A DNA stretch of 64,000 bases. Source: Trueperaceae bacterium. GTDB lineage: Bacteria; Deinococcota; Deinococci; Deinococcales; Trueperaceae. The translations under genes were made by a program, and so were the position numbers. The stretch's first letter is position 1. Every line of letters starts with the position of its first letter. A model generated the notes under the pieces. That model saw only the letters and a list, made by a program, of their open reading frames with translations. It searched no databases and was not told where the DNA came from. Location of the stretch: positions 3,712,001-3,776,000 of the forward strand of contig OZ243927.1 in NCBI GenBank assembly GCA_965213925.1. The letters are read 5' to 3'. Below are positions 1 to 64,000 of the stretch, piece after piece.

Positions 1-522
1 GGGGGCGAAAAGGAGCACTACCAGAGCCGTATGCAAACCTTCAGCTCTTTTGAGTGCCCCAATCCCTTGGCCGCCGAAGCCGCCGCGATGGAGTATCTGC
101 CTAGCGCGATGGGCATCGTGGACGTGAGCCGCGTGGCGAACGTAAGCGTGGACGAAGCCGCCAAGCGGTTCTACGGCTTGGGCGAGCGACTTTCGCTAGG
201 CGTCCTGCGCGACGAAATCGCCGCGCTGCCGAGCGAGAGCAAGTGGGAGAAAATCGCGCTGGGCGGGCTCGTGATGGACCTGCGCCGCGCCCAACTCGGG
301 CTGACGATTCGCTATTTCGAGGAGTTGCGCGAGGGCGGCGAACTCGACCCTGAAGGGTTCTTAGAGACCCACCCGCGCCTCTTGAGACGCTACGACGAAG
401 CCTTAGAAGAAATTCACCGCGACAACAGCTTGACCTTAGCGAGCGGCGGCGTGTTGGCGCGGCTTTTGTTGCAGACGCTCGAGGAGGCGTACCGTCCGAA
501 GCCGGTGGAAGAGAGGTCGTAG
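1..522 (+). CDS. C-terminal part of large NAD-glutamate dehydrogenase (5' end outside window)
   Basis: Frame is open from base 1. AKRFYGLGERLSLGVLRDEIAALPSESKWEKIALGGLVMDL resembles the C-terminal helical domain of NAD-GDH. Confidence 0.7.
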   Translation, partial: GGEKEHYQSRMQTFSSFECPNPLAAEAAAMEYLPSAMGIVDVSRVANVSVDEAAKRFYGLGERLSLGVLRDEIAALPSESKWEKIALGGLVMDLRRAQLGLTIRYFEELREGGELDPEGFLETHPRLLRRYDEALEEIHRDNSLTLASGGVLARLLLQTLEEAYRPKPVEERS

Positions 523-523
523 A

Positions 524-577
524 CAGTAGTCAGAATTCAGTAGTCAGCTCAATAGCATTGCTGAATTCTGACTGCTG
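524..577. repeat. Heptamer-based palindrome (CAGAATTCAG family), possible terminator
   Basis: Arms cagtagtcagaattcag / ctgaattctgactgctg lie between convergent genes. Related copies at 1862 and 10569. Confidence 0.7.
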
Positions 578-611
578 ATACTTAAAAACTGCTTTATCCT
601 GATCTCCCGAG

Positions 612-1778
612 TCAATGCGCCGACCTTTGATTCCCTTCGTAAACAAAAAATGCCTCTATGACCCGGTTGAGGTGCAAAAGCCCGGCGTCGGTGGTGCGGA
701 GGTAGGGCGGGGTGTGCTCGAGCCGCCCCTCCTCAATAAACCTCTCTACAAGAGGTGCGTAGTGCGCCACCACATCAATTCCTGACCTCTCTTTAAGCCC
801 CACAACGTCTACCCCACGCCGCGTGCGCAAGCCCGTCATCAATACATCTTCGACATAGTTCAGTGCGTTCACTGGCAGCGTTTCTGGCGGTTCACCTCTC
901 AGCCAATCTTTAATCACGCGGTTCGTGCGCCGTTCACCGATGAGATAGCCTTCGGTAGAACGGAGGTCTACGTTCCACTCAACCTCTTGTTCCGCAGGAA
1001 CAAAACTCGCGGCAGACGGTCCTAATGCTAAAAAGTGCTCGCCGCGCCAGTACACCTGGTTGTGTTTCGACTCGTGACCTGGCTTGGCGTGGCTCGAGAC
1101 TTCGTAGCGCTCTAAACCATACCCGGACAAAATCTCGTTCGCCAACTCGTAGTCATCCGCCTCTTTGTCGGGGTCTACCGAGACGCCGCGCCGCGCAAAA
1201 GGGGTATGCGGCTCGATCGTCAAGTTGTAAACGCTGATGTGCTGCACGCCTGTCTGCGCGAGGGTGTGTAAATCTCTCGCCGCATCTTGGTTCGGTACAG
1301 CGGTGATGAGGTCAGCGGAGACTTCGAAACCGGCGGCTAGCGCCATTTCAACCGCGCGTAAACCTTCTTTCGCATTGTGTTTCCGTCCTAAAAAGAGCAG
1401 CGTGGCGTCTTGGGTGGACTGTAAACCGATGGAGAGGCGGTTAAAATCCAGAGATTTGAACGTCTCTAACCTCTTTTCGTCAAAGGTCAAAGGGTCCGCT
1501 TCTAGGGTGGTTTCACCCCTTCCCGGAAAGCCCCACGTCTTTTGAAAGGCGCGGACGATTCGTTCCAACTCCTCGTCCGAGAGATGCGAGGGCGTGCCGC
1601 CGCCAAAGTAAATCGTGTCAAGCTCGCCTGGAAATTCTCCGTAAAGCTCGAGCGCTTCTCGCTCCAAACGCTCTATATACGCCGCTACTAACCCTTCACT
1701 ACGGCGCATTTTGTGAAAGTCGCAGTAAGGACATATCTTAGGGCAAAAGGGGACGTGTAAGTAAAGTGAGCGCGGCAC
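612..1778 (-). CDS. hemW: Radical SAM heme chaperone HemW (HemN-like)
   Basis: SLYLHVPFCPKICPYCDF, YFGGGTPS, YEVSS and HNQVYW motifs. Confidence 0.9.
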   Translation of the reverse strand: MPRSLYLHVPFCPKICPYCDFHKMRRSEGLVAAYIERLEREALELYGEFPGELDTIYFGGGTPSHLSDEELERIVRAFQKTWGFPGRGETTLEADPLTFDEKRLETFKSLDFNRLSIGLQSTQDATLLFLGRKHNAKEGLRAVEMALAAGFEVSADLITAVPNQDAARDLHTLAQTGVQHISVYNLTIEPHTPFARRGVSVDPDKEADDYELANEILSGYGLERYEVSSHAKPGHESKHNQVYWRGEHFLALGPSAASFVPAEQEVEWNVDLRSTEGYLIGERRTNRVIKDWLRGEPPETLPVNALNYVEDVLMTGLRTRRGVDVVGLKERSGIDVVAHYAPLVERFIEEGRLEHTPPYLRTTDAGLLHLNRVIEAFFVYEGNQRSAH

Positions 1779-1861
1779 CTCTTTAGCTTACGGAAAAGAG
1801 AGCAGGGGGGCGTACGCTTTCCCGACAAAAGAAAGCCATGAGCAAAAGAAGCCGTCGGGTA

Positions 1862-1913
1862 TCAGAATTCAGTAGTCGGTCGCGGTATGCTGAGTACTGA
1901 ATTTTGACTGCTG
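1862..1913. repeat. Heptamer-based palindrome (CAGAATTCAG family)
   Basis: Arms tcagaattcagta / tactgaattttga. Confidence 0.65.
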
Positions 1914-2008
1914 TCTCCCTCAAATTCTCTTAGCGCCGCTCTCCTCACCCGAAATTGTTCCGCAAGCCCCTCCGCCAGCGGTATGCTGTAGCCCATCGGA
2001 GGTCTTTA

Positions 2009-3115
2009 GTGAAACTCGAACGTATCGAACTGCGCACCGTGCGCCTCAAGCTGCGCTTCCGCTTTAAGACGAGCTTCGGCGTCGAGCAGCATTTCCGTAA
2101 GTTGCTCGTGACTCTATATAGCGAGGGCCTAGAGGGCTACGGCGAGGCGACCGCTAACGTCGTGCCCGGTTATTCCTACGAGACGGTAGATACCGTATGG
2201 CTCACCCTTAAAGAGCATGTCATACCGCAGATCATCGGCAGGGACTACGCGACGCCCGCGCAACTTTTGAACGGCGCAGCACCCATTCGCGGACACAACA
2301 TGGCGGTCGGGGCGTTAGAAACCGCTTTCTGGGATTTGCAGGCGAAGGCGGCGAACGTGCCGCTCTGGGTCCTGCTCGGCGGCGAGCGCACCGCGCATCC
2401 AGTAGGCGCGTCCTTGGGCATTCAAGAGAGCGTGGAGGAGACGGTTGAGCTTGCCCAGAAACACGTAGAGGAAGGCTACAAACGCCTTAAATTCAAGATT
2501 AAACCGGGTTGGGACGTCGCGCCTCTACGCGCCGTGCGGGGCGCTCTGCCCGACATGCCCCTCACTGTGGACGCGAACAGCGCCTACACGCTGACCGACG
2601 CGCGGGTCTTTCAGCAGCTCGACGAACTCAACCTCGACTATATCGAGCAGCCTCTAGCCTACGACGACCTTGTGGACCACGCGCAGCTTCAGCGGCAACT
2701 CGCTACGCCCCTCTGCTTAGACGAGTCCGTCCACTCCCCCGAAGACGCCCGCAAAGGCTTACAACTCGGCGCGGGGCGCGTCATCAACGTCAAGGTGGGG
2801 CGGGTGCGCGGTCATTTGCAGGCGAGGCGCACCCACGATGTGGCGCTCTCCTTCGGCGCGCCCGTGTGGTGCGGGGGGATGTTGGAACTCGGCGTCGGGC
2901 GGGCGCACAACCTCCACCTGAGTTCTTTGGCAGGCTTTACGCTTCCCGGCGACACGTCTAGCGCCTCGCGCTACTGGGACGAGGACGTTGTCGAACCTCT
3001 TTTGGACGCAGTGGACGGCGTGCAGCGCATCCCCGAAGGTCCGGGCATCGGCGTGAGTTTGAAGCGGGACTTTCTCGAGAGCATCACCGAGCGCGTGGAA
3101 ACGTTTGCGCCGTAA
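2009..3115 (+). CDS. menC: o-succinylbenzoate synthase / N-acylamino acid racemase (enolase superfamily)
   Basis: KFKIKPG, DANSAY, YIEQP, LDES and WCGGMLE motifs. GTG at 2009 follows a GGAGG RBS. Confidence 0.85.
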   Translation: MKLERIELRTVRLKLRFRFKTSFGVEQHFRKLLVTLYSEGLEGYGEATANVVPGYSYETVDTVWLTLKEHVIPQIIGRDYATPAQLLNGAAPIRGHNMAVGALETAFWDLQAKAANVPLWVLLGGERTAHPVGASLGIQESVEETVELAQKHVEEGYKRLKFKIKPGWDVAPLRAVRGALPDMPLTVDANSAYTLTDARVFQQLDELNLDYIEQPLAYDDLVDHAQLQRQLATPLCLDESVHSPEDARKGLQLGAGRVINVKVGRVRGHLQARRTHDVALSFGAPVWCGGMLELGVGRAHNLHLSSLAGFTLPGDTSSASRYWDEDVVEPLLDAVDGVQRIPEGPGIGVSLKRDFLESITERVETFAP

Positions 3116-3177
3116 CGGTTCTTACTGTTCGCAGCTTATTACGGCGTTGAGCAAGTTCTGCAATATAACCTCTTACT

Positions 3178-3304
3178 TGTCACCCCGAGCTACGCCGAGG
3201 GGTCTCGGTTGGCTATGCCAAAACTGCGTAACTTGCAATCTCAATCAGAGGAGTCAGCAAGGTCAGAGATTCTTTCACTCCGCTATCGCTTCGTTCAGAA
3301 TGAC
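3178..3304. repeat. REP-like palindromic element (GTCAYYCYGAG...TTCAGAATGAC type)
   Basis: tgtcaccccgagctacgccgaggggtct ... agattctttcactccgctatcgcttcgttcagaatgaca matches a widespread type of intergenic REP. Confidence 0.6.
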
Positions 3305-3579
3305 ACGACTTATTTCTTATACCAAAGTGAAGTATAGATGTCAAAATACGACATCTATACCGCGCGGATGCGCGTACCCTCGGACGCTCTCAATTTACGA
3401 CATCGTTCTTTCAGTTCGGTATTATTTAACGCTGTATTGACAAGGGATTGGAGAAGGATGAAGGAAGCGCGGAAAGCAGAAGGGGAAATGGGGAATCTCT
3501 TCCGTCTTCTCACATACCGAACTCACTCTCTTTGACTCACCCATTGACTTGACCTAAACTTTCACGACAAGATGAAGCT

Positions 3580-4356
3580 ATGAGCAGACTTAGCGACGAC
3601 CTTATGAACGCTCGAGACAACGCCACGCTTCTCACGCCGCCCTCGTCCGAACGAGGATTTCACCTGGCGGCTGCCTACGACGTTACCGACGAACTCATGC
3701 GGCGGCGAATCTCACAAGGTCATGAGGTCACTGGACGCAAGATCGGTCTGACGAACACGGCGAGTTGGGACAAGCTCGGACTAGACGCGCCCGTGTGGGG
3801 CTACATGTATTCCGACACGGTCCATTACGCTCAAAATGGCACCCTACGCCTCTCGCCCAGCGGGATGGCTGCGCCTAAGCTCGAGCCCGAAATCATCTTT
3901 CGCTGGCGTGGGGGGGAGGAAAACCTCCTAGATAACATCGAATGGCTCGCGCTCGGTTACGAAGTCGTGGACTGCCACTACCCCGACTGGGACTTCAAAC
4001 CGGCTGACGCGGTGGCGGACTTCGGGCTGCACGCCGCGCTCGTCGTCGGGCAGCCGCTCGTGGTGACACAAAAGCGCAAGGAAGGATTGGAGGAAGCGCT
4101 TAAAAACATTCGCGTGACACTCTATAAAGAGGGAGAAGAGGTGGCGCGAGGCAGCGGCGCGGATGTGATGGGCAGCCCGCTGAACGCGCTAGGAGGGCTG
4201 CTCAGCTTGCTCGAGGAGCGCTCAGACGGGCTGAAACCTGGCGACGTGGTCACGACAGGAACGTTTGCAACGCCGACACCAGTTGAAGCGGGGGAAAGCT
4301 ATACCGCAGTGGCGGAGGGAGTGGGGCTGGAGCCCGTGGAGATTACCTTGACGTAG
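3580..4356 (+). CDS. 2-keto-4-pentenoate hydratase-like protein (FAA hydrolase family)
   Basis: GRKIGLT, PKLEPEI, EVVDC, VAD and GDVVTTG motifs. Confidence 0.85.
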   Translation: MSRLSDDLMNARDNATLLTPPSSERGFHLAAAYDVTDELMRRRISQGHEVTGRKIGLTNTASWDKLGLDAPVWGYMYSDTVHYAQNGTLRLSPSGMAAPKLEPEIIFRWRGGEENLLDNIEWLALGYEVVDCHYPDWDFKPADAVADFGLHAALVVGQPLVVTQKRKEGLEEALKNIRVTLYKEGEEVARGSGADVMGSPLNALGGLLSLLEERSDGLKPGDVVTTGTFATPTPVEAGESYTAVAEGVGLEPVEITLT

Positions 4357-4389
4357 TTTGGTCAAGAAGAGCGGGGCTCGAGGTGCTTA

Positions 4390-4465
4390 GCAGGTATCAT
4401 CTGGTCAGTTACACTCCCACTGTAAAGAACATTATTTAGCACGCACATTCAGAGATGATACCTGT
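4390..4465 (+). mobile_element. ~76-bp MITE/REP-like palindromic element, copy A
   Basis: gcaggtatcatctggtca...acgcacattcagagatgatacctgt. Closely similar to copies at 9055, 41019 and 49278. Confidence 0.8.
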
Positions 4466-4599
4466 GTCCATTTGTTCCAGTACGTCGCGGAATTGCTAAT
4501 CGATACGAATTTGGCACCCTTCCGAATAACAGAAGAGCCGAAGTTTGACCCTTCGGCTCCCCTATTAAATCGCGTTTCGGCGTCTGCGTTTAGCGCCTT

Positions 4600-5832
4600 C
4601 TAAACCCGCTTAAACACCAGCGCCGCGTTCTGCCCGCCGAAGGCGAAGTTCTGCGACAACACGTAGTCTACGCGCTTTTCCCTAGGTTCATTCGGGATGA
4701 AATCCAGGTCAAGCTCGGGGTCGGGGTCGAGGTGGTAGTTGCGCGTGGGCGGCAGCACGCAGGTGTGAAGCGCCTGCACACTGGCAATCGCTTCGATGCC
4801 GCCTGCCGCACCTAGCGTGTGCCCCGTCATCCCTTTGATAGAAGAAACGGGCGGAACGGCGTCGGCGCTGCCGAACACGGTCTTGAGCGCGAGCGTTTCG
4901 TTGAGGTCGTTCGCGGGCGTCGAGGTGCCGTGCGCGTTGACGTAGCCAACTTTGTCAGCAGAGATACCCGCCGACTTGAGCGCCCAGTTGACCGCCCGAA
5001 CTGCGCCCGCGCCGCCTGGGGCGGGCTGCGTCATGTGGTAGGCGTCCGCGCTGGTAGACGCGCCCACGACTTCGGCGTAGATGCGCGCGCCGCGTTTGCG
5101 GGCGTGCTCGAACTCTTCTAACACCAAAATCCCCGCGCCTTCACCCGCGACGAATCCGTCACGCGACGCTGTGAAGGGGCGGCTCGCCGTCTCCGGGCTC
5201 TCGTTGCGCGTCGAGAGGGCTTTCATGACCGCGAAGCCGCCGATGCCGATAGGCGTCACGCACGCTTCGCTGCCGCCCGTGATCATGACGTCCGCCTCGC
5301 CGCGCTGGATGATATGAAAGGCGTCGCCGACTGCACCCGAGCCCGTCGAGCACGCTGTAACTACCGCGCTACTCGGTCCTTGCAGCCCGTAGCGCATCGC
5401 GACCTGCCCCGAACCCATATTCGCGATCATCATCGGGATGAAAAAGGGGCTCATGCGCATCGGACCGCGGTCAAAGCGAACTTTAGTCTGCGCTTCCCAC
5501 GTCTCTAAGCCGCCGATGCCGCTGCCGATGCACGTACCGGTATGTTCGCCCGCTACGTCGTCTTCGCTCAGCCCTGCGTCTTCGAGTGCCAGCGCCGTGC
5601 CGATAAGCGCGAAATGGACGTAACGGTCTAAGCGTTTGGCTTCTTTTCGCTCGATGTATTGCGAAACATCGACGTCCACCTCGCCCGCAATAGTGACGTC
5701 GGTTTGACTGGCGTCGAAGCGGGTAATCTGGCGGATGCCATTTTTCGCCTCGTGCTGCGCCCCCAAAAAGGTCTCCGCGCCGACCCCGATCGAGGTGACC
5801 GGACCTACCCCTGTAACGACAACTCGCTTCAT
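4600..5832 (-). CDS. fabF: 3-oxoacyl-ACP synthase II
   Basis: TACSTG, NAHGTST, GHTLGAAG and NFAFGG motifs. Confidence 0.95.
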   Translation of the reverse strand: MKRVVVTGVGPVTSIGVGAETFLGAQHEAKNGIRQITRFDASQTDVTIAGEVDVDVSQYIERKEAKRLDRYVHFALIGTALALEDAGLSEDDVAGEHTGTCIGSGIGGLETWEAQTKVRFDRGPMRMSPFFIPMMIANMGSGQVAMRYGLQGPSSAVVTACSTGSGAVGDAFHIIQRGEADVMITGGSEACVTPIGIGGFAVMKALSTRNESPETASRPFTASRDGFVAGEGAGILVLEEFEHARKRGARIYAEVVGASTSADAYHMTQPAPGGAGAVRAVNWALKSAGISADKVGYVNAHGTSTPANDLNETLALKTVFGSADAVPPVSSIKGMTGHTLGAAGGIEAIASVQALHTCVLPPTRNYHLDPDPELDLDFIPNEPREKRVDYVLSQNFAFGGQNAALVFKRV

Positions 5833-5884
5833 AGATACCTTACCGCCGCGCTCCCTCTATAAAACCTCAGAGCGCGTGCTCTCG

Positions 5885-6124
5885 CTACTTCTGCGAGGCG
5901 ACGAAGTCCACCGCGTCGCCCACCGTGCGAATGTTCTCAGCTTCTTCGTCGCTGATCTCGATGCCGAACTCGTCCTCTAAACCCATGATGAGTTCGACCA
6001 CGTCTAAAGAGTCCGCGCCTAAGTCGTCTACAAAAGACGCCTCTTCTTTGACTTCGCCAGGGTCGGCGTCGAGTTTGTCGGCGGTGACTTCCTTAATTTT
6101 AACCAAGATTTCGCTGCGTTCCAT
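5885..6124 (-). CDS. acpP: Acyl carrier protein
   Basis: [12 protein letters not shown] motif. Confidence 0.97.
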
Positions 6125-6255
6125 GTGTGTTGCCTCCAGAATTTGATGTGTGCCTCAACTATAGCAACTTTCGCTCTCGCTGAGATTGTGTCGCGCAGTT
6201 ACCCTCTTTTAACAGGAACGCTACGCGATACTTTATCCGCTAAGAGCGTTGCTTC

Positions 6256-6313
6256 GCAGGACTTCGTACATCGTGACCCGATACTATTTGCTATGACACC
6301 AGATGCTACCTGC
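6256..6313 (-). mobile_element. Degenerate or partial copy of the 76-bp element
   Basis: Reverse complement reads gcaggtagcatctggt...cctgc. Confidence 0.5.
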
Positions 6314-6397
6314 TATAACCTAGCAAATCTCAGGGATTCTAACATGCGTTGCCGAAAGGATGCACGCTGAGATGTCTGTACGAGCAATCCGCGCCGT

Positions 6398-7135
6398 TCA
6401 ACACGCCACCATACCCCCGTCCACTGCGAGCGTTTGTCCATTGACATACGCCGCGTCTTCACCCGCTAAAAAGGCGACGACCTTCGCGACCTCTTCGGGT
6501 GAACCGAAGCGACCCACCGGAATCTGCTCTAAATAACGCGCCCTAAGGTCATCCGAGAGGTCTCCCGTCATATCCGAGGCGATAAAGCCCGGCGCGACGG
6601 CGTTCACTGTGATGCCCTTGCCGCCGTACTCCTTGGCGAGCGCCTTGGTGAGCCCTAAAAGCCCCGCTTTCGCCGTCACGTAGTTCGCTTGCCCGACGTT
6701 GCCCATAATGCCTACTACCGACGAAATATTGATGACGCGCCCCCATTTGCTGCGCACCATGCCGCGCAGCGCCGTTTTGGTGAGGTGAAAAGCGCTCGAG
6801 AGGTCCGTGTCAATCACATCCGTCCAATCTTGCGCTTTCATGCGCATGGCGAGACCGTCTTTGGTGATGCCCGCGTTGTTGATGAGGATATCTAGGCTCC
6901 CAAACGCCTCACCGACCTCTTTCACTAAGGTTTGACACGCCTCGGGGTCCGCGATGTCCGCGCTAAAGACCTCCACTTGTGCGCCCGCCTCTCTCGCGAG
7001 CTTCGCGACCTCTTCGGCAGGCTCTGCCGAGCGGACGTAATGCACGGCGACGTTGTGACCTCTTTGTGCCAGCTCGAGCGCCATCGCCCGCCCTAGACCG
7101 CGGCTCGAGCCCGTCACGAGCGCCGTCCGCGTCAC
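6398..7135 (-). CDS. fabG: 3-oxoacyl-ACP reductase
   Basis: TGSSRGLG, NNAGITKD and NYVTAKAG motifs; fab cluster context. Confidence 0.95.
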   Translation of the reverse strand: MTRTALVTGSSRGLGRAMALELAQRGHNVAVHYVRSAEPAEEVAKLAREAGAQVEVFSADIADPEACQTLVKEVGEAFGSLDILINNAGITKDGLAMRMKAQDWTDVIDTDLSSAFHLTKTALRGMVRSKWGRVINISSVVGIMGNVGQANYVTAKAGLLGLTKALAKEYGGKGITVNAVAPGFIASDMTGDLSDDLRARYLEQIPVGRFGSPEEVAKVVAFLAGEDAAYVNGQTLAVDGGMVAC

Positions 7136-8058
7136 CCTTTGACCTCTTGTAAGCTGGCTAATGTTTCAGGGTCGTAGACGGACTTGGCGTCGGCTGTTTT
7201 GTCCATCCGCTTGATCAGCCCGCTCAAAACCTTGCCCGAACCGAATTCTAAAAAGGTCGTAATGCCTAAGTCCTGCAACCGCTTTGTTAGTTCGACCCAG
7301 CGCACCGCGTGCGTCACCTGCTCCTCTAAAAGCCGCGGGGCGTGCTCTATTTCCACCACGTCCGCCGTAACATTGCTGAGCACCGGAAACGAAGGGGTTC
7401 TAAACTCGGTCTCTCTAAGAATCGTCGCGAGTTTGTCCGCCGCTGGTTTCATCAAACGGCAGTGAAAAGGCGCGGAGACGTTGAGAGGAACGACCCTCGC
7501 CCGCCTCTCTTTAAGCTTTTCGCTCGCCTTTTGAACCGCGCCTTGTTCACCAGAAATGACCGTCTGCTCTGGCGAATTGTAGTTGGCGACCTCGACAGTG
7601 CCCCCAGAATTCTTGGCGACCTCCTCGCAGACCTCTTTCACCTGCGCCGCGTCCACCTTGAGAGCGGCTGCCATCGCGCCCTGACCTTCGGGGACGGCGT
7701 CTTGCATGTACTGTCCGCGCTTGCGGACGAGCTTGAGGGCGTCCTCGAGTTGAAGTGACCCCGCCACCACGTGCGCTGTAAACTCACCTAAACTGTGCCC
7801 CGCCGCGCAACTCGGTCTCTCACCCCCCGCTTCGGTGTACGCCGCGAACGCCGCCACGCCCGCCGCCACGAGTGCGGGTTGCTGGTTCGCGGTGAGCTTG
7901 AGCGTATCCTCGGGACCCTTCCACATAATGTCTAAAAGTCCGGGCAAGGCGGCTTCAGCTCTATCTAGGATGGATTTGGCAGCGGGGCTTACGTCGTAAA
8001 ACTCCTGCGCCATCCCCACCACCTGCGAGTTCTGCCCCGGAAAAAGTGCCGCAATCAT
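7132..8058 (-). CDS. fabD: Malonyl CoA-ACP transacylase
   Basis: FPGQ, GHSLGE and VSAPFH motifs. Confidence 0.95.
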   Translation of the reverse strand: MIAALFPGQNSQVVGMAQEFYDVSPAAKSILDRAEAALPGLLDIMWKGPEDTLKLTANQQPALVAAGVAAFAAYTEAGGERPSCAAGHSLGEFTAHVVAGSLQLEDALKLVRKRGQYMQDAVPEGQGAMAAALKVDAAQVKEVCEEVAKNSGGTVEVANYNSPEQTVISGEQGAVQKASEKLKERRARVVPLNVSAPFHCRLMKPAADKLATILRETEFRTPSFPVLSNVTADVVEIEHAPRLLEEQVTHAVRWVELTKRLQDLGITTFLEFGSGKVLSGLIKRMDKTADAKSVYDPETLASLQEVKG

Positions 8059-9065
8059 GCTGCCTCCATGAGTCCGCCCCAGGTGATGACGCTGGACGCC
8101 CAGGTTAAGCCTGCCCCGAACGCGACCAAGAGCAACTTGTCGCCATCTCGGATGCGCCCGTGGTCCAGTGCGTGTTTGAGCGCCAAAGGAATACTCGCCG
8201 TCGAAACGTTGCCGTACTCGTCCACCGTCACGACGACGCGCTCTTCCGGGAGTTCTAAACGCTCCCGAGCCGCTTTGATAATGCGCAAGTTCGCCTGATG
8301 CGGCACGAAGAGTGAAATGTCGTCCGGCGTGAGCCCCGCCTTTTCGATGGCGTCCAGTGAAGCGCTTTGCATAATGCGCACCGCGAACTTAAAGACTTCG
8401 TGCCCGTTCTGGTAAATTTTGTCCGTTATCTTTGTGCCGTCCGGTAAGCAGGGCGCAACCGCTTTCGAGTGTAAGAACTTACCGCCCGAACCGTCCGCGC
8501 CCAAGACAAAGGAGGAAAACCCATAAGGCTCCGGCACCGCTTCGACGATGGCTGCGCCCGCCGCGTCGCCGAAAAGAACCGCCGTGCTGCGGTCTTCCCA
8601 GTCCAAGATTTTAGTGAGCGCCTCCGCGCCGATGGCTAAGACTTTCTTGCAGATGCCCGCCTCGACGTAACCCTTCGCCACTGAAAGCGCATAAATCCAA
8701 CCCGGACACGCCGCCAAGAGGTCGAACGCGCCTGCGTCCAAATTAAAATGCTCTTGCACGATAGACGCCGTAGACGGAAAGAGCGCGTCGGGCGTGTTCG
8801 TCGCGACGATGACCATGTCCACGCCCTCCAAGCTCGCCGCGCCGTGCCGGCAGCGCAAATCTTCGACGCTTCTCATCGCCAGGTGAGAGGTGAACTCCTG
8901 ATCCGCCGCGATGTGCCGCCGCTTGATGCCTGTGCGCGTGGTAATCCACTCGTCAGAGGTGTCCATCATGGCTTCTAGGTCTCTATTACTGAGGATTTTC
9001 TCAGGGGCGTACGCGCCTAACGCACTGATGCCAGCACGCGCCTTACCGTCAGTCGCAGGTATCAT
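8055..9065 (-). CDS. fabH: 3-oxoacyl-ACP synthase III
   Basis: AAC, HQAN, YGNVSTASIP and FGAGLTW motifs. Confidence 0.95.
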   Translation of the reverse strand: MIPATDGKARAGISALGAYAPEKILSNRDLEAMMDTSDEWITTRTGIKRRHIAADQEFTSHLAMRSVEDLRCRHGAASLEGVDMVIVATNTPDALFPSTASIVQEHFNLDAGAFDLLAACPGWIYALSVAKGYVEAGICKKVLAIGAEALTKILDWEDRSTAVLFGDAAGAAIVEAVPEPYGFSSFVLGADGSGGKFLHSKAVAPCLPDGTKITDKIYQNGHEVFKFAVRIMQSASLDAIEKAGLTPDDISLFVPHQANLRIIKAARERLELPEERVVVTVDEYGNVSTASIPLALKHALDHGRIRDGDKLLLVAFGAGLTWASSVITWGGLMEAA

Positions 9066-9127
9066 CTGGTTTGCGTCAATTTCACGAGGTCAACCATTAA
9101 CGAGTACGCACGTTCAGAGATACCTGC
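9055..9127 (+). mobile_element. 76-bp element copy B (3-nt deletion), overlapping the fabH start
   Basis: gcaggtatcatctggt...gagtacgcacgttcagagatacctgc. Confidence 0.75.
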
Positions 9128-9364
9128 GTGATTCAATACCAGCATTTCTGGGAACTGCTCTAAATGGGTCACGAAATCACGTCCGCTCGGTCTAAGATAG
9201 GGCATGTTATACCAAACTGGTTTGAGTATGTCACTCATACGCTGCATCTGATGACATTTGTACCCTACGCATAAGGAGTTCAAAGGTTCAAGTTCTTATA
9301 GAAGTGGCTGCGTTCGGTGCTTATCGGTGTGGTAGGAATACGGACACAGGCAGCCGAAAGAATC

Positions 9365-9670
9365 ATGTATCTGCTCGAGCTATTCAGCACGGCAAAACCG
9401 CTTTTCACATTTGATTTGGGGGCTCACCCCTTCCTCTTTTCTCTTTGCGTGGCTACGGCAGTTTTCACTTGGGGCGCTGGACGCGAGGGCGAGAGGTTAG
9501 GCTTACAAAAGAGAATCGCCGCTCAACTTCGCTTAGCTGGTGCGGCGCTACTCGGGCTTATCTTCTTCGTCAGTCTAGCTTCGCTTAGCTGGCTTATGGG
9601 TGCGCTCTTCGGTTCACTTTTCGCATTGCGTCTAGGTGTGCCTGCGCTTCGTGAACTTCGCAGACATTAA
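9365..9670 (+). CDS. Small hypothetical membrane protein
   Basis: About three hydrophobic segments. Start uncertain (9317 or 9365). Confidence 0.5.
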   Translation: MYLLELFSTAKPLFTFDLGAHPFLFSLCVATAVFTWGAGREGERLGLQKRIAAQLRLAGAALLGLIFFVSLASLSWLMGALFGSLFALRLGVPALRELRRH

Positions 9671-9727
9671 AAGCACAAAAAAAGAGGCTGCTAGGCAACC
9701 TCTCTCATTTCAGAAATGAACTAAAAA

Positions 9728-9919
9728 TCAGTAATTATCAACGTCTAAAACTTGCTTGCCGCCGTACGAGCCGCAGTGTGGGCAGACGACGTGGCTGGGC
9801 TTGAGTTCGCTGCACTGAGCGCAGGGGACGAGGTTGGGTGCGGACAACGAATCGTGGGCACGCCTCGAGTCGCGCCTCGCTTTGGACATGCGTTTTTTGG
9901 GTACGGGATGCTTCGCCAT
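9728..9919 (-). CDS. rpmF: 50S ribosomal protein L32
   Basis: MAKHPVPKKRMSKARRDSRRAH followed by CxxC...CxxC. Confidence 0.97.
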   Translation of the reverse strand: MAKHPVPKKRMSKARRDSRRAHDSLSAPNLVPCAQCSELKPSHVVCPHCGSYGGKQVLDVDNY

Positions 9920-9944
9920 GACAAACTCCTTTTATCCTTAAAAC

Positions 9945-10508
9945 CTAGTTGTTAAGGTCTAAATCTTTCAACACAGAGAAGGGTGATTCGGGCTGCTCGA
10001 CCTTGACGGGCGCTTCGTGCTCGGGGTGATCGTTCAGGTTGACCCCGTCGAGCGAGAGCCCCTTACAAGTCTCTTTACAGAGTACCGTAAGTGGCAGGTC
10101 AATCGCAAAGATTTGCGCTAAAAGAGGGGCAAAGTCCACTTCGGGTTTTCCGAAGATGAGCATGTCGTCTTCGTCTTCGGACTCTTTTAAGGTCAAGTTG
10201 CCGTTGCCCGCTCTATACGCCATCGGGTAAACGAGGTCGGTGCGGAGCGTGGTCGCCACATCCGTTAAGCAGCGGCGACACTCCTGGACAGCCGTACCGG
10301 AGACATCTCCCATTAAAAGATAATCATCATCTCCGCCAGTCGAGCGCACGCTGAGGTGCCACGCTAAAGGCGTCTCGAGCCTCAATCCATCCGCCTCTAA
10401 AAGCGCCTCGTCCGGCATGAGTAGCCCGTTACCCTCAACCTCGCCCCCCGCTTCGGGGTCTTGCTTGAGCAAACTTGCTAAGTTGAGAATCGCATCTTGC
10501 CTAGACAT
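9945..10508 (-). CDS. DUF177/YceD family protein
   Basis: ECRRCL and LCKETCKGL motifs; directly upstream of rpmF. Probably leaderless (TACCCT, 6 nt, ATG). Confidence 0.88.
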   Translation of the reverse strand: MSRQDAILNLASLLKQDPEAGGEVEGNGLLMPDEALLEADGLRLETPLAWHLSVRSTGGDDDYLLMGDVSGTAVQECRRCLTDVATTLRTDLVYPMAYRAGNGNLTLKESEDEDDMLIFGKPEVDFAPLLAQIFAIDLPLTVLCKETCKGLSLDGVNLNDHPEHEAPVKVEQPESPFSVLKDLDLNN

Positions 10509-10568
10509 CCCATTAGGGTAAGGTCTCACGGCGTAGAGTGTCAAGGCGTGGTGAGACAGGGAAAAAGC

Positions 10569-10611
10569 AGGAGTTGGAATTCAGCGTAAAACCTACTGAA
10601 TTCTAACTCCT
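10569..10611. terminator. Palindrome (GAATTCAG family), probable terminator of the DHS-like gene
   Basis: Arms aggagttggaattcag / ctgaattctaactcct, with a nearby T-run on the minus strand. Confidence 0.55.
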
Positions 10612-10624
10612 TGACTACTACCTC

Positions 10625-11662
10625 TTACACCCCCACTGCCTCTTTCGCCGCAAAGAGCTTGTTGTACCCTCTCGCTTCGCGCCCCTCCCAACCGCGCTTA
10701 TGATAGGCGTAGCCAGCGATGAGAGGCAGCGTCACCGTCGCCTCGCCGTAGACCATCTGCTCGTAAGCCAAGTCCACTTTGCCCCACGAGTTCGCCTCTT
10801 TCAAGGTCGAGCCGGAGAGTGCGCCGTCGCGCTCGTCGGCGACGGTGAGTTGCACGGCGTACTTATGCATCGCCGCGGCGTGCCCTAAAAATTCGGCGGA
10901 GACGACGATGTCTTGCACGAAGTTTTTGGGCACGCCGCCACCGATCATGAAGATACCCGTCGTCCCTTGCGCGATTTTGACTTGAGTAAGTTCGCGAAAG
11001 TCTTTCACTGAGTCGATGGAGACGTGCGCGTCGGGGTTGTGGGTTTGGTGGAACACGAGCCCGAAGCCCGCCGAGCAGTCGCTGAAGGCAGGGACGAAGA
11101 TGGGAACGCCCCGTTCGAAGCACTCGCGAACGATGGAGTCCTGTCCCAAGTCGTTCTGAACGAGGTAGCGTCCCATCTCTACGATGAACTCGCGGGAGCT
11201 GTACGCGCTCGGCTTCATGTCGTCCGCAATCTGCCGAATCGTGTCGTCGCAGACGCGCAGTTCGTCCTCGTTAATGTACGTGTCGTAAATCCGGTCGATG
11301 GCGAGTTCACGCAGGGTGTTATCGTCCGCCGCCGTATCGCCCTGATAATGTTTGTAGCCGAGCCCTTCGAAGAAGTCCTGGTCTACGATGTTCGCGCCCG
11401 TCGCGACGATGGCGTCTACCATATTGTTGCGAATGAGGTCCAAAACGACGAGCTTTTGCCCCGCCGAGATAATGCTGCCCGCGAGTGTCAAGACGATGCC
11501 TGCGTCCTCGTCGCGAATCATTATGTCGTAGATGCCTGCGGCGCGTGCGAGCGTCCGCGCTGAAAAGGCAGTTTTGCCCATCGCCTCGACGAGCGGCACG
11601 ACGTTGGTTTCTTTGATGTCGATATGTTCGACGGTGTCTTTGAGGAAATCTTGCTTTTGCAT
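10625..11662 (-). CDS. Deoxyhypusine synthase-like protein (SpeY-type, homospermidine biosynthesis)
   Basis: DGALSGSTLKEANSWGK, GGGVPKNF and IDRIYD motifs. Confidence 0.88.
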   Translation of the reverse strand: MQKQDFLKDTVEHIDIKETNVVPLVEAMGKTAFSARTLARAAGIYDIMIRDEDAGIVLTLAGSIISAGQKLVVLDLIRNNMVDAIVATGANIVDQDFFEGLGYKHYQGDTAADDNTLRELAIDRIYDTYINEDELRVCDDTIRQIADDMKPSAYSSREFIVEMGRYLVQNDLGQDSIVRECFERGVPIFVPAFSDCSAGFGLVFHQTHNPDAHVSIDSVKDFRELTQVKIAQGTTGIFMIGGGVPKNFVQDIVVSAEFLGHAAAMHKYAVQLTVADERDGALSGSTLKEANSWGKVDLAYEQMVYGEATVTLPLIAGYAYHKRGWEGREARGYNKLFAAKEAVGV

Positions 11663-11710
11663 CTTACTGAGCCTCCACTCGAGTCTAAACGTAGTCTTAG
11701 TTGCCCGCTT

Positions 11711-11739
11711 AGTGTAGCCGTGGTTTTAGCAAGGTGCAA
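11711..11739 (-). promoter_or_regulatory. Sigma70-type promoter of the DHS-like gene
   Basis: Minus strand TTGCAC-17 nt-TACACT. Confidence 0.55.
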
Positions 11740-11915
11740 AGAAAAAGACCACGGCGTTTTGGAGTCCTACGGCTCTTATTTGAGTAGAGAATCTAGGAGC
11801 CGCCATCGGTACTCCCCATGGCTGATATCTCAATGATGAGGGATGGGAGAGGAAAAATCAAGAGGTCGAGAGGCGAACCGGTTACGAACGAGCACCCCAA
11901 CTTGCTATTTATTTC

Positions 11916-12572
11916 TCACCGCTCTATCGGCGCGAGCCCTAAACGCACGATGTAGCGCTGCGCCCCGCGCTTTTGTTGATAGCGCTTCAAGAGGTCGAAC
12001 ATCTCGCGCTGCAGCGCCTTGGCGTCCTCGAAGTCGAGGTACGCTTCGCGCCAGGCGGAGAGGACGGCGGGGTCGTCGTTCGCTAAGGTCGTGAGGTTTT
12101 GCTCGGGCGCTACGGCCATCTGTACCTGCAGGCGTCCGCGAGCGTCCCGGTAGATGCGCGTGCCGTAGGTCTCCACTTTTTCCAACCGCGCACGCACGAC
12201 GTTGTGGCGCAAGAGGTCTTGCCAGTAGGCGTCGCGCTCAGCTAAGGCCGCCTCCAAAGACTCCGCTGAGGTCGCTTCGAAGGGGATGAAAAAGCCGTCC
12301 GCGACACCCCTATAGACCTTGAGCGCCCGCCCCTGGCGCGGTTCTTCGCGCACGACCTCTAAAAGACCCGCCCTGAGAAAGCGCCGCACCCGCGACAGCA
12401 CCGTGTTCGGCTTTTCGCCCGTCTCCTGCGCCGCCTCTTTTACGGTCATCTCCCTCGCCAAAAACGGCTCTAGTTGCCGCAATGTGTGGGGGTTGGTTAG
12501 GATAGCAGCGGCTTCAGGGTTGTCGACGCTCAGAATGCTAGGTGAAGTTCTGCGTGACTTTTGCTCTTTCAT
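11916..12572 (-). CDS. Winged-helix (ArsR-like) HTH protein
   Basis: LEPFLAREMTVKEAAQETGEKPNTVLSRVRRFLRAGLLEVV; resembles a family common in Deinococcota. Confidence 0.75.
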   Translation of the reverse strand: MKEQKSRRTSPSILSVDNPEAAAILTNPHTLRQLEPFLAREMTVKEAAQETGEKPNTVLSRVRRFLRAGLLEVVREEPRQGRALKVYRGVADGFFIPFEATSAESLEAALAERDAYWQDLLRHNVVRARLEKVETYGTRIYRDARGRLQVQMAVAPEQNLTTLANDDPAVLSAWREAYLDFEDAKALQREMFDLLKRYQQKRGAQRYIVRLGLAPIER

Positions 12573-12613
12573 ATCACCTAGCTTACCTCCAAAATGAGAT
12601 GTGGAGGCGAGAG

Positions 12614-13327
12614 GTGAAGTTTACTGAGGAGAAAATAAAACAGCAAATTGAGTACTACCGCGCCAGAGCGTCCGAATATGATGAGTGGTTTTTGCGGCAA
12701 GGGCGTTATAACCGAGGTGAAGAACATAAGGCGCAGTGGTTCGAAGAGGTCGCGCAACTCCAGAAGGCGCTAGAGGATTTTGAACCGCGCGGAGACGCGC
12801 TCGAGCTTGCCTGCGGCACGGGTTGGTGGACGGAGCACTTGACCCCTTACGCTCATTCGCTCACGGCGGTGGATGCGTCGGCGGAGGTGCTCGAGCTAAA
12901 CCGCCAGCGCGTCCAGTCTGACAAGGTGAACTACGTCCAAGCTGACCTCTTCGCGTGGCTTTCTGAAAGGCAACCCGAACGGAAGTTCGACACGATATTC
13001 TTCAGCTTTTGGCTCTCCCACGTGCCACCAGAACGGTTCGACTCCTTTTGGAGTTCGCTGCGAAGCTGGCTCGAGCCTGGCGGAAGGGTGTTTTTGATCG
13101 ACTCGAGCTACGAAGTTTCGAGCACCGCTAAAGACCAACACCTGAGAGGTCCGGATGACAGCGTCGTGACGCGCAGGCTCAACGACGGGCAGACCTTCGA
13201 CATCGTCAAGGTTTTTTATCAGCCCGAGGCTTTGGAAAAGAGGCTCGAGTCTTTAGGCTGGCGCGCCGAAGCCGAGCAAACTGACACCTTTTTCCTCTAC
13301 GCGAATACCACACTTAAAGAGGTCTAA
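12614..13327 (+). CDS. Class I SAM-dependent methyltransferase
   Basis: LELACGTG, VDAS and FWLSHVP motifs. Start uncertain (12599 or 12614). Confidence 0.85.
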   Translation: MKFTEEKIKQQIEYYRARASEYDEWFLRQGRYNRGEEHKAQWFEEVAQLQKALEDFEPRGDALELACGTGWWTEHLTPYAHSLTAVDASAEVLELNRQRVQSDKVNYVQADLFAWLSERQPERKFDTIFFSFWLSHVPPERFDSFWSSLRSWLEPGGRVFLIDSSYEVSSTAKDQHLRGPDDSVVTRRLNDGQTFDIVKVFYQPEALEKRLESLGWRAEAEQTDTFFLYANTTLKEV

Positions 13328-13455
13328 ATGCAGGTCAACTGTGTAAAGTGAAGAACTTCACCTACGGGTAAAAGGCAAAAGGCGCGGTAAGATAGACGAA
13401 ACGTCGCAACCCTCCACCACCCCCTCAGACACGAAAAGCAATGAAGGAGTTCCAC

Positions 13456-16191
<2,736 letters not shown>

Positions 16192-16210
16192 CTTTAGTAG
16201 ACAGAACGGC

Positions 16211-16238
16211 GTAGGGGCGATTCATGAATTACCCCTAC
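16211..16238. repeat. GTAG-type REP palindrome
   Basis: gtaggggcgattcatgaattacccctac. Confidence 0.65.
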
Positions 16239-16332
16239 TTCTGTGAAAATTTCGCGGAACGCTTCTAAACAGGTCTTTCATACTTAGAAAGAGGCGCTGA
16301 GGTGCCTTAATTTAGAGTTTTAGGAATCCACC

Positions 16333-16941
16333 ATGATAAGACCTGTTTTACTCGTATCTACTATCCTTTTCTTACTTGTCTCATGCGCTCCGGGTGCGAC
16401 AACCGCGTCTAATAGTGTTTATGCATCTCAAAACTACGCTGAGCAGGTGTCTGAACACCATTTCCGTCATGTAGTGACCTTCTCTGATAGACGTAGCGGC
16501 AAGAAGCGAAAGAAAGCGGTAGTACCTATTCAGGCGGGCAAGACTTTCCTCTTTGAAGCTAACTACAACATTGAGGGGAAAATCCGTGCTCTATATTCTC
16601 AGAAGGATAAAAAAGGTGATGCTATCATCTACGATACGACAGCTAAGTTCAAGCAGGTAGCGATAAAGGTACCTGAAGGCTGGAGTGTAAGACTCGAGGC
16701 AATCCAGAAACGAGTCGTTTTTGACCCCTCAGCTAAAGCGCCTCCCGAATTGTCTGGCGTTCCCATTCGTGTGAATATGGGAGGCAAAGCCAAGGCGACT
16801 AAACAAGGCATTGTCACCTTCGCTGAGGCAGTAGAGGTTTCCGTACCGCAAAATGTGCAACCCGGACGATATTCGGTAAAAACGCAGTATAAATCTAAAG
16901 ATGATACCGAGTCGCTCGAGTTCATCGTAGAAGTTCTCTAG
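16333..16941 (+). CDS. Hypothetical Lys-rich lipoprotein
   Basis: Signal peptide ending in LVSC lipobox; more AT-rich than neighbouring genes. Confidence 0.7.
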   Translation: MIRPVLLVSTILFLLVSCAPGATTASNSVYASQNYAEQVSEHHFRHVVTFSDRRSGKKRKKAVVPIQAGKTFLFEANYNIEGKIRALYSQKDKKGDAIIYDTTAKFKQVAIKVPEGWSVRLEAIQKRVVFDPSAKAPPELSGVPIRVNMGGKAKATKQGIVTFAEAVEVSVPQNVQPGRYSVKTQYKSKDDTESLEFIVEVL

Positions 16942-17006
16942 CACGAGATAGGGGCGGGCTCGAAGCTCGCCCCTCGACAATTTGCTATGTTGGCATGACC
17001 GAGCTT

Positions 17007-19385
17007 CTAAACAGTGCGTATAAGAACGACGCCTTGGCTATCCGCCAAGGTCACGGGCGCATCGGCGCGTTCAAACGTCACACCCGGCGCGGCGAGCACG
17101 AGCCTCCAGCCTTCTGACTCCAACCCCGCCAAGGGCAGTTCGGTCGGCGTCACCTCTACGGGGTCGCCCTCCATGTTCGCCACGAAGAGCACCTGCTCGT
17201 CGCCCGCTGGCGAGGTGCGCAGGCTGTAAAAGAGCGTCGCTTCGTCGGTTACGGTGTGCCCGTAATCGTCACCTTCACTCAGGTCACGCCTGAGCCAGAA
17301 ACGTTCGCGGCGAAACTCGCGCACGGCGAGGTTGAAGCTCGAGCGTCCCTCGTCCAAACGCTCTACCGATAGGCTTACGCTGCAAAAGTCGTGGAGGTCG
17401 TCCATAAAGGCTCTTGCGGTGCGTTTAAGCGCTGCCATCGAAAGCTCGGGACCCGCTAGGGGGGGTTCAACGTCCTTTAAGAGCACGACCATCGTGACCA
17501 GGCTGTAGCTCGTCAGCGTCATAGTTTTGACGAGTTCCTCCATAAAGCGGCGCAGCTCGCTTAGCTCCCCAAAGCCGAGCGCTTTAAGCCGCTTAAAGGT
17601 GTCGGCTTTCGCGTAGGCGATCTCGTCGACTTGCCACCACAAAAAGCGCGCCTCTTCCGACATGACTTTCACGCCGTAGAGGTCGTCGGTGTTGCGGATG
17701 AAGCCCCAAGGCGCGTGCACCGCGGCGTTGAGAAAGTCCATCGGCACGCCCGGAAAGCTGGCGTAGGCGAGCAGATGCGCCGCCGGGTTGTCGTAGGCGT
17801 TGCGTAAAATATCGGGGAGGTGTTCGCCTAAACGCTCGTTGATGGGCTCGCCTAAGCTAATCTGCGTGCCGCGCCGCACCGTGTCGTGGTTTGCGCAGCC
17901 CGAAATCCAGTGGCTGCCCTTCGTGTAAATCTCCTCGACGCGCCACCAACGCTCGCGCCAGAAGCCGCGCAGAGCGGGCGTGTTGTGCGCAAACGTCAAA
18001 GGACCCCACTGAAAGGTGTCGGGCTGCTGCTTGATCACGTCGTCGTAGGTCGAGGCGGTCATCCAGTCTTCGCGGGGCCAGGGTCTGCCGTCTTCGAAGA
18101 TCATCCAGGGGTAGTAACGCACGCCCGCGACCTCTTGCTCGACGTCGCTCATCTTTTGCAAGTAGTCGTCGTCGTGCTCGACAGCTTGTTTTTCGGCGTT
18201 CCACACCTTGAAGTCCTGCGCGCCGTCCACGCGCACGCCGTCCGCGCCGATGTCGACCTTGCGGCGCTGCATCTCGAGCATCACAGCGCGCACCACCGGA
18301 TGCTTCTGGTTCACGTCCTGCCCGTACATGTTGGGGCCGCGAAACCAGTACGCATTGAGCAAGCTGAGCGCCTGATTGTCCGCGTGTCCGTAGACCACGT
18401 CGAGAATAAGCTTGATCGGTTTGCCGGGAAAGTTGTGGAGCGCCGCCACAAAGTCTAAAACCTCGTCAGGACGCCTCGTCTCCAAGAGGACGGGGTTGGT
18501 CGCAGAGGACGCGGACAAGACGATGTCGTAGCCCCAGTTGGTCATGTTGGGGCGGCGGAGCTGAACGTTCAGCGCGACGACCTCGTTACTTTTGTCGTCG
18601 ATCTCTAAGGGCTGCCAGAAGTGCGGTCCCATCTCGTACTCGATAAGGGGCTCAAAGGGGAGCGGTTGAATGGCGTCATAGCCCAAATAGACCCGCTCTT
18701 CCGGGGTGAGCGCTTCGCCCGCGCGCACCTTGTCGGCGATACGTTCTAGCGCATGGGTAAGCCCGGCGAGCGTGCCGTTCGCCGTCGCCGTCGGCACGTG
18801 AAGCTGCAAGATGTTCGTCGTCGGCGAAAAGTGAACGACTTGCCCCGCTTCGGCGAGGCGCGCGTAGTAGTCCTTGTCCTTGCGCTCAGCTTGCATCCGC
18901 GCCACGTCGTAAAACTCGGCGGGCGCAAACGCGCCGAAGGGCAGCGAGGCGGCGAGCACGTCCGGGGAGGTCTCCCAGCCCCCTTTCGCCTCTTGATAGG
19001 TCAGCCAGTACAAGCTGCCGAGTTCGTTGCGACTGCCCGCTGTCATCCCCTCGACGACACCCCAGAGATAGTCACCCTCCTGCGCCAAAGACACGAGTTC
19101 GCGCCGAAAGGAGACCTCTTGCAAGGGCGCTGAGAGGTCGATGTCGGAGCGCGGCGTGTAGACCTCTAAAAAGATGCGCTCCGGCGAGATACCGCGCTGC
19201 GCGAGTTCGGGCACCCAAAAGCCCAGCTCAGCCTTTCCGTCGACAAGGTGAGCGCCCAAGCGTCTAACGAGGTGCTGCGCGGCGACGAAGGGGTCTTCGT
19301 GGGTCTGCTGAACGTCCTGAGCCCAAGCGACGAGGTCGGCGGTAGCGTCCTGTAAAAGGCGGCATTGTGTAGGTGCGTCAATCAT
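17007..19385 (-). CDS. gghA: Glucosylglycerol hydrolase (GH13-like)
   Basis: NWGYD, DVVYGHADNQ, RVDGAQDF, FEDGRPWP and CANHDTVRRG motifs as in cyanobacterial GghA. Confidence 0.8.
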   Translation of the reverse strand: MIDAPTQCRLLQDATADLVAWAQDVQQTHEDPFVAAQHLVRRLGAHLVDGKAELGFWVPELAQRGISPERIFLEVYTPRSDIDLSAPLQEVSFRRELVSLAQEGDYLWGVVEGMTAGSRNELGSLYWLTYQEAKGGWETSPDVLAASLPFGAFAPAEFYDVARMQAERKDKDYYARLAEAGQVVHFSPTTNILQLHVPTATANGTLAGLTHALERIADKVRAGEALTPEERVYLGYDAIQPLPFEPLIEYEMGPHFWQPLEIDDKSNEVVALNVQLRRPNMTNWGYDIVLSASSATNPVLLETRRPDEVLDFVAALHNFPGKPIKLILDVVYGHADNQALSLLNAYWFRGPNMYGQDVNQKHPVVRAVMLEMQRRKVDIGADGVRVDGAQDFKVWNAEKQAVEHDDDYLQKMSDVEQEVAGVRYYPWMIFEDGRPWPREDWMTASTYDDVIKQQPDTFQWGPLTFAHNTPALRGFWRERWWRVEEIYTKGSHWISGCANHDTVRRGTQISLGEPINERLGEHLPDILRNAYDNPAAHLLAYASFPGVPMDFLNAAVHAPWGFIRNTDDLYGVKVMSEEARFLWWQVDEIAYAKADTFKRLKALGFGELSELRRFMEELVKTMTLTSYSLVTMVVLLKDVEPPLAGPELSMAALKRTARAFMDDLHDFCSVSLSVERLDEGRSSFNLAVREFRRERFWLRRDLSEGDDYGHTVTDEATLFYSLRTSPAGDEQVLFVANMEGDPVEVTPTELPLAGLESEGWRLVLAAPGVTFERADAPVTLADSQGVVLIRTV

Positions 19386-19773
19386 AATTATCTCAGCCTA
19401 CCCCATAATAATGCCGCGTGAAAGAGCAGAGGGAAAACGCTATCAACGTGGTGGCTTAGAGGCTACAACGGCGCTCCAGACGGAGCCGTTACGCATCTGA
19501 GCCACCCAAAGCTCTGAGAAAGGTCCAGAACTAAATGCCGCCTGACACGCGGTTCTTTCGCACCGATACCCCGAGCTAGTGAGACGCAGTGACGCGCGGT
19601 GAGCCATGCTCGGCGGGCTTAAAGAACGATTCGGTACGTTCTCTGCTAGTGTACCCAGGCTCCGAAGGACGTATCATTTGAAAGCAACGTCACATGGGTG
19701 AGATTGTAGGTCGCGCAACAAAATGGTAGATTAGCGGCAGCAACTTAAGCAGTCAATATCTGGAGGTTTACAC

Positions 19774-21336
19774 ATGCCCATACTTAGATGGTTCCTCATC
19801 GCCCTTTTGTTCCTACCCGTGGTCGCCGCGCAAGGGACGCTCAACTATCCTATCGACGCCGACCCCGAAAGCCTGGACGCTTGGCGCACGACGACCGTGG
19901 CGTCGCGGCGCATCCTCGACAACGTCTACGAGGGCTTGACCACGCTCGACCCGGAAACAGCGGAAATCGTCCCCGGACTCGCCGAATCGTGGGAGGTCTC
20001 GGAGGACGGGCTCACCTACACCTTTACGCTCCGCGAGGGCGTCTTGTTTCAAGAGGTCGAGGGCGTCGAGTATGAAAACCGAGAGCTGAGCGCGGAAGAC
20101 GTGGTCTGGTCCTGGACGCGCTACCTCACGGAAGACACCAGTATCTCGGAGCACCCGGAATATTTAAGCGCCGTGGCGGGCGCAGAGGCGTATCTGGCGG
20201 GGGAAGCCGAGAGCGTGTCGGGGCTCAATGTGGTGGATGACACTACCCTCGAGGTCACCCTAGCCCAACCCAACCACCGCTTCTTAGCAGACCTTATCAA
20301 CGCCTACGTCGTGCCCGAAGAGGCGTTAGAAGGCTTGGGCGAAGAGCTTTCGAACCGTCCGGTCGGCACGGGGCCGTTTATGCTCGAAAGGTGGAACCGC
20401 GACGACCAGCTCATCTTGGTTAAAAACCCCGACTACTGGGAAGCGGGCTTGCCACATCTGGATAGCGTACGCTTCTTGAACGTGCCCGAAGCGAGCACGG
20501 GCCTACTGCAGTACCGCGAGGGCGAGTTGGACCTCTTGCTCGACATCCCCTCCGCGCAGATGGAGTCCGTAAGGCAAGAATTCGCCGACGAGTTCTACGA
20601 AGCGCCGGGGCTCAACGTGCGCTACTGGGGCTTCAAGATGACGGGCGAGCCCTTCGGCAGCAACCCCACACTGCGCCAGGCGCTCAACTACGCGGTGGAC
20701 CGCGAGCTGATCTGGAACGTGCTGATGGAGGGCGCGCGTCGTCCCGGCACAGCGGGCGTCTTGCCGCCCGAGATGCCCGCGGCGGACGTGCCGGGCTACG
20801 AGTACGACGTCGAGCGTGCCAGAGAACTGCTCGCCGAGGCAGGCTACCCGGAGGGCGAAGGTTTGGAACCCGTCACGCTCTACTACTTCGCCTCCGCCGA
20901 GGACGCGCCGCAGCTCGCCTTCCAGGACATGATGCGGCAAATAGGCGTGACGGTCAACCTACAAAAAGAGGACAACTCGACCTACTGGAGCCATATCGGT
21001 GAGGACGACGTGCAGCTTTTCTTGTCGGGCTGGAGCGCCGACTTCGCCGACCCGAGCGAGGTGTTCGACTTCTTGTTCCGCGACGGCCGCGACGACACCC
21101 AGTACGACAACCCCGAAGTGAACGAACTCCTAGCCGAAGCGAACGCGCTGACCGACGACGAGGCGCGCAACGCGCTCTACCGCGAAATCCATGAGATCAT
21201 CGTGGCGGACGCGCCCTGGATCGTCTCGGCGTACTCGACTATCACCTTTTTGCAAAAACCTTATGTGGAAGGGCTCAGTGTCTCCCCCGCAGGTCTTTAC
21301 CGCGCGCCGCTCAAGTACGTCGAGATCAACCGGTAA
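19774..21336 (+). CDS. ABC transporter substrate-binding protein (SBP family 5, Opp/Dpp)
   Basis: VYEGL, PGLAESWEVSEDGLTYTFTLR and PVGTGPF motifs. Confidence 0.92.
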   Translation: MPILRWFLIALLFLPVVAAQGTLNYPIDADPESLDAWRTTTVASRRILDNVYEGLTTLDPETAEIVPGLAESWEVSEDGLTYTFTLREGVLFQEVEGVEYENRELSAEDVVWSWTRYLTEDTSISEHPEYLSAVAGAEAYLAGEAESVSGLNVVDDTTLEVTLAQPNHRFLADLINAYVVPEEALEGLGEELSNRPVGTGPFMLERWNRDDQLILVKNPDYWEAGLPHLDSVRFLNVPEASTGLLQYREGELDLLLDIPSAQMESVRQEFADEFYEAPGLNVRYWGFKMTGEPFGSNPTLRQALNYAVDRELIWNVLMEGARRPGTAGVLPPEMPAADVPGYEYDVERARELLAEAGYPEGEGLEPVTLYYFASAEDAPQLAFQDMMRQIGVTVNLQKEDNSTYWSHIGEDDVQLFLSGWSADFADPSEVFDFLFRDGRDDTQYDNPEVNELLAEANALTDDEARNALYREIHEIIVADAPWIVSAYSTITFLQKPYVEGLSVSPAGLYRAPLKYVEINR

Positions 21337-21573
21337 TGCGCTTGAACGCTTCTGTCAGGGCATCTTGAATCCTGATGGGGTGACGGCAGCGTGGTGAAGC
21401 CTACTCCTTTGAGCCAGGTTGAAGCAGAGCTTGAAGCTCTGCTTCCCCATCCTGCTCGCTACACCTCTCAGCGCGCAGCTCGAGAGGTCTCCCCTGTTTT
21501 CCAAAGCAACACCTACACCGTAGATTTTTATGTAGACGTCTGCACAAACCTCTTTGAAGGGCGTCGTCACTAG

Positions 21574-22518
21574 ATGTTCCAATACGTCCTGCAAAGGCTC
21601 CTGCTCGCCGTCCCCACCCTACTCGGCGTCTTCAGCATCATCTTCGCGCTCACCTACCTGATGCCGGGCGACCCGGTGCGCGCGGCGATGGGCGAGAACT
21701 ACCGCCGCGCCGACCCCGAGACTATCGAGCGGGTGCGCGAGCGCTTAGGCTTGAACGACCCCTGGTACGTACAGTACACGCGCTTTTTGGGGCGCACGGT
21801 GCGCGGCGACTTGGGCGAGAGCTTCGTTTTAGACGAGCCCGTCATGGGCATTATCCGCTACCGCTTCCCGCGCACCGTGCAGCTCATGGCGGCGGCGCTC
21901 CTCGTCGCTATTGCCATCGGAATTCCGGCGGGTCTTTTGGCGGCGCGCTACCAGTACACCTGGGTGGACCACACCTTGATGCTCGTCGCGCTCATCGGCG
22001 TCGCCATGCCGGTCTTCTGGCAGGCGATTCTCGCCAAGATTTTTCTGACGCAGGACACGTACGGGATCGCGCTCTTCCCGGTCGCGGGCTACGGCGGCGG
22101 CAACCCGCTCTACATGGTGCTGCCCTCCTTGGTCTTAGGCACGCACCTGAGCGCGACCATCGCCCGCGTGATGCGCTCGTCGCTCCTAGAGGAGCGGAGC
22201 AAGGACTACTCGAGGACCGCCCGGTCGAAAGGTCTGAGCAGCGCCCAGATCATCACCCGCCACCAGCTCCGCAACGCGCTGATTCCGGTTCTGACCGTGA
22301 TCGGTTTGGACGTGGGCTACCTCTTAGGTGGCTCGGTGGTGACGGAGACCGTCTTTAACTGGCCCGGACTAGGGCGAGCGGTGGTCAACGCCATCTTCCG
22401 CCAGGACAGCCCGGTCATCATCGGCACGCTGGTCTTCGGCGCGGTGCTCTTTATCTTGGTCAACTTGGTCATCGACCTCTTATACGTGGCGCTCAACCCG
22501 CAGATTCAGTACACGTGA
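21574..22518 (+). CDS. ABC transporter permease (DppB/OppB)
   Basis: PGDP, RTARSKGL and ETVFNWPGLG motifs. Confidence 0.92.
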   Translation: MFQYVLQRLLLAVPTLLGVFSIIFALTYLMPGDPVRAAMGENYRRADPETIERVRERLGLNDPWYVQYTRFLGRTVRGDLGESFVLDEPVMGIIRYRFPRTVQLMAAALLVAIAIGIPAGLLAARYQYTWVDHTLMLVALIGVAMPVFWQAILAKIFLTQDTYGIALFPVAGYGGGNPLYMVLPSLVLGTHLSATIARVMRSSLLEERSKDYSRTARSKGLSSAQIITRHQLRNALIPVLTVIGLDVGYLLGGSVVTETVFNWPGLGRAVVNAIFRQDSPVIIGTLVFGAVLFILVNLVIDLLYVALNPQIQYT

Positions 22519-23390
22519 CGGGTCAGCTCTCTCTCGGGCATTCGGTTAGGCGTTTTGCGCGCAGCAGGATCGTCAGGACCTTTCTGCGCCACCGGGTCGG
22601 GCTCGTCGGCTTGGGCATCGTCACCCTGTTCAGCCTCGCGGCGATCTTCGCGCCGCTGCTCGCGCCGCACGACCCCCTGGAGCAGCGCATCGCGACGGCG
22701 CGGCTCGAGCCCCCTTCCGCCGAGTACCCGCTCGGCACCGACGAACTCGGGCGCGACCTCTTGAGCCGCCTCATCTACGGCGCGCGCATCTCCATGCGCA
22801 TCGGGCTCATCGCCGAGGGCATCGCGCTGAGTATCGGCATCGTGCTCGGCAGTTTGGCAGGCTACTTAGGGGGTTGGGTGGACAACCTCATCATGCGCCT
22901 CACCGACGTGTTCTTCGCGATCCCTTCCCTACTCTTCTTGATCGTCGTCGTATTCATCTTCGACGCGAACGCCACCACCATCTTCGTGGCGCTCGGGCTG
23001 ATCAGTTGGCCCAGCGAGGCGCGGCTCATGCGCTCGGAGGTGCTACGCTTACGCGGGCGCGAGTTCGTGACCGCCGCTGAAGCGTTAGGCTCGCCCAAAG
23101 GTCGCGTCATCGTCCGCCACATCCTCCCCAACGCGCTCGCGTCGATGGTCGTGCTCGGCTCGCTGGGCGTCGCCGGGGCGATTTTGAGCGAAGCGACGCT
23201 CTCCTTTTTAGGGCTAGGCATCCAGCAGCCCGTACCGAGTTGGGGCACGATGATCAATCAGGGGCAGGAGTACATCTTCACCGCCTGGTGGTATAGCGTC
23301 TTTCCGGGGCTCACCATCATGCTCGTGGTGCTCGGTTTCAACTTCGTGGGCGACGCCTTGCGCGACGCGCTGGCGGTCGAGGAGCGCTGA
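22515..23390 (+). CDS. ABC transporter permease (DppC/OppC)
   Basis: LGTDELGRD, EFVTAAEALG and GDALRDAL motifs. Confidence 0.92.
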   Translation: MTGQLSLGHSVRRFARSRIVRTFLRHRVGLVGLGIVTLFSLAAIFAPLLAPHDPLEQRIATARLEPPSAEYPLGTDELGRDLLSRLIYGARISMRIGLIAEGIALSIGIVLGSLAGYLGGWVDNLIMRLTDVFFAIPSLLFLIVVVFIFDANATTIFVALGLISWPSEARLMRSEVLRLRGREFVTAAEALGSPKGRVIVRHILPNALASMVVLGSLGVAGAILSEATLSFLGLGIQQPVPSWGTMINQGQEYIFTAWWYSVFPGLTIMLVVLGFNFVGDALRDALAVEER

Positions 23391-23396
23391 GTACAT

Positions 23397-23429
23397 AAAA
23401 AGAGCGCCCCCTTTGGGAGAAAGGGGGCG
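23397..23429. terminator. Intrinsic terminator hairpin (U-tract on the minus strand)
   Basis: aaaaagag cgccccctt...aagggggcg. Confidence 0.7.
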
Positions 23430-23592
23430 AGAGAGGAGAGGCAGGGCGCAAATGGTGATGCATGACGTGGTAGATGACGGTTCACGGTGTTGCCCTGCCT
23501 GAATGTACTGTAGGGGATGGGGTGTCACAGGATTCTTACAAAGTAGCTTACACGAGGTTCCAGAGCAAGACGTAAGCAGGAGTACTACGCTA

Positions 23593-23704
23593 AGCCCACC
23601 AGAGGGACGCTTTCACGCAGCCGTTTAGGGAGGCTGCAATGAAGCAATCTCTCTAGCGGGCTACTAACGCCCCCCGGCGGAAGGTTACGAGGCCTCGCCT
23701 CGTA
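23593..23704 (-). ncRNA. Putative structured small RNA, copy 1
   Basis: TATACT at 23711-23716, a 5' hairpin and a long 3' hairpin. Paralog at 27215-27325. Confidence 0.55.
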
Positions 23705-24210
23705 GTTGCGAGTATACCGTAAAAGACTGGCGTTTGTTATATGTAGCGGATTTGGCCGTCTTGCTACGTTTGCAGAGCGTTTTATACGGATTCCATGATT
23801 ATGGAATCCGTACGAGTAGTCTGGATAGTCTTTCGTTCTATCTGAAGAGGTAGAATAAACGTCCCAATCAAGTGCGCGAAGGGGTTGCTCGAGCTTAGAG
23901 CAACCCCTCTCTAGCTCGCCAAACGTCACGGCTCTTTAGAGGTTGAAGGTGGCGTTTAAGCGCCGCGTGACAGGGCAATACCTACAAACTTCGGAAAGAG
24001 GTTGGAGAGTGGCGGGCGGCGGATGAGGCGGCTCGGAAGCGTAACTGTGGCGCAGAGAGCCCAAGAAGGTACGTAACTGTACGTAAGAATGATATATTGT
24101 CATTAGCTGCTCAAAAGCTTGCGTGGGCTTACGCTACGCGCCTACGCGCTTCACCGCTGTGTGAGGAACCACTCTACACTACGTTCTAACCTATGGTTCA
24201 AAGGAGTTAC

Positions 24211-25407
24211 ATGACAGGTCCCAGCAGCAGGAAATCGTTCATTGGCCCCTTGCTCGTCCTTCTCTCGGTGGGGCTCTTGGTGGGGTCCCTAGCCGCTTGT
24301 GACGGCGGCGAGACCGAGCAGGAGGAACTGCAGAGCGAACTCACCAGCGCCCGCGACGAGCTGGAGACGACTCGAGAGCGCCTCGGCGACCTGAATAGCG
24401 AGATCGTGACGGCGCGCGCCGGCTCACAGAGTCTCAGGCAGCAGGCCCTCACCCTGGAGGAGGCTAACCAGGTTCGCGCGGACGACGCGGAAGGGGTCGA
24501 GGCGCTGCGCTCGCGAATCGTGGCTCTCGAGGACGACGCGGCGACCTTTGCCGAAACGCAAGCGGAACTTGACGAGGCGCTCGGAAATATCAACTTGGAG
24601 ATTGGCCGGGCTAGCGACCGCGTCCAAGGGGCGCGGAGCGAGCGTGACGGGCTGCTCTCGCAGCTTGCCGAGGCCCAGGCTGCGGTTGCCCAGGGCGGCG
24701 CACAGCTCCAGGAGACCAGAGAAGCCGGCGCAGCAACGCTCACGGCTACCGATAATGAGCGCACGCAGGCCCTCCAAGAGGCTGAACTGCTGCGCGTTCA
24801 AGGCGCGGAGTTAGCCACTCAGATCGCTGAGCAGCGCGAGCAGCTCAGGATGGATGAGGAGACGCTCACGGCGGCGCAAGGCCAGGTCGCCCAACTCGTA
24901 GAGCAGCAGGCGAGCTTGGTCGAGGGGATCGAGCGCACGCGGCGCGAGATTGAAACGCGCCCTAGTGCGGCGGAGGTCGAGCAGCTTTACGCGGAACGTA
25001 GCGACGCAGTAGCCGCACTTGAGGAGGTGCGCGCCGCGCTTAACGCGCGCCCTCGCAGGGAGCAGCTCAACGCCTTTTTGCGCGAAGCCGACGCGCTGCG
25101 TGCGCAGCTCGAGGGGCGACCCGACCCGCAGCTCCTCGAGGATGTGCGAGCGCGCACGCAGGCGCTTAGAGCAGAGCTTGCCGAGAGACCTACGCCCGAC
25201 GCGCTGCAGGCGGCTCAGGCGCGCGTGCGCACGCTGCAAGAGCAGCTCGAGGCGCGGCCCACAGAGGCTGAGTTGGCCGCCGTGCGCGAGCAGATTCGCA
25301 CGCTGGAATTGCAAAGCGCCGCCCCCGCAGCCGGTGGGGACCAAGCCCCCCGAGAGGGCGAGGCTCTACCGGAACCCAGTGCACCTGATGGGGAGGAGAC
25401 ACCGTGA
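24211..25407 (+). CDS. Coiled-coil lipoprotein with 23-aa RP repeats (paralog 1)
   Basis: LAAC lipobox, heptad-rich body, AAGGAG before ATG 24211. Confidence 0.8.
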   Translation: MTGPSSRKSFIGPLLVLLSVGLLVGSLAACDGGETEQEELQSELTSARDELETTRERLGDLNSEIVTARAGSQSLRQQALTLEEANQVRADDAEGVEALRSRIVALEDDAATFAETQAELDEALGNINLEIGRASDRVQGARSERDGLLSQLAEAQAAVAQGGAQLQETREAGAATLTATDNERTQALQEAELLRVQGAELATQIAEQREQLRMDEETLTAAQGQVAQLVEQQASLVEGIERTRREIETRPSAAEVEQLYAERSDAVAALEEVRAALNARPRREQLNAFLREADALRAQLEGRPDPQLLEDVRARTQALRAELAERPTPDALQAAQARVRTLQEQLEARPTEAELAAVREQIRTLELQSAAPAAGGDQAPREGEALPEPSAPDGEETP

Positions 25408-26594
25408 AGGTATCTAAAGCTCAGATTGTGGGCGTCACACTCCTGCTGCTATTAAGCCTGGGCGCTTGCGAGCGCAACAGCGGGCGAGAGGTGCTCCAGA
25501 ACGAGCTCCAAGATGAACTCAGCACCGCGCGCGCGGAACTCCAGGAGGTGCGCGCGCAACTGGGTGAACTCGAGGACGAACTGGCAGCGGCGCGTGCGGG
25601 GGCGCAAAGCTTGAACGCGCAAGCCGCCACGCTGGATCAGGCGAGCGCTACCCTCTCGGATAACAGCGAAGGGGTCGGGGCGCTCAGGGCGCGCGCTGAC
25701 GAGCTAGAAACGCAAACCACCGCCTTCGCCGAAGACCAGAGGCGGCTCAACCGCGAACTGAACACAGCCCGCCTGGAGCTGGGGGGGCTCCAAGATCAAC
25801 TGCGCTCGGTTTCAGATGAGCGCGACGACCTGCTCACGAGGCTGTCTCAACTGCGCGCTGCGAACGTCCAGCAAGCGGCGAACCTCGAGGGGTCGGACGC
25901 GGTCGAAGCCACGCGCCGCGCCGCAGCCGAAGCCGCGCGGGACGCGGCGCGCCGCGAGGTCGAGGCCCTGAGAGAGCGCAACGAGGAGCTGCGAGCGCTG
26001 AGTAGCGAGTTGGCAACGCAGTTGGGCGAATCCCGGAGGCTGGTCACCCAGGTGAACGAAGAGGTGGGCGGGCTTACAGAGACGCAGACCACCTTGCAGC
26101 AGGAGCTAACGAGCACTCGCAACGAACTCGAGACCCTCCCGGACGAGGCCGAACGCCGCGCGCTGACAGCGGCGCGGGACGAGGCGCGCGCGCAGCTCGA
26201 GGTGCTGAACCTGGAGTTAAACGCCCGGCCCACCCAGGAGCAGCTAGGCACCGCTCAAGAAGAGGTCGGGAATTTGCGCGCGGACCTCGAAGCGCGGCCC
26301 GCGCGCGCGCAACTCCAAGCCGTGCGCGCCCAGGCCCAGACCCTCGAAGCGGAGCTGAACGCACGGCCCACCCAGGGGGCGCTCGAGGCGGCCCAGGCCC
26401 GCGCCCAGGCCCTCGAGCAGGAGCTTCAAGGGCGACCTACCCGAGCAGCTTTAGACGCTGCGCGCGCGCAGCTCCAGGCTTTACAGCAAGAGAGCACAGC
26501 ACCTGCGCCGAGCCCTGCACCTACCCAAGGGGGACAACCGCCGCAACCCGCCAACCAACCGCCGCAGGGCGACGCGCCACCTCAAGGTGAGTAG
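25404..26594 (+). CDS. Coiled-coil lipoprotein with 23-aa RP repeats (paralog 2)
   Basis: LGAC lipobox, GTGA overlap with paralog 1, Pro/Gln-rich tail. Confidence 0.8.
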   Translation: MKVSKAQIVGVTLLLLLSLGACERNSGREVLQNELQDELSTARAELQEVRAQLGELEDELAAARAGAQSLNAQAATLDQASATLSDNSEGVGALRARADELETQTTAFAEDQRRLNRELNTARLELGGLQDQLRSVSDERDDLLTRLSQLRAANVQQAANLEGSDAVEATRRAAAEAARDAARREVEALRERNEELRALSSELATQLGESRRLVTQVNEEVGGLTETQTTLQQELTSTRNELETLPDEAERRALTAARDEARAQLEVLNLELNARPTQEQLGTAQEEVGNLRADLEARPARAQLQAVRAQAQTLEAELNARPTQGALEAAQARAQALEQELQGRPTRAALDAARAQLQALQQESTAPAPSPAPTQGGQPPQPANQPPQGDAPPQGE

Positions 26595-26695
26595 CGCAGT
26601 GTCAGGAAGCTTAGCAGCAAGCGTGGCTGCGAAACTTCTCAGCCCCAACTCTAGGGCTGCTACAAAACTCAGCCGCCTACTCGACCAACATCTAT

Positions 26696-26727
26696 AAAGG
26701 AAAGCCTCTTTCCGAGGCTTTCCTTTT
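26696..26727. terminator. Bidirectional terminator
   Basis: aaaggaaagcctc-tttcc-gaggctttcctttt. Confidence 0.8.
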
Positions 26728-26741
26728 CATAGCTTTTCTTT

Positions 26742-26816
26742 TGGTAGGCGCGGGCAGGATTGAACTGCCGACCTCCACAGTGTCAGTGTGGCGCTCTCCC
26801 ACTGAGCTACGCGCCT
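26742..26816 (-). tRNA. tRNA-Val(GAC)
   Basis: AGGCGCGTAGCTCAGTGGGAGAGC...CT-GAC-AC...GTTCAATC...CGCGCCTACCA cloverleaf. Confidence 0.95.
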
Positions 26817-26904
26817 ATGCGCTAGGTTGCTAAGTGCGTGTGGGTCTGCACTTGGGTATCACCTCACAGGTAATTTGCGGGCGAGATGATACCGCCAGGT
26901 TCCT

Positions 26905-26979
<75 letters not shown>

Positions 26980-27097
26980 AAGGAAGAAGAGAATATCACG
27001 CTGTAAGTGAGGGTGTCAACGTTAAGCATGACGCGAGAAGGCTCCTCCGCGCGAAATTGTGAAGCTGCGGCTTATCTCAGTAAGCTGCAAACGCTGA

Positions 27098-27184
27098 GGT
27101 GGGGTAGCCCCCGCAGCTCGCAGCACTGCTGCCGACACCGGGGGGCTTAAAGGTCGTGCAGCGGCGGCTGCGCGACGCCACCCC
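27098..27184 (-). ncRNA. Putative ~87-nt three-way-junction small RNA
   Basis: TATACT 6 nt upstream; 5' GGGGTGG pairs with 3' CTACCCC; two internal hairpins. Confidence 0.45.
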
Positions 27185-27214
27185 TGGTTCAGTATAGCGC
27201 ACGCTCTAAAAAGG

Positions 27215-27325
27215 AAAACCCGCCAGAGGGACGCTTCCGTGCAACCCCTAGAAAGGCTACACGAAGGCAGTCTCTCTAGCGGGCTACTCACGCCCCCAGC
27301 GGATGTCGCGAGGTCAGGCCTCGCA
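27215..27325 (-). ncRNA. Putative structured small RNA, copy 2
   Basis: TAAAAT at 27332-27337, same two-hairpin fold as copy 1, ends in a U-tract. Confidence 0.55.
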
Positions 27326-27424
27326 AGCACTATTTTATACCGTATGCGCGACAATTGCATAACGCGCGGCTCGACTTCGCTAGCTACCTTACATGTTACC
27401 TTAAAATTTAAGGTATAGTACCTT

Positions 27425-27631
27425 ATGGAAAACTTCACTTCTCTAAGCGGAGCAGTTACGCCTGATGTTGCCGTGCTCATCCGGGCGGTGCTCCTTACCA
27501 CGCTCATCTTCGGGCTCGAGGCGCTCAGCAACGCGAGGCGCAAAGTCGGACGTGACAAGGTGACGCGTAAGGTGCGTCAACCCGAGCACGCTAGGGGGAA
27601 GCTCGCAAAAAAGCAGGTCGTCAGAGCTTAG
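27425..27631 (+). CDS. Small single-TM protein with a basic C-terminus (leaderless)
   Basis: TATAGT 5 nt before ATG; hydrophobic VAVLIRAVLLTTLIFGL followed by a K/R-rich tail. Confidence 0.55.
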   Translation: MENFTSLSGAVTPDVAVLIRAVLLTTLIFGLEALSNARRKVGRDKVTRKVRQPEHARGKLAKKQVVRA

Positions 27632-27729
27632 CAAGAGATGAGATAGGAGCGCTGAAAGGAGATAAAGGGTAGCCAGTACTCACCAAGCGACCTTTGACGT
27701 CGCCTCTCCAAGCACTGTTATATTGAGCT

Positions 27730-30700
27730 ATGGCGAACCCCTCCCCCACCTCCAAAACACAGTTTGCCCACCTCCACCAGCACACCGCCTATAGCCTCCT
27801 AGACGGCGCGGCGCGCATCAAAGACCTCATGAAGTGGGTCAAAGAGGTCTCGCCCGAGAACCCTGTTCTGGCGATGACCGACCACGGCAACATGCACGGC
27901 GCGGTGGAGTTCTATAAAGCGGCGGAAAAAGAGGGTGTCAAGCCGATTTTAGGCTTCGAGGCGTACGTGACGGCGGGCTCTCGTTTTGAAAAGAAAAAGC
28001 CGAGTTCAAAGTTAGACGGTGGCTACTTTCACCTCACCTTGTTGGCAAAGAACTTTACGGGCTACCAGAACCTCTGCAAACTGAATTCGCGTGGCTGGCT
28101 CGAGGGCTTCTACATGAAACCCCGCGTAGACCACGAGCTTTTGCGCGAATACTCAGAAGGCGTCATCGCCATGTCGGGCTGCTTGGGGGCGCAGATACCT
28201 AGAAACCTCTTAGATTTAGGACCCGAGCAGGGCGAAGCGGTCTTGCAGCAATATCTGGACATTTACGGTGAGAACTTCTTTATCGAGTTGCAGAACCACG
28301 TGCCAGAGCGCGCCGAGGACATGGACTCGAGCCTCCGCGACTTAGCCGAGCAGCAGACGCGCCTTAACCCGATGCTTAAAAGTTTGGCGAATAAGTACGG
28401 GCTGGGCATGGTCGCCACCAACGACGGGCACTACGTCAAGAAAGAGGACGCCAAAGCGCACGAAGCGCTCTTAGCGATTCAGACGAAGACGACTCTGTCC
28501 GACCCCGGACGCTTCAAGTTTCCCTGCGACGAGTTCTACGTTAAGACGCCCGAAGAGATGGCGCGGGCGATCCCTGAAGACGAGTATCCGAGCGCGTTAG
28601 CTAACAGCATGAACGTCGCGGACCTCTGCGACGTGACGCTGCCGATTGGCTCCAAGCGCGTCTACCAGATGCCCGAGCTGCCGATTCCGGCAGGGCGGAC
28701 GCTCGCCGAGCAGCTCAGGGTACAGACATACGAAGGCTTGACCACGCGCTACGAAGAGATTACCGAAGACCTCTACCGCGACTATTTAGCGTGCTCGGGC
28801 GAGAGTGTGCCGAGTGAGGCGGAAGCGGTCTACCTCAAGCTGGCGCAAGTCGGGGAAAGAGGTCGGACGCCGAAAGAAGAGGGGCAGAACTTCGACACGT
28901 TCGCGTATCCTTGTCTAAAGGCATTTAGAGAACAAGGCACGGCGAGCGAAGAGGCGCTCTTGATTCTCGAGCGCGCCGAATTCGAACTCGGTGTAATTAT
29001 CGCGATGGGCTTTCCCGACTACTTTTTGATCGTCGCGGACTTCATCAACTGGGCGAAGGACCACGGCATCGCGGTCGGACCAGGGCGCGGCTCGGGGGCG
29101 GGCTCCATCGTCGCCTTTGCGACGCGTATCACCGACATCGATCCCTTGGAGTTCGACCTCTTGTTCGAGCGCTTTTTGAACCCCGATAGGGTCTCCATGC
29201 CCGACTTCGACGTGGACTTCTCCGACACGCGGCGCATGGAGGTCGTGGACTATGTGCGGCGAAAGTACGGCGAGGAGAAGGTCGCGCAGATCGCCACCTT
29301 CGGGACGATGGCGTCCAAAGCGGCGATTCGGGATGCGGCGCGAGTGTTAGAAGCGCCTTATGCCGACGCCGACGCGGTCTCGAAACTCATCCCCGTTGTG
29401 TTCGGACGCTCCACGCCGATAGCCAGGGCGATGGATGAAGTTACCGAGATCAAGCAGCTCTACGACAACGGTGCGAAGGAGTTCGTGGACGTCGCGATGA
29501 GTTTGGAGGGCTTGACGCGCCACGCCTCGGTGCACGCGGCGGGCGTCATCATCGCCCGCGAGCCCGTGCAAGAACTCGCGCCCGTCTTTCGCAGCGGCGA
29601 CGGTCCCATCGTCTGTCAGTACGACATGGGCTCGGTGGAGGACTTGGGTTTTATCAAGATGGACTTTTTGGGCCTCAGGACGCTCTCCTTTATCGAGGCG
29701 GCGATTCGCATTGTCAAGGAGTCGCGCGGGGTGGAACTCGACCCGGACGCGTTCCCGAAAGACGACGAGAAGACGTTTGGGCTCCTCTCGAGGGGCGAAG
29801 CCGCCGGCGTCTTCCAGTTCGAGTCGCCCGGCATGGTCGATACGCTCAAAAAGCTCAAGCCGCGCCGCGTCCAAGACCTCATCGCGGTCTCGGCACTCTA
29901 CCGCCCCGGTCCGATGGAGAACATCCCGACCTACATCCGGCGGCACCACGGCGCGGACAATCCGGACTTTTCCGAGGACCCCTACGCGGAGTTTCCCGAG
30001 TCGCGACAGTATTTAGAGTCCATCTTAGAAGAGACCTACGGCATCCCTGTCTATCAAGAACAGATCATGCAGATCGCTCAAGCCGTGGCGGGCTACTCTT
30101 TGGGCGAAGCCGACCTCTTGCGGCGGGCGATGGGTAAGAAAAAAGTCGAGGAGATGGAAAAGCAGCGCAAAATCTTTTTAGAGGGTGCGAAGGCGAAGGG
30201 TATCCCTAAAGATGAAGCGAGCCGCATCTTCGACCTCTTGGAGAAGTTCGCGAACTACGGCTTTAACAAGTGCGTCGTGGGCGAGACGCTCATCCCGGAC
30301 GCACAGACGGGGCAGCTTCACACTGCCGCAGACCTCTTTAGTGAACACCACCGACCTGAAGTCGTGAGCGTTCAAGAGGACTTCAGTCTGACGCAGAGTA
30401 AAACGGTGCAGACGATGCAAAACGGTGTTAAACCCGTTTACACCCTCACCACCTCTTTGGGCAAAGAGATTATAGCGACGGGCAACCATCCGTTTAGAAC
30501 GCTGGACGGCTGGAAGAACTTAGAAGATTTGCGCGTAGGCGAGCGCGTCGCGTCGCCCGCGCACCTGTCTGTGGCGGGGCAAGAGGTCTGGGACGCGCAC
30601 AAGCTCATCACGCTGGGTTGGACGCTCGCGGAGGGTAACACGTGTCATCCATGTGGCGTTTACCTCTACAGCAACAACGAGGCTACCGTGGCGGATATGG

Positions 30701-32856
30701 TGAGCGCGGCTGAGCAGTTTGAAAACACCGCGCCTACCGTCAAGCAGCGTCCCGAACGCAGCGATACCTTCGACGTCTACTTGGGAACGGGCAAACGTGG
30801 TTCAGCCAGCGGCGGACGTTCGGGCGCGCGGCTGTGGTTAGAGACGCTCGGCGTCATCGGGCAAGGTGCAGCGGAAAAACGCTTTCCCGAAGAGGTCTTC
30901 CGCCTCACGAACGACAGCTTAGCCCTCTTGCTCGGGCGCTACTGGTCAGGGGACGGGTTCGTTTTCGGACAGGGGAACACGACACCTTACGCCGCGACCT
31001 CTTCAAAAGAACTCGCACGGCAACTTCAACACCTCCTGCTCCGCTTCGGCGTCGTCAGCCGCCTCGCAGAAAAGACGTTCGCGTATAAAGACGGGCGAAC
31101 AGGGTACACCGTTCACGCGCTAGGTAGGCGCAGTGTTGAGCGGTTTGTTGCGTACATCGCGCCGCATCTAGTCGGCAAAGACTCGCAGCTTAGCTGCTTA
31201 AAAGATTACCTGGGGCACACCCCCACCGACAGGGAGAGTGTGGACACCTTGCCGCCCGAAGTCAAAGGTTGGGTCAAGGAGGTCAAGGAACAGAGCCGTT
31301 TGACCTGGCGTGAGGTTGAAGCGCAGAGCGGCGTGTGCGTTAAGGAGCTATACGGCGATACGAAGGCGCATAAGAAGGGCTTCCGGCGCAGCACGGTTCG
31401 CAAGCTCGCTGAGTTCTTCGGTTCTGAGAGGTTGCGTCAGGCGTGCAGCAAAGACCTCTTTTGGGAGCGCGTCGAATCTATTGAACCCGCAGGTGAGGCG
31501 ATGACTTACGACCTGGAGGTTGCGCACACGCACAACTTCGTCGCCAACGACCTCTTGGTGCATAACTCGCACTCCGCCGCTTACGGCGCACTCTCCTACC
31601 AAACCGCCTACCTAAAAGCGCACTATCCCTTGGAGTTCGTCGCCGCCCTCTTAACCGTCGAACGTGGCAACTCGGACAAGGTCGCCGAATACATCACCGA
31701 CGCGCGCTATCTGGGGCTCGAGGTCTTGCCCCCCGACGTCAATGAGTCCAGAAGCGACTTTACGCCCGTGGATGAGGTCATCCGCTTCGGGCTTTACGGC
31801 ATCAAAAACGTGGGAGACGCGGCTGTTGAACACATCCTAGACGAGCGCGACAAGGGCGGGAAGTTTAGAGACCTTTACGACTTCTGCAAACGGGTGGACT
31901 CGTCGCTAGTGAATAAGCGGGCGCTGGAGCACCTCGTCAAAGCGGGCGCGTTCGACGAACTCGGCAACCGGAGCGACCTTTTGGCGAACTTAGAGCCCGC
32001 GATGAAGTGGGGCGCGGCGCAGCGCGAGCAAGCGGCGGCGGGGCAGTTCGGGCTCTTCGGCGCGGAGGAGACGAAGCCGCCTACGCCGACGAAAGTTAAG
32101 GAACATTCGAAATTAGAACTGCTCCGCTTCGAGAAAGAGGCGTTAGGGCTCTATATCTCAGATCACCCTATGAACTCCTACCCTGGTCTCACCGACGCCG
32201 CGAACTGCACGGTTGCCAAGATTGACGCTTGCTACAAGGAGCTGATGAAACGCGCGAGCGACCCCCGCCAGCGCATTGCCCTAGCGGGCATCTTGCAAAA
32301 CGTCGTCAAAAAACCGACTAAAAAGGGCACGATGATGGCGCGCTTCGAAATCGCTGACGAAACAGGCAGCCGCGAAGTGGTCGCCTTTAGCCGCACCTAT
32401 GAAGAGATCGCGGACAAACTCCAAGAGGACGCGCCCGTGGTGCTCATCGTGGAGGTTTCGAAAGACCGGGACGGCGAATCGGTGCGTATCGTGGCAGATA
32501 GGCTCATTCGCTGGGAGGAGCGCGGCGACTTGCCCGAGGTGGCGATTGCGAGCTTTGACCTCGGCGACGTGGACGAAACGCTCCTCACAGATTTTCGCTC
32601 GCACGTGGACGAGTTCGCCGGGAGGACGCCGCTGCGCCTCAAAGTGAGGTCGCCAAGAGGCGTCGCTACGTACGCGACGGAGAATATCCGAGTGGATAAG
32701 GAACGCCTCAAAGACCTAGAGCGCACCTGTCCGTGGCTCAAGACCACCGTGACCTTAGACCGAGACGGCTTGCTCCGTGCGCCTGTCAACCGTTACGGAA
32801 GGGGTGTCAAGCAAGATGATGGGAACGGTTTCAAGTCGGTAGAGGTGCCGTTTTAA
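27730..32856 (+). CDS. dnaE: DNA polymerase III alpha subunit (intein-containing)
   Basis: PHP motif HLHQHT; GRGSGAGS, PDFDVDF and KMDFLGL motifs; C-terminal OB fold. Confidence 0.97.
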   Translation: MANPSPTSKTQFAHLHQHTAYSLLDGAARIKDLMKWVKEVSPENPVLAMTDHGNMHGAVEFYKAAEKEGVKPILGFEAYVTAGSRFEKKKPSSKLDGGYFHLTLLAKNFTGYQNLCKLNSRGWLEGFYMKPRVDHELLREYSEGVIAMSGCLGAQIPRNLLDLGPEQGEAVLQQYLDIYGENFFIELQNHVPERAEDMDSSLRDLAEQQTRLNPMLKSLANKYGLGMVATNDGHYVKKEDAKAHEALLAIQTKTTLSDPGRFKFPCDEFYVKTPEEMARAIPEDEYPSALANSMNVADLCDVTLPIGSKRVYQMPELPIPAGRTLAEQLRVQTYEGLTTRYEEITEDLYRDYLACSGESVPSEAEAVYLKLAQVGERGRTPKEEGQNFDTFAYPCLKAFREQGTASEEALLILERAEFELGVIIAMGFPDYFLIVADFINWAKDHGIAVGPGRGSGAGSIVAFATRITDIDPLEFDLLFERFLNPDRVSMPDFDVDFSDTRRMEVVDYVRRKYGEEKVAQIATFGTMASKAAIRDAARVLEAPYADADAVSKLIPVVFGRSTPIARAMDEVTEIKQLYDNGAKEFVDVAMSLEGLTRHASVHAAGVIIAREPVQELAPVFRSGDGPIVCQYDMGSVEDLGFIKMDFLGLRTLSFIEAAIRIVKESRGVELDPDAFPKDDEKTFGLLSRGEAAGVFQFESPGMVDTLKKLKPRRVQDLIAVSALYRPGPMENIPTYIRRHHGADNPDFSEDPYAEFPESRQYLESILEETYGIPVYQEQIMQIAQAVAGYSLGEADLLRRAMGKKKVEEMEKQRKIFLEGAKAKGIPKDEASRIFDLLEKFANYGFNKCVVGETLIPDAQTGQLHTAADLFSEHHRPEVVSVQEDFSLTQSKTVQTMQNGVKPVYTLTTSLGKEIIATGNHPFRTLDGWKNLEDLRVGERVASPAHLSVAGQEVWDAHKLITLGWTLAEGNTCHPCGVYLYSNNEATVADMVSAAEQFENTAPTVKQRPERSDTFDVYLGTGKRGSASGGRSGARLWLETLGVIGQGAAEKRFPEEVFRLTNDSLALLLGRYWSGDGFVFGQGNTTPYAATSSKELARQLQHLLLRFGVVSRLAEKTFAYKDGRTGYTVHALGRRSVERFVAYIAPHLVGKDSQLSCLKDYLGHTPTDRESVDTLPPEVKGWVKEVKEQSRLTWREVEAQSGVCVKELYGDTKAHKKGFRRSTVRKLAEFFGSERLRQACSKDLFWERVESIEPAGEAMTYDLEVAHTHNFVANDLLVHNSHSAAYGALSYQTAYLKAHYPLEFVAALLTVERGNSDKVAEYITDARYLGLEVLPPDVNESRSDFTPVDEVIRFGLYGIKNVGDAAVEHILDERDKGGKFRDLYDFCKRVDSSLVNKRALEHLVKAGAFDELGNRSDLLANLEPAMKWGAAQREQAAAGQFGLFGAEETKPPTPTKVKEHSKLELLRFEKEALGLYISDHPMNSYPGLTDAANCTVAKIDACYKELMKRASDPRQRIALAGILQNVVKKPTKKGTMMARFEIADETGSREVVAFSRTYEEIADKLQEDAPVVLIVEVSKDRDGESVRIVADRLIRWEERGDLPEVAIASFDLGDVDETLLTDFRSHVDEFAGRTPLRLKVRSPRGVATYATENIRVDKERLKDLERTCPWLKTTVTLDRDGLLRAPVNRYGRGVKQDDGNGFKSVEVPF
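30271..31566 (+). mobile_element. DnaE intein (432 aa) with LAGLIDADG homing endonuclease
   Basis: YGFNK|CVVGET...ATGNHPF...LGWTLAEG...LGRYWSGDG...HNFVANDLLVHN|SHSAAY. Confidence 0.95.
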
Positions 32857-32880
32857 GGTCGGACACGCCGTACTATAAGC

Positions 32881-35800
32881 TTACGCTTTTGTTGTAGAAG
32901 TCTGCGGCAGAGGCGTCGCTTTCCGTCCGCCAGGTACTGGCTTCTGCTCGCCCGCTTTGGCGCGCTCCTCGCCATCTTCACCCCCTTCACCCTCAAAACG
33001 TCCCCGCTCGAACTGGTAGAAGGCAGCGGGCACGACGTAAAAGGTCAGGAGCGCGGAGCAAACCACGCCGCCTAAAATGACTAAACCGATCGGAAAGCGG
33101 AACTCGCTCCCCTCCCCTAAACCTAAGAGGAGCGGGATGCTGATGACTACAACCGTCATCGTCGTCATCATGATGGGGCGAAAGCGCAGGCTCGCCGCTT
33201 CTAAGAGGGCGTCTTGTAAAGGGGTATTGACGCCGGATTCTAAACGCTCCATCAACACTTCCAAAAGCAAAATCGCGTTTTTGACGACTAAGCCCACGAG
33301 CATCATGATGCCCAAAATCGTGATGACGTTAAACGATGTTCCTGTCAAAAAGAACACCCAGAACACGCCGACTAAAGCTAAGGGCACGGTGAGCTGCATG
33401 TAGAGCGGAAACCTAAACGAGTTGAACTGCGAGGCGATGACGAGGAAGTTTAAGAGCAGCGCGAGACCGAAGGCGATGGGCGCGTAGGTCAAGAGGTCGC
33501 CCAAGAGGTCTATGCCGCCACCGTCGTCGATGAAGACTTCGTCATCGACTAAATTCTGCGTTCTAAGTTGCGCCTCGATGTTTTGCTCAACCGTGAGCGT
33601 CGGCGGCGCGTTCGGTGCGGGGTCGGCGCTAAAGGTGACGGAGTAATTCTGGTTGGTGCGCCCGATGTTGGCGGGCGCGTCCTCGGTTTCGAAGGTGCCG
33701 AGCTGCCCGAGCGGGATTTCGGTTTGGAGCGCGGGCGCGTAGATGGGCAAGCTGAGAAGGGCTCCCTCGTCGCTCAGGAGGCTCGGCTCGGCGATGACCA
33801 AGATGTCGTACTCTTCGCCGCCATTACGGAGCGTGCCCGACTCCGCCCCGACGTTGTAGGTGCGCAGAGCGTCGTAGACCAGGCGGGTGTTGAGCCCCGT
33901 GCCGACTAGGGCGCTCTGGTCGATCATGAAGACGCGCTCGGACGTGGTTTCTGCAAAGCTCGAGGTCACGTTGCGCAAGTTGGAGCTGCCCTCTAAGAGC
34001 GTGCGCACCTCCTCTTCGCGCTCCTGTAGAGCGTCTAGGCTGCTCGAGGCGATGGTCAGCGCGAAGCTGTTGTCCGTCGCGCCGCCGCCCCCATTGGTGA
34101 GGTTGCCTGTCGAGACGCGCAGTTCGGCTTCGGGGTAGGGGGCGAGGGCTTCGCTGAGTACCCGTTCGACGTTGGGCAAGAGGTCGAAGCTCGAGCGGCG
34201 CTCGTCGTAGTTGATTAGGTCGAGTGAGAGTTCCGCGCGGGTCGGGTCAGTCTCACCCTGCTGCTCGCCCGAGCCTACCGTGACCCTGAGCGTCTCTAAG
34301 TAGGGTAAGCCGAGGACCGCCTGCTCCGCTCGCGCTGCAATAAAGTCGGTCTGGTCTAAGCTGGTGCCGCTCGGCAGCTCGACTTCGGCGGAGATGGTGC
34401 CGTTGTCCGCGTCCGGCGTGAACTGAAAGCCCAGGTTCGGCGCGACAAAGAACAGGCTCGCGACGAGCCCCACCGCGACGAGCAGCACCAGCCAGGGCGC
34501 TTTGAGTGCCCCTTTAAGCGAGCTGACGTAAGCGCTACGCAACCACTCGTTAAACCTGTCGCCGACTTCGTAAAGACTGCGGAAGATGGCTCCGAAGAAG
34601 TACAGGACGGCGCGCGCGAGGTAGATTAACAGCGGGACGAAGAGCGGCGCGAGCCAGAACGCCGCGCCCACGGCTGCCCAAACCGGACCCTGCGCGAAGA
34701 AGAGAATGCCGCCCGTGATGAGCGCCAAGAGGTAAATCCAGGGCTTTTTGTACCCGGACACGTACCAGCGGAAGTCCTTTTTAATCTTAGGTAGCGTATG
34801 CCCGAACTCCGACCAGGTTGGCGGCAGCGGGTCGCCCATGAGCGCCAGGCGCACCGTTAAGAAGAACATGGCGTCTAAGTACGAGATGATGATGGTTCCG
34901 GTCATCGTCAAGCCGAACTGCGCGAAAAACTGTCCGACGATACCCGGTAAGAACGAAATCGGGATGAAGACGGCGAGGAGTGATAAAGTTCCGGCTAAGA
35001 CCGCCGTCGTGACTTCGCCCGCGCCCTCCACAATCGCCTCGGTCTTCGAATACCCCTCTTTCCTGAGCCGGTCGATGTTCTCCGCGACGACGATGCCGTC
35101 GTCCACCACCAAGCCGATGGCGATGGTGATGGCTAAGAGCGAGATGATGTTGAAGGTGAAGCCCAGAAGCGTGATGGTGATGAACGCGCCCATGATGGCG
35201 ACGGGGATGGAGAAGACGACGGCGAACACCGTCCCTAATCGTCCGACAAACAAGAAGATGACTAAGGCGACGGCGAAGCTCGCGATGAAGACCTCTTGAA
35301 AGGTACTGTTGACCGTCGCTTCGGTGAAGGTGGTAGTGTCGTCAACGACCGTAGCGGTGTAGCCGTCGGGGAGGCGGATGGTCTCTAGCGTGTCCGCCAC
35401 CTCGTTCGCCGCCGCCACCGAGTTACTGCCCGAAGTTTTGCGCACCTCAACCAACACGACAGGTTCGCCGTCCACGCGGTTGTACGTTTCGATGTCGGCG
35501 GCGGTGTCGCGAATCGTGGCGACGTCGCTCACGCGCAGCCCCCGCGCCGTATCGACGAGGATGGCGTCGATTTCGGCAGCGGTGGCGGGCACGTTGCGCC
35601 CCGTTAAGGTGACGCGCTCGCTGTCAAACTCGAGCGTCCCAAACGCCAAGTCGAGCGCCGAGTTGTTGATGGCGTCGGACACGTCGCGCGGGCTCAGGTC
35701 GAAGCGCTCGAGCCTAGCCGGGTCGAGCATGACTTGAAACTCGCGCACCACAGGTCCGACGACGGCGACGTCCGCCACCCCGTCCACGCGCTGTAAAACG

Positions 35801-36291
35801 GGCTGCAAGGTATCTTCGACGTAGTCTTGCACTTCGCGCAGGTCCGCGCCGGGGCTGCCCACGGCGATGTTGACGATGGGCTGGTCCGCCGGGTCGAACT
35901 TGCGGATGTTGGGCGTCGTGGCGTCATCAGGCAGCTCGTTCAAGACCAAGTTGACGCGCTGGTTGACCTCGAAGGCGGCATCATTTTCGTCGATGCCTGC
36001 GCCAAAACTCACGGTGATGAGGCTCAAGCCTTCGAAGCTCTCCGAGGTGATCGAACTGATACCCGCAATCGTGTTGAGTTCGTCCTCGATGGGCTCCGTG
36101 ACCTGCTGCACGACCTCTCGTGAGCCTGCGCCCGGATAAGCGGTCGTCACGGCGATAGTGGCGGTGTCGATTTCGGGGAAGAGGTCGGTACCGACCGCCG
36201 TATACGCGATGACCCCGAAGAGCATCAGAGAGCCGAAGGCGCTTAATGTGAGTACCCAGCGGCGGACGAAAAAGTCGACGAGTCGCTTCAC
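32881..36291 (-). CDS. RND efflux permease (AcrB/AcrD/AcrF family)
   Basis: GLVVDDGIVVAEN, GLVVKNAILL and RFRPIMMTT motifs. Confidence 0.93.
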   Translation of the reverse strand: MKRLVDFFVRRWVLTLSAFGSLMLFGVIAYTAVGTDLFPEIDTATIAVTTAYPGAGSREVVQQVTEPIEDELNTIAGISSITSESFEGLSLITVSFGAGIDENDAAFEVNQRVNLVLNELPDDATTPNIRKFDPADQPIVNIAVGSPGADLREVQDYVEDTLQPVLQRVDGVADVAVVGPVVREFQVMLDPARLERFDLSPRDVSDAINNSALDLAFGTLEFDSERVTLTGRNVPATAAEIDAILVDTARGLRVSDVATIRDTAADIETYNRVDGEPVVLVEVRKTSGSNSVAAANEVADTLETIRLPDGYTATVVDDTTTFTEATVNSTFQEVFIASFAVALVIFLFVGRLGTVFAVVFSIPVAIMGAFITITLLGFTFNIISLLAITIAIGLVVDDGIVVAENIDRLRKEGYSKTEAIVEGAGEVTTAVLAGTLSLLAVFIPISFLPGIVGQFFAQFGLTMTGTIIISYLDAMFFLTVRLALMGDPLPPTWSEFGHTLPKIKKDFRWYVSGYKKPWIYLLALITGGILFFAQGPVWAAVGAAFWLAPLFVPLLIYLARAVLYFFGAIFRSLYEVGDRFNEWLRSAYVSSLKGALKAPWLVLLVAVGLVASLFFVAPNLGFQFTPDADNGTISAEVELPSGTSLDQTDFIAARAEQAVLGLPYLETLRVTVGSGEQQGETDPTRAELSLDLINYDERRSSFDLLPNVERVLSEALAPYPEAELRVSTGNLTNGGGGATDNSFALTIASSSLDALQEREEEVRTLLEGSSNLRNVTSSFAETTSERVFMIDQSALVGTGLNTRLVYDALRTYNVGAESGTLRNGGEEYDILVIAEPSLLSDEGALLSLPIYAPALQTEIPLGQLGTFETEDAPANIGRTNQNYSVTFSADPAPNAPPTLTVEQNIEAQLRTQNLVDDEVFIDDGGGIDLLGDLLTYAPIAFGLALLLNFLVIASQFNSFRFPLYMQLTVPLALVGVFWVFFLTGTSFNVITILGIMMLVGLVVKNAILLLEVLMERLESGVNTPLQDALLEAASLRFRPIMMTTMTVVVISIPLLLGLGEGSEFRFPIGLVILGGVVCSALLTFYVVPAAFYQFERGRFEGEGGEDGEERAKAGEQKPVPGGRKATPLPQTSTTKA

Positions 36292-37586
36292 GGGGTGCCT
36301 CCTTGTGTAGCTGCGTTGAGTGCGCTGGCAATTTCGCTGCTCTCAGCCGTCTGACCGACCGCTCGCACGGGCGTGCCCGCTCGCAAATCGGACGGGACGG
36401 GGTAAATCACCCTCGTCCCTGCCTCTAAGCCGCGCACCACGACGCGGTCACCCGACTCGCCGACGAGTTGGACGCTCTGCCGCTTCGCCGCGCCCTCTTC
36501 GATAACGAGGACGTAAGTTTGACCCGAGGCGGTGCGCAGGGCGTTCGACGGCACGGTGATACCTTCGCCCAAGTTGACCTCGTAGCGGAGCTGGGCGGTT
36601 GCGCCCGTCGGAATGCGCGTCTGCGCGTCGTAGAGCTTGGCGGTCATATTGACGAGCCCGGATTGGCTCGCCGTTTTCGAGGCGCGGACAATCTGCGCGG
36701 CGTAGCCCAGCCCCCGGTAGTAGACTTGCACCTCGCCGCGTAAGGCGAGTTCGGCGGCGTCTTCGGGTGTCACGCTAAAGCGGGCGAGTTGCGCGTCGGT
36801 GCTGACCAACCGAAAGGCGGGGTTGCCTGCTTGGGCGAATTCGCCCTCTTCTACTAACACATCGGCGACCTCGCCCGCAAAGGGCGCTTTGATGGTGGCG
36901 TCGGCGAAGCTCTGCTCAGCTTGGGCGAGGCTCGTTTGGGCTTGCTCTAACTGTAGCCGCTGCAGCTCCAAGTCTTCACCCGGCGCACGCTCCAACTGCG
37001 CTAGATTATGCTGCGCCTGCTGGTAGCTGGACTGCGCCCCCTCCAACTGCGCCTGAAATTGCGTAAGCTGCTTCTGCGAGATGCCGCCCGACTGAAAGAG
37101 CTGCTGACCTTCTTCGTAGTCTTGCTGCGCGAGCGTGAGGTTGGTCTCTGCGTTTTGCAGGGCGTTTCGCGCCTGCTTTACACCCTCTTGCGTCGAGTTT
37201 TGAGCGCTCGAGAGGTTCACCCTCGCCGTCTGCACGGCGGAGCGGGCGTTATCTACCTGAAGCTGAAGCTGCGCGGTGTCCAGTTGAATCACCGGGTCGC
37301 CCGCTTTCACCTCCGCGCCTTCACGCTTTAAGATTTTCGCGACCTTACCCGCAGCGTCGGCGGCGACTTGGCTTTCCTGGAAGGGGTCCACCGTCACGGC
37401 GGCGGTGCGGGTCGTGTTCAAGTTGCCCTCTTCCGCCTGGATCGTTCTGACCTGGCGGGCTCTGGGGGCTTGGTTAATTTGCTGGGCTGAACTGCGCTCA
37501 GCCTCGGAGGGACCACACGCTGCGAGCAGCGCCGCGAGCATGAGGAAACTGATGAGGGTTAGGGTTGGCTTATTCATCTCTATCAC
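36288..37586 (-). CDS. RND periplasmic adaptor (MFP), lipoprotein
   Basis: LAAC lipobox, lipoyl-like VKAGDPVIQLD and IKAPFAG, central coiled coil. Confidence 0.9.
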   Translation of the reverse strand: MIEMNKPTLTLISFLMLAALLAACGPSEAERSSAQQINQAPRARQVRTIQAEEGNLNTTRTAAVTVDPFQESQVAADAAGKVAKILKREGAEVKAGDPVIQLDTAQLQLQVDNARSAVQTARVNLSSAQNSTQEGVKQARNALQNAETNLTLAQQDYEEGQQLFQSGGISQKQLTQFQAQLEGAQSSYQQAQHNLAQLERAPGEDLELQRLQLEQAQTSLAQAEQSFADATIKAPFAGEVADVLVEEGEFAQAGNPAFRLVSTDAQLARFSVTPEDAAELALRGEVQVYYRGLGYAAQIVRASKTASQSGLVNMTAKLYDAQTRIPTGATAQLRYEVNLGEGITVPSNALRTASGQTYVLVIEEGAAKRQSVQLVGESGDRVVVRGLEAGTRVIYPVPSDLRAGTPVRAVGQTAESSEIASALNAATQGGTP

Positions 37587-37699
37587 CTCTTGCGCGGTGT
37601 CGCGCTGACCTTATGGGAATGGGAATATAGGAGGGCTCGAGCCTGCCCTTTATCACGGCTGTGACCTCACTCAGAAACTGCTCTAAAACACGTCTCAAT

Positions 37700-38905
37700 C
37701 TAGTCATTTTGGATGTTCTCCTCGAGGTTGACATTTGGGTTGGCATCGGGCGTATTTGGAGCGGCTCGAGAGGTCGTACCGGCTCGTTCACCAACCGCGT
37801 CCCACGCAACTTGCGCGTTTTCCTGAACGTTAGCGGCGGAACCCACGGACGCCTCTATCCGCGCGGCGGATGGGGCGTCTAAAGTGTCAGGTCCGGCGAG
37901 GTTCACAAAGGTGCCCGCTTGAAGGTTGAGTAAAGAGGTCAGGTAGCCGTAGCGGGCTCCTTGCGCCTCTAACTCGGCTTGCAGGTTAGAAAGCTCGGCT
38001 TGGCTCAGTTCAATCTGCGCAAGGAGCCCGCCTTCGAAGCGCTCCCTCTGAGTTTGCAGTCGCTCATTCGCGTTTTTGAGCGCTTCTTGCTCCACGCGGT
38101 AGGTTTCCTGGGCGCTCTCCGTCCCGTTAAAGAGGTTGCGTGCTTGGATACGGAAGCTGCGCTCTGTTTCTTGCAGTCCTTCCTGGGCGTTCACCACGCC
38201 CGTCTCGGCGCTGTCAATCTGCGAGCGCGAGGCGTAGGAGGGGTCTAAGAGGTCGAGATTGAGCCTCGCTAACTCGAGCCCCTGCTCCGCCTGCAACACG
38301 GTGGGGTGCTGTTCAGCCGCGTTCAAAACCCTCTCTAACTCGGGAATTTGGACGAGGTAATCGTCGGGGATGGGTTCTAAAGCGGACGCTCCAAATTCTT
38401 GATTCAGAATGCTCTCGAGATTGTTCAAAGCGACACCCAAGGTGTCTCTCGAGGCGCGGAAGTTATTTTCTGCTTCGTTAAATGAGGTTCGCGCCTCATC
38501 CAAGTCGAGCTGCGTGCCGCTGCCGTTAGAGAGGCGAATCTGCGCGATGTTGAGGGACGCCTCGCTGACCGACTGACCTTTCTGGGCGACCTCTAAGCCC
38601 TTCCTCGCCTGCAACACGTCGGTATAGGCGGACGCGACCTCTTGCACAGCGCTGTAGTAGGTCTGCTCAAAGGCGGTGCGAGCGAGCGCTAAGCGCTGCT
38701 CGGCTTGTAAGGTCTCGGCGCGCACCGCTAAAGGATCACCCTGGACGCGCTCTAAGTTCACCACCGCGTCGCGCAGCTCGGTGCGGGCGGTCACGACGGC
38801 GGTGCGTTCTGACACGGAGCCTAGCGCCTCCTCCAAGGTGAGCGCGTGCGCGGCGCTCAGTGTGAAGGCGAGAAGGACGAGAAATGTGCGGATAAAGGGC
38901 GTCAT
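37700..38905 (-). CDS. TolC family outer membrane protein
   Basis: Signal peptide; RLSNGSGTQLDL and RFEGGLLAQIEL repeats. Confidence 0.8.
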   Translation of the reverse strand: MTPFIRTFLVLLAFTLSAAHALTLEEALGSVSERTAVVTARTELRDAVVNLERVQGDPLAVRAETLQAEQRLALARTAFEQTYYSAVQEVASAYTDVLQARKGLEVAQKGQSVSEASLNIAQIRLSNGSGTQLDLDEARTSFNEAENNFRASRDTLGVALNNLESILNQEFGASALEPIPDDYLVQIPELERVLNAAEQHPTVLQAEQGLELARLNLDLLDPSYASRSQIDSAETGVVNAQEGLQETERSFRIQARNLFNGTESAQETYRVEQEALKNANERLQTQRERFEGGLLAQIELSQAELSNLQAELEAQGARYGYLTSLLNLQAGTFVNLAGPDTLDAPSAARIEASVGSAANVQENAQVAWDAVGERAGTTSRAAPNTPDANPNVNLEENIQND

Positions 38906-40338
38906 TGTAAAACCTCCGAAGGGGGTAGGGCGTAAAACTCATACGTGTCTAAGAGGGCTTGAAGGGCGCTGAAGCGGGCTTGGCTCAGCTCGGTGTCCTC
39001 TTCCAAGAGGTCCACTAAAGATTGCTGCGTCTCCAGAGGTGTGATCAGCCCGACCTCTTGGCGTTGCCTATTCTCCTCGAAGTCTTGTAGAGCGTTGCCA
39101 AACTGGATTTGCTCCAACGCCACCGTCCGCTCCGCTTCGTTAAGGGCGTTGAGGAGCGAGGCGTTTTGCACCTCGGCGTTTTCTCGGGAGGACTCGAGCC
39201 TCGCGCGCGCCGCCTCTCTTTGACGTTCAGCCGCGTCAATTTCATCGAAGACGCCGAACGAGATATTCGCGGAGACGCCGACTTGCAGAGAGCCGTTCAC
39301 CGCCGTCTCTGAACCCGCGCGCGCCGGGTCTCGATAGGTGTAGCCGACGCTCGGCTGTAGGTTGCGCGATTCGGTGGAGATGCTCACCGAACTCCTATCG
39401 TCCAAGTTGTAGCTGTACGACGCTTGCGCGACGGGGTAGAGGTCGCGCCGGGCACTCCCAACACCGATGCCGGCTTGCCCTAAAGAAATCTGCGAGCGCT
39501 GCACGGAGAGAGGTAAGCCCTCCGTCACGCGGGGCAGCGTGATGAGTGTGCTAATGTCCCCATCTGCCTGATTTTCCAAAACCTCGATGAAGTCCGCCAA
39601 GTCGAGATTTTGCAGGCTCAAGCGGGCTAACTCCAAGTTTGCTTGGGCGTTCCGCGAAAAGTTCTGTGCTTGTTGGAGGTTCGCCTGCGCGTCTCTCAGT
39701 TCGCGCTCGTTGGCCGCGCCTCGGTCGAAGCGGGTTTGGGTTGCCTCTAAAGCAGACTGCGCTGCCTCTAAAGTGTTCTCGGCTAACTGAACGGATTGCT
39801 GGGCGAGTTGAAACTGCAAGGCGGTTTCTAGGGCTTGGTTCTCGAGCCCCGTCACCGCCTCGCGAAAGTCCAAAACGGCGCTCTCCAGTGCCAACTCCTG
39901 CTGCCGCACCAGGTCGCGGACGTCGCCAAAGGGAAAGGGGCGAAAGGTCGCGTTGGCGGAGAGCTGGGTCGCGTTGGGTGCGCCCATGGGTTGTCCGCCC
40001 TCGTCCGGCTGCTCCTGCTGCTGAGGCTCGACCTGCGGAGCCGCCGAGGGGTCGGCGTCGGTATCGGTCGTGTTGTAGGTCCCCTGCACCTCTAACGAGG
40101 CGGGGTTATGCGCGGCGCGGAGCTGCGCTTCGGCGGCGTCTACGGCGGCTTGCGCGGCGACGTAGCGCGGGTTCTCACGCAGGATTTGCAGGAGAGACTC
40201 GAGTAATTCCTGTTGGTTTTGTATTTGGACTTGCGCTTCTGGTTCAGTCTCGGACTGCGCGTCTTGCGCGGAAGCGTACGCGAACATAGGCGCGAGCAGC
40301 GCGAAGCATAGGGTGAGTAGAATTTTAGGCGGCGTCAT
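38902..40338 (-). CDS. TolC family outer membrane protein
   Basis: RFDRGAANEREL and VGLITPLE repeats. ATG 40338 overlaps the MarR stop codon. Confidence 0.8.
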   Translation of the reverse strand: MTPPKILLTLCFALLAPMFAYASAQDAQSETEPEAQVQIQNQQELLESLLQILRENPRYVAAQAAVDAAEAQLRAAHNPASLEVQGTYNTTDTDADPSAAPQVEPQQQEQPDEGGQPMGAPNATQLSANATFRPFPFGDVRDLVRQQELALESAVLDFREAVTGLENQALETALQFQLAQQSVQLAENTLEAAQSALEATQTRFDRGAANERELRDAQANLQQAQNFSRNAQANLELARLSLQNLDLADFIEVLENQADGDISTLITLPRVTEGLPLSVQRSQISLGQAGIGVGSARRDLYPVAQASYSYNLDDRSSVSISTESRNLQPSVGYTYRDPARAGSETAVNGSLQVGVSANISFGVFDEIDAAERQREAARARLESSRENAEVQNASLLNALNEAERTVALEQIQFGNALQDFEENRQRQEVGLITPLETQQSLVDLLEEDTELSQARFSALQALLDTYEFYALPPSEVLQ

Positions 40339-40832
40339 GTGCTCTCCGAATTCGTGCTCAGTAAAACGGTGCAAACGCGGGTCAGGGCGTGTAACTCGTT
40401 TTCGCTCAGTGAGGTGAGCTTCTCTCCGTAGAGCGCGTGCAGCCTGGCGCTGAGTTGTTCTCTTAAAGCGTCGCCTCGCTCGGTTAGCCCCAAGCGGGTG
40501 CGGCGGTGGTCGTCGGGGTCGAGCCGCCTTGTCAAGAGGTCGCGCGCTTCTAGGTTGCGCAGCAGGATTGACACAGCGGGCGCAGACGTGCCGAGCGCGT
40601 CGGCTAGGTTTTTGGGATGCGGGTCTTTAGGATGAGGAGAGCCGCGTGCGAGGTAGTCGAGGGCGAACGCCTCGAGGGGTCTGAGTTCCAACGCCGAGAA
40701 GACCGCCTCAGCCTCGCGCTTAAAGCTCCACAAGAGGCGAAACGAGTGGGTTTGAAGGTGCGTTAGCATGGTCTCGCGTGATTCGGGGCGGACGTGGGGT
40801 CTTTCCAAAGTCTGGTTCATACTCTGGAGCAT
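40335..40832 (-). CDS. MarR family transcriptional regulator
   Basis: LEARDLLTRRLDPDDHRRTRLGLTERG. Confidence 0.88.
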   Translation of the reverse strand: MLQSMNQTLERPHVRPESRETMLTHLQTHSFRLLWSFKREAEAVFSALELRPLEAFALDYLARGSPHPKDPHPKNLADALGTSAPAVSILLRNLEARDLLTRRLDPDDHRRTRLGLTERGDALREQLSARLHALYGEKLTSLSENELHALTRVCTVLLSTNSEST

Positions 40833-40907
40833 GACGGCGCTCGTTCAAGGGTTCTTTAGTGTTTCTTAAAGATTTTGTGAAGAGGAAATAATTACCTGAA
40901 ATGAAGC

Positions 40908-40941
40908 AAAAAAGAAGGCTGACCTTTCAATAAGGTCAGCC
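40908..40941 (-). terminator. Intrinsic terminator
   Basis: Minus strand ggctgacctt-attga-aaggtcagcc followed by ttctttttt. Confidence 0.75.
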
Positions 40942-41018
40942 CGGAGGAGGGAGGAGCGGGGGTTGGGGAGTGCTTTGCAACATATCCTGAGATGAATTGT
41001 CGCAGGTCTCACCGCGTA

Positions 41019-41095
41019 GCGAGATTTCATCTCTGAATGTGCGTACTCACCGATGTTCTTTTCAGTGAGGTCGTTTGTGACCAGATGATACCTGC
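41019..41095 (-). mobile_element. 76-bp element copy C
   Basis: Reverse complement gcaggtatcatctggtcac...gagtacgcacattcagagatgaaatctcgc. It begins at the stop codon of the adjacent gene. Confidence 0.8.
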
Positions 41096-41568
41096 TAGTT
41101 ACGCTGCGCCAACTGCACCGATACGTCTGGGCTAGTCCGCTCTAACTGCGCTAACATCTCGGGGTTGTCAGCGACCTCTTCTAACATCTCGCCCAAGGTC
41201 ATGGCGTCGTCGCGGTCTACGTCGTCAATATCTAGGTAGATGGAGTTCTTGCTCGAGCCGCCGGAGAACGTTTCGACGGTATAGACCTCGCCGTCAATCT
41301 CTATGGTGACGTACTTGACGGTTTCGTCGTCTTCACCTGTACCGACGAGTCTCTTGGCGACGGCTCCGTCGCCCATCTCCGCTGTGGCGAGCATGTTGCC
41401 GAACTCGGCGGGGTCGCCGTCATAGAGCGTGACGGTGGCGAAGTCGCTGGGGTTGCCGGGCGAGAAGACGAAATTTTGCACAGTGTCTTGTGCAGTGTTT
41501 TGTGCGGTGGCAACGCCTCCTACGAGAACGGCTCCAGCTAAGGTGAGGGCTAGGGTGGCTCTTCTCAT
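41095..41568 (-). CDS. Secreted acidic hypothetical protein
   Basis: Signal peptide MRRATLALTLAGAVLVGGVATA; divergent from the two-component system. Confidence 0.75.
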   Translation of the reverse strand: MRRATLALTLAGAVLVGGVATAQNTAQDTVQNFVFSPGNPSDFATVTLYDGDPAEFGNMLATAEMGDGAVAKRLVGTGEDDETVKYVTIEIDGEVYTVETFSGGSSKNSIYLDIDDVDRDDAMTLGEMLEEVADNPEMLAQLERTSPDVSVQLAQRN

Positions 41569-41866
41569 GATCTCTTCCTTTCTCAAGCGGCTCTATTTCA
41601 TTTCGTTCTGTACCGCTTGTTATGCTCTACATCATGCTCGCGCCGCAGCAAGAGACCGTTCAGAGAAGGTGAACGTTTGGTGAACCTTGTGCTTCGTGCG
41701 AAACTTCGAGCGTTTACACCTCGCACACGGCGAAAGAAGAGGTTCGCGTGGCTGTAAAATCGGTTAAAAAGCCACTGATCTTTGCGAAATCTTGATACTT
41801 ACTGCCTAACTTCGCTCTATGAATGCACTGACGAAACCCCGAACGAAACCGCGTACAATGGGCGCT

Positions 41867-42538
41867 ATGGCGCTCGTACTCGTGGTGGAGGATGAACCGG
41901 AAATCGCCGAACTCTTAGAGGATTATCTGCGCGGCAGCGGCTACCGCACCGAGCGAGCGAGAGACGGCAAGGAGGCGCTGACGCTTTTCCGGGCGGCTCG
42001 CCCCGACCTCATCTTGCTCGACATCGCCTTGCCGGAATTGGACGGCACCGAAGTCTTGAAGCGGGTGCGCCAGGAGAGCACGGTGCCCGTTATTATGCTG
42101 ACCGCGAAAGCTGAGGAGATCGACAAAATCGTCGGTTTAGAACTCGGCGCGGATGACTATGTGACCAAACCCTTTAGACCGAGAGAGGTCATGGCACGGA
42201 TTAAAGCGGCGCTGCGCCGCGCCCACATGGGCGAGCCGGACAGCGCCCCCTTGCGCGTCGGACCTTTAGAGATCGACCCTATGCAAGCCGTTACAACCGC
42301 GCACGGCGAGCCTCTCACGCTCACCGCTACCGAGTTTCGTCTGCTCCACCACCTCGCCCTACACGAGGGACGCATCTTTGACCGCGCCGAACTCTTAGAG
42401 GCGGTGCTGCCCGAAAGCGACGCTTTGGAGCGCGTCATCGACGTGCATGTTGGCAACTTGCGCAAGAAGCTTTACGCGCATGAGGTCAGCCACATGCTCC
42501 AGACGGTGCGCGGGATGGGCTTTCGGCTAGCAGGATGA
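41867..42538 (+). CDS. OmpR-family response regulator
   Basis: VVEDE, LLDI, GADDYVTKPF and TVRGMG motifs. TACAAT shortly before ATG. Confidence 0.93.
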   Translation: MALVLVVEDEPEIAELLEDYLRGSGYRTERARDGKEALTLFRAARPDLILLDIALPELDGTEVLKRVRQESTVPVIMLTAKAEEIDKIVGLELGADDYVTKPFRPREVMARIKAALRRAHMGEPDSAPLRVGPLEIDPMQAVTTAHGEPLTLTATEFRLLHHLALHEGRIFDRAELLEAVLPESDALERVIDVHVGNLRKKLYAHEVSHMLQTVRGMGFRLAG

Positions 42539-42557
42539 GACGCGAGAGGAACGCAAA

Positions 42558-43772
42558 GTGAAGATATCAGGGTCGAGCCTCAGGGTGCGCATTGCTACAC
42601 TCTGCACGTTCTGTATCGTGCTGACAATGGCATTTACGCTCATTGTACAAGGTCTCTACTTCGAGCGCACTTTAGAACAGTTCAACCCTGCCATGCGCGA
42701 GGTGATGGGAGTTATCGCGCGTTCAGACCGCTCGAGCCTGAGTGATGAAGTCAGGTACAGTTTGCTCCTAGACGCTTTAGAGCGGACCGTAGCGAGCGAA
42801 CAGGAGACGAGGCAGTTCGCCGCCAACCTCAGCGCCATCGAGAGCGACCAGAAGCGCATCCCGCGCCTCGCCGCGCTGCTCAGTTTGCCCATCGCCCTGC
42901 TCATCAGCTTCGTCGCGTCGGGCTTCGTCGTTGGACCCATTCGGCGCGTGTCGGCGGCGGCGGCGCAGATTGCCGGAGGTGACCTTAGCGCTAGGGCGGT
43001 GCTCCCCGATTTTCCCCCTAACGCGGGCGAACTCGAGGGGCTCACGAGGAACTTCAACCGGATGGCGGAGGCTTTAGAAAGGCTCGAGCGCGAGCGCCAA
43101 AGCATGATTGCCAACGCCGCGCATGAACTCCGCACGCCCTTAACCATCCTGCAAGGACAGATCGACGCGATGCGCGAAGGGGTGCGCCCCCTCGACGACG
43201 CTTCGCTCGCACGCTTGGATAGGCAGACGCAGCTTTTAGCGCGGCTCGTGCAGGATTTGCGGACGCTCTCGCTCGCAGAAGCGGGCAGACTCTCGCTCGA
43301 CGTGCGGACACTGGACGCGGCTAGGTTCGCCGAGCGCGTCGGCGCGAGCTTTAGTGAACGGGCGGCAGAAAGGTCAATTCACCTCTCGTTCGTGTCGGAA
43401 TTACCCGGACCGTCCGCAGAGGCGGGCGTCACAGCGGACCCAGACAGGCTCGAGCAAATCCTCTCCAACTTGCTTAGCAACGCGCTCCAGCACACGCCCG
43501 CCGGGGGTAAGGTCACGCTCAGCGTTGCACGCTGCCAAGCGCAAATCGCGTTTACCGTCGAGGATACTGGGCCGGGGCTAACGAGTGAGGTCTTAGCGCG
43601 CGTCTTCGACCGCTACTACCGGGCGAGTGGCGGCGTCGCCAGCGGGAGCGGGCTGGGGCTGGCTATCTCGAGCGCTTTAGTCGCGCTTCATGGAGGAAGC
43701 GTCGAGGTGGAGAACGCCGCTGGGGGCGGGGCGGTGTTCCGGGTTCTCTTGCCGAGTGTGCCATCCGCTTAG
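42558..43772 (+). CDS. HAMP-domain sensor histidine kinase (BaeS-like)
   Basis: AHELRTPL, NLLSNA, DTGPG and GSGLGL motifs. Confidence 0.93.
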   Translation: MKISGSSLRVRIATLCTFCIVLTMAFTLIVQGLYFERTLEQFNPAMREVMGVIARSDRSSLSDEVRYSLLLDALERTVASEQETRQFAANLSAIESDQKRIPRLAALLSLPIALLISFVASGFVVGPIRRVSAAAAQIAGGDLSARAVLPDFPPNAGELEGLTRNFNRMAEALERLERERQSMIANAAHELRTPLTILQGQIDAMREGVRPLDDASLARLDRQTQLLARLVQDLRTLSLAEAGRLSLDVRTLDAARFAERVGASFSERAAERSIHLSFVSELPGPSAEAGVTADPDRLEQILSNLLSNALQHTPAGGKVTLSVARCQAQIAFTVEDTGPGLTSEVLARVFDRYYRASGGVASGSGLGLAISSALVALHGGSVEVENAAGGGAVFRVLLPSVPSA

Positions 43773-43787
43773 ACCAGCCTCGGGTCC

Positions 43788-44858
43788 TTAGTCCACGGGC
43801 ACGGAAATCTGCCACACGGGAACGAAGGAGTAGCGGAGGTTGCTCATCTCCGGCACGACGCTATTGTAGTCGTAGAGGACGCTAAAGCCTAGGGTCGGCG
43901 TCCAATCACCGAAATTTGCGCCGCCCAGCCTCAGCGCAGCGCTGAGCCCCACCGTCGCCCTACGCCCGCGCTCAAAGTCGGGCGTGAAGTAGCGGCTATC
44001 GATGCGCTCGGTCACCGCGAACGCTTGCAGGGCGAGGGGAGCGGCGTCGTAGGTCAGACCTTGAAGGAGCCCCGCCGAACGCTCGAGGGTAGTGACCTCC
44101 ATACTCGGTCCGACGAAGTAACTGAGCGACCCTAAGCGACCCTCGAGCAGCGCACTCCCGCCTAAACCGCCGTAGAAGGTCGCCTCGCCGACCGCGTCGA
44201 AGTCGGGCGAGCCGATGACGCCGTGCCACATGTTTTGCAGCGGACCGCCGATCTCTTCCGGCGCGTCGACGCCGGTCTGCACCTGAGCGCTGAGCCGCGC
44301 GCTCAGCCCCGCACCGAGCGGGACGCGGCGCACGAGTTGGTGCTCCAAGTAGAGCGGATAGTGGTACGTCCCCGGCGACTCACAGCAGCGTTCTTCTCCC
44401 TCCGGAGAGAGATAAAACACCTGCTTAGGCGTCACCATCTCGAACTTGATCGCCGTATTGAGCGCGGACGCACCTCCGAGCGGGCGCGTGTAGAGCAGCT
44501 CGAGAAACTGGCTCAGCCCCTTATCTGAGAACATTATGTCATTTTCGGCGAGCGAGATTTTGAAGCGGCGGCGCTTAAAGGGCGTATTCGCCCCTTGCAA
44601 CGCGGCGTTCACGCCCGTCCCTGGCGGCGTCACCTCGGGCTGCACAAGAAGACCGTCAAGAGGCTCGGGAGTAAAGCGAGGCATCTTCTCCGACGCTTCC
44701 AGACTATTTTGCGTTGATGCCACCGACTGAACGTCTTCTTCCGGCGAAGCCGCGCCCCACGACACTACGCATATCAGCACGTACGTTAGCAAGATGCGCG
44801 ACAGGGTGACGCCGCTCAAGGTCGCGCGAGGAAACAGAACGCGCCGCGCCCGTTTCAT
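43788..44858 (-). CDS. Putative outer-membrane beta-barrel, LpxR/DUF2219-like
   Basis: AENDIMFSDKG, MVTP and LQNMWHGVIG motifs; amphipathic beta strands. Start uncertain. Confidence 0.5.
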   Translation of the reverse strand: MKRARRVLFPRATLSGVTLSRILLTYVLICVVSWGAASPEEDVQSVASTQNSLEASEKMPRFTPEPLDGLLVQPEVTPPGTGVNAALQGANTPFKRRRFKISLAENDIMFSDKGLSQFLELLYTRPLGGASALNTAIKFEMVTPKQVFYLSPEGEERCCESPGTYHYPLYLEHQLVRRVPLGAGLSARLSAQVQTGVDAPEEIGGPLQNMWHGVIGSPDFDAVGEATFYGGLGGSALLEGRLGSLSYFVGPSMEVTTLERSAGLLQGLTYDAAPLALQAFAVTERIDSRYFTPDFERGRRATVGLSAALRLGGANFGDWTPTLGFSVLYDYNSVVPEMSNLRYSFVPVWQISVPVD

Positions 44859-45099
44859 CTTCTGAACGCGGGGACACTCATCACGTTGCGCCGCAACTTT
44901 CATGCTTTCAGGATGAGCGCCGACTCTATAGATGCGGCTAAAGGTTCGTCAAGATTCGCACAAGAGGTGTGGCGGCACCGTTCCGGCGAACCTTCGCGGC
45001 GCCTCGAGGCTTGCAAGAAGCGCTTAGAATGTCGCGGCGGGGTTTGAGGCGCAGCGCGCAGCTACACGGCGCAGGGTTTCACGTGCTACAATCATCTCT

Positions 45100-45574
45100 T
45101 GCGGTGAGAGGAACCTGGTCGCGGCCTTGCCGGGCAACTGGCTTGGCTGAGGAAAGTCCGGGCTCCGCAGGGCAGGGTGCCAGGTAACGCCTGGGCGTGT
45201 AAGGCGACGGCAAGTGCAGCAGAAAGGAAACAGCTTGGAGGTATCATCTTCGAACAGACGCAACGGGCGTCATTAGCGTGACAAGCCAGCGTCGTAGTAG
45301 GTGATGATACCTCCAAGCTACGTTGAAACGGTGCGGTAAGAGCGCACCAGTGCCCTTGGCAACAAGGGCAGCTAGGTAAACCCCACCCGGTGCAAGGTCC
45401 GATAGGGAGAAAGAGCTTGCCCGGCTCGCTAACATCTCCGGGTTGACCGCTCGAGGCGCTTGGCGACAAGCGTCCCAGATAGATGACCAGGCAGCTCCGC
45501 GAGGTTCATCTCAGAGCGATGCTCTATAGATGCGACTAGGAGTGAACAGGACCCGGCTTATCACCTCTCCCGCA
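45100..45574 (+). ncRNA. rnpB: RNase P RNA (type A) with extended P12 and P19
   Basis: GAGGAAAGTCCGGGCTCC, AGTGCAGCAGAAAG, GGTGCGGTAAGAGCGCACC, GGTAAACCCCACCCGGTGCAAGG and AACAGGACCCGGCTTAT. TACAAT upstream. Confidence 0.95.
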
Positions 45575-45584
45575 CTATCTTTTT

Positions 45585-45618
45585 AGACAGGCGCTACACT
45601 GCGCCTGTCTTTCTTTTT
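45585..45618 (+). terminator. rnpB terminator
   Basis: agacaggcgc-tacact-gcgcctgtct followed by ttcttttt. Confidence 0.85.
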
Positions 45619-45897
45619 GAGGTCCTTCTAAAAGTTGACCGAACAATGTAAAAAATTTTACATCGGCTTAGGTCTTGGTTGTGTGAGTCGGTATTCTCGC
45701 ACCGAGGGGTCGCGGTGGGTGGAACGGGGGGAGCGGGTGGGGAAGAGCCAACTTAGAGCCGACTACGTTCCAGAGAAACCCCGTGCTAGACTATAAAAAG
45801 CTACCTTTTCACGGCGCACTACCCCCTTCCCACTCGCGCTGCCCGAAGCTTCCAAGTGGAGCGCAGGTGGGAGAAAAACTAGAAAACAGGCGCAACA

Positions 45898-45948
45898 GTG
45901 GGTGAGAGGTGGGGACTTGTGGGAATTTGTGGAGAAGTGTGTTACACT
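45898..45948 (+). promoter_or_regulatory. MraZ-binding GTGGG repeats over the dcw promoter
   Basis: GTGGG/GTGGA at 45898, 45909, 45919 and 45929 (about 10-bp period), followed by TACACT. Confidence 0.8.
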
Positions 45949-46038
45949 TCACTCCATAGGCTAAGTCCCTGCGTCACACTCTTTTGACGGTTTGACGCTG
46001 AACCTGGACTCTGCACTTAGGTGGGAGTGTCGTGGAAG

Positions 46039-46467
46039 ATGCCGTTTGGCGAATTTCAATACTCGGTAGACGACAAAGGTCGGGTCATCGTCCCACCTTC
46101 CTTTCGCGACTTCGTCACCGACGGCATGATCGTAACGCGCGGCATGGAAGGTTGCTTGTACGTCTTCCCGCTCACCAAATGGAACGCCATCGAGAGCGAG
46201 CTGAGCAACCTCTCCATCACCGACGCAAAATCAAGAGGCTTCGTGCGCTTTTTCTACTCGGGGGCGTCCAAAGCCAAAATCGACTCGGCGGGGCGCATCA
46301 CGATTCCCGCTACGCTCCGAAGTTTCGCCTCGCTGGAAAACAACGTCCGCATCGCGGGTTTTCCCAACCGCTTAGAGATTTGGGACGAAGCGAAGTGGGA
46401 AGAGAACATCAGCGCCGTGCAGAACCAACCCGACGCCCCAGAAGCGCTGTTGGAACTCGTCGGATGA
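46039..46467 (+). CDS. mraZ: Transcriptional regulator MraZ
   Basis: DDKGRVIVP, DSAGRITIP and LEIWD motifs. Confidence 0.95.
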   Translation: MPFGEFQYSVDDKGRVIVPPSFRDFVTDGMIVTRGMEGCLYVFPLTKWNAIESELSNLSITDAKSRGFVRFFYSGASKAKIDSAGRITIPATLRSFASLENNVRIAGFPNRLEIWDEAKWEENISAVQNQPDAPEALLELVG

Positions 46468-47423
46468 GCGACGCACAACCGAATCAGCCCCACATCCCTG
46501 TCATGTTACGCGAGTGTTTAGAAGGTTTAGATATCCGCAGAGGTCACGTCTATATCGACGGAACCTTCGGCGCGGGCGGGCACAGCCAAGCGATTTTAGA
46601 CGCGGGCGGCTCGGTTTTAGGGATTGATAGAGACGAGAAAGCCCTGACCTTCGCCAATCAACTGAACGTCCCCGAGGCACAAACCTTCACCTTCGCACGC
46701 GGCAATTTTCGCAACCTGGACGAGCACGCAAAAGAGGCCGACCTCTTCCCCGTTTCGGGTATCCTGCTCGACCTAGGCGTGTCCTCGATGCAACTCGACG
46801 AGGCGGAGCGCGGCTTCGCGTTTCGGCAGGCTGGACCGCTTGACATGCGTATGGGCGGTGACGGTGAATCGGCGGCGGACGTGGTGAATACCTATCCGCA
46901 AGACGAGCTAGCTGCCATCATTTTCAAGTACGGCGAAGAGCGGCATAGTCGGCGCATCGCAAGGCGCATCGTTGAGACTAGGGACGCCAACCCCATCCAA
47001 ACGACACAAGCTTTAGCGGACGTCATCCAGCGTGCCTACCCTGGCGGCGGTTACAGACGTGACCACCCGGCGCGGCGCACCTTTCAAGCCTTGCGCATCT
47101 TCGTCAATGACGAACTCGGCGCGTTAGAGGACGCGCTCTTTGCTGCCGAGCGGACGCTCGCCCCAGGTGGGCGGCTGGTGGTGCTCTCCTATCATTCTTT
47201 AGAAGACCGCATCGTCAAACACTTCGTCAGGGGGAGCGGCGTACTCACACCGCTGACCAAACGCCCGTTGACGGCGAGTGACGAGGAGATAGAGGCGAAT
47301 CCCAGGGCTAGGAGTGCCAAACTCCGCGTCGCCGTTCGTAACGAAGATGCAACTAAAGACTTGCGCAGAGATTCAACCGATGAAAGTAAAGACCTCTCCC
47401 CTACCCCTTCGGAGATTTTATGA
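46464..47423 (+). CDS. rsmH: 16S rRNA m4C1402 methyltransferase
   Basis: HIPVM, DGTFGAGGHS, DLGVSSMQLD and YHSLEDRIVK motifs. Confidence 0.95.
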   Translation: MSDAQPNQPHIPVMLRECLEGLDIRRGHVYIDGTFGAGGHSQAILDAGGSVLGIDRDEKALTFANQLNVPEAQTFTFARGNFRNLDEHAKEADLFPVSGILLDLGVSSMQLDEAERGFAFRQAGPLDMRMGGDGESAADVVNTYPQDELAAIIFKYGEERHSRRIARRIVETRDANPIQTTQALADVIQRAYPGGGYRRDHPARRTFQALRIFVNDELGALEDALFAAERTLAPGGRLVVLSYHSLEDRIVKHFVRGSGVLTPLTKRPLTASDEEIEANPRARSAKLRVAVRNEDATKDLRRDSTDESKDLSPTPSEIL

Positions 47424-47740
47424 CCAAACGGAGCCAAAGCTTACTCACGCTCTACCTCGCGCTCATCCTCGCGCTCGCCGCGCTGGGCGCGTACAACCAG
47501 GACCGCCACCGCTTACACTATTCGCTTTTAGAGACCAAACGCGCCCTTCAGTACGAACTGAGCGACTTGCGCAGCGAAGCCGCGCAGGTGCAAGGACCCT
47601 TGGCAGTGCGCCGCTGGGCGCTCTCACACGGCATGATCTCGTCGCCCGAAGGCGCGGAAGCGACTGAAATTGCGCCCGCGCCCGTTCCCGAACCCGACTC
47701 CCCCGAAGAAGGCTTGGAGGTCCGTACGATATGGCGGTAA
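47420..47740 (+). CDS. ftsL: Cell division protein FtsL-like
   Basis: One TM segment plus coiled coil; canonical position between rsmH and the PBP gene. Confidence 0.7.
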   Translation: MTKRSQSLLTLYLALILALAALGAYNQDRHRLHYSLLETKRALQYELSDLRSEAAQVQGPLAVRRWALSHGMISSPEGAEATEIAPAPVPEPDSPEEGLEVRTIWR

Positions 47741-49230
47741 GAGACACGCGGACGCGGCTGTCGTCAAAAGGTCAAACGCAACCGAAAAACCCTCGTAAGG
47801 ATAAAAAGGTTGCCGCTTACAAGAAGCAGCCGGAAGACCCCGCGCCGCAGCTTCGCCTCCACAAGCGTGCGCTCTTTCTCGTCCTGCTCGCGCTCCCTCT
47901 CCTACTAGCCTTGGGCGGCTTCGTCCGTTTGCAAGCCAAAGCGCCCGATTTGCCCGCCGCGCTCACTGAGGAGCCGAGGCGCGGGCTCATTCAAACGAGA
48001 GACGGGACGATCCTCGCTGAGGGCGCAGTCGAACACCGCCGCTACCCCGAAGGGCGGCTCGCCGCGCACGTCGTCGGCTTTAGCGGCGCGGTGCAGCCCG
48101 ACGGACGTTACGGGTTGGAGGGGCTCGAGTACGCCCTCGACGCCCGCTTGCAAGCGGGCGAAGACGTCACGCTGACCTTGGAGCCGAGCCTTCAAGCCAT
48201 CGCCCAAGCCGAACTCCGCAAAGCGGCGCGGACCTTTGGGGCGGAGAACGGCGCGCTGGTGATGCTCGAGGCGAAGACAGGGCGCGTCCTAGCTGCCGCC
48301 TCCTACCCCGAATTCGATCCTAAAAGACAAGGTCAGGTCGAAGAGCGCGGCATCATCAGCAACCGCGCCTTTTTGCAGCAGGTCGAGCCGGGCTCGACGA
48401 TGAAGCCTTTTATCGTCGCGGCGCTCATGGAAGCGGGACGGCTCGAGGCGGACGAAACGCTGGAGGTCGGACCTTACATGCGCGTCGGCACCCAGGACTT
48501 CCGCGACGTGTCTTCGCACGACCCGGTTTTGAACATCCCCGATATCTTACGAGTCTCAAGTAACGTCGGCATGATCAAACTCGGGGAGCGCTTCTCCTCG
48601 GAGGAGTTGTCCTCCTGGATGTACCACTTCGGCTTTGGGCGCGACGTCGGCTTGAAGACGGCGTACACCCGTGACGGACGCATCAACCCGTGGCAGAACT
48701 GGGTGCCGCAAGACCACGCCTCGGCGACCATCGGGCAGAGCGTCTCGACGACGGCCCTACAACTCGCCGCCGCCTACAGCATCTTCGCAAACGACGGCGT
48801 CTTTGTCCCGCCGCAGCTTTTAGAGGACGAAGTCACCTTCGAAGAGGTCGAAGGCGAACCCGTGCGCACGGGCGCGGTGCGGGTGATTTCCTCGAGCACC
48901 GCGCAAAGCGTCAAAGACATGCTCGTCTACACGGTGGAGAATAGCGGGCTCAGCGTCGCTAAGATTCCCGGCGTTAAAGTGGCGGGCAAGTCGGGCACGG
49001 CGGACGTCTTCGACAACGAAAAAGGCGAGTACATCAAAGCGGGAACGCTCCTCTTCGCGGGGATGTTCCCAGCGGATAACCCTCGCGTGACCACCGTTGT
49101 GTACTTGCAAAAACCCAAAGAAGAGAGTCTCAGCACCTACGTCGCCGCGCCCGTCTTTCGGGCAGTCGGCAGCGAGACCGTCGCCCTTTGGGGGCTGCCG
49201 CCAAAACCCGGTCAGGTCGCGGGGCAATAG
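47731..49230 (+). CDS. ftsI: Penicillin-binding protein (FtsI-like transpeptidase)
   Basis: EPGSTMK, SSN and KSGTA motifs. Confidence 0.9.
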   Translation: MAVRDTRTRLSSKGQTQPKNPRKDKKVAAYKKQPEDPAPQLRLHKRALFLVLLALPLLLALGGFVRLQAKAPDLPAALTEEPRRGLIQTRDGTILAEGAVEHRRYPEGRLAAHVVGFSGAVQPDGRYGLEGLEYALDARLQAGEDVTLTLEPSLQAIAQAELRKAARTFGAENGALVMLEAKTGRVLAAASYPEFDPKRQGQVEERGIISNRAFLQQVEPGSTMKPFIVAALMEAGRLEADETLEVGPYMRVGTQDFRDVSSHDPVLNIPDILRVSSNVGMIKLGERFSSEELSSWMYHFGFGRDVGLKTAYTRDGRINPWQNWVPQDHASATIGQSVSTTALQLAAAYSIFANDGVFVPPQLLEDEVTFEEVEGEPVRTGAVRVISSSTAQSVKDMLVYTVENSGLSVAKIPGVKVAGKSGTADVFDNEKGEYIKAGTLLFAGMFPADNPRVTTVVYLQKPKEESLSTYVAAPVFRAVGSETVALWGLPPKPGQVAGQ

Positions 49231-49277
49231 AGGTATAGTGTCCTCTATGGGTCAGAACGTGATACAGCATACGAACA

Positions 49278-49353
49278 GCAGGTATCATCTGGTCAAATAC
49301 GCTCTTAGTTTAGAAGGGCTTGATCAGAACGCACGTTCGGAGATGATGCTTGC
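49278..49353 (+). mobile_element. 76-bp element copy D
   Basis: gcaggtatcatctggtca...aacgcacgttcggagatgatgcttgc. Confidence 0.75.
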
Positions 49354-49392
49354 GGAGAAGCACTGCGGTAATAAGGGAGGGAACGCCGCGCT

Positions 49393-50730
49393 GTGACGAC
49401 GTTATCGCCCCAATTCGTCGCGGACCTAGCAGGCGTGTCGCTCTCTAAGTCCCTACAGGACGCGCGCGGCGTGAGCTTTCACTCAGCGCGGGTTCGCCCC
49501 GGCGACGCCTTCTTCGCCCTTCCCGGCGCGGCGGGGCACGGGCTGCACTACGCCGAGCAAGCGTTGGGGGCGGGCGCGGCGTTCATCGTTTCGGACAAAC
49601 CCCACCCGCGCGGTATGCAAGTCGAGAACCCCGCGCAAGTCCTCATAGATTTAGGCAAATACGCGAGAGGTCAGCTTCACGGTGCGGTCGTCGGCGTGAC
49701 GGGTTCGGCAGGCAAGACGAGCACCAAAGCGATGCTCGCGGCGGCACTCCGTGCGGCGGTGAGCCCCGGAAATTTCAATACACCGCTCGCCCTAGCACAA
49801 GTTCTTGTAGACGCCTGGCTAGGGGAGAAAACCTCAGAGGACGACGTTCTCGTGCTCGAGCTAGGCATCGACCATGTCGGCGAGATGGACGAACTCGTCG
49901 CGCTGACCAGACCCACGCACGCGGTTCTCACGCTTATCGCAGAGAGTCATCTGAGCGCTCTAGGCGACGTCGAAACTGTCGCGAGAGAGAAACTCAAGCT
50001 CGTGGGCGCGGCTGAATACGCTTTCGTCAGCGAGCAAGCCGCCCCTTTCATGAACGAGGAGCAAGGCGAGAAAAGCACCGTCTATGGTCTCGGCACCAAT
50101 ACGAATATCTGGGGGGCAGACCTCTCGGGTGTCGTCACGGATATGTCGCCAAGAGGTCAGCGGCTTCAAGTCGGCGGCGTGACCATCACCCTCCCCTATT
50201 TAGGCGACGCGATGGCGCGAAACGCGGTGGCGGCGGTCCATTTAGCACGGCACTTCGGGCTCGACTTGAATGAAGTCGCCGAGAGGTTGAGCGGGGTGAG
50301 GCTCGAGCCCGGACGTTTAGAGGTCAAACAGAGCGGCGACCTGACCATCATCGACGACTCGTACAACAGCAACCCCGCATCGGCGGCGGCGGCTCTGGAG
50401 GTCCTGCGTCAGTTTCCGAGACCGCACACCGCCGTTTTAGGCGACATGCTAGAACTCGGTGAGGTATCTGAAGCGCGTCACCGTGACTTGGGAAAGCGGA
50501 CGTTGGACTTGGGGCGCGTCTTCGCCATCGGAGACGAAGCGCGGTTTATCGCGGCAGAGAACCCGCAAGCGGCTCACCTCGCTTCGGCTGACCTCTTGAA
50601 CGTGACCGAACAGCTTCCCCCTCACGGGACGGTGTTGGTAAAGGGCTCGAGGGGGATGCGGCTCGAGCGGCTCGTTCAGGCGCTCGAAACAAAGAACGAA
50701 GAGGTCCGACAAGAGGTTGCAGCAAAGTGA
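49393..50730 (+). CDS. murF: UDP-MurNAc-tripeptide D-Ala-D-Ala ligase
   Basis: GSAGKTSTK, DDSYNSNP, LGDMLELG and KGSRG motifs. Confidence 0.93.
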   Translation: MTTLSPQFVADLAGVSLSKSLQDARGVSFHSARVRPGDAFFALPGAAGHGLHYAEQALGAGAAFIVSDKPHPRGMQVENPAQVLIDLGKYARGQLHGAVVGVTGSAGKTSTKAMLAAALRAAVSPGNFNTPLALAQVLVDAWLGEKTSEDDVLVLELGIDHVGEMDELVALTRPTHAVLTLIAESHLSALGDVETVAREKLKLVGAAEYAFVSEQAAPFMNEEQGEKSTVYGLGTNTNIWGADLSGVVTDMSPRGQRLQVGGVTITLPYLGDAMARNAVAAVHLARHFGLDLNEVAERLSGVRLEPGRLEVKQSGDLTIIDDSYNSNPASAAAALEVLRQFPRPHTAVLGDMLELGEVSEARHRDLGKRTLDLGRVFAIGDEARFIAAENPQAAHLASADLLNVTEQLPPHGTVLVKGSRGMRLERLVQALETKNEEVRQEVAAK

Positions 50731-51638
50731 CGGTGCTCTGGTCCGCCCTCCTGTCCCTTTTACTCGTGGGTATCTTTATCCAACTCGCGGGGCGCTACGG
50801 TTGGGGCAAAGGGATACGCCGCGACGGACCCCAGAGCCACCTCAAAAAAGCGGGCACGCCGACGATGGGGGGCGCAGCCTTTCTGCTCGCCGCCTTAGCC
50901 GCGTGGCTCCTCTTCGGCGAGCCGAGCTTCGACGGACTCGCCGTAGTTATGCTGACCTTCGCCGCCGCTCTCTTAGGACTCTACGATGACCTCTTGGCGC
51001 TCCGCCGCAAACGCCGCGCCGCCGCTGGCGAAGACGACACGACAGGGCTTTTAGCGCGTTACCGCTTGCTCATGCAGGGCGCACTCGCCTTCGCGTTTTC
51101 CATTTACGCCGTGCGCGGCGGCTACACGCTCTTCGACATCCAAGTCTTCGACCTCTTGGCGTTCACCTTTATCATCATGGGAACCATCAACGCGGTGAAC
51201 TTCAGCGATGGGCTAGACGGGCTCGCGGGCGGCATGGCCGCGCTCATCTTGCTGCCTTTTATCGGCGTGAGCTTCGTGGCGGCGCTTATCGGTTCGCTTT
51301 TGGGGTTTCTCTGGTACAACGGTTCGCCTGCTCGAGTCTTCATGGGCGGCGTCGGCTCGGAAGGGCTCGGCGCGGCGGTGGCGGGCGTCGCGATTCTCTC
51401 CGGCTGGGTCTGGTGGCTGCCGCTGATCGCGCTCATACCCGTTTTAGAAGTTTTATCCGTCATCATCCAAGTCACGTACTTTCGGGTAACGGGCGGCAAA
51501 CGCTTTTTCAAGATGAGCCCGCTGCACCATCACTTCGAGCTTTCGGGCTGGTCGGAGACGCAAGTCGTGACGCGCTTTTGGCTCGTCACGGCGGTGTGTG
51601 TAGCGGTGGCGTGGGGCTTTCACGGAGGATTAGCGTGA
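50727..51638 (+). CDS. mraY: Phospho-MurNAc-pentapeptide translocase
   Basis: GTPTMGG, NFSDGLDGL and PLHHHFE motifs. Confidence 0.95.
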   Translation: MTVLWSALLSLLLVGIFIQLAGRYGWGKGIRRDGPQSHLKKAGTPTMGGAAFLLAALAAWLLFGEPSFDGLAVVMLTFAAALLGLYDDLLALRRKRRAAAGEDDTTGLLARYRLLMQGALAFAFSIYAVRGGYTLFDIQVFDLLAFTFIIMGTINAVNFSDGLDGLAGGMAALILLPFIGVSFVAALIGSLLGFLWYNGSPARVFMGGVGSEGLGAAVAGVAILSGWVWWLPLIALIPVLEVLSVIIQVTYFRVTGGKRFFKMSPLHHHFELSGWSETQVVTRFWLVTAVCVAVAWGFHGGLA

Positions 51639-53011
51639 GGGTACTCGTGTACGGTTTAGGACGGAGCGGCGTCTCCGCAGGTAAGCTTTTGCGCTCGCAA
51701 GGTCATGAAGTTATCTATTTTGACGAAAAGGTCGAGATGTTACCTGAACTGGACGCGCTCGGCTGTGAACGTATAAATTCACCTCTCGATACGAAGAGGA
51801 TAGACGTGTGTATCGCCGCTCCCGGCGTCCCTTACGACCATCCCGACTTGGTTGCGCTAAGAGGTCGTGAGATCGAAACGATAGGCGAAGTCGAATGGGT
51901 TTATAGAACGGTGAATGCAGACATCGTCGGCATCACGGGCACGGCGGGCAAAGGAACCGTCACGCGCTGGACGAGTGACGCCCTGCAAGCAGCAGGGTTA
52001 GACGCGCCCGCAGGCGGAAATATCGACCCGGCGCTCTCGGAAGTGGCGGAAGAAGGTAAGACGCTCGTGGCGGAGTTGTCGTCGTTCATGTTGGAGCGCA
52101 CGCCCACGCTCAAGCCTCGCATCGCCGCCGCACTTAACCTAGACGTAGACCACTTAGACCGCCACGGTAGCGTGGCGGCTTATCACGAAGCAAAGCGCAA
52201 CCTCATCAAGAATCTGGACGAAGGCTGTACCTTTATCTACAACGCCGACGATACAAAGCTTCACGCTTGGGCGACCGAGGCGGAGGAAAAAGGCGCTAGT
52301 GTTCTCTCTTTCAGCATCACGCAACTTGCTGACGCTTATCTAACTGACGACACTATTTTTTTAGACGGAGAACCTCTATTGCCCCTCCAAGAATTACAGA
52401 TTAGCGGCTCACACCACTACGCCAACGCGCTCGCCGTGGCGCTTATCTGCCGAGCGAAAGGGTTGACTCGAGACCAGATAAAAGACGGTTTAGTTGCGTT
52501 TGTGGGCATTCCCGGACGTTACAGCTTGGTCAAGACATTGGGCGACGTTCGCTTCATCGAGGATTCGGTTGCGACGCGCTCGCTCGCCGTTCGCGCCGCA
52601 TTAGAAGCGACGCCCGCCCCTGTCGTCTGGCTCGCAGGTGGGCAGGACAAGGGCGCGGACTTCACCGCTTTAGAGCCTCTTATCCGCGCTAAGGTCGCGC
52701 TTTTTGTCGGCATCGGCGCGTCGGGTCGAGCCTTTGCTGAGGCTGTTTCGGATTGGACGCAGACGGTTGTGGTTGAGGCTCGAGATGGACAAGTAGCCAT
52801 GGACCGAGCAGTGCAGCAGGCGTCAGCGTTTTTACAAAATGATCCGGAAGGCGGCACGGTTCTACTCGCACCACTCGCGGCGTCGTTTGACCAATTTAAG
52901 GACTACAAGGCAAGGGCTCAAGCTTTTAGAAACGCCGTTCGTGCGCTGGAAAACAACTTAGGCGCGCCCCAGAACACTTTAGAGGAAGAGGTCTCGTGGA
53001 CCCGCTCCTAG
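51635..53011 (+). CDS. murD: UDP-MurNAc-L-Ala D-glutamate ligase
   Basis: GLGRSG, GITGTAGKGT, ELSSF, DHLDRH and ASFDQF motifs. Confidence 0.93.
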   Translation: MRVLVYGLGRSGVSAGKLLRSQGHEVIYFDEKVEMLPELDALGCERINSPLDTKRIDVCIAAPGVPYDHPDLVALRGREIETIGEVEWVYRTVNADIVGITGTAGKGTVTRWTSDALQAAGLDAPAGGNIDPALSEVAEEGKTLVAELSSFMLERTPTLKPRIAAALNLDVDHLDRHGSVAAYHEAKRNLIKNLDEGCTFIYNADDTKLHAWATEAEEKGASVLSFSITQLADAYLTDDTIFLDGEPLLPLQELQISGSHHYANALAVALICRAKGLTRDQIKDGLVAFVGIPGRYSLVKTLGDVRFIEDSVATRSLAVRAALEATPAPVVWLAGGQDKGADFTALEPLIRAKVALFVGIGASGRAFAEAVSDWTQTVVVEARDGQVAMDRAVQQASAFLQNDPEGGTVLLAPLAASFDQFKDYKARAQAFRNAVRALENNLGAPQNTLEEEVSWTRS

Positions 53012-54078
53012 TCTTTACGCAGCTCATCCTCGGTACGCTAGGCGTTTTGGGCGTCGCCACAAGCGCACCCGAGCTGTGGCCCGCGCACCTCTTGCGGGTG
53101 CTCGCGGGGTTGGCGCTCACCGCCCTAGTCTCGCGCATCTCGCCCCAGCGGGTCGTGCGCCTCAGCCCTTACGCCTACGTGAGCGTACTCATCCTCTTGG
53201 CGGCGGTTTTAGTCGTCGGCATCTCGCCCGAAGGCAGCGACGCGAAGCGCTGGCTCGACCTAGGCCTCTTCACGCTACAACCCTCCGAGCTGATGAAAGT
53301 CGCAGTCATCGCCTATCTCACGACCTTCTTCCACAACCATCTGGGCGACTGGCAGATTTGGCGGCCCATGTTCGTCATCGGCCTAGCAGCCGGGCTCATC
53401 GTGGCGGAGCCAGACGTAAGCACGGCGGGTTTTATCTTTTTACTCGCGTTTGCCATTATGTTAGCGGCGGGTACGACGGTCGTGCGGCTTTTAAGCATTA
53501 CGGCGGCGGCGGCGGTCGTTGCGGTGCTTATCGCAGGACCGTACCTCAGCGAATATCCCTACATCGGTGAACGCATAAGGGGCTTCGAGGACCTTTGGGG
53601 AGAGCAAGCGCAGGCGCAGACCGAGAGCTATCAGGCGGTGCAGGCGCAGCGCACGCTCGTTCGCGCCGGGCTTTTCGGCGTCGGGCCCGGCGAAATCATC
53701 CGCGTGCCCGAAGCGGATACGGACATGATCGCGGTTTCGGTGGCGCACGCGCTCGGGCTCTTGGGTGTCGTGACGCTCTTTGCGCTCTATATATTCATCG
53801 CGGTGCGGGGGCTGGGGGTCGCCTCGAGCCTCACCGGACCCGGCTCGCTCTTAGCGGCGGGGGCGACGGCGTATATCTGTGGTCAGGCGGCGCTGAATCT
53901 ACTCGTTGCCAGCGGGCTCGTTCCCGTGACGGGGATTCCCCTACCCTTCGTTTCTTACGGACAAAACAGCCTCTTCTCGGTGGCGATTGCGATGGGCTTT
54001 ATCCACAGCGCCTACCGCATTTCGCAGAATCCTGAGCTGGCAGCGCGGGACGCCGCCAGGAGAGAGGAGACTGCGTGA
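52996..54078 (+). CDS. ftsW: SEDS protein FtsW
   Basis: AKRWL, QPSELMK and TGIPLPFVSYG motifs. Confidence 0.92.
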   Translation: MDPLLVFTQLILGTLGVLGVATSAPELWPAHLLRVLAGLALTALVSRISPQRVVRLSPYAYVSVLILLAAVLVVGISPEGSDAKRWLDLGLFTLQPSELMKVAVIAYLTTFFHNHLGDWQIWRPMFVIGLAAGLIVAEPDVSTAGFIFLLAFAIMLAAGTTVVRLLSITAAAAVVAVLIAGPYLSEYPYIGERIRGFEDLWGEQAQAQTESYQAVQAQRTLVRAGLFGVGPGEIIRVPEADTDMIAVSVAHALGLLGVVTLFALYIFIAVRGLGVASSLTGPGSLLAAGATAYICGQAALNLLVASGLVPVTGIPLPFVSYGQNSLFSVAIAMGFIHSAYRISQNPELAARDAARREETA

Positions 54079-55217
54079 ACCGGATTCTTCTCGCTACGGG
54101 CGGCACGGGCGGTCACATCTACCCGGCGCTTGCAACGGCCAAGGAACTCCAAGCTCGAGGCTACGAGGTCGCCTTTACCGGGCAGCGCGGCGGCATGGAG
54201 GCGCGGCTCGTGCCGGAAGCAGGGCTTGAATTTCACGGCGTCCGGGCCGGCAAGTGGCATAGGGGTCGCCCGGACCCGCGTCAGGCGGTACAAGCGGGGC
54301 TAGGGCTGTGGGACGCGGTCAAGGTCGTGCGGGCGCTAAAGCCTTCTATGGTGGTTGGCTTCGGCGGCTTCGCGAGCTTTCCGGGGTTGGCAGCCGCCAC
54401 CGCGCTGCGCGTTCCGGTCGCCCTGCACGAACAAAACGCACTTCCTGGTAAGGTCACACGTTGGTTCTCTCACCGCGCTGTATTTATCGCCACGGCGGAC
54501 GAAGAGGTCGCAGCGCATTTGCCTATGTACGGGAGGAAGCTCGTACAGGTCGGCGTCCCCGTGCGAGAGGTGCGCCTGGATAAGCGTGAAGCGCGGCGTC
54601 AACTCGGTTTTTCCGAAGAGGGTGTGCTCACCCTAGTGATGGGCGGAAGCCAAGGGTCTATCGTTTTGAACGAACACGTGCCGAAAGCGTTCACCGACTT
54701 GCAATCCTCGCCCCGAGAGCCTCTGAGCGTCTTGCACAGCAGCGGCGAGCGCCACCTGGAGAGGGTCAACGTTCTAGCCGAAGGGGTACCCAACTACCGC
54801 GTGGACAGCTTCGTGGACGCTGTGGTAGCCTGGTCTGCGGCGGATTTGGCGATCACGAGAGCGGGCAATGGTACGCTCGCGGAGGCAGCCTTTCACGGGG
54901 TTCCTCTCGTGATGATTCCACTCGCCTCGTCAGCCGAAAACCATCAACTCTATAACGCAAAAGCAGCCGAAGCTGCTGGCGCAGGGCGCGCCTTAGAAGA
55001 GCATGACTTAGGGCGGCTTGCGGCAACGTGGCAGTCCCTTTTGAACCCGGAGACGCGTCAAGCTGCGGGGGAGGCGGCGCGCCGGCGTTCGCCCGAAGGG
55101 GCGGCGGCGCGGCTCGCGCAGCTTATTGAGGCGTCGGTTAAGGCGTTGCCAAACCAAGATTTTCGCACGGACGACGCCTCTCGAGGGGCTGCGGACCGTG
55201 TTCAGGAGCGAGGATGA
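54075..55217 (+). CDS. murG: GlcNAc transferase MurG
   Basis: GGTGGHIYPA, HEQN and GGSQG motifs. Confidence 0.95.
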   Translation: MNRILLATGGTGGHIYPALATAKELQARGYEVAFTGQRGGMEARLVPEAGLEFHGVRAGKWHRGRPDPRQAVQAGLGLWDAVKVVRALKPSMVVGFGGFASFPGLAAATALRVPVALHEQNALPGKVTRWFSHRAVFIATADEEVAAHLPMYGRKLVQVGVPVREVRLDKREARRQLGFSEEGVLTLVMGGSQGSIVLNEHVPKAFTDLQSSPREPLSVLHSSGERHLERVNVLAEGVPNYRVDSFVDAVVAWSAADLAITRAGNGTLAEAAFHGVPLVMIPLASSAENHQLYNAKAAEAAGAGRALEEHDLGRLAATWQSLLNPETRQAAGEAARRRSPEGAAARLAQLIEASVKALPNQDFRTDDASRGAADRVQERG

Positions 55218-56587
55218 AGTCTCACTTACATTTTATGGGCATCGGCGGGGTCGGCATGAGCGGCTTAGCCAGGTGGTACGCCGCCGACGGGTACAAGGTT
55301 TCGGGGTGCGACACGAGCCTCGGCGAAGAGGTCGAGTCGCTGCAAAACGAGGGGGTAACCGTTGACTTAGAGCATAACCCCACCCACATCGAAGGTATCG
55401 ACACCCTCATCAGCACGATGGCGGTGCCCGCTACCCATCCCGAAATCGGCGCGGCGAAAGCGCAGGGCAAACGCACGGTGCGGCGCATCGAACTCCTAGC
55501 CGAACTCTTAGCGGAGCATAAGAGCGTTACGGTGACGGGCACGCACGGCAAGAGCACCACGACGGGCATGATTGCCACCCTCTTTTTAGAAGCGGGCACC
55601 GACCCCTCGGTCTTGGTAGGCGGGCAGTTAGACGTGATGGGCGGCAACGTCCGCTATGGACAGGGTGAGCGCCTCATCGCCGAGGTAGACGAGTCGGACC
55701 CTGGTTTTGCTTATTTGCCCTCTGATATTGCCGTCATTACGAACTTGGAAGATGACCACATCGCGGGAGCCTTTTCTGAGCGGCGCAATTATCACGCGAG
55801 CTTAGATGAGCTGGAAAGCGCCACTAAGCGCTTCGCCGAACGCGCCAACCACGTTCTGTACTGCGCGGATTGGGCGAGTTTGGAGCCGCTCTTAAAGATG
55901 GATAACGCGCTCACGTATGGACTCAGCGAGGGAGCGACGTACCGCGCTGAGGTGACAGAACTTAGGGCGATGGGCAGCACGTTCACCCTGCATACACCCG
56001 AGAACTCCGTCGAGGTCAACTTACACGTGCCGGGTGAATACAACGTGCAGAACGCGGCGGCGGCGCTTGCGGCGGCGCATTTGGCGGGGCTCGAGCTAGG
56101 GGCCGCCGCAAAGCACCTGAATACCTTCACGGGCATCGGGCGGCGCTGGCAGCGGCGCGGGAGCGTCCAGGGTGCACTCATTATCGACGACTACGCGCAC
56201 CATCCGACCGAGGTCAGCGTGACGTTAGAGGCTGCTAAGCATACCGGGCGGCGCGTCCGCGCGGTTTTACAGCCCCACCGCTGGGTGCGCACCGCGAGGC
56301 ACTGGCCCGCCCTCGCCGACGCTGCGAGTCTCGCGGATGAAATTATCGTACTTGATATTTACGCCGCCGGGGAAAAAGCTATTCCCGGCATCTCTCCTGA
56401 ACTCATCGTCGAGCAACTCCGCGAGAAGGGCAAAGAGGCGAACTACCACAGCGCCGCCTCAGCGGAGCGTTACCTAGCAGAATCTTTGGAAGAGAACGAT
56501 TTAGTGATTACCCTCGGTGCGGGCGACGTGTGGCGCGTCGCCGAAGGGATCGTGAGGGCGCGCGGGGGTGACGATGAATCCGCCTAA
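55214..56587 (+). CDS. murC: UDP-MurNAc L-alanine ligase
   Basis: GIGGVGMSGLA, GTHGKSTTT and DDYAHHPTE motifs. Confidence 0.95.
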   Translation: MKSHLHFMGIGGVGMSGLARWYAADGYKVSGCDTSLGEEVESLQNEGVTVDLEHNPTHIEGIDTLISTMAVPATHPEIGAAKAQGKRTVRRIELLAELLAEHKSVTVTGTHGKSTTTGMIATLFLEAGTDPSVLVGGQLDVMGGNVRYGQGERLIAEVDESDPGFAYLPSDIAVITNLEDDHIAGAFSERRNYHASLDELESATKRFAERANHVLYCADWASLEPLLKMDNALTYGLSEGATYRAEVTELRAMGSTFTLHTPENSVEVNLHVPGEYNVQNAAAALAAAHLAGLELGAAAKHLNTFTGIGRRWQRRGSVQGALIIDDYAHHPTEVSVTLEAAKHTGRRVRAVLQPHRWVRTARHWPALADAASLADEIIVLDIYAAGEKAIPGISPELIVEQLREKGKEANYHSAASAERYLAESLEENDLVITLGAGDVWRVAEGIVRARGGDDESA

Positions 56588-57458
56588 CGCACTTATGAAA
56601 CGCACCCGCTTAGGACCGCTCACAACCCTGGGCGTCGGCGGCGAGGCGGAGCTGTGGGACGTTGGGGATGAAAGAGGTCTGCGTGAAGCTACCGCCGAAC
56701 CCTACCGCGTTTTAGGCGCAGGTTCGAATGTGCTCATCAGTGACGCAGGCGTGCCGGAGCGCGTCATCAAGTTGGGGCGTGCGTATAATACCATCCGCGA
56801 TTTCGGTGGCGCGCGTGACCTCTGGTTGGGCGCGGCGACGCCCCTGCCCGGTCTGGTGCGCCGCGCCACCGACGCAGGGCTCTCCGGTTTAGAACCTCTT
56901 CTCGGCATCCCCGCTGTTTTGGGCGGCGCAATCACTATGAACGCGGGCACGCGCTTCGGCGAGATGTCGGATGTGCTCCAAGCGGTCGAGGTGTTTGTGG
57001 ACGGGGGGCTTCAGCGGCTCGAGGCGGATGCGTTGGGTCTCAGCTACCGCCATAGCCAACTCCCCGAAGGAGCCGTTATCACGAGAGCAAGAATTCGTTT
57101 GACGCCTTCTACGCCCGAGCGCGTCGCCGCGAAAGTTGCGCAAGTGGACGCCGCTCGCAGAGGTCAGCCCAAAATTAAGTCGGCGGGCTGCGCCTTCAAA
57201 AATCCCCCCGGAGACAGCGCCGGTCGGCTCATCGACGTTCACGGACTCAAAGGTCTGCGCGTCGGGAACGCCCAAGTCTCATTCGAGCACGGCAACTTTA
57301 TCGTCAATTTAGGAGGAGCGAGCGCATGTGACGTCATAAAACTTTTAGAAGAGATCAAAGCGGAGGTTGACGTTCCCTTAGAGTCCGAATGGCAACTTTG
57401 GGGCTTTGGCACCCACGCAAGCGAACAGGAGGAAGCGTGCGCCGCCCCCTCATGCTAG
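56568..57458 (+). CDS. murB: UDP-N-acetylenolpyruvoylglucosamine reductase
   Basis: LGAGSN, MNAG, SAGCAFKNP and HGNFIVN motifs. Confidence 0.93.
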   Translation: MTMNPPNALMKRTRLGPLTTLGVGGEAELWDVGDERGLREATAEPYRVLGAGSNVLISDAGVPERVIKLGRAYNTIRDFGGARDLWLGAATPLPGLVRRATDAGLSGLEPLLGIPAVLGGAITMNAGTRFGEMSDVLQAVEVFVDGGLQRLEADALGLSYRHSQLPEGAVITRARIRLTPSTPERVAAKVAQVDAARRGQPKIKSAGCAFKNPPGDSAGRLIDVHGLKGLRVGNAQVSFEHGNFIVNLGGASACDVIKLLEEIKAEVDVPLESEWQLWGFGTHASEQEEACAAPSC

Positions 57459-58033
57459 CGCTCCTCGTCGCCCTAGTCGCGCTGCTCGTCACGACGCGCT
57501 TTTACCCGCAGGTCACGCGCGTAGAGGTCTTGGGCGCGTCTCACTACAGCAACGAGGAAATTCTTGCGCTCGCCAACCTAGAGCGCGGCGACCCGCTCCT
57601 GTGGGTCACGAAGTGGCGCAGCGCCCCCTTGGTCCAAGACCCCTGGATACGCCGCGCCCGCATCATCCGTCACTGGCCAGGCACGCTCTCTGTTGCGGTC
57701 TGGGAACGCGAGCCCTTTGCCCGCTTCGGCGAAACGGTCTACGCGCTAGATGGTACAGTGCTCCCTAATGTGTCAACTGAGCAAAAGGATGATTTGGTGA
57801 CCCTGCGTGGCTGGGGTCCAGACCGCACCGAGGAGGCGCTGGCACTCCTAAGGCTCGTCGCACCTTACGAGCCCGAGGTGTTAAGCTACTCGCCGAGCGG
57901 TTTCGACATTCGCTTCTCAGACTCGTCACTTTACACCCCGAGTGTGGACCTCTTGAGGACACACTGGTCGGGTTTCGTGGGTCAGAGCGAGGCGCGGGTC
58001 GCCGTCTACCCCTGGGGAGTGAGCGTACAATGA
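57437..58033 (+). CDS. ftsQ: Cell division protein FtsQ/DivIB (POTRA)
   Basis: TM segment plus DPWIRRARIIRHWPGTLSVAVWER. AGGAGG precedes GTG 57437. Confidence 0.8.
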   Translation: MRRPLMLALLVALVALLVTTRFYPQVTRVEVLGASHYSNEEILALANLERGDPLLWVTKWRSAPLVQDPWIRRARIIRHWPGTLSVAVWEREPFARFGETVYALDGTVLPNVSTEQKDDLVTLRGWGPDRTEEALALLRLVAPYEPEVLSYSPSGFDIRFSDSSLYTPSVDLLRTHWSGFVGQSEARVAVYPWGVSVQ

Positions 58034-59277
58034 TGGACGAACGTATTGTGGTCGGTTTAGATATCGGCACGACAAAAATCTGCACCGTCATAGGTGAAGT
58101 CGCCTCTGACGGGGTCTTGGACATTATCGGCGAGGGGACCGTCCCGAGTGACGGGCTCCGTAAAGGCGTCGTCGTCAACTTAGAGCGCACCATCGCCTCG
58201 GTGCGGCAGTCCATCGCAGCGGCCGAGCGCGTGGCGGGCGTCGAGGTCGGTGACGCCTGGATCGGGGTGGCGGGAACGCACCTCAAGGCGTTTAATAGCC
58301 ACGGCATGGTCGCTATCCGACGCGGTCAAGAGGTGTCTGGCTCGGACGTCGAGCGCACGGTTGAGAATGCTAGAGCTGTGCCCCTAGAGGCCAACATGGA
58401 CGTCATTCACGTGATTCCTCAGGAATACGTCGTAGACGGTCAGGACGGCATCAAAGACCCGGTGGGGATGAGCGGCGTGAGGCTCGAGGTCCACGTTCAC
58501 ATCGTCGCGGGCGCGCAGGGTCCCTTACAGAACCTTTCTCGCTGCGCCAAGGACGCAGGCGTCAGCGTCGAGGGCATCGTCGTCCAGTCGCTCGCCTCGG
58601 GCTTAGCGGTTTTAGACGACAGCGAAAAGGAACTCACCACCGTTTTAATCGACATCGGCGGCGGCACGACGGATGTAGGCGTCTTTCGGCGCGGCACGCT
58701 CGCGGATTCCTCGGTCATCCCTTTGGGCGGCGACCACATCACCCAAGATATCAGCCAGCTTTTACGCATCCCGCCCGACGAAGCCGAGCGGGTCAAGAAG
58801 AAGTACGGCGTGGCGATTCCTGACCTCGCCGACCGTGAGGTGGCGTTAGAGGTGGCGCACCCGAACTACACCGCGTCCTTGTCCACCTTCGAACTCGCGC
58901 AGGTGATTCGCCCTCGGGTCGTCGAAATCTTAGACCTCGTCAAGCGCTCCATCGAGCAGCGTATGGGCGCGTTGGAACTTCTAGCGGGCAACGTCGTCAT
59001 TACAGGGGGCGCGTCCCTGATGCCAGGGCTAGACCAAGTCGCCACGGAGCGCTTTCGCTTGCCCGTGCGCGTGGGCAAACCCATCAATATTTCCGGTTTG
59101 GACGACGTCGTGGCAAGCCCGGCACACGCCACCGCGGTCGGGTTGGTGCGCTACGGCGTAGAGCACTCCGCTCAGCAAGCGGCGGGCTCAGGCGCGCGGC
59201 GGGTTGGTGGGGGCGGCGAAAGCAGTATCTCAAACTTTTTCAGCAACATCCGCAATTTTCTCAAGGATTTTTTCTAG
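58030..59277 (+). CDS. ftsA: Cell division protein FtsA
   Basis: LDIGTTKI, DIGGGTTD and ITGGAS motifs. Confidence 0.95.
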   Translation: MMDERIVVGLDIGTTKICTVIGEVASDGVLDIIGEGTVPSDGLRKGVVVNLERTIASVRQSIAAAERVAGVEVGDAWIGVAGTHLKAFNSHGMVAIRRGQEVSGSDVERTVENARAVPLEANMDVIHVIPQEYVVDGQDGIKDPVGMSGVRLEVHVHIVAGAQGPLQNLSRCAKDAGVSVEGIVVQSLASGLAVLDDSEKELTTVLIDIGGGTTDVGVFRRGTLADSSVIPLGGDHITQDISQLLRIPPDEAERVKKKYGVAIPDLADREVALEVAHPNYTASLSTFELAQVIRPRVVEILDLVKRSIEQRMGALELLAGNVVITGGASLMPGLDQVATERFRLPVRVGKPINISGLDDVVASPAHATAVGLVRYGVEHSAQQAAGSGARRVGGGGESSISNFFSNIRNFLKDFF

Positions 59278-59352
59278 TGACTTTTTCTAGGTTTCTAGCT
59301 GCGGATTTTTAGGTGATTTACAAGTGATTTCTTTCCAGTTAAGGAGTGGGCT

Positions 59353-60428
59353 ATGACCATCAGCAGCGCAAACATGGATAACGCCGTCATCAGAGTGATT
59401 GGTCTTGGGGGAGGCGGCAACAACGCCGTCAACCGGATGATCGAAGCGGGGTTGGAGGGCGTGCAGTTCGTCGCCGCGAACACCGACGCGCAAGTTTTAA
59501 CGACGAGCTTAGCGGACACCCGCATCCAGATGGGCGACCACCTCACCAAGGGCTTGGGCGCGGGCGCAAACCCCGAAATCGGCGAGAAAGCTGCGAACGA
59601 AGACCGCGACCGCATCGCCGAGCAAGTGCGCAACTCCGACCTCGTCTTTATCACCGCTGGGATGGGCGGCGGCACGGGTACGGGCAGTGCGCCCGTTGTA
59701 GCAGAAATTGCCCGCGAGCAAGGGGCGCTCACCGTCGCGGTCGTCACGACGCCTTTCAGCTTCGAAGGCCCTAAACGGATGCGCCAAGCGGAAGAAGGCT
59801 TGCGGCGCTTAGAGGACAAAGTCGACGCCCTCATCGTCGTAGAAAACCAGCGCCTCTTGTCCGCGTTAGACCGCAAGGTCAAGCTCACCGACGCTTTTAG
59901 AGTCGCCGACCGCGTGCTGTACTACGGCGTCAAAGGCATCAGCGACGTGATCAACATGTCGGGTCTCATCAACGTGGACTTCGCCGACGTGCGGGCGCTC
60001 CTCTCAGGCGCGGGCACCGTCTTGATGGGCATCGGCACGGGGCGCGGCGAGCAACTCGTGGAAGAGGCGGCGAACAGCGCCACGCACAGCCCGCTTTTGG
60101 CAAGAGGTGTCGAGGGCGCGCACCAACTCCTCATCAACATCACGGGCTCGGAAGAGTTGACCCTTTTCGACGCCCACGAAATCGTCGAGAAGATCAGCGA
60201 AGCCACCGAAGTCGAAGACGTCAACGTGCTCTTCGGCGTCACTTACGACGAGGCAGCCGCCGACGAGGTGCGCGTCACCGTCATCGCCGCAGGCTTCGAC
60301 CACAACCCACAGACCAAGATTTTACGCCCCGCGCAACTTCGCGCCGCAGGTAGTGCGCAGGGCGCTCGTACGACCCGAGCAACTACGACATCCCTGCCTT
60401 CTTGCGCTACAACGCGGACGAGAACTAA
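59353..60428 (+). CDS. ftsZ: Cell division protein FtsZ (apparent frameshift near 60360)
   Basis: GGGGNNAV, GMGGGTGTG and INVDFAD motifs. The conserved DIPAFLR tail lies in another frame, ending at 60428. Confidence 0.93.
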
Positions 60429-60439
60429 AGGTAGGTGTT

Positions 60440-60503
60440 AGTGACGAGTGAATCGTGGTTAGTTTTTAGCACATCTTAGCTAACCACTTTACCGCTCATC
60501 ACT
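60440..60503. repeat. Imperfect palindrome after ftsZ
   Basis: agtgacgagtg..gtggttag / ctaaccac..cgctcatcact. Confidence 0.5.
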
Positions 60504-60514
60504 TATCACTTTTT

Positions 60515-61039
60515 ATGAAACGAGAGGTCATCTACGACGGCAATATCGTGACCGTCGTCAAGCTAGACAACCATTGGGAAGTCGTCGAGCATACGGCGGC
60601 GGTCTGCGTGCTTGCGCTGCGCGAGGGCGAGAGCGGGCAAGAGGTCTTGGGCGTGGTGCAGCCGCGCCCGGCTATCGGTACGGACACGTGGGAACTGCCA
60701 GCAGGGTTAGTTGAAGAGGGCGAGGAGCCTAAGGACGCCGCGCTGCGTGAATTCGCCGAGGAATGTCAACTCACTGGCGACTTGACCCTTCTGACGCAGG
60801 TGCATTCGAGCCCCGGCTTCTGCACCGAAAAGGCTTACGTTTACGAGGCGACGAATTTGCGGCGCGCCGAAGGTACGCCCGACGCGAGCGAAGACCTCAC
60901 CCTCTCCTGGCGCAATTTGGAAGAGGTCTGGCGAGAGGTCTCGAGCGGTCAAACACAAAGCAGCGCCCACGCCCTAATCGCCCTGACTTACGCCCTCGGG
61001 CGTAACGGAAGCCTGGGCGGAAAGTTACCCAGTTCTTGA
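60515..61039 (+). CDS. NUDIX hydrolase (ADP-ribose pyrophosphatase-like)
   Basis: ELPAGLVEEGEEPKDAALREFAEE and SPGFCTE motifs. Confidence 0.9.
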   Translation: MKREVIYDGNIVTVVKLDNHWEVVEHTAAVCVLALREGESGQEVLGVVQPRPAIGTDTWELPAGLVEEGEEPKDAALREFAEECQLTGDLTLLTQVHSSPGFCTEKAYVYEATNLRRAEGTPDASEDLTLSWRNLEEVWREVSSGQTQSSAHALIALTYALGRNGSLGGKLPSS

Positions 61040-61055
61040 ACCCCGGAATTTCTCC

Positions 61056-61946
61056 TTGAATATTGTCTCCTCGCTTAACGACTTAAACTTGACGGGCGCG
61101 GTCATCTGCATCGGCAACTTCGACGGCGTTCACTTGGGTCATCAAATGCTTTTAGAAGAGATGCGCGAGGTCAGTGAGCGTCAAAACGCGCCGAGCATCG
61201 TTATCACCTTTTTTCCCCCTGCCAAAGTCGTGTTTGGCAAAGGTAGCTACCTAACGAGCCGTGAAGAGAAAATCCACCTCTTGAGGGCGTTCGAGCCGGA
61301 CGCTGTAGTGATGACGGAGTTTAGCCTCGAGTACGCCCAAACTCCCAAAGAGGTCTTTTTGGACGAGCTGCGCCGCGTGAGTCCGAGCCACATTATCGTC
61401 GGCGAGGATTTTCGCTTCGGGCATAAGCGAAGTGGCGGCTTGGACGATTTGCAGCACGTCACCGAGCGCTTAGAGGTCTTCGGGCTAAAAAAGCTAGGCG
61501 ATGACCCCATCAAATCTTCGCGCATCCGCGAACTTTTACAAGCCGGGAAGGTTGAGGAGGCGAGGCGGTTTTTGGGCTACAGCTATCTCGCTATCGGTGA
61601 GGTCGCCCAAGGCGAAAAGCGCGGGCGCAGCATCGGTTTTCCAACGGCGAATATCAAGCTACCGCCCGAAAAGGCGCTACCCCTTGGCGTGTTTGCCGTC
61701 CGAGTAGAAGCGCCGCAGGGGACTTTTGGCGGCATGGCGAACGTCGGACCGCGCCCGAGTTTTCCCGAGGAGCCGCCCTCCGTAGAGGTCTACCTCTTCG
61801 ACTTTGAGGGCGACCTCTACGGAGAAACGCTCACCGTGTCGTTCGAGCACTTTATACGCGGCCAGGTTAAGTTTTCAGGCTTGGAAGAGGTCAAAGCGCA
61901 GCTCGCTAAAGATGAGGAGCAAGCAAGAGGTCTTTTGCGAAGCTAG
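61056..61946 (+). CDS. ribF: Riboflavin kinase / FAD synthetase
   Basis: GNFDGVHLGH, SSRIR and GRSIGFPTAN motifs. Confidence 0.95.
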   Translation: MNIVSSLNDLNLTGAVICIGNFDGVHLGHQMLLEEMREVSERQNAPSIVITFFPPAKVVFGKGSYLTSREEKIHLLRAFEPDAVVMTEFSLEYAQTPKEVFLDELRRVSPSHIIVGEDFRFGHKRSGGLDDLQHVTERLEVFGLKKLGDDPIKSSRIRELLQAGKVEEARRFLGYSYLAIGEVAQGEKRGRSIGFPTANIKLPPEKALPLGVFAVRVEAPQGTFGGMANVGPRPSFPEEPPSVEVYLFDFEGDLYGETLTVSFEHFIRGQVKFSGLEEVKAQLAKDEEQARGLLRS

Positions 61947-62497
61947 CCAAAGATTTCGCCTAGCGGAAGTTCCCAATTGGGGAAAAGCGGTGAGGTCAGC
62001 GTGTCCCCTTTTTTAAGTACGCGGAACATCTCGTTAGGTCTATAGACCGTTAGCGTGCGCTGCTCTGACTCAAGAATCCAAACCTCTTTCGCTCCGAAAA
62101 AGAGCCATTCATAGACCTTCTCAGCAACCTCATTGGGGCGATCATTGGGTGAAACGACCTCTACCGCTAAATCTGGCGTGCCTTTACGGTAGCCCTTAAC
62201 GGACGCCTGTCTCTCTAAATTCGCCTGACTGATAAAGGCGGCGTCAGGGGCGCGAACCGTGTCTGGATTTTCAGTTAATTTGAAACCTGTCTCAGCGGCG
62301 TAAACGTATCCTAAACCGTTCTCTTCGACAAACCGCGCGAGACGCCAGCCTAACTTCATAGCCAACTTCCCGTGTTCTTCTCCTGCTGGGGACACCTGAC
62401 GCAATTCTCCTCGGAAGAGTTCGTAGCGGTAGCCGTCGTCTGAAAGATGCAAAAGCTCCTCAGCCGTGACGGGTTTATCTTTGGGTAGGGTGCTCAT
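61943..62497 (-). CDS. Uma2 family endonuclease
   Basis: RYEL..GEL, TVRAPDAAF and PDLAVEVVSP motifs. Confidence 0.9.
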   Translation of the reverse strand: MSTLPKDKPVTAEELLHLSDDGYRYELFRGELRQVSPAGEEHGKLAMKLGWRLARFVEENGLGYVYAAETGFKLTENPDTVRAPDAAFISQANLERQASVKGYRKGTPDLAVEVVSPNDRPNEVAEKVYEWLFFGAKEVWILESEQRTLTVYRPNEMFRVLKKGDTLTSPLFPNWELPLGEIFG

Positions 62498-62538
62498 AAG
62501 GTTGGTTCGATTTTAGCATGGGCTCGAGCTGCTTCACG

Positions 62539-63312
62539 TCACCGCTTCATCATCTCATCGAAAAAGAGCCCACGCATCCTCAGCCGGTAGTTCTGCGGGG
62601 ACGTATCGATGGTGAGGTAGCAAAACTCCTCCCCGTGACCGTTCGTGTCGAGCAGTATGGCGCGTCCTTGCGACGCTACGTTGACGCCGCCGCGCACAGG
62701 CGTGTGACCGTACACCCCTAAGCGGTAGGGCGTCTCGGCTAAGAAGTCGCGGTTTTCGTAAATCCAGCGGCGGCGGTTTTCCAGATAGAAGCCGCTGTCG
62801 TAGCGGTTGTGCTCCGCCCGAGGCCCAACGTGAGCGAAGTGGATGTTGTCGATGACCACTTGGAAGGGCCAGCTCGTGATCCAGGCGCGCAGTTCGGGCT
62901 CGAGTTCGCTGCCGTAACCTCTCGTCCACTCGAAGTGTGAAACGTCGTCCGTGCGCAGCGGTCCCTGCTCGTCACTCACCGCGTTGAAGTCGTGGTTGCC
63001 CATGAGAATGACCATCCGCTCGCCCACTGCGTCTTGAAACGCTTTGACCTCTCGCAAAAAGCTCACCTGCGCCTTCTCGGCCTTGGCGAGGTGCTGGGGA
63101 TTGTGCTCATCGTAGGCGCGCACGCCCGCCAAGGCGCTGTAGCGCTCGCGGCTCTTGGCGTGAACGAGGTCGCCCAACAAGATGAGCTTGACGTTCGGGT
63201 CGCGCATCCTTTCGGTGGGGCGGCGCTCGGCGTCGGCGAGCCCCGCGCGTTGCAGCATGGTCCAGAGCTTAGCGGCTTGTGTGTGAATGTCTCCGATGAC
63301 GACTAGGTGCAT
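62539..63312 (-). CDS. Calcineurin-like metallophosphoesterase
   Basis: GDIH, LGDLVH, GNHD and GHTP motifs. Confidence 0.88.
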   Translation of the reverse strand: MHLVVIGDIHTQAAKLWTMLQRAGLADAERRPTERMRDPNVKLILLGDLVHAKSRERYSALAGVRAYDEHNPQHLAKAEKAQVSFLREVKAFQDAVGERMVILMGNHDFNAVSDEQGPLRTDDVSHFEWTRGYGSELEPELRAWITSWPFQVVIDNIHFAHVGPRAEHNRYDSGFYLENRRRWIYENRDFLAETPYRLGVYGHTPVRGGVNVASQGRAILLDTNGHGEEFCYLTIDTSPQNYRLRMRGLFFDEMMKR

Positions 63313-63998
63313 AACGGGTTCCCTGCCTGAAGGTGAGGTTGACGTGCGCGGCGCAGCGCTCGGTGGGTTTGGTCGGTGAGACGCACAGTGCCCCAGCGTA
63401 CCTGTAGCCAGCCCCCTTCCACAAGCCACGTGCAAAAGGTCTGCACCTCTTCGGCGTCCCAGTGGGTAAATTGGGGGTGACGCGCCAACACGTCCGTGAG
63501 CCTGCGTCGTGGGATACCCGGTGAGACGGTGCCGAATACAGCGTAAGCGTCTTCGGTGAGCGGCGCACTCGTTGTTGGGTCACAGCGGTCACAGGCGCAC
63601 GCGGCGGGTGTCGCTACGTCACCGAAATAAGCGAGGATGGCGCGGCGGCGGCACGTCGGGCGCTCGGCGTAGCCTGTCATCCCCCTAAGGAGCGCGTAGC
63701 GAGCGCGTTTACGCTGCGACAGTAGCGCGTCCAAAGCACTAAAGTCGGGGAGTTGCGCACCGAAAGGTTGCTCGAGCGCTACGCCCAGCCCTTCACGCTG
63801 ACGCTCCGAACGTATGACCCCTTGCTCAGCGAGAATCTTCAAGCCGGTCGTGAACTTGCCTCTAGGCAACTCGAGTCCCGCCCTCACCTCTTTTGCCGAC
63901 GCACTGCCGTGATGACGCAGGTACAGGTAAATCCGCTTGAGGTCCAAGGCGCTCACGCTGCCTGACTCGACGAGGCTCGCTTGCAGCGCGGCGTCTTG
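63303..63998 (-). CDS. RecQ-family helicase, C-terminal part (5' end outside window)
   Basis: Zn-binding motif CRRRAILAYFGD...CACDRC; frame is open to the window edge. Confidence 0.75.
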   Translation of the reverse strand, partial: QDAALQASLVESGSVSALDLKRIYLYLRHHGSASAKEVRAGLELPRGKFTTGLKILAEQGVIRSERQREGLGVALEQPFGAQLPDFSALDALLSQRKRARYALLRGMTGYAERPTCRRRAILAYFGDVATPAACACDRCDPTTSAPLTEDAYAVFGTVSPGIPRRRLTDVLARHPQFTHWDAEEVQTFCTWLVEGGWLQVRWGTVRLTDQTHRALRRARQPHLQAGNPLCT

Positions 63999-64000
63999 TG

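Follow-up and report, generated by a model that had tools for sequence, protein, structure and literature searches.

Repeats inside RNA genes are already known. A close case is that of the STRR repeats, which reportedly lie inside rnpB, the gene for RNase P RNA, in heterocystous cyanobacteria; Vioque (1997) reportedly located them in helix P12, with activity retained. This helix is directed away from the catalytic core, and changes in its length are tolerated. Correia, ERIC and REP/BIME sequences are bacterial MITEs or small intergenic palindromic repeats. For Rickettsia felis, one source (PMC1166351) counts 728 Rickettsia palindromic elements (RPEs), 85 of them within ORFs and 3 in RNA-coding genes, a precedent for palindromic repeats inside RNA genes. 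A second source (PMC4264200) treats P3, P12, P15-17, and P19 of RNase P RNA as not alignable. The literature searched on this theme contained no report for the Trueperaceae, nor one of a palindromic element in rnpB.

Here we describe an rnpB gene in a 64,000-nt stretch of Trueperaceae DNA, the whole of which is called the window below. Its P12 helix is long and shares part of its stem with a family of 76-nt repeats dispersed in the same window, and the distal part of the helix may have been captured from a repeat of this kind.

An RNase P RNA with a lengthened P12 helix

The only Rfam matches in the 64-kb window are rnpB and two tRNAs. In a cmscan alignment the gene (Table 1) scores 259.9 bits against RF00010, for which the gathering score is 100, and its conserved core includes both strands of P4 (GAGGAAAGUCCGGGC on the 5' side and ACCCGGCUUA on the 3' side) as well as the J11/12 and J12/13 modules. 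Two large insertions distinguish it from the family consensus, one of 64 nt in the P12 apex and one of 38 nt at 45507-45544. Private substitutions, at columns invariant across the other 12 Trueperaceae-like sequences, number four (45198, 45219, 45323, and 45550), and the other 12 have between 0 and 15 private changes each. Judged in this way, rnpB appears otherwise normal and the RNase P RNA is presumably functional. The dcw cluster begins 445 nt 3' of the gene, with mraZ, rsmH, a PBP gene (ftsI-like), and murF.

Two of the private changes flank P12 directly, namely 45219 (A>G in J11/12) and 45323 (G>T in J12/13), while that at 45550 is an A>G change in the 3' strand of P4.

The insertion at 45507-45544 sits between the 3' strands of P2 and P4, a position that we take to be helix P19, and the inserts of relatives at this position differ in length and sequence. 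It contains a 13-mer, CTCTATAGATGCG, with a second site at 44924-44936, within the promoter region of a divergent gene encoding 371 aa and at a distance of 175 nt upstream from rnpB. We considered this 13-mer as a meaningful repeat and rejected it, as the similarity hardly continues on either side and a pair of such sites is nothing out of the ordinary.

The P12 segment, delimited by the conserved ...AC and TGAAAC, comprises 91 nt (45232-45322) and folds as a single long hairpin (-41.5 kcal/mol, z = -6.95). Its stem had been described as perfect over 17 bp, and so it is, with 45232-45248 paired to 45303-45319. The element had been placed at 45237-45314, a range that takes in the inner 12 bp of this stem and the interior; the full stem spans 45232-45319. 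The 5' arm is composite: its first 7 nt (AGCTTGG) align to the P12 base of relatives (compared with L012 and L001), while its last 10 nt are the terminal repeat of the 76-nt element. On the 3' arm, GATGATACCT (45303-45312) is the right terminal repeat of the same element. Folded alone, the P12 interior has a structure that is not unusual (z = -1.35).

Table 1. Positions in the window of rnpB, its P12 helix, and the dispersed repeats
Feature	Position	Strand	Context or basis
rnpB, bacterial type A RNase P RNA, full length	45102-45576	+	RF00010, model positions 1-367, not truncated
Extended -10-like sequence, TGCTACAAT	just upstream of rnpB		sequence reading
Terminator-like hairpin followed by T tract	45585-45610	+	directly 3' of rnpB
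Second lineage-specific rnpB insertion, 38 nt	45507-45544	+	insert columns in cmscan alignment
Helix P12 with base	45230-45322	+	cmscan alignment and regex extraction
P12 5' arm of perfect 17-bp stem, AGCTTGGAGGTATCATC	45232-45248	+	
P12 3' arm of 17-bp stem, GATGATACCTCCAAGCT	45303-45319	+	
P12 interior, 54 nt	45249-45302	+	no detectable similarity to element interiors
Element copy 1	4389-4464	+	between convergent FAA-hydrolase-like and fabF-like genes
Element copy 2	9054-9129	+	upstream of fabH-like gene; right repeat lacks 3 nt
Element copy 3	41022-41097	-	right repeat degenerate
Element copy 4	49277-49352	+	ftsI-murF spacer
Left-end element fragment	6275-6317	-	fabG-acpP spacer; nhmmer E = 0.012; covariance model 15.0 bits
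Mini-hairpin, 39 nt, with element-like arms	26855-26893	-	tRNA-Cys/tRNA-Val spacer

A family of foldback repeats between genes

The 76-nt element is represented in the window by four full copies, one fragment, and one mini-hairpin, all of them intergenic (Table 1). Only the copy at 4389-4464 retains a perfect 12-bp terminal inverted repeat (CAGGTATCATCT/AGATGATACCTG); the right repeat has decayed in three of the four full copies, and in that at 49277-49352 two transitions in the right repeat preserve G-U pairs on the + strand. All four copies keep the subterminal motifs, invariant or nearly so, which are TGGT on the left (as TGGTCA or TGGTTT) and ACGCACRTTCRGAG on the right. Their interiors are mutually related, with global alignment scores of 2 to 27 versus -7 to -13 for reverse-complement controls. 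In the copy at 41022-41097, the conserved left edge (TAGCAGG) includes the stop codon TAG (41095-41097) of an ORF on the - strand (41095-41586).

The family has some of the features by which MITEs are recognized, being short, bounded by terminal inverted repeats, and present in several dispersed copies within 64 kb. Read at their borders, the four copies show no direct repeat that could be a target-site duplication, and an element copy found no match in a plasmid collection. Among 33 different ORFs scanned (8 against NCBIfam and 26 against Pfam, one of them against both), none encodes a transposase; the scan took in only a minority of the ORFs after 50.7 kb.

One copy lies in the ftsI-murF spacer, which is 162 nt long in the window. 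The corresponding spacers of seven Trueperaceae loci (49-150 nt) lack the element, but as these loci belong to different genera they are not true empty sites. The spacers of several relatives (L002-L006 and L008) carry a repeated TGTGTAAGATGTGTA-like motif, which may be an operator or an extended -10 promoter; the motif is not clear in the element-bearing spacer of the window.

The mini-hairpin is located in the spacer between tRNA-Cys(GCA) and tRNA-Val(GAC) (26817-26904). On the - strand its arms read GGTATCATCTC ... GAGGTGATACC, and they enclose a 17-nt interior unrelated to that of the element. Of the two strands, the tRNA strand gives the better fold (13-bp stem, z = -3.5, versus z = -2.4 for the + strand), the better pairing coming through a G-U pair, and the predicted fold suggests an RNA-level role in the tRNA precursor. 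As the same arms here enclose another interior, foldback variants with different interiors exist. Elsewhere in the window, an intein interrupts the gene for DNA polymerase III alpha (27730-32856) and includes a LAGLIDADG domain (Pfam Intein_splicing and LAGLIDADG_3).

P12 compared with the repeats

The original prediction equated the inner P12 stem with the terminal inverted repeat of the element, and the two do agree: ten consecutive P12 pairs, AGGTATCATC/GATGATACCT, are identical to it, with one extra base on the left. The exact overlap is AGGTATCATCT on the left (11 nt) and GATGATACCT on the right (10 nt). P12 contains 10 of the 12 pairs of the element repeat, on both arms, and these are stacked directly on the seven basal pairs; the next pair outward from the shared block reads G-C in P12 versus C-G in the element. 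The similar length that had been noted also stands up, as from the first to the last shared base there are 74 nt in P12 and 72, 69, 72, and 72 nt in the four copies, a range of 69-72 nt.

Inside the stem the agreement ends. The P12 interior shows no similarity to the element interiors in either orientation, with global alignment scores of -6 to -13, like those of reverse-complement controls, and shuffle p values of 0.21-0.90. Both subterminal motifs of the element (TGGT.. on the left and ACGCACRTTCRGAG on the right) are absent from P12. The interior had been called diverged, with the case resting on the ends and the length, and this is an accurate description, since the interior is at shuffle level and only stem and span match. 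The start of P12 had also been said to resemble the reverse complement of the right end of the element. Set against the right subterminal region in reverse complement, the 5' inner flank of P12 agrees in 6-8 of 14 positions for each copy (29/56 summed), for which shuffling gives p = 0.018 with the best of four configurations taken into account; the other P12 arm, in the same reverse orientation, matches at only 7/56. The resemblance is real but weak and one-sided.

Different statistics answer differently whether the stem match exceeds chance. The window has only 16 perfect inverted repeats with arms of 10 bp or more and a spacer of 20-90 nt; two of them are elements, and P12 is the longest. 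The chance of a 10-pair match to the 12-bp repeat among the 14 non-element stems is 39 x 3 x 4^-10 = 1.1e-4, a figure of about 1e-4 that is weakened because the match was noticed on reading the window, after the fact. The 9-mer GGTATCATC has nine exact sites in the window (five in elements, two in P12, and one in the mini-hairpin) and a single site in 285 kb of DNA from relatives.

Models of the family give a different picture. An HMM built from the four copies recognizes only the family, and in an nhmmer search of the window it scores P12 at 4.0 bits (E = 2.8 on both strands). A covariance model with a 12-bp end stem, which is soft because it was built from only four sequences, gives P12 15.7 bits (E about 0.05, a rough value) with the interior skipped, and P12 is its top hit in the window apart from the four element copies. 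In 285 kb of DNA from relatives without the element family, the same model reaches 16.1, 15.0, and 14.8 bits, and the best of these background hits is an ordinary hairpin in a coding region (L004, 4594-4661). Because generic GC-rich hairpins in relatives score like P12, the covariance-model score does not discriminate. A background score for P12 with a model of the intergenic copies had been named as a result that would speak against the idea, and this is essentially what both models give (E = 2.8 for the HMM; 15.7 bits versus up to 16.1 for the covariance model). Exact-match and model statistics thus disagree, and the evidence that the match between P12 and the element is more than chance appears real but thin.

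P12 in related genomes

Relatives of the gene were retrieved with a translated antisense open frame of the 3' half of rnpB, which gave 21 loci among the matches listed; 13 of these (L001-L013) are Trueperaceae- or Deinococcota-like. The relatives' DNA totals 285,043 bases, with 2.6-20 kb per genome, and all of it comes from metagenome-assembled genomes. Full-length rnpB is present in 15/15 loci scanned by cmscan. The order rnpB-mraZ-rsmH-ftsI-murF is kept in nine loci among the matches listed, where protein identities are 46-75% (56-63% for RsmH); with protein identities only this high, the listed relatives belong to other genera, and no true empty site was seen among them. The closest rnpB core among the matches listed is that of L007, with 87.8% identity over 319 ungapped columns. 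In the rnpB tree L012, which is 80.6% identical to the window overall, groups with the window and L007 (support 0.76).

Of the 21 listed loci, 20 yielded a P12 segment. It measures 17-49 nt in 18 of these 20, versus 91 nt in the window, and the two remaining relatives have long, unrelated P12 segments (L004, 83 nt; L007, 102 nt). No other helix in the family set varies as much in length as P12 (17-102 nt). Nothing related to the distal P12 of the window was found in 20/20 P12 segments or in 15/15 aligned rnpB sequences among the matches listed. An antisense-ORF search of a protein collection returned seven relatives, and none of the seven has the segment that P12 encodes in the window. The 76-nt element family likewise has no copy in the 285,043 bases of relatives' DNA, by HMM or covariance model. 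The same P12 in relatives without the family had been named as a result that would speak against the idea; the idea survives this check, as these element-free relatives do not share the P12 of the window (20/20 segments unrelated). As no relative among those listed has this distal P12 or the element, both novelties, extension and repeat family, are peculiar to this lineage.

The base of the helix has a different distribution. L012, with a P12 of only 34 nt, has the unusual P12 base of the window (ACAGC...ACG), and because a short P12 shares this base, the 74-nt block looks like an addition to seven basal pairs that appear ancestral.

The two other long P12 helices have features of their own. 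That of L007 (600-701, - strand, 102 nt) holds GATAAACCCCGA twice in direct orientation, separated by 33 nt, with no further copies in the 6.3 kb available from L007, and one of the seven proteins (P0001) resembles the L007-type P12 and is apparently its antisense translation. That of L004 (10169-10251, - strand, 83 nt) is strongly structured (z = -4.15). Searches of their own loci (20 kb for L004 and 6.3 kb for L007) for repeats matching these P12 inserts returned only chance 11-16-mers. Across the other 20 genomes no stem is common to P12 and a dispersed repeat, although with only 2.6-20 kb per genome this is a weak comparison. One further locus, L009, comes from a contig titled Vicinamibacterales, yet it carries a Trueperaceae-type rnpB whose P12 shares 89.8% identity with the P12 of L002; the label may be a binning or labelling error.

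Possible origins of the P12 extension

We tentatively favor, at slightly less than an even chance, the reading that the P12 extension is a captured foldback repeat that shares its terminal inverted repeat with the 76-nt family. According to this model, a lineage-specific extension of about 74 nt would have taken the place of the apical part of P12, arriving either as an insertion at the apex or through recombination with an element copy. Because P12 points outward and tolerates length changes, an insert at this site would prolong the coaxial stack and be carried along as a passenger. Both arms would then be held fixed by selection against breaks in the helix, leaving 17 perfect pairs, and the unconstrained interior may have diverged past recognition, or may have come from a subfamily with another interior. 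We infer the capture event and its direction from the stem identity, the span, and the lineage restriction observed above. That both the extension and the family are restricted to this lineage is what capture would predict, but two independent novelties in one lineage would give it too.

The earlier claim, that a dispersed element appears to form P12, is partly supported: the 10-bp stem identity, the span, and the lineage restriction speak for it, and the interior, the subterminal motifs, and the model scores speak against it.

It is also quite possible, though somewhat less likely than capture, that P12 grew independently and that the 10-bp identity and similar span are a chance match noticed afterwards. 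The family set offers precedents for such growth, since P12 ranges over 17-102 nt and the long versions in L004 and L007 are unrelated; as these show no link to the element family, a long P12 needs no such element. The lack of similarity between the P12 interior and the element is in line with this account, as are HMM and covariance-model scores at background. Moreover, exact 11-13-mer matches of P12 inserts to unrelated DNA are common at this database size, and P12 is held not to be alignable between lineages (PMC4264200). Chance must, however, also supply a 10-bp match at the equivalent place of a hairpin (about 1e-4 among the 14 other long hairpins), a span that agrees within 2-5 nt, and a 9-mer, GGTATCATC, that is almost confined to the family and P12.

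An unlikely third possibility is that a host factor recognizes the GGUAUCAUC/GAUGAUACC helix as an RNA (or DNA) module, which P12, the tRNA-Cys/tRNA-Val spacer, and intergenic transcripts would each have recruited separately. Such a module would account for the same arms enclosing three unrelated interiors (elements, tRNA spacer, and P12), and it fits a family for which neither a transposase nor a target duplication was seen in the window. Two observations on pairing also point this way: a G-U pair gives the spacer hairpin its better pairing on the transcribed strand, and the copy at 49277 keeps its stem via two G-U pairs on the strand of the flanking genes. Yet no candidate binding protein or known RNA family fits (Rfam, window), the decay of three of the four intergenic right arms argues against strong selection on the helix, and the sample consists of only six hairpins. 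A bolder form of this idea, which we consider very improbable, is that the GGUAUCAUC/GAUGAUACC hairpin would be a functional RNA module common to P12, the pre-tRNA spacer, and the transcribed repeats, a palindrome domesticated by P12 or mimicking it. If true, the module would link RNase P, tRNA substrates, and a repeat family via a common binding partner or processing step.

We give marginally less credence still to the reverse direction, in which the dispersed family would descend from a copied rnpB P12 hairpin. It would explain the shared stem and span, but nothing further, and because relatives lack both the family and the extension, the phylogeny cannot give a direction. The four copies, however, share interior and subterminal motifs with one another and not with P12, they agree on C-G where P12 has G-C, and no other rnpB sequence flanks any element copy. 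An origin of the family from P12, which the original prediction had offered as an alternative, finds no support in copies whose interiors and motifs are not P12-like.

Least credible is an assembly artifact in which repeat reads were collapsed into rnpB. The relatives are all metagenome-assembled, the source may be too, and repeats can mislead assemblers. Against this, the stem continues without a mismatch through seven further pairs of rnpB-specific sequence, and the rest of the gene is intact, with only four private changes. We reject the artifact because the P12 interior is not element sequence.

Comparison with known systems

Capture of a foldback repeat, the reading that we tentatively prefer, would have its nearest counterpart in the cyanobacterial STRR, which are likewise dispersed genomic repeats inside an RNase P RNA gene. 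STRR, however, are tandem heptamer arrays, whereas P12 of the window is a single foldback hairpin in another phylum, of which only the stem matches the repeat; Tandem Repeats Finder returned 0 rows for tandem repeats at 45000-45700.

The RPEs resemble the putative captured block in being small palindromic repeats that invade both coding and non-coding regions and are tolerated in permissive parts of the product. They belong to an unrelated taxon and bear no sequence relation to the P12 block. Furthermore, RPE copies in genes are recognized by full-length HMMs, while the P12 block is missed by the HMM of its putative family.

Like the Correia, ERIC, and REP/BIME repeats, the family in the window is small (~76 nt), bounded by terminal inverted repeats, dispersed, intergenic, and hairpin-folding. 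It differs from MITEs in having no visible target-site duplication, parent IS, or transposase, and its mobility is putative.

On a weak comparison, the lengthened P12 also differs from ordinary variation in P12 length, as the other 20 P12 helices share no stem with a dispersed repeat in the available DNA. If the match is nevertheless coincidental, the P12 of the window would be an ordinary lineage-specific extension. If capture is true, mobile or selfish DNA would have given an essential ribozyme new structure outside the cyanobacteria and Rickettsia, and stem pairing would have frozen the ends of the insert while its interior was erased. As P12 has independently reached 83, 91, and 102 nt with unrelated sequences in one family, the helix is a recurrent landing or growth site, comparable in this respect to the expansion segments of rRNA.
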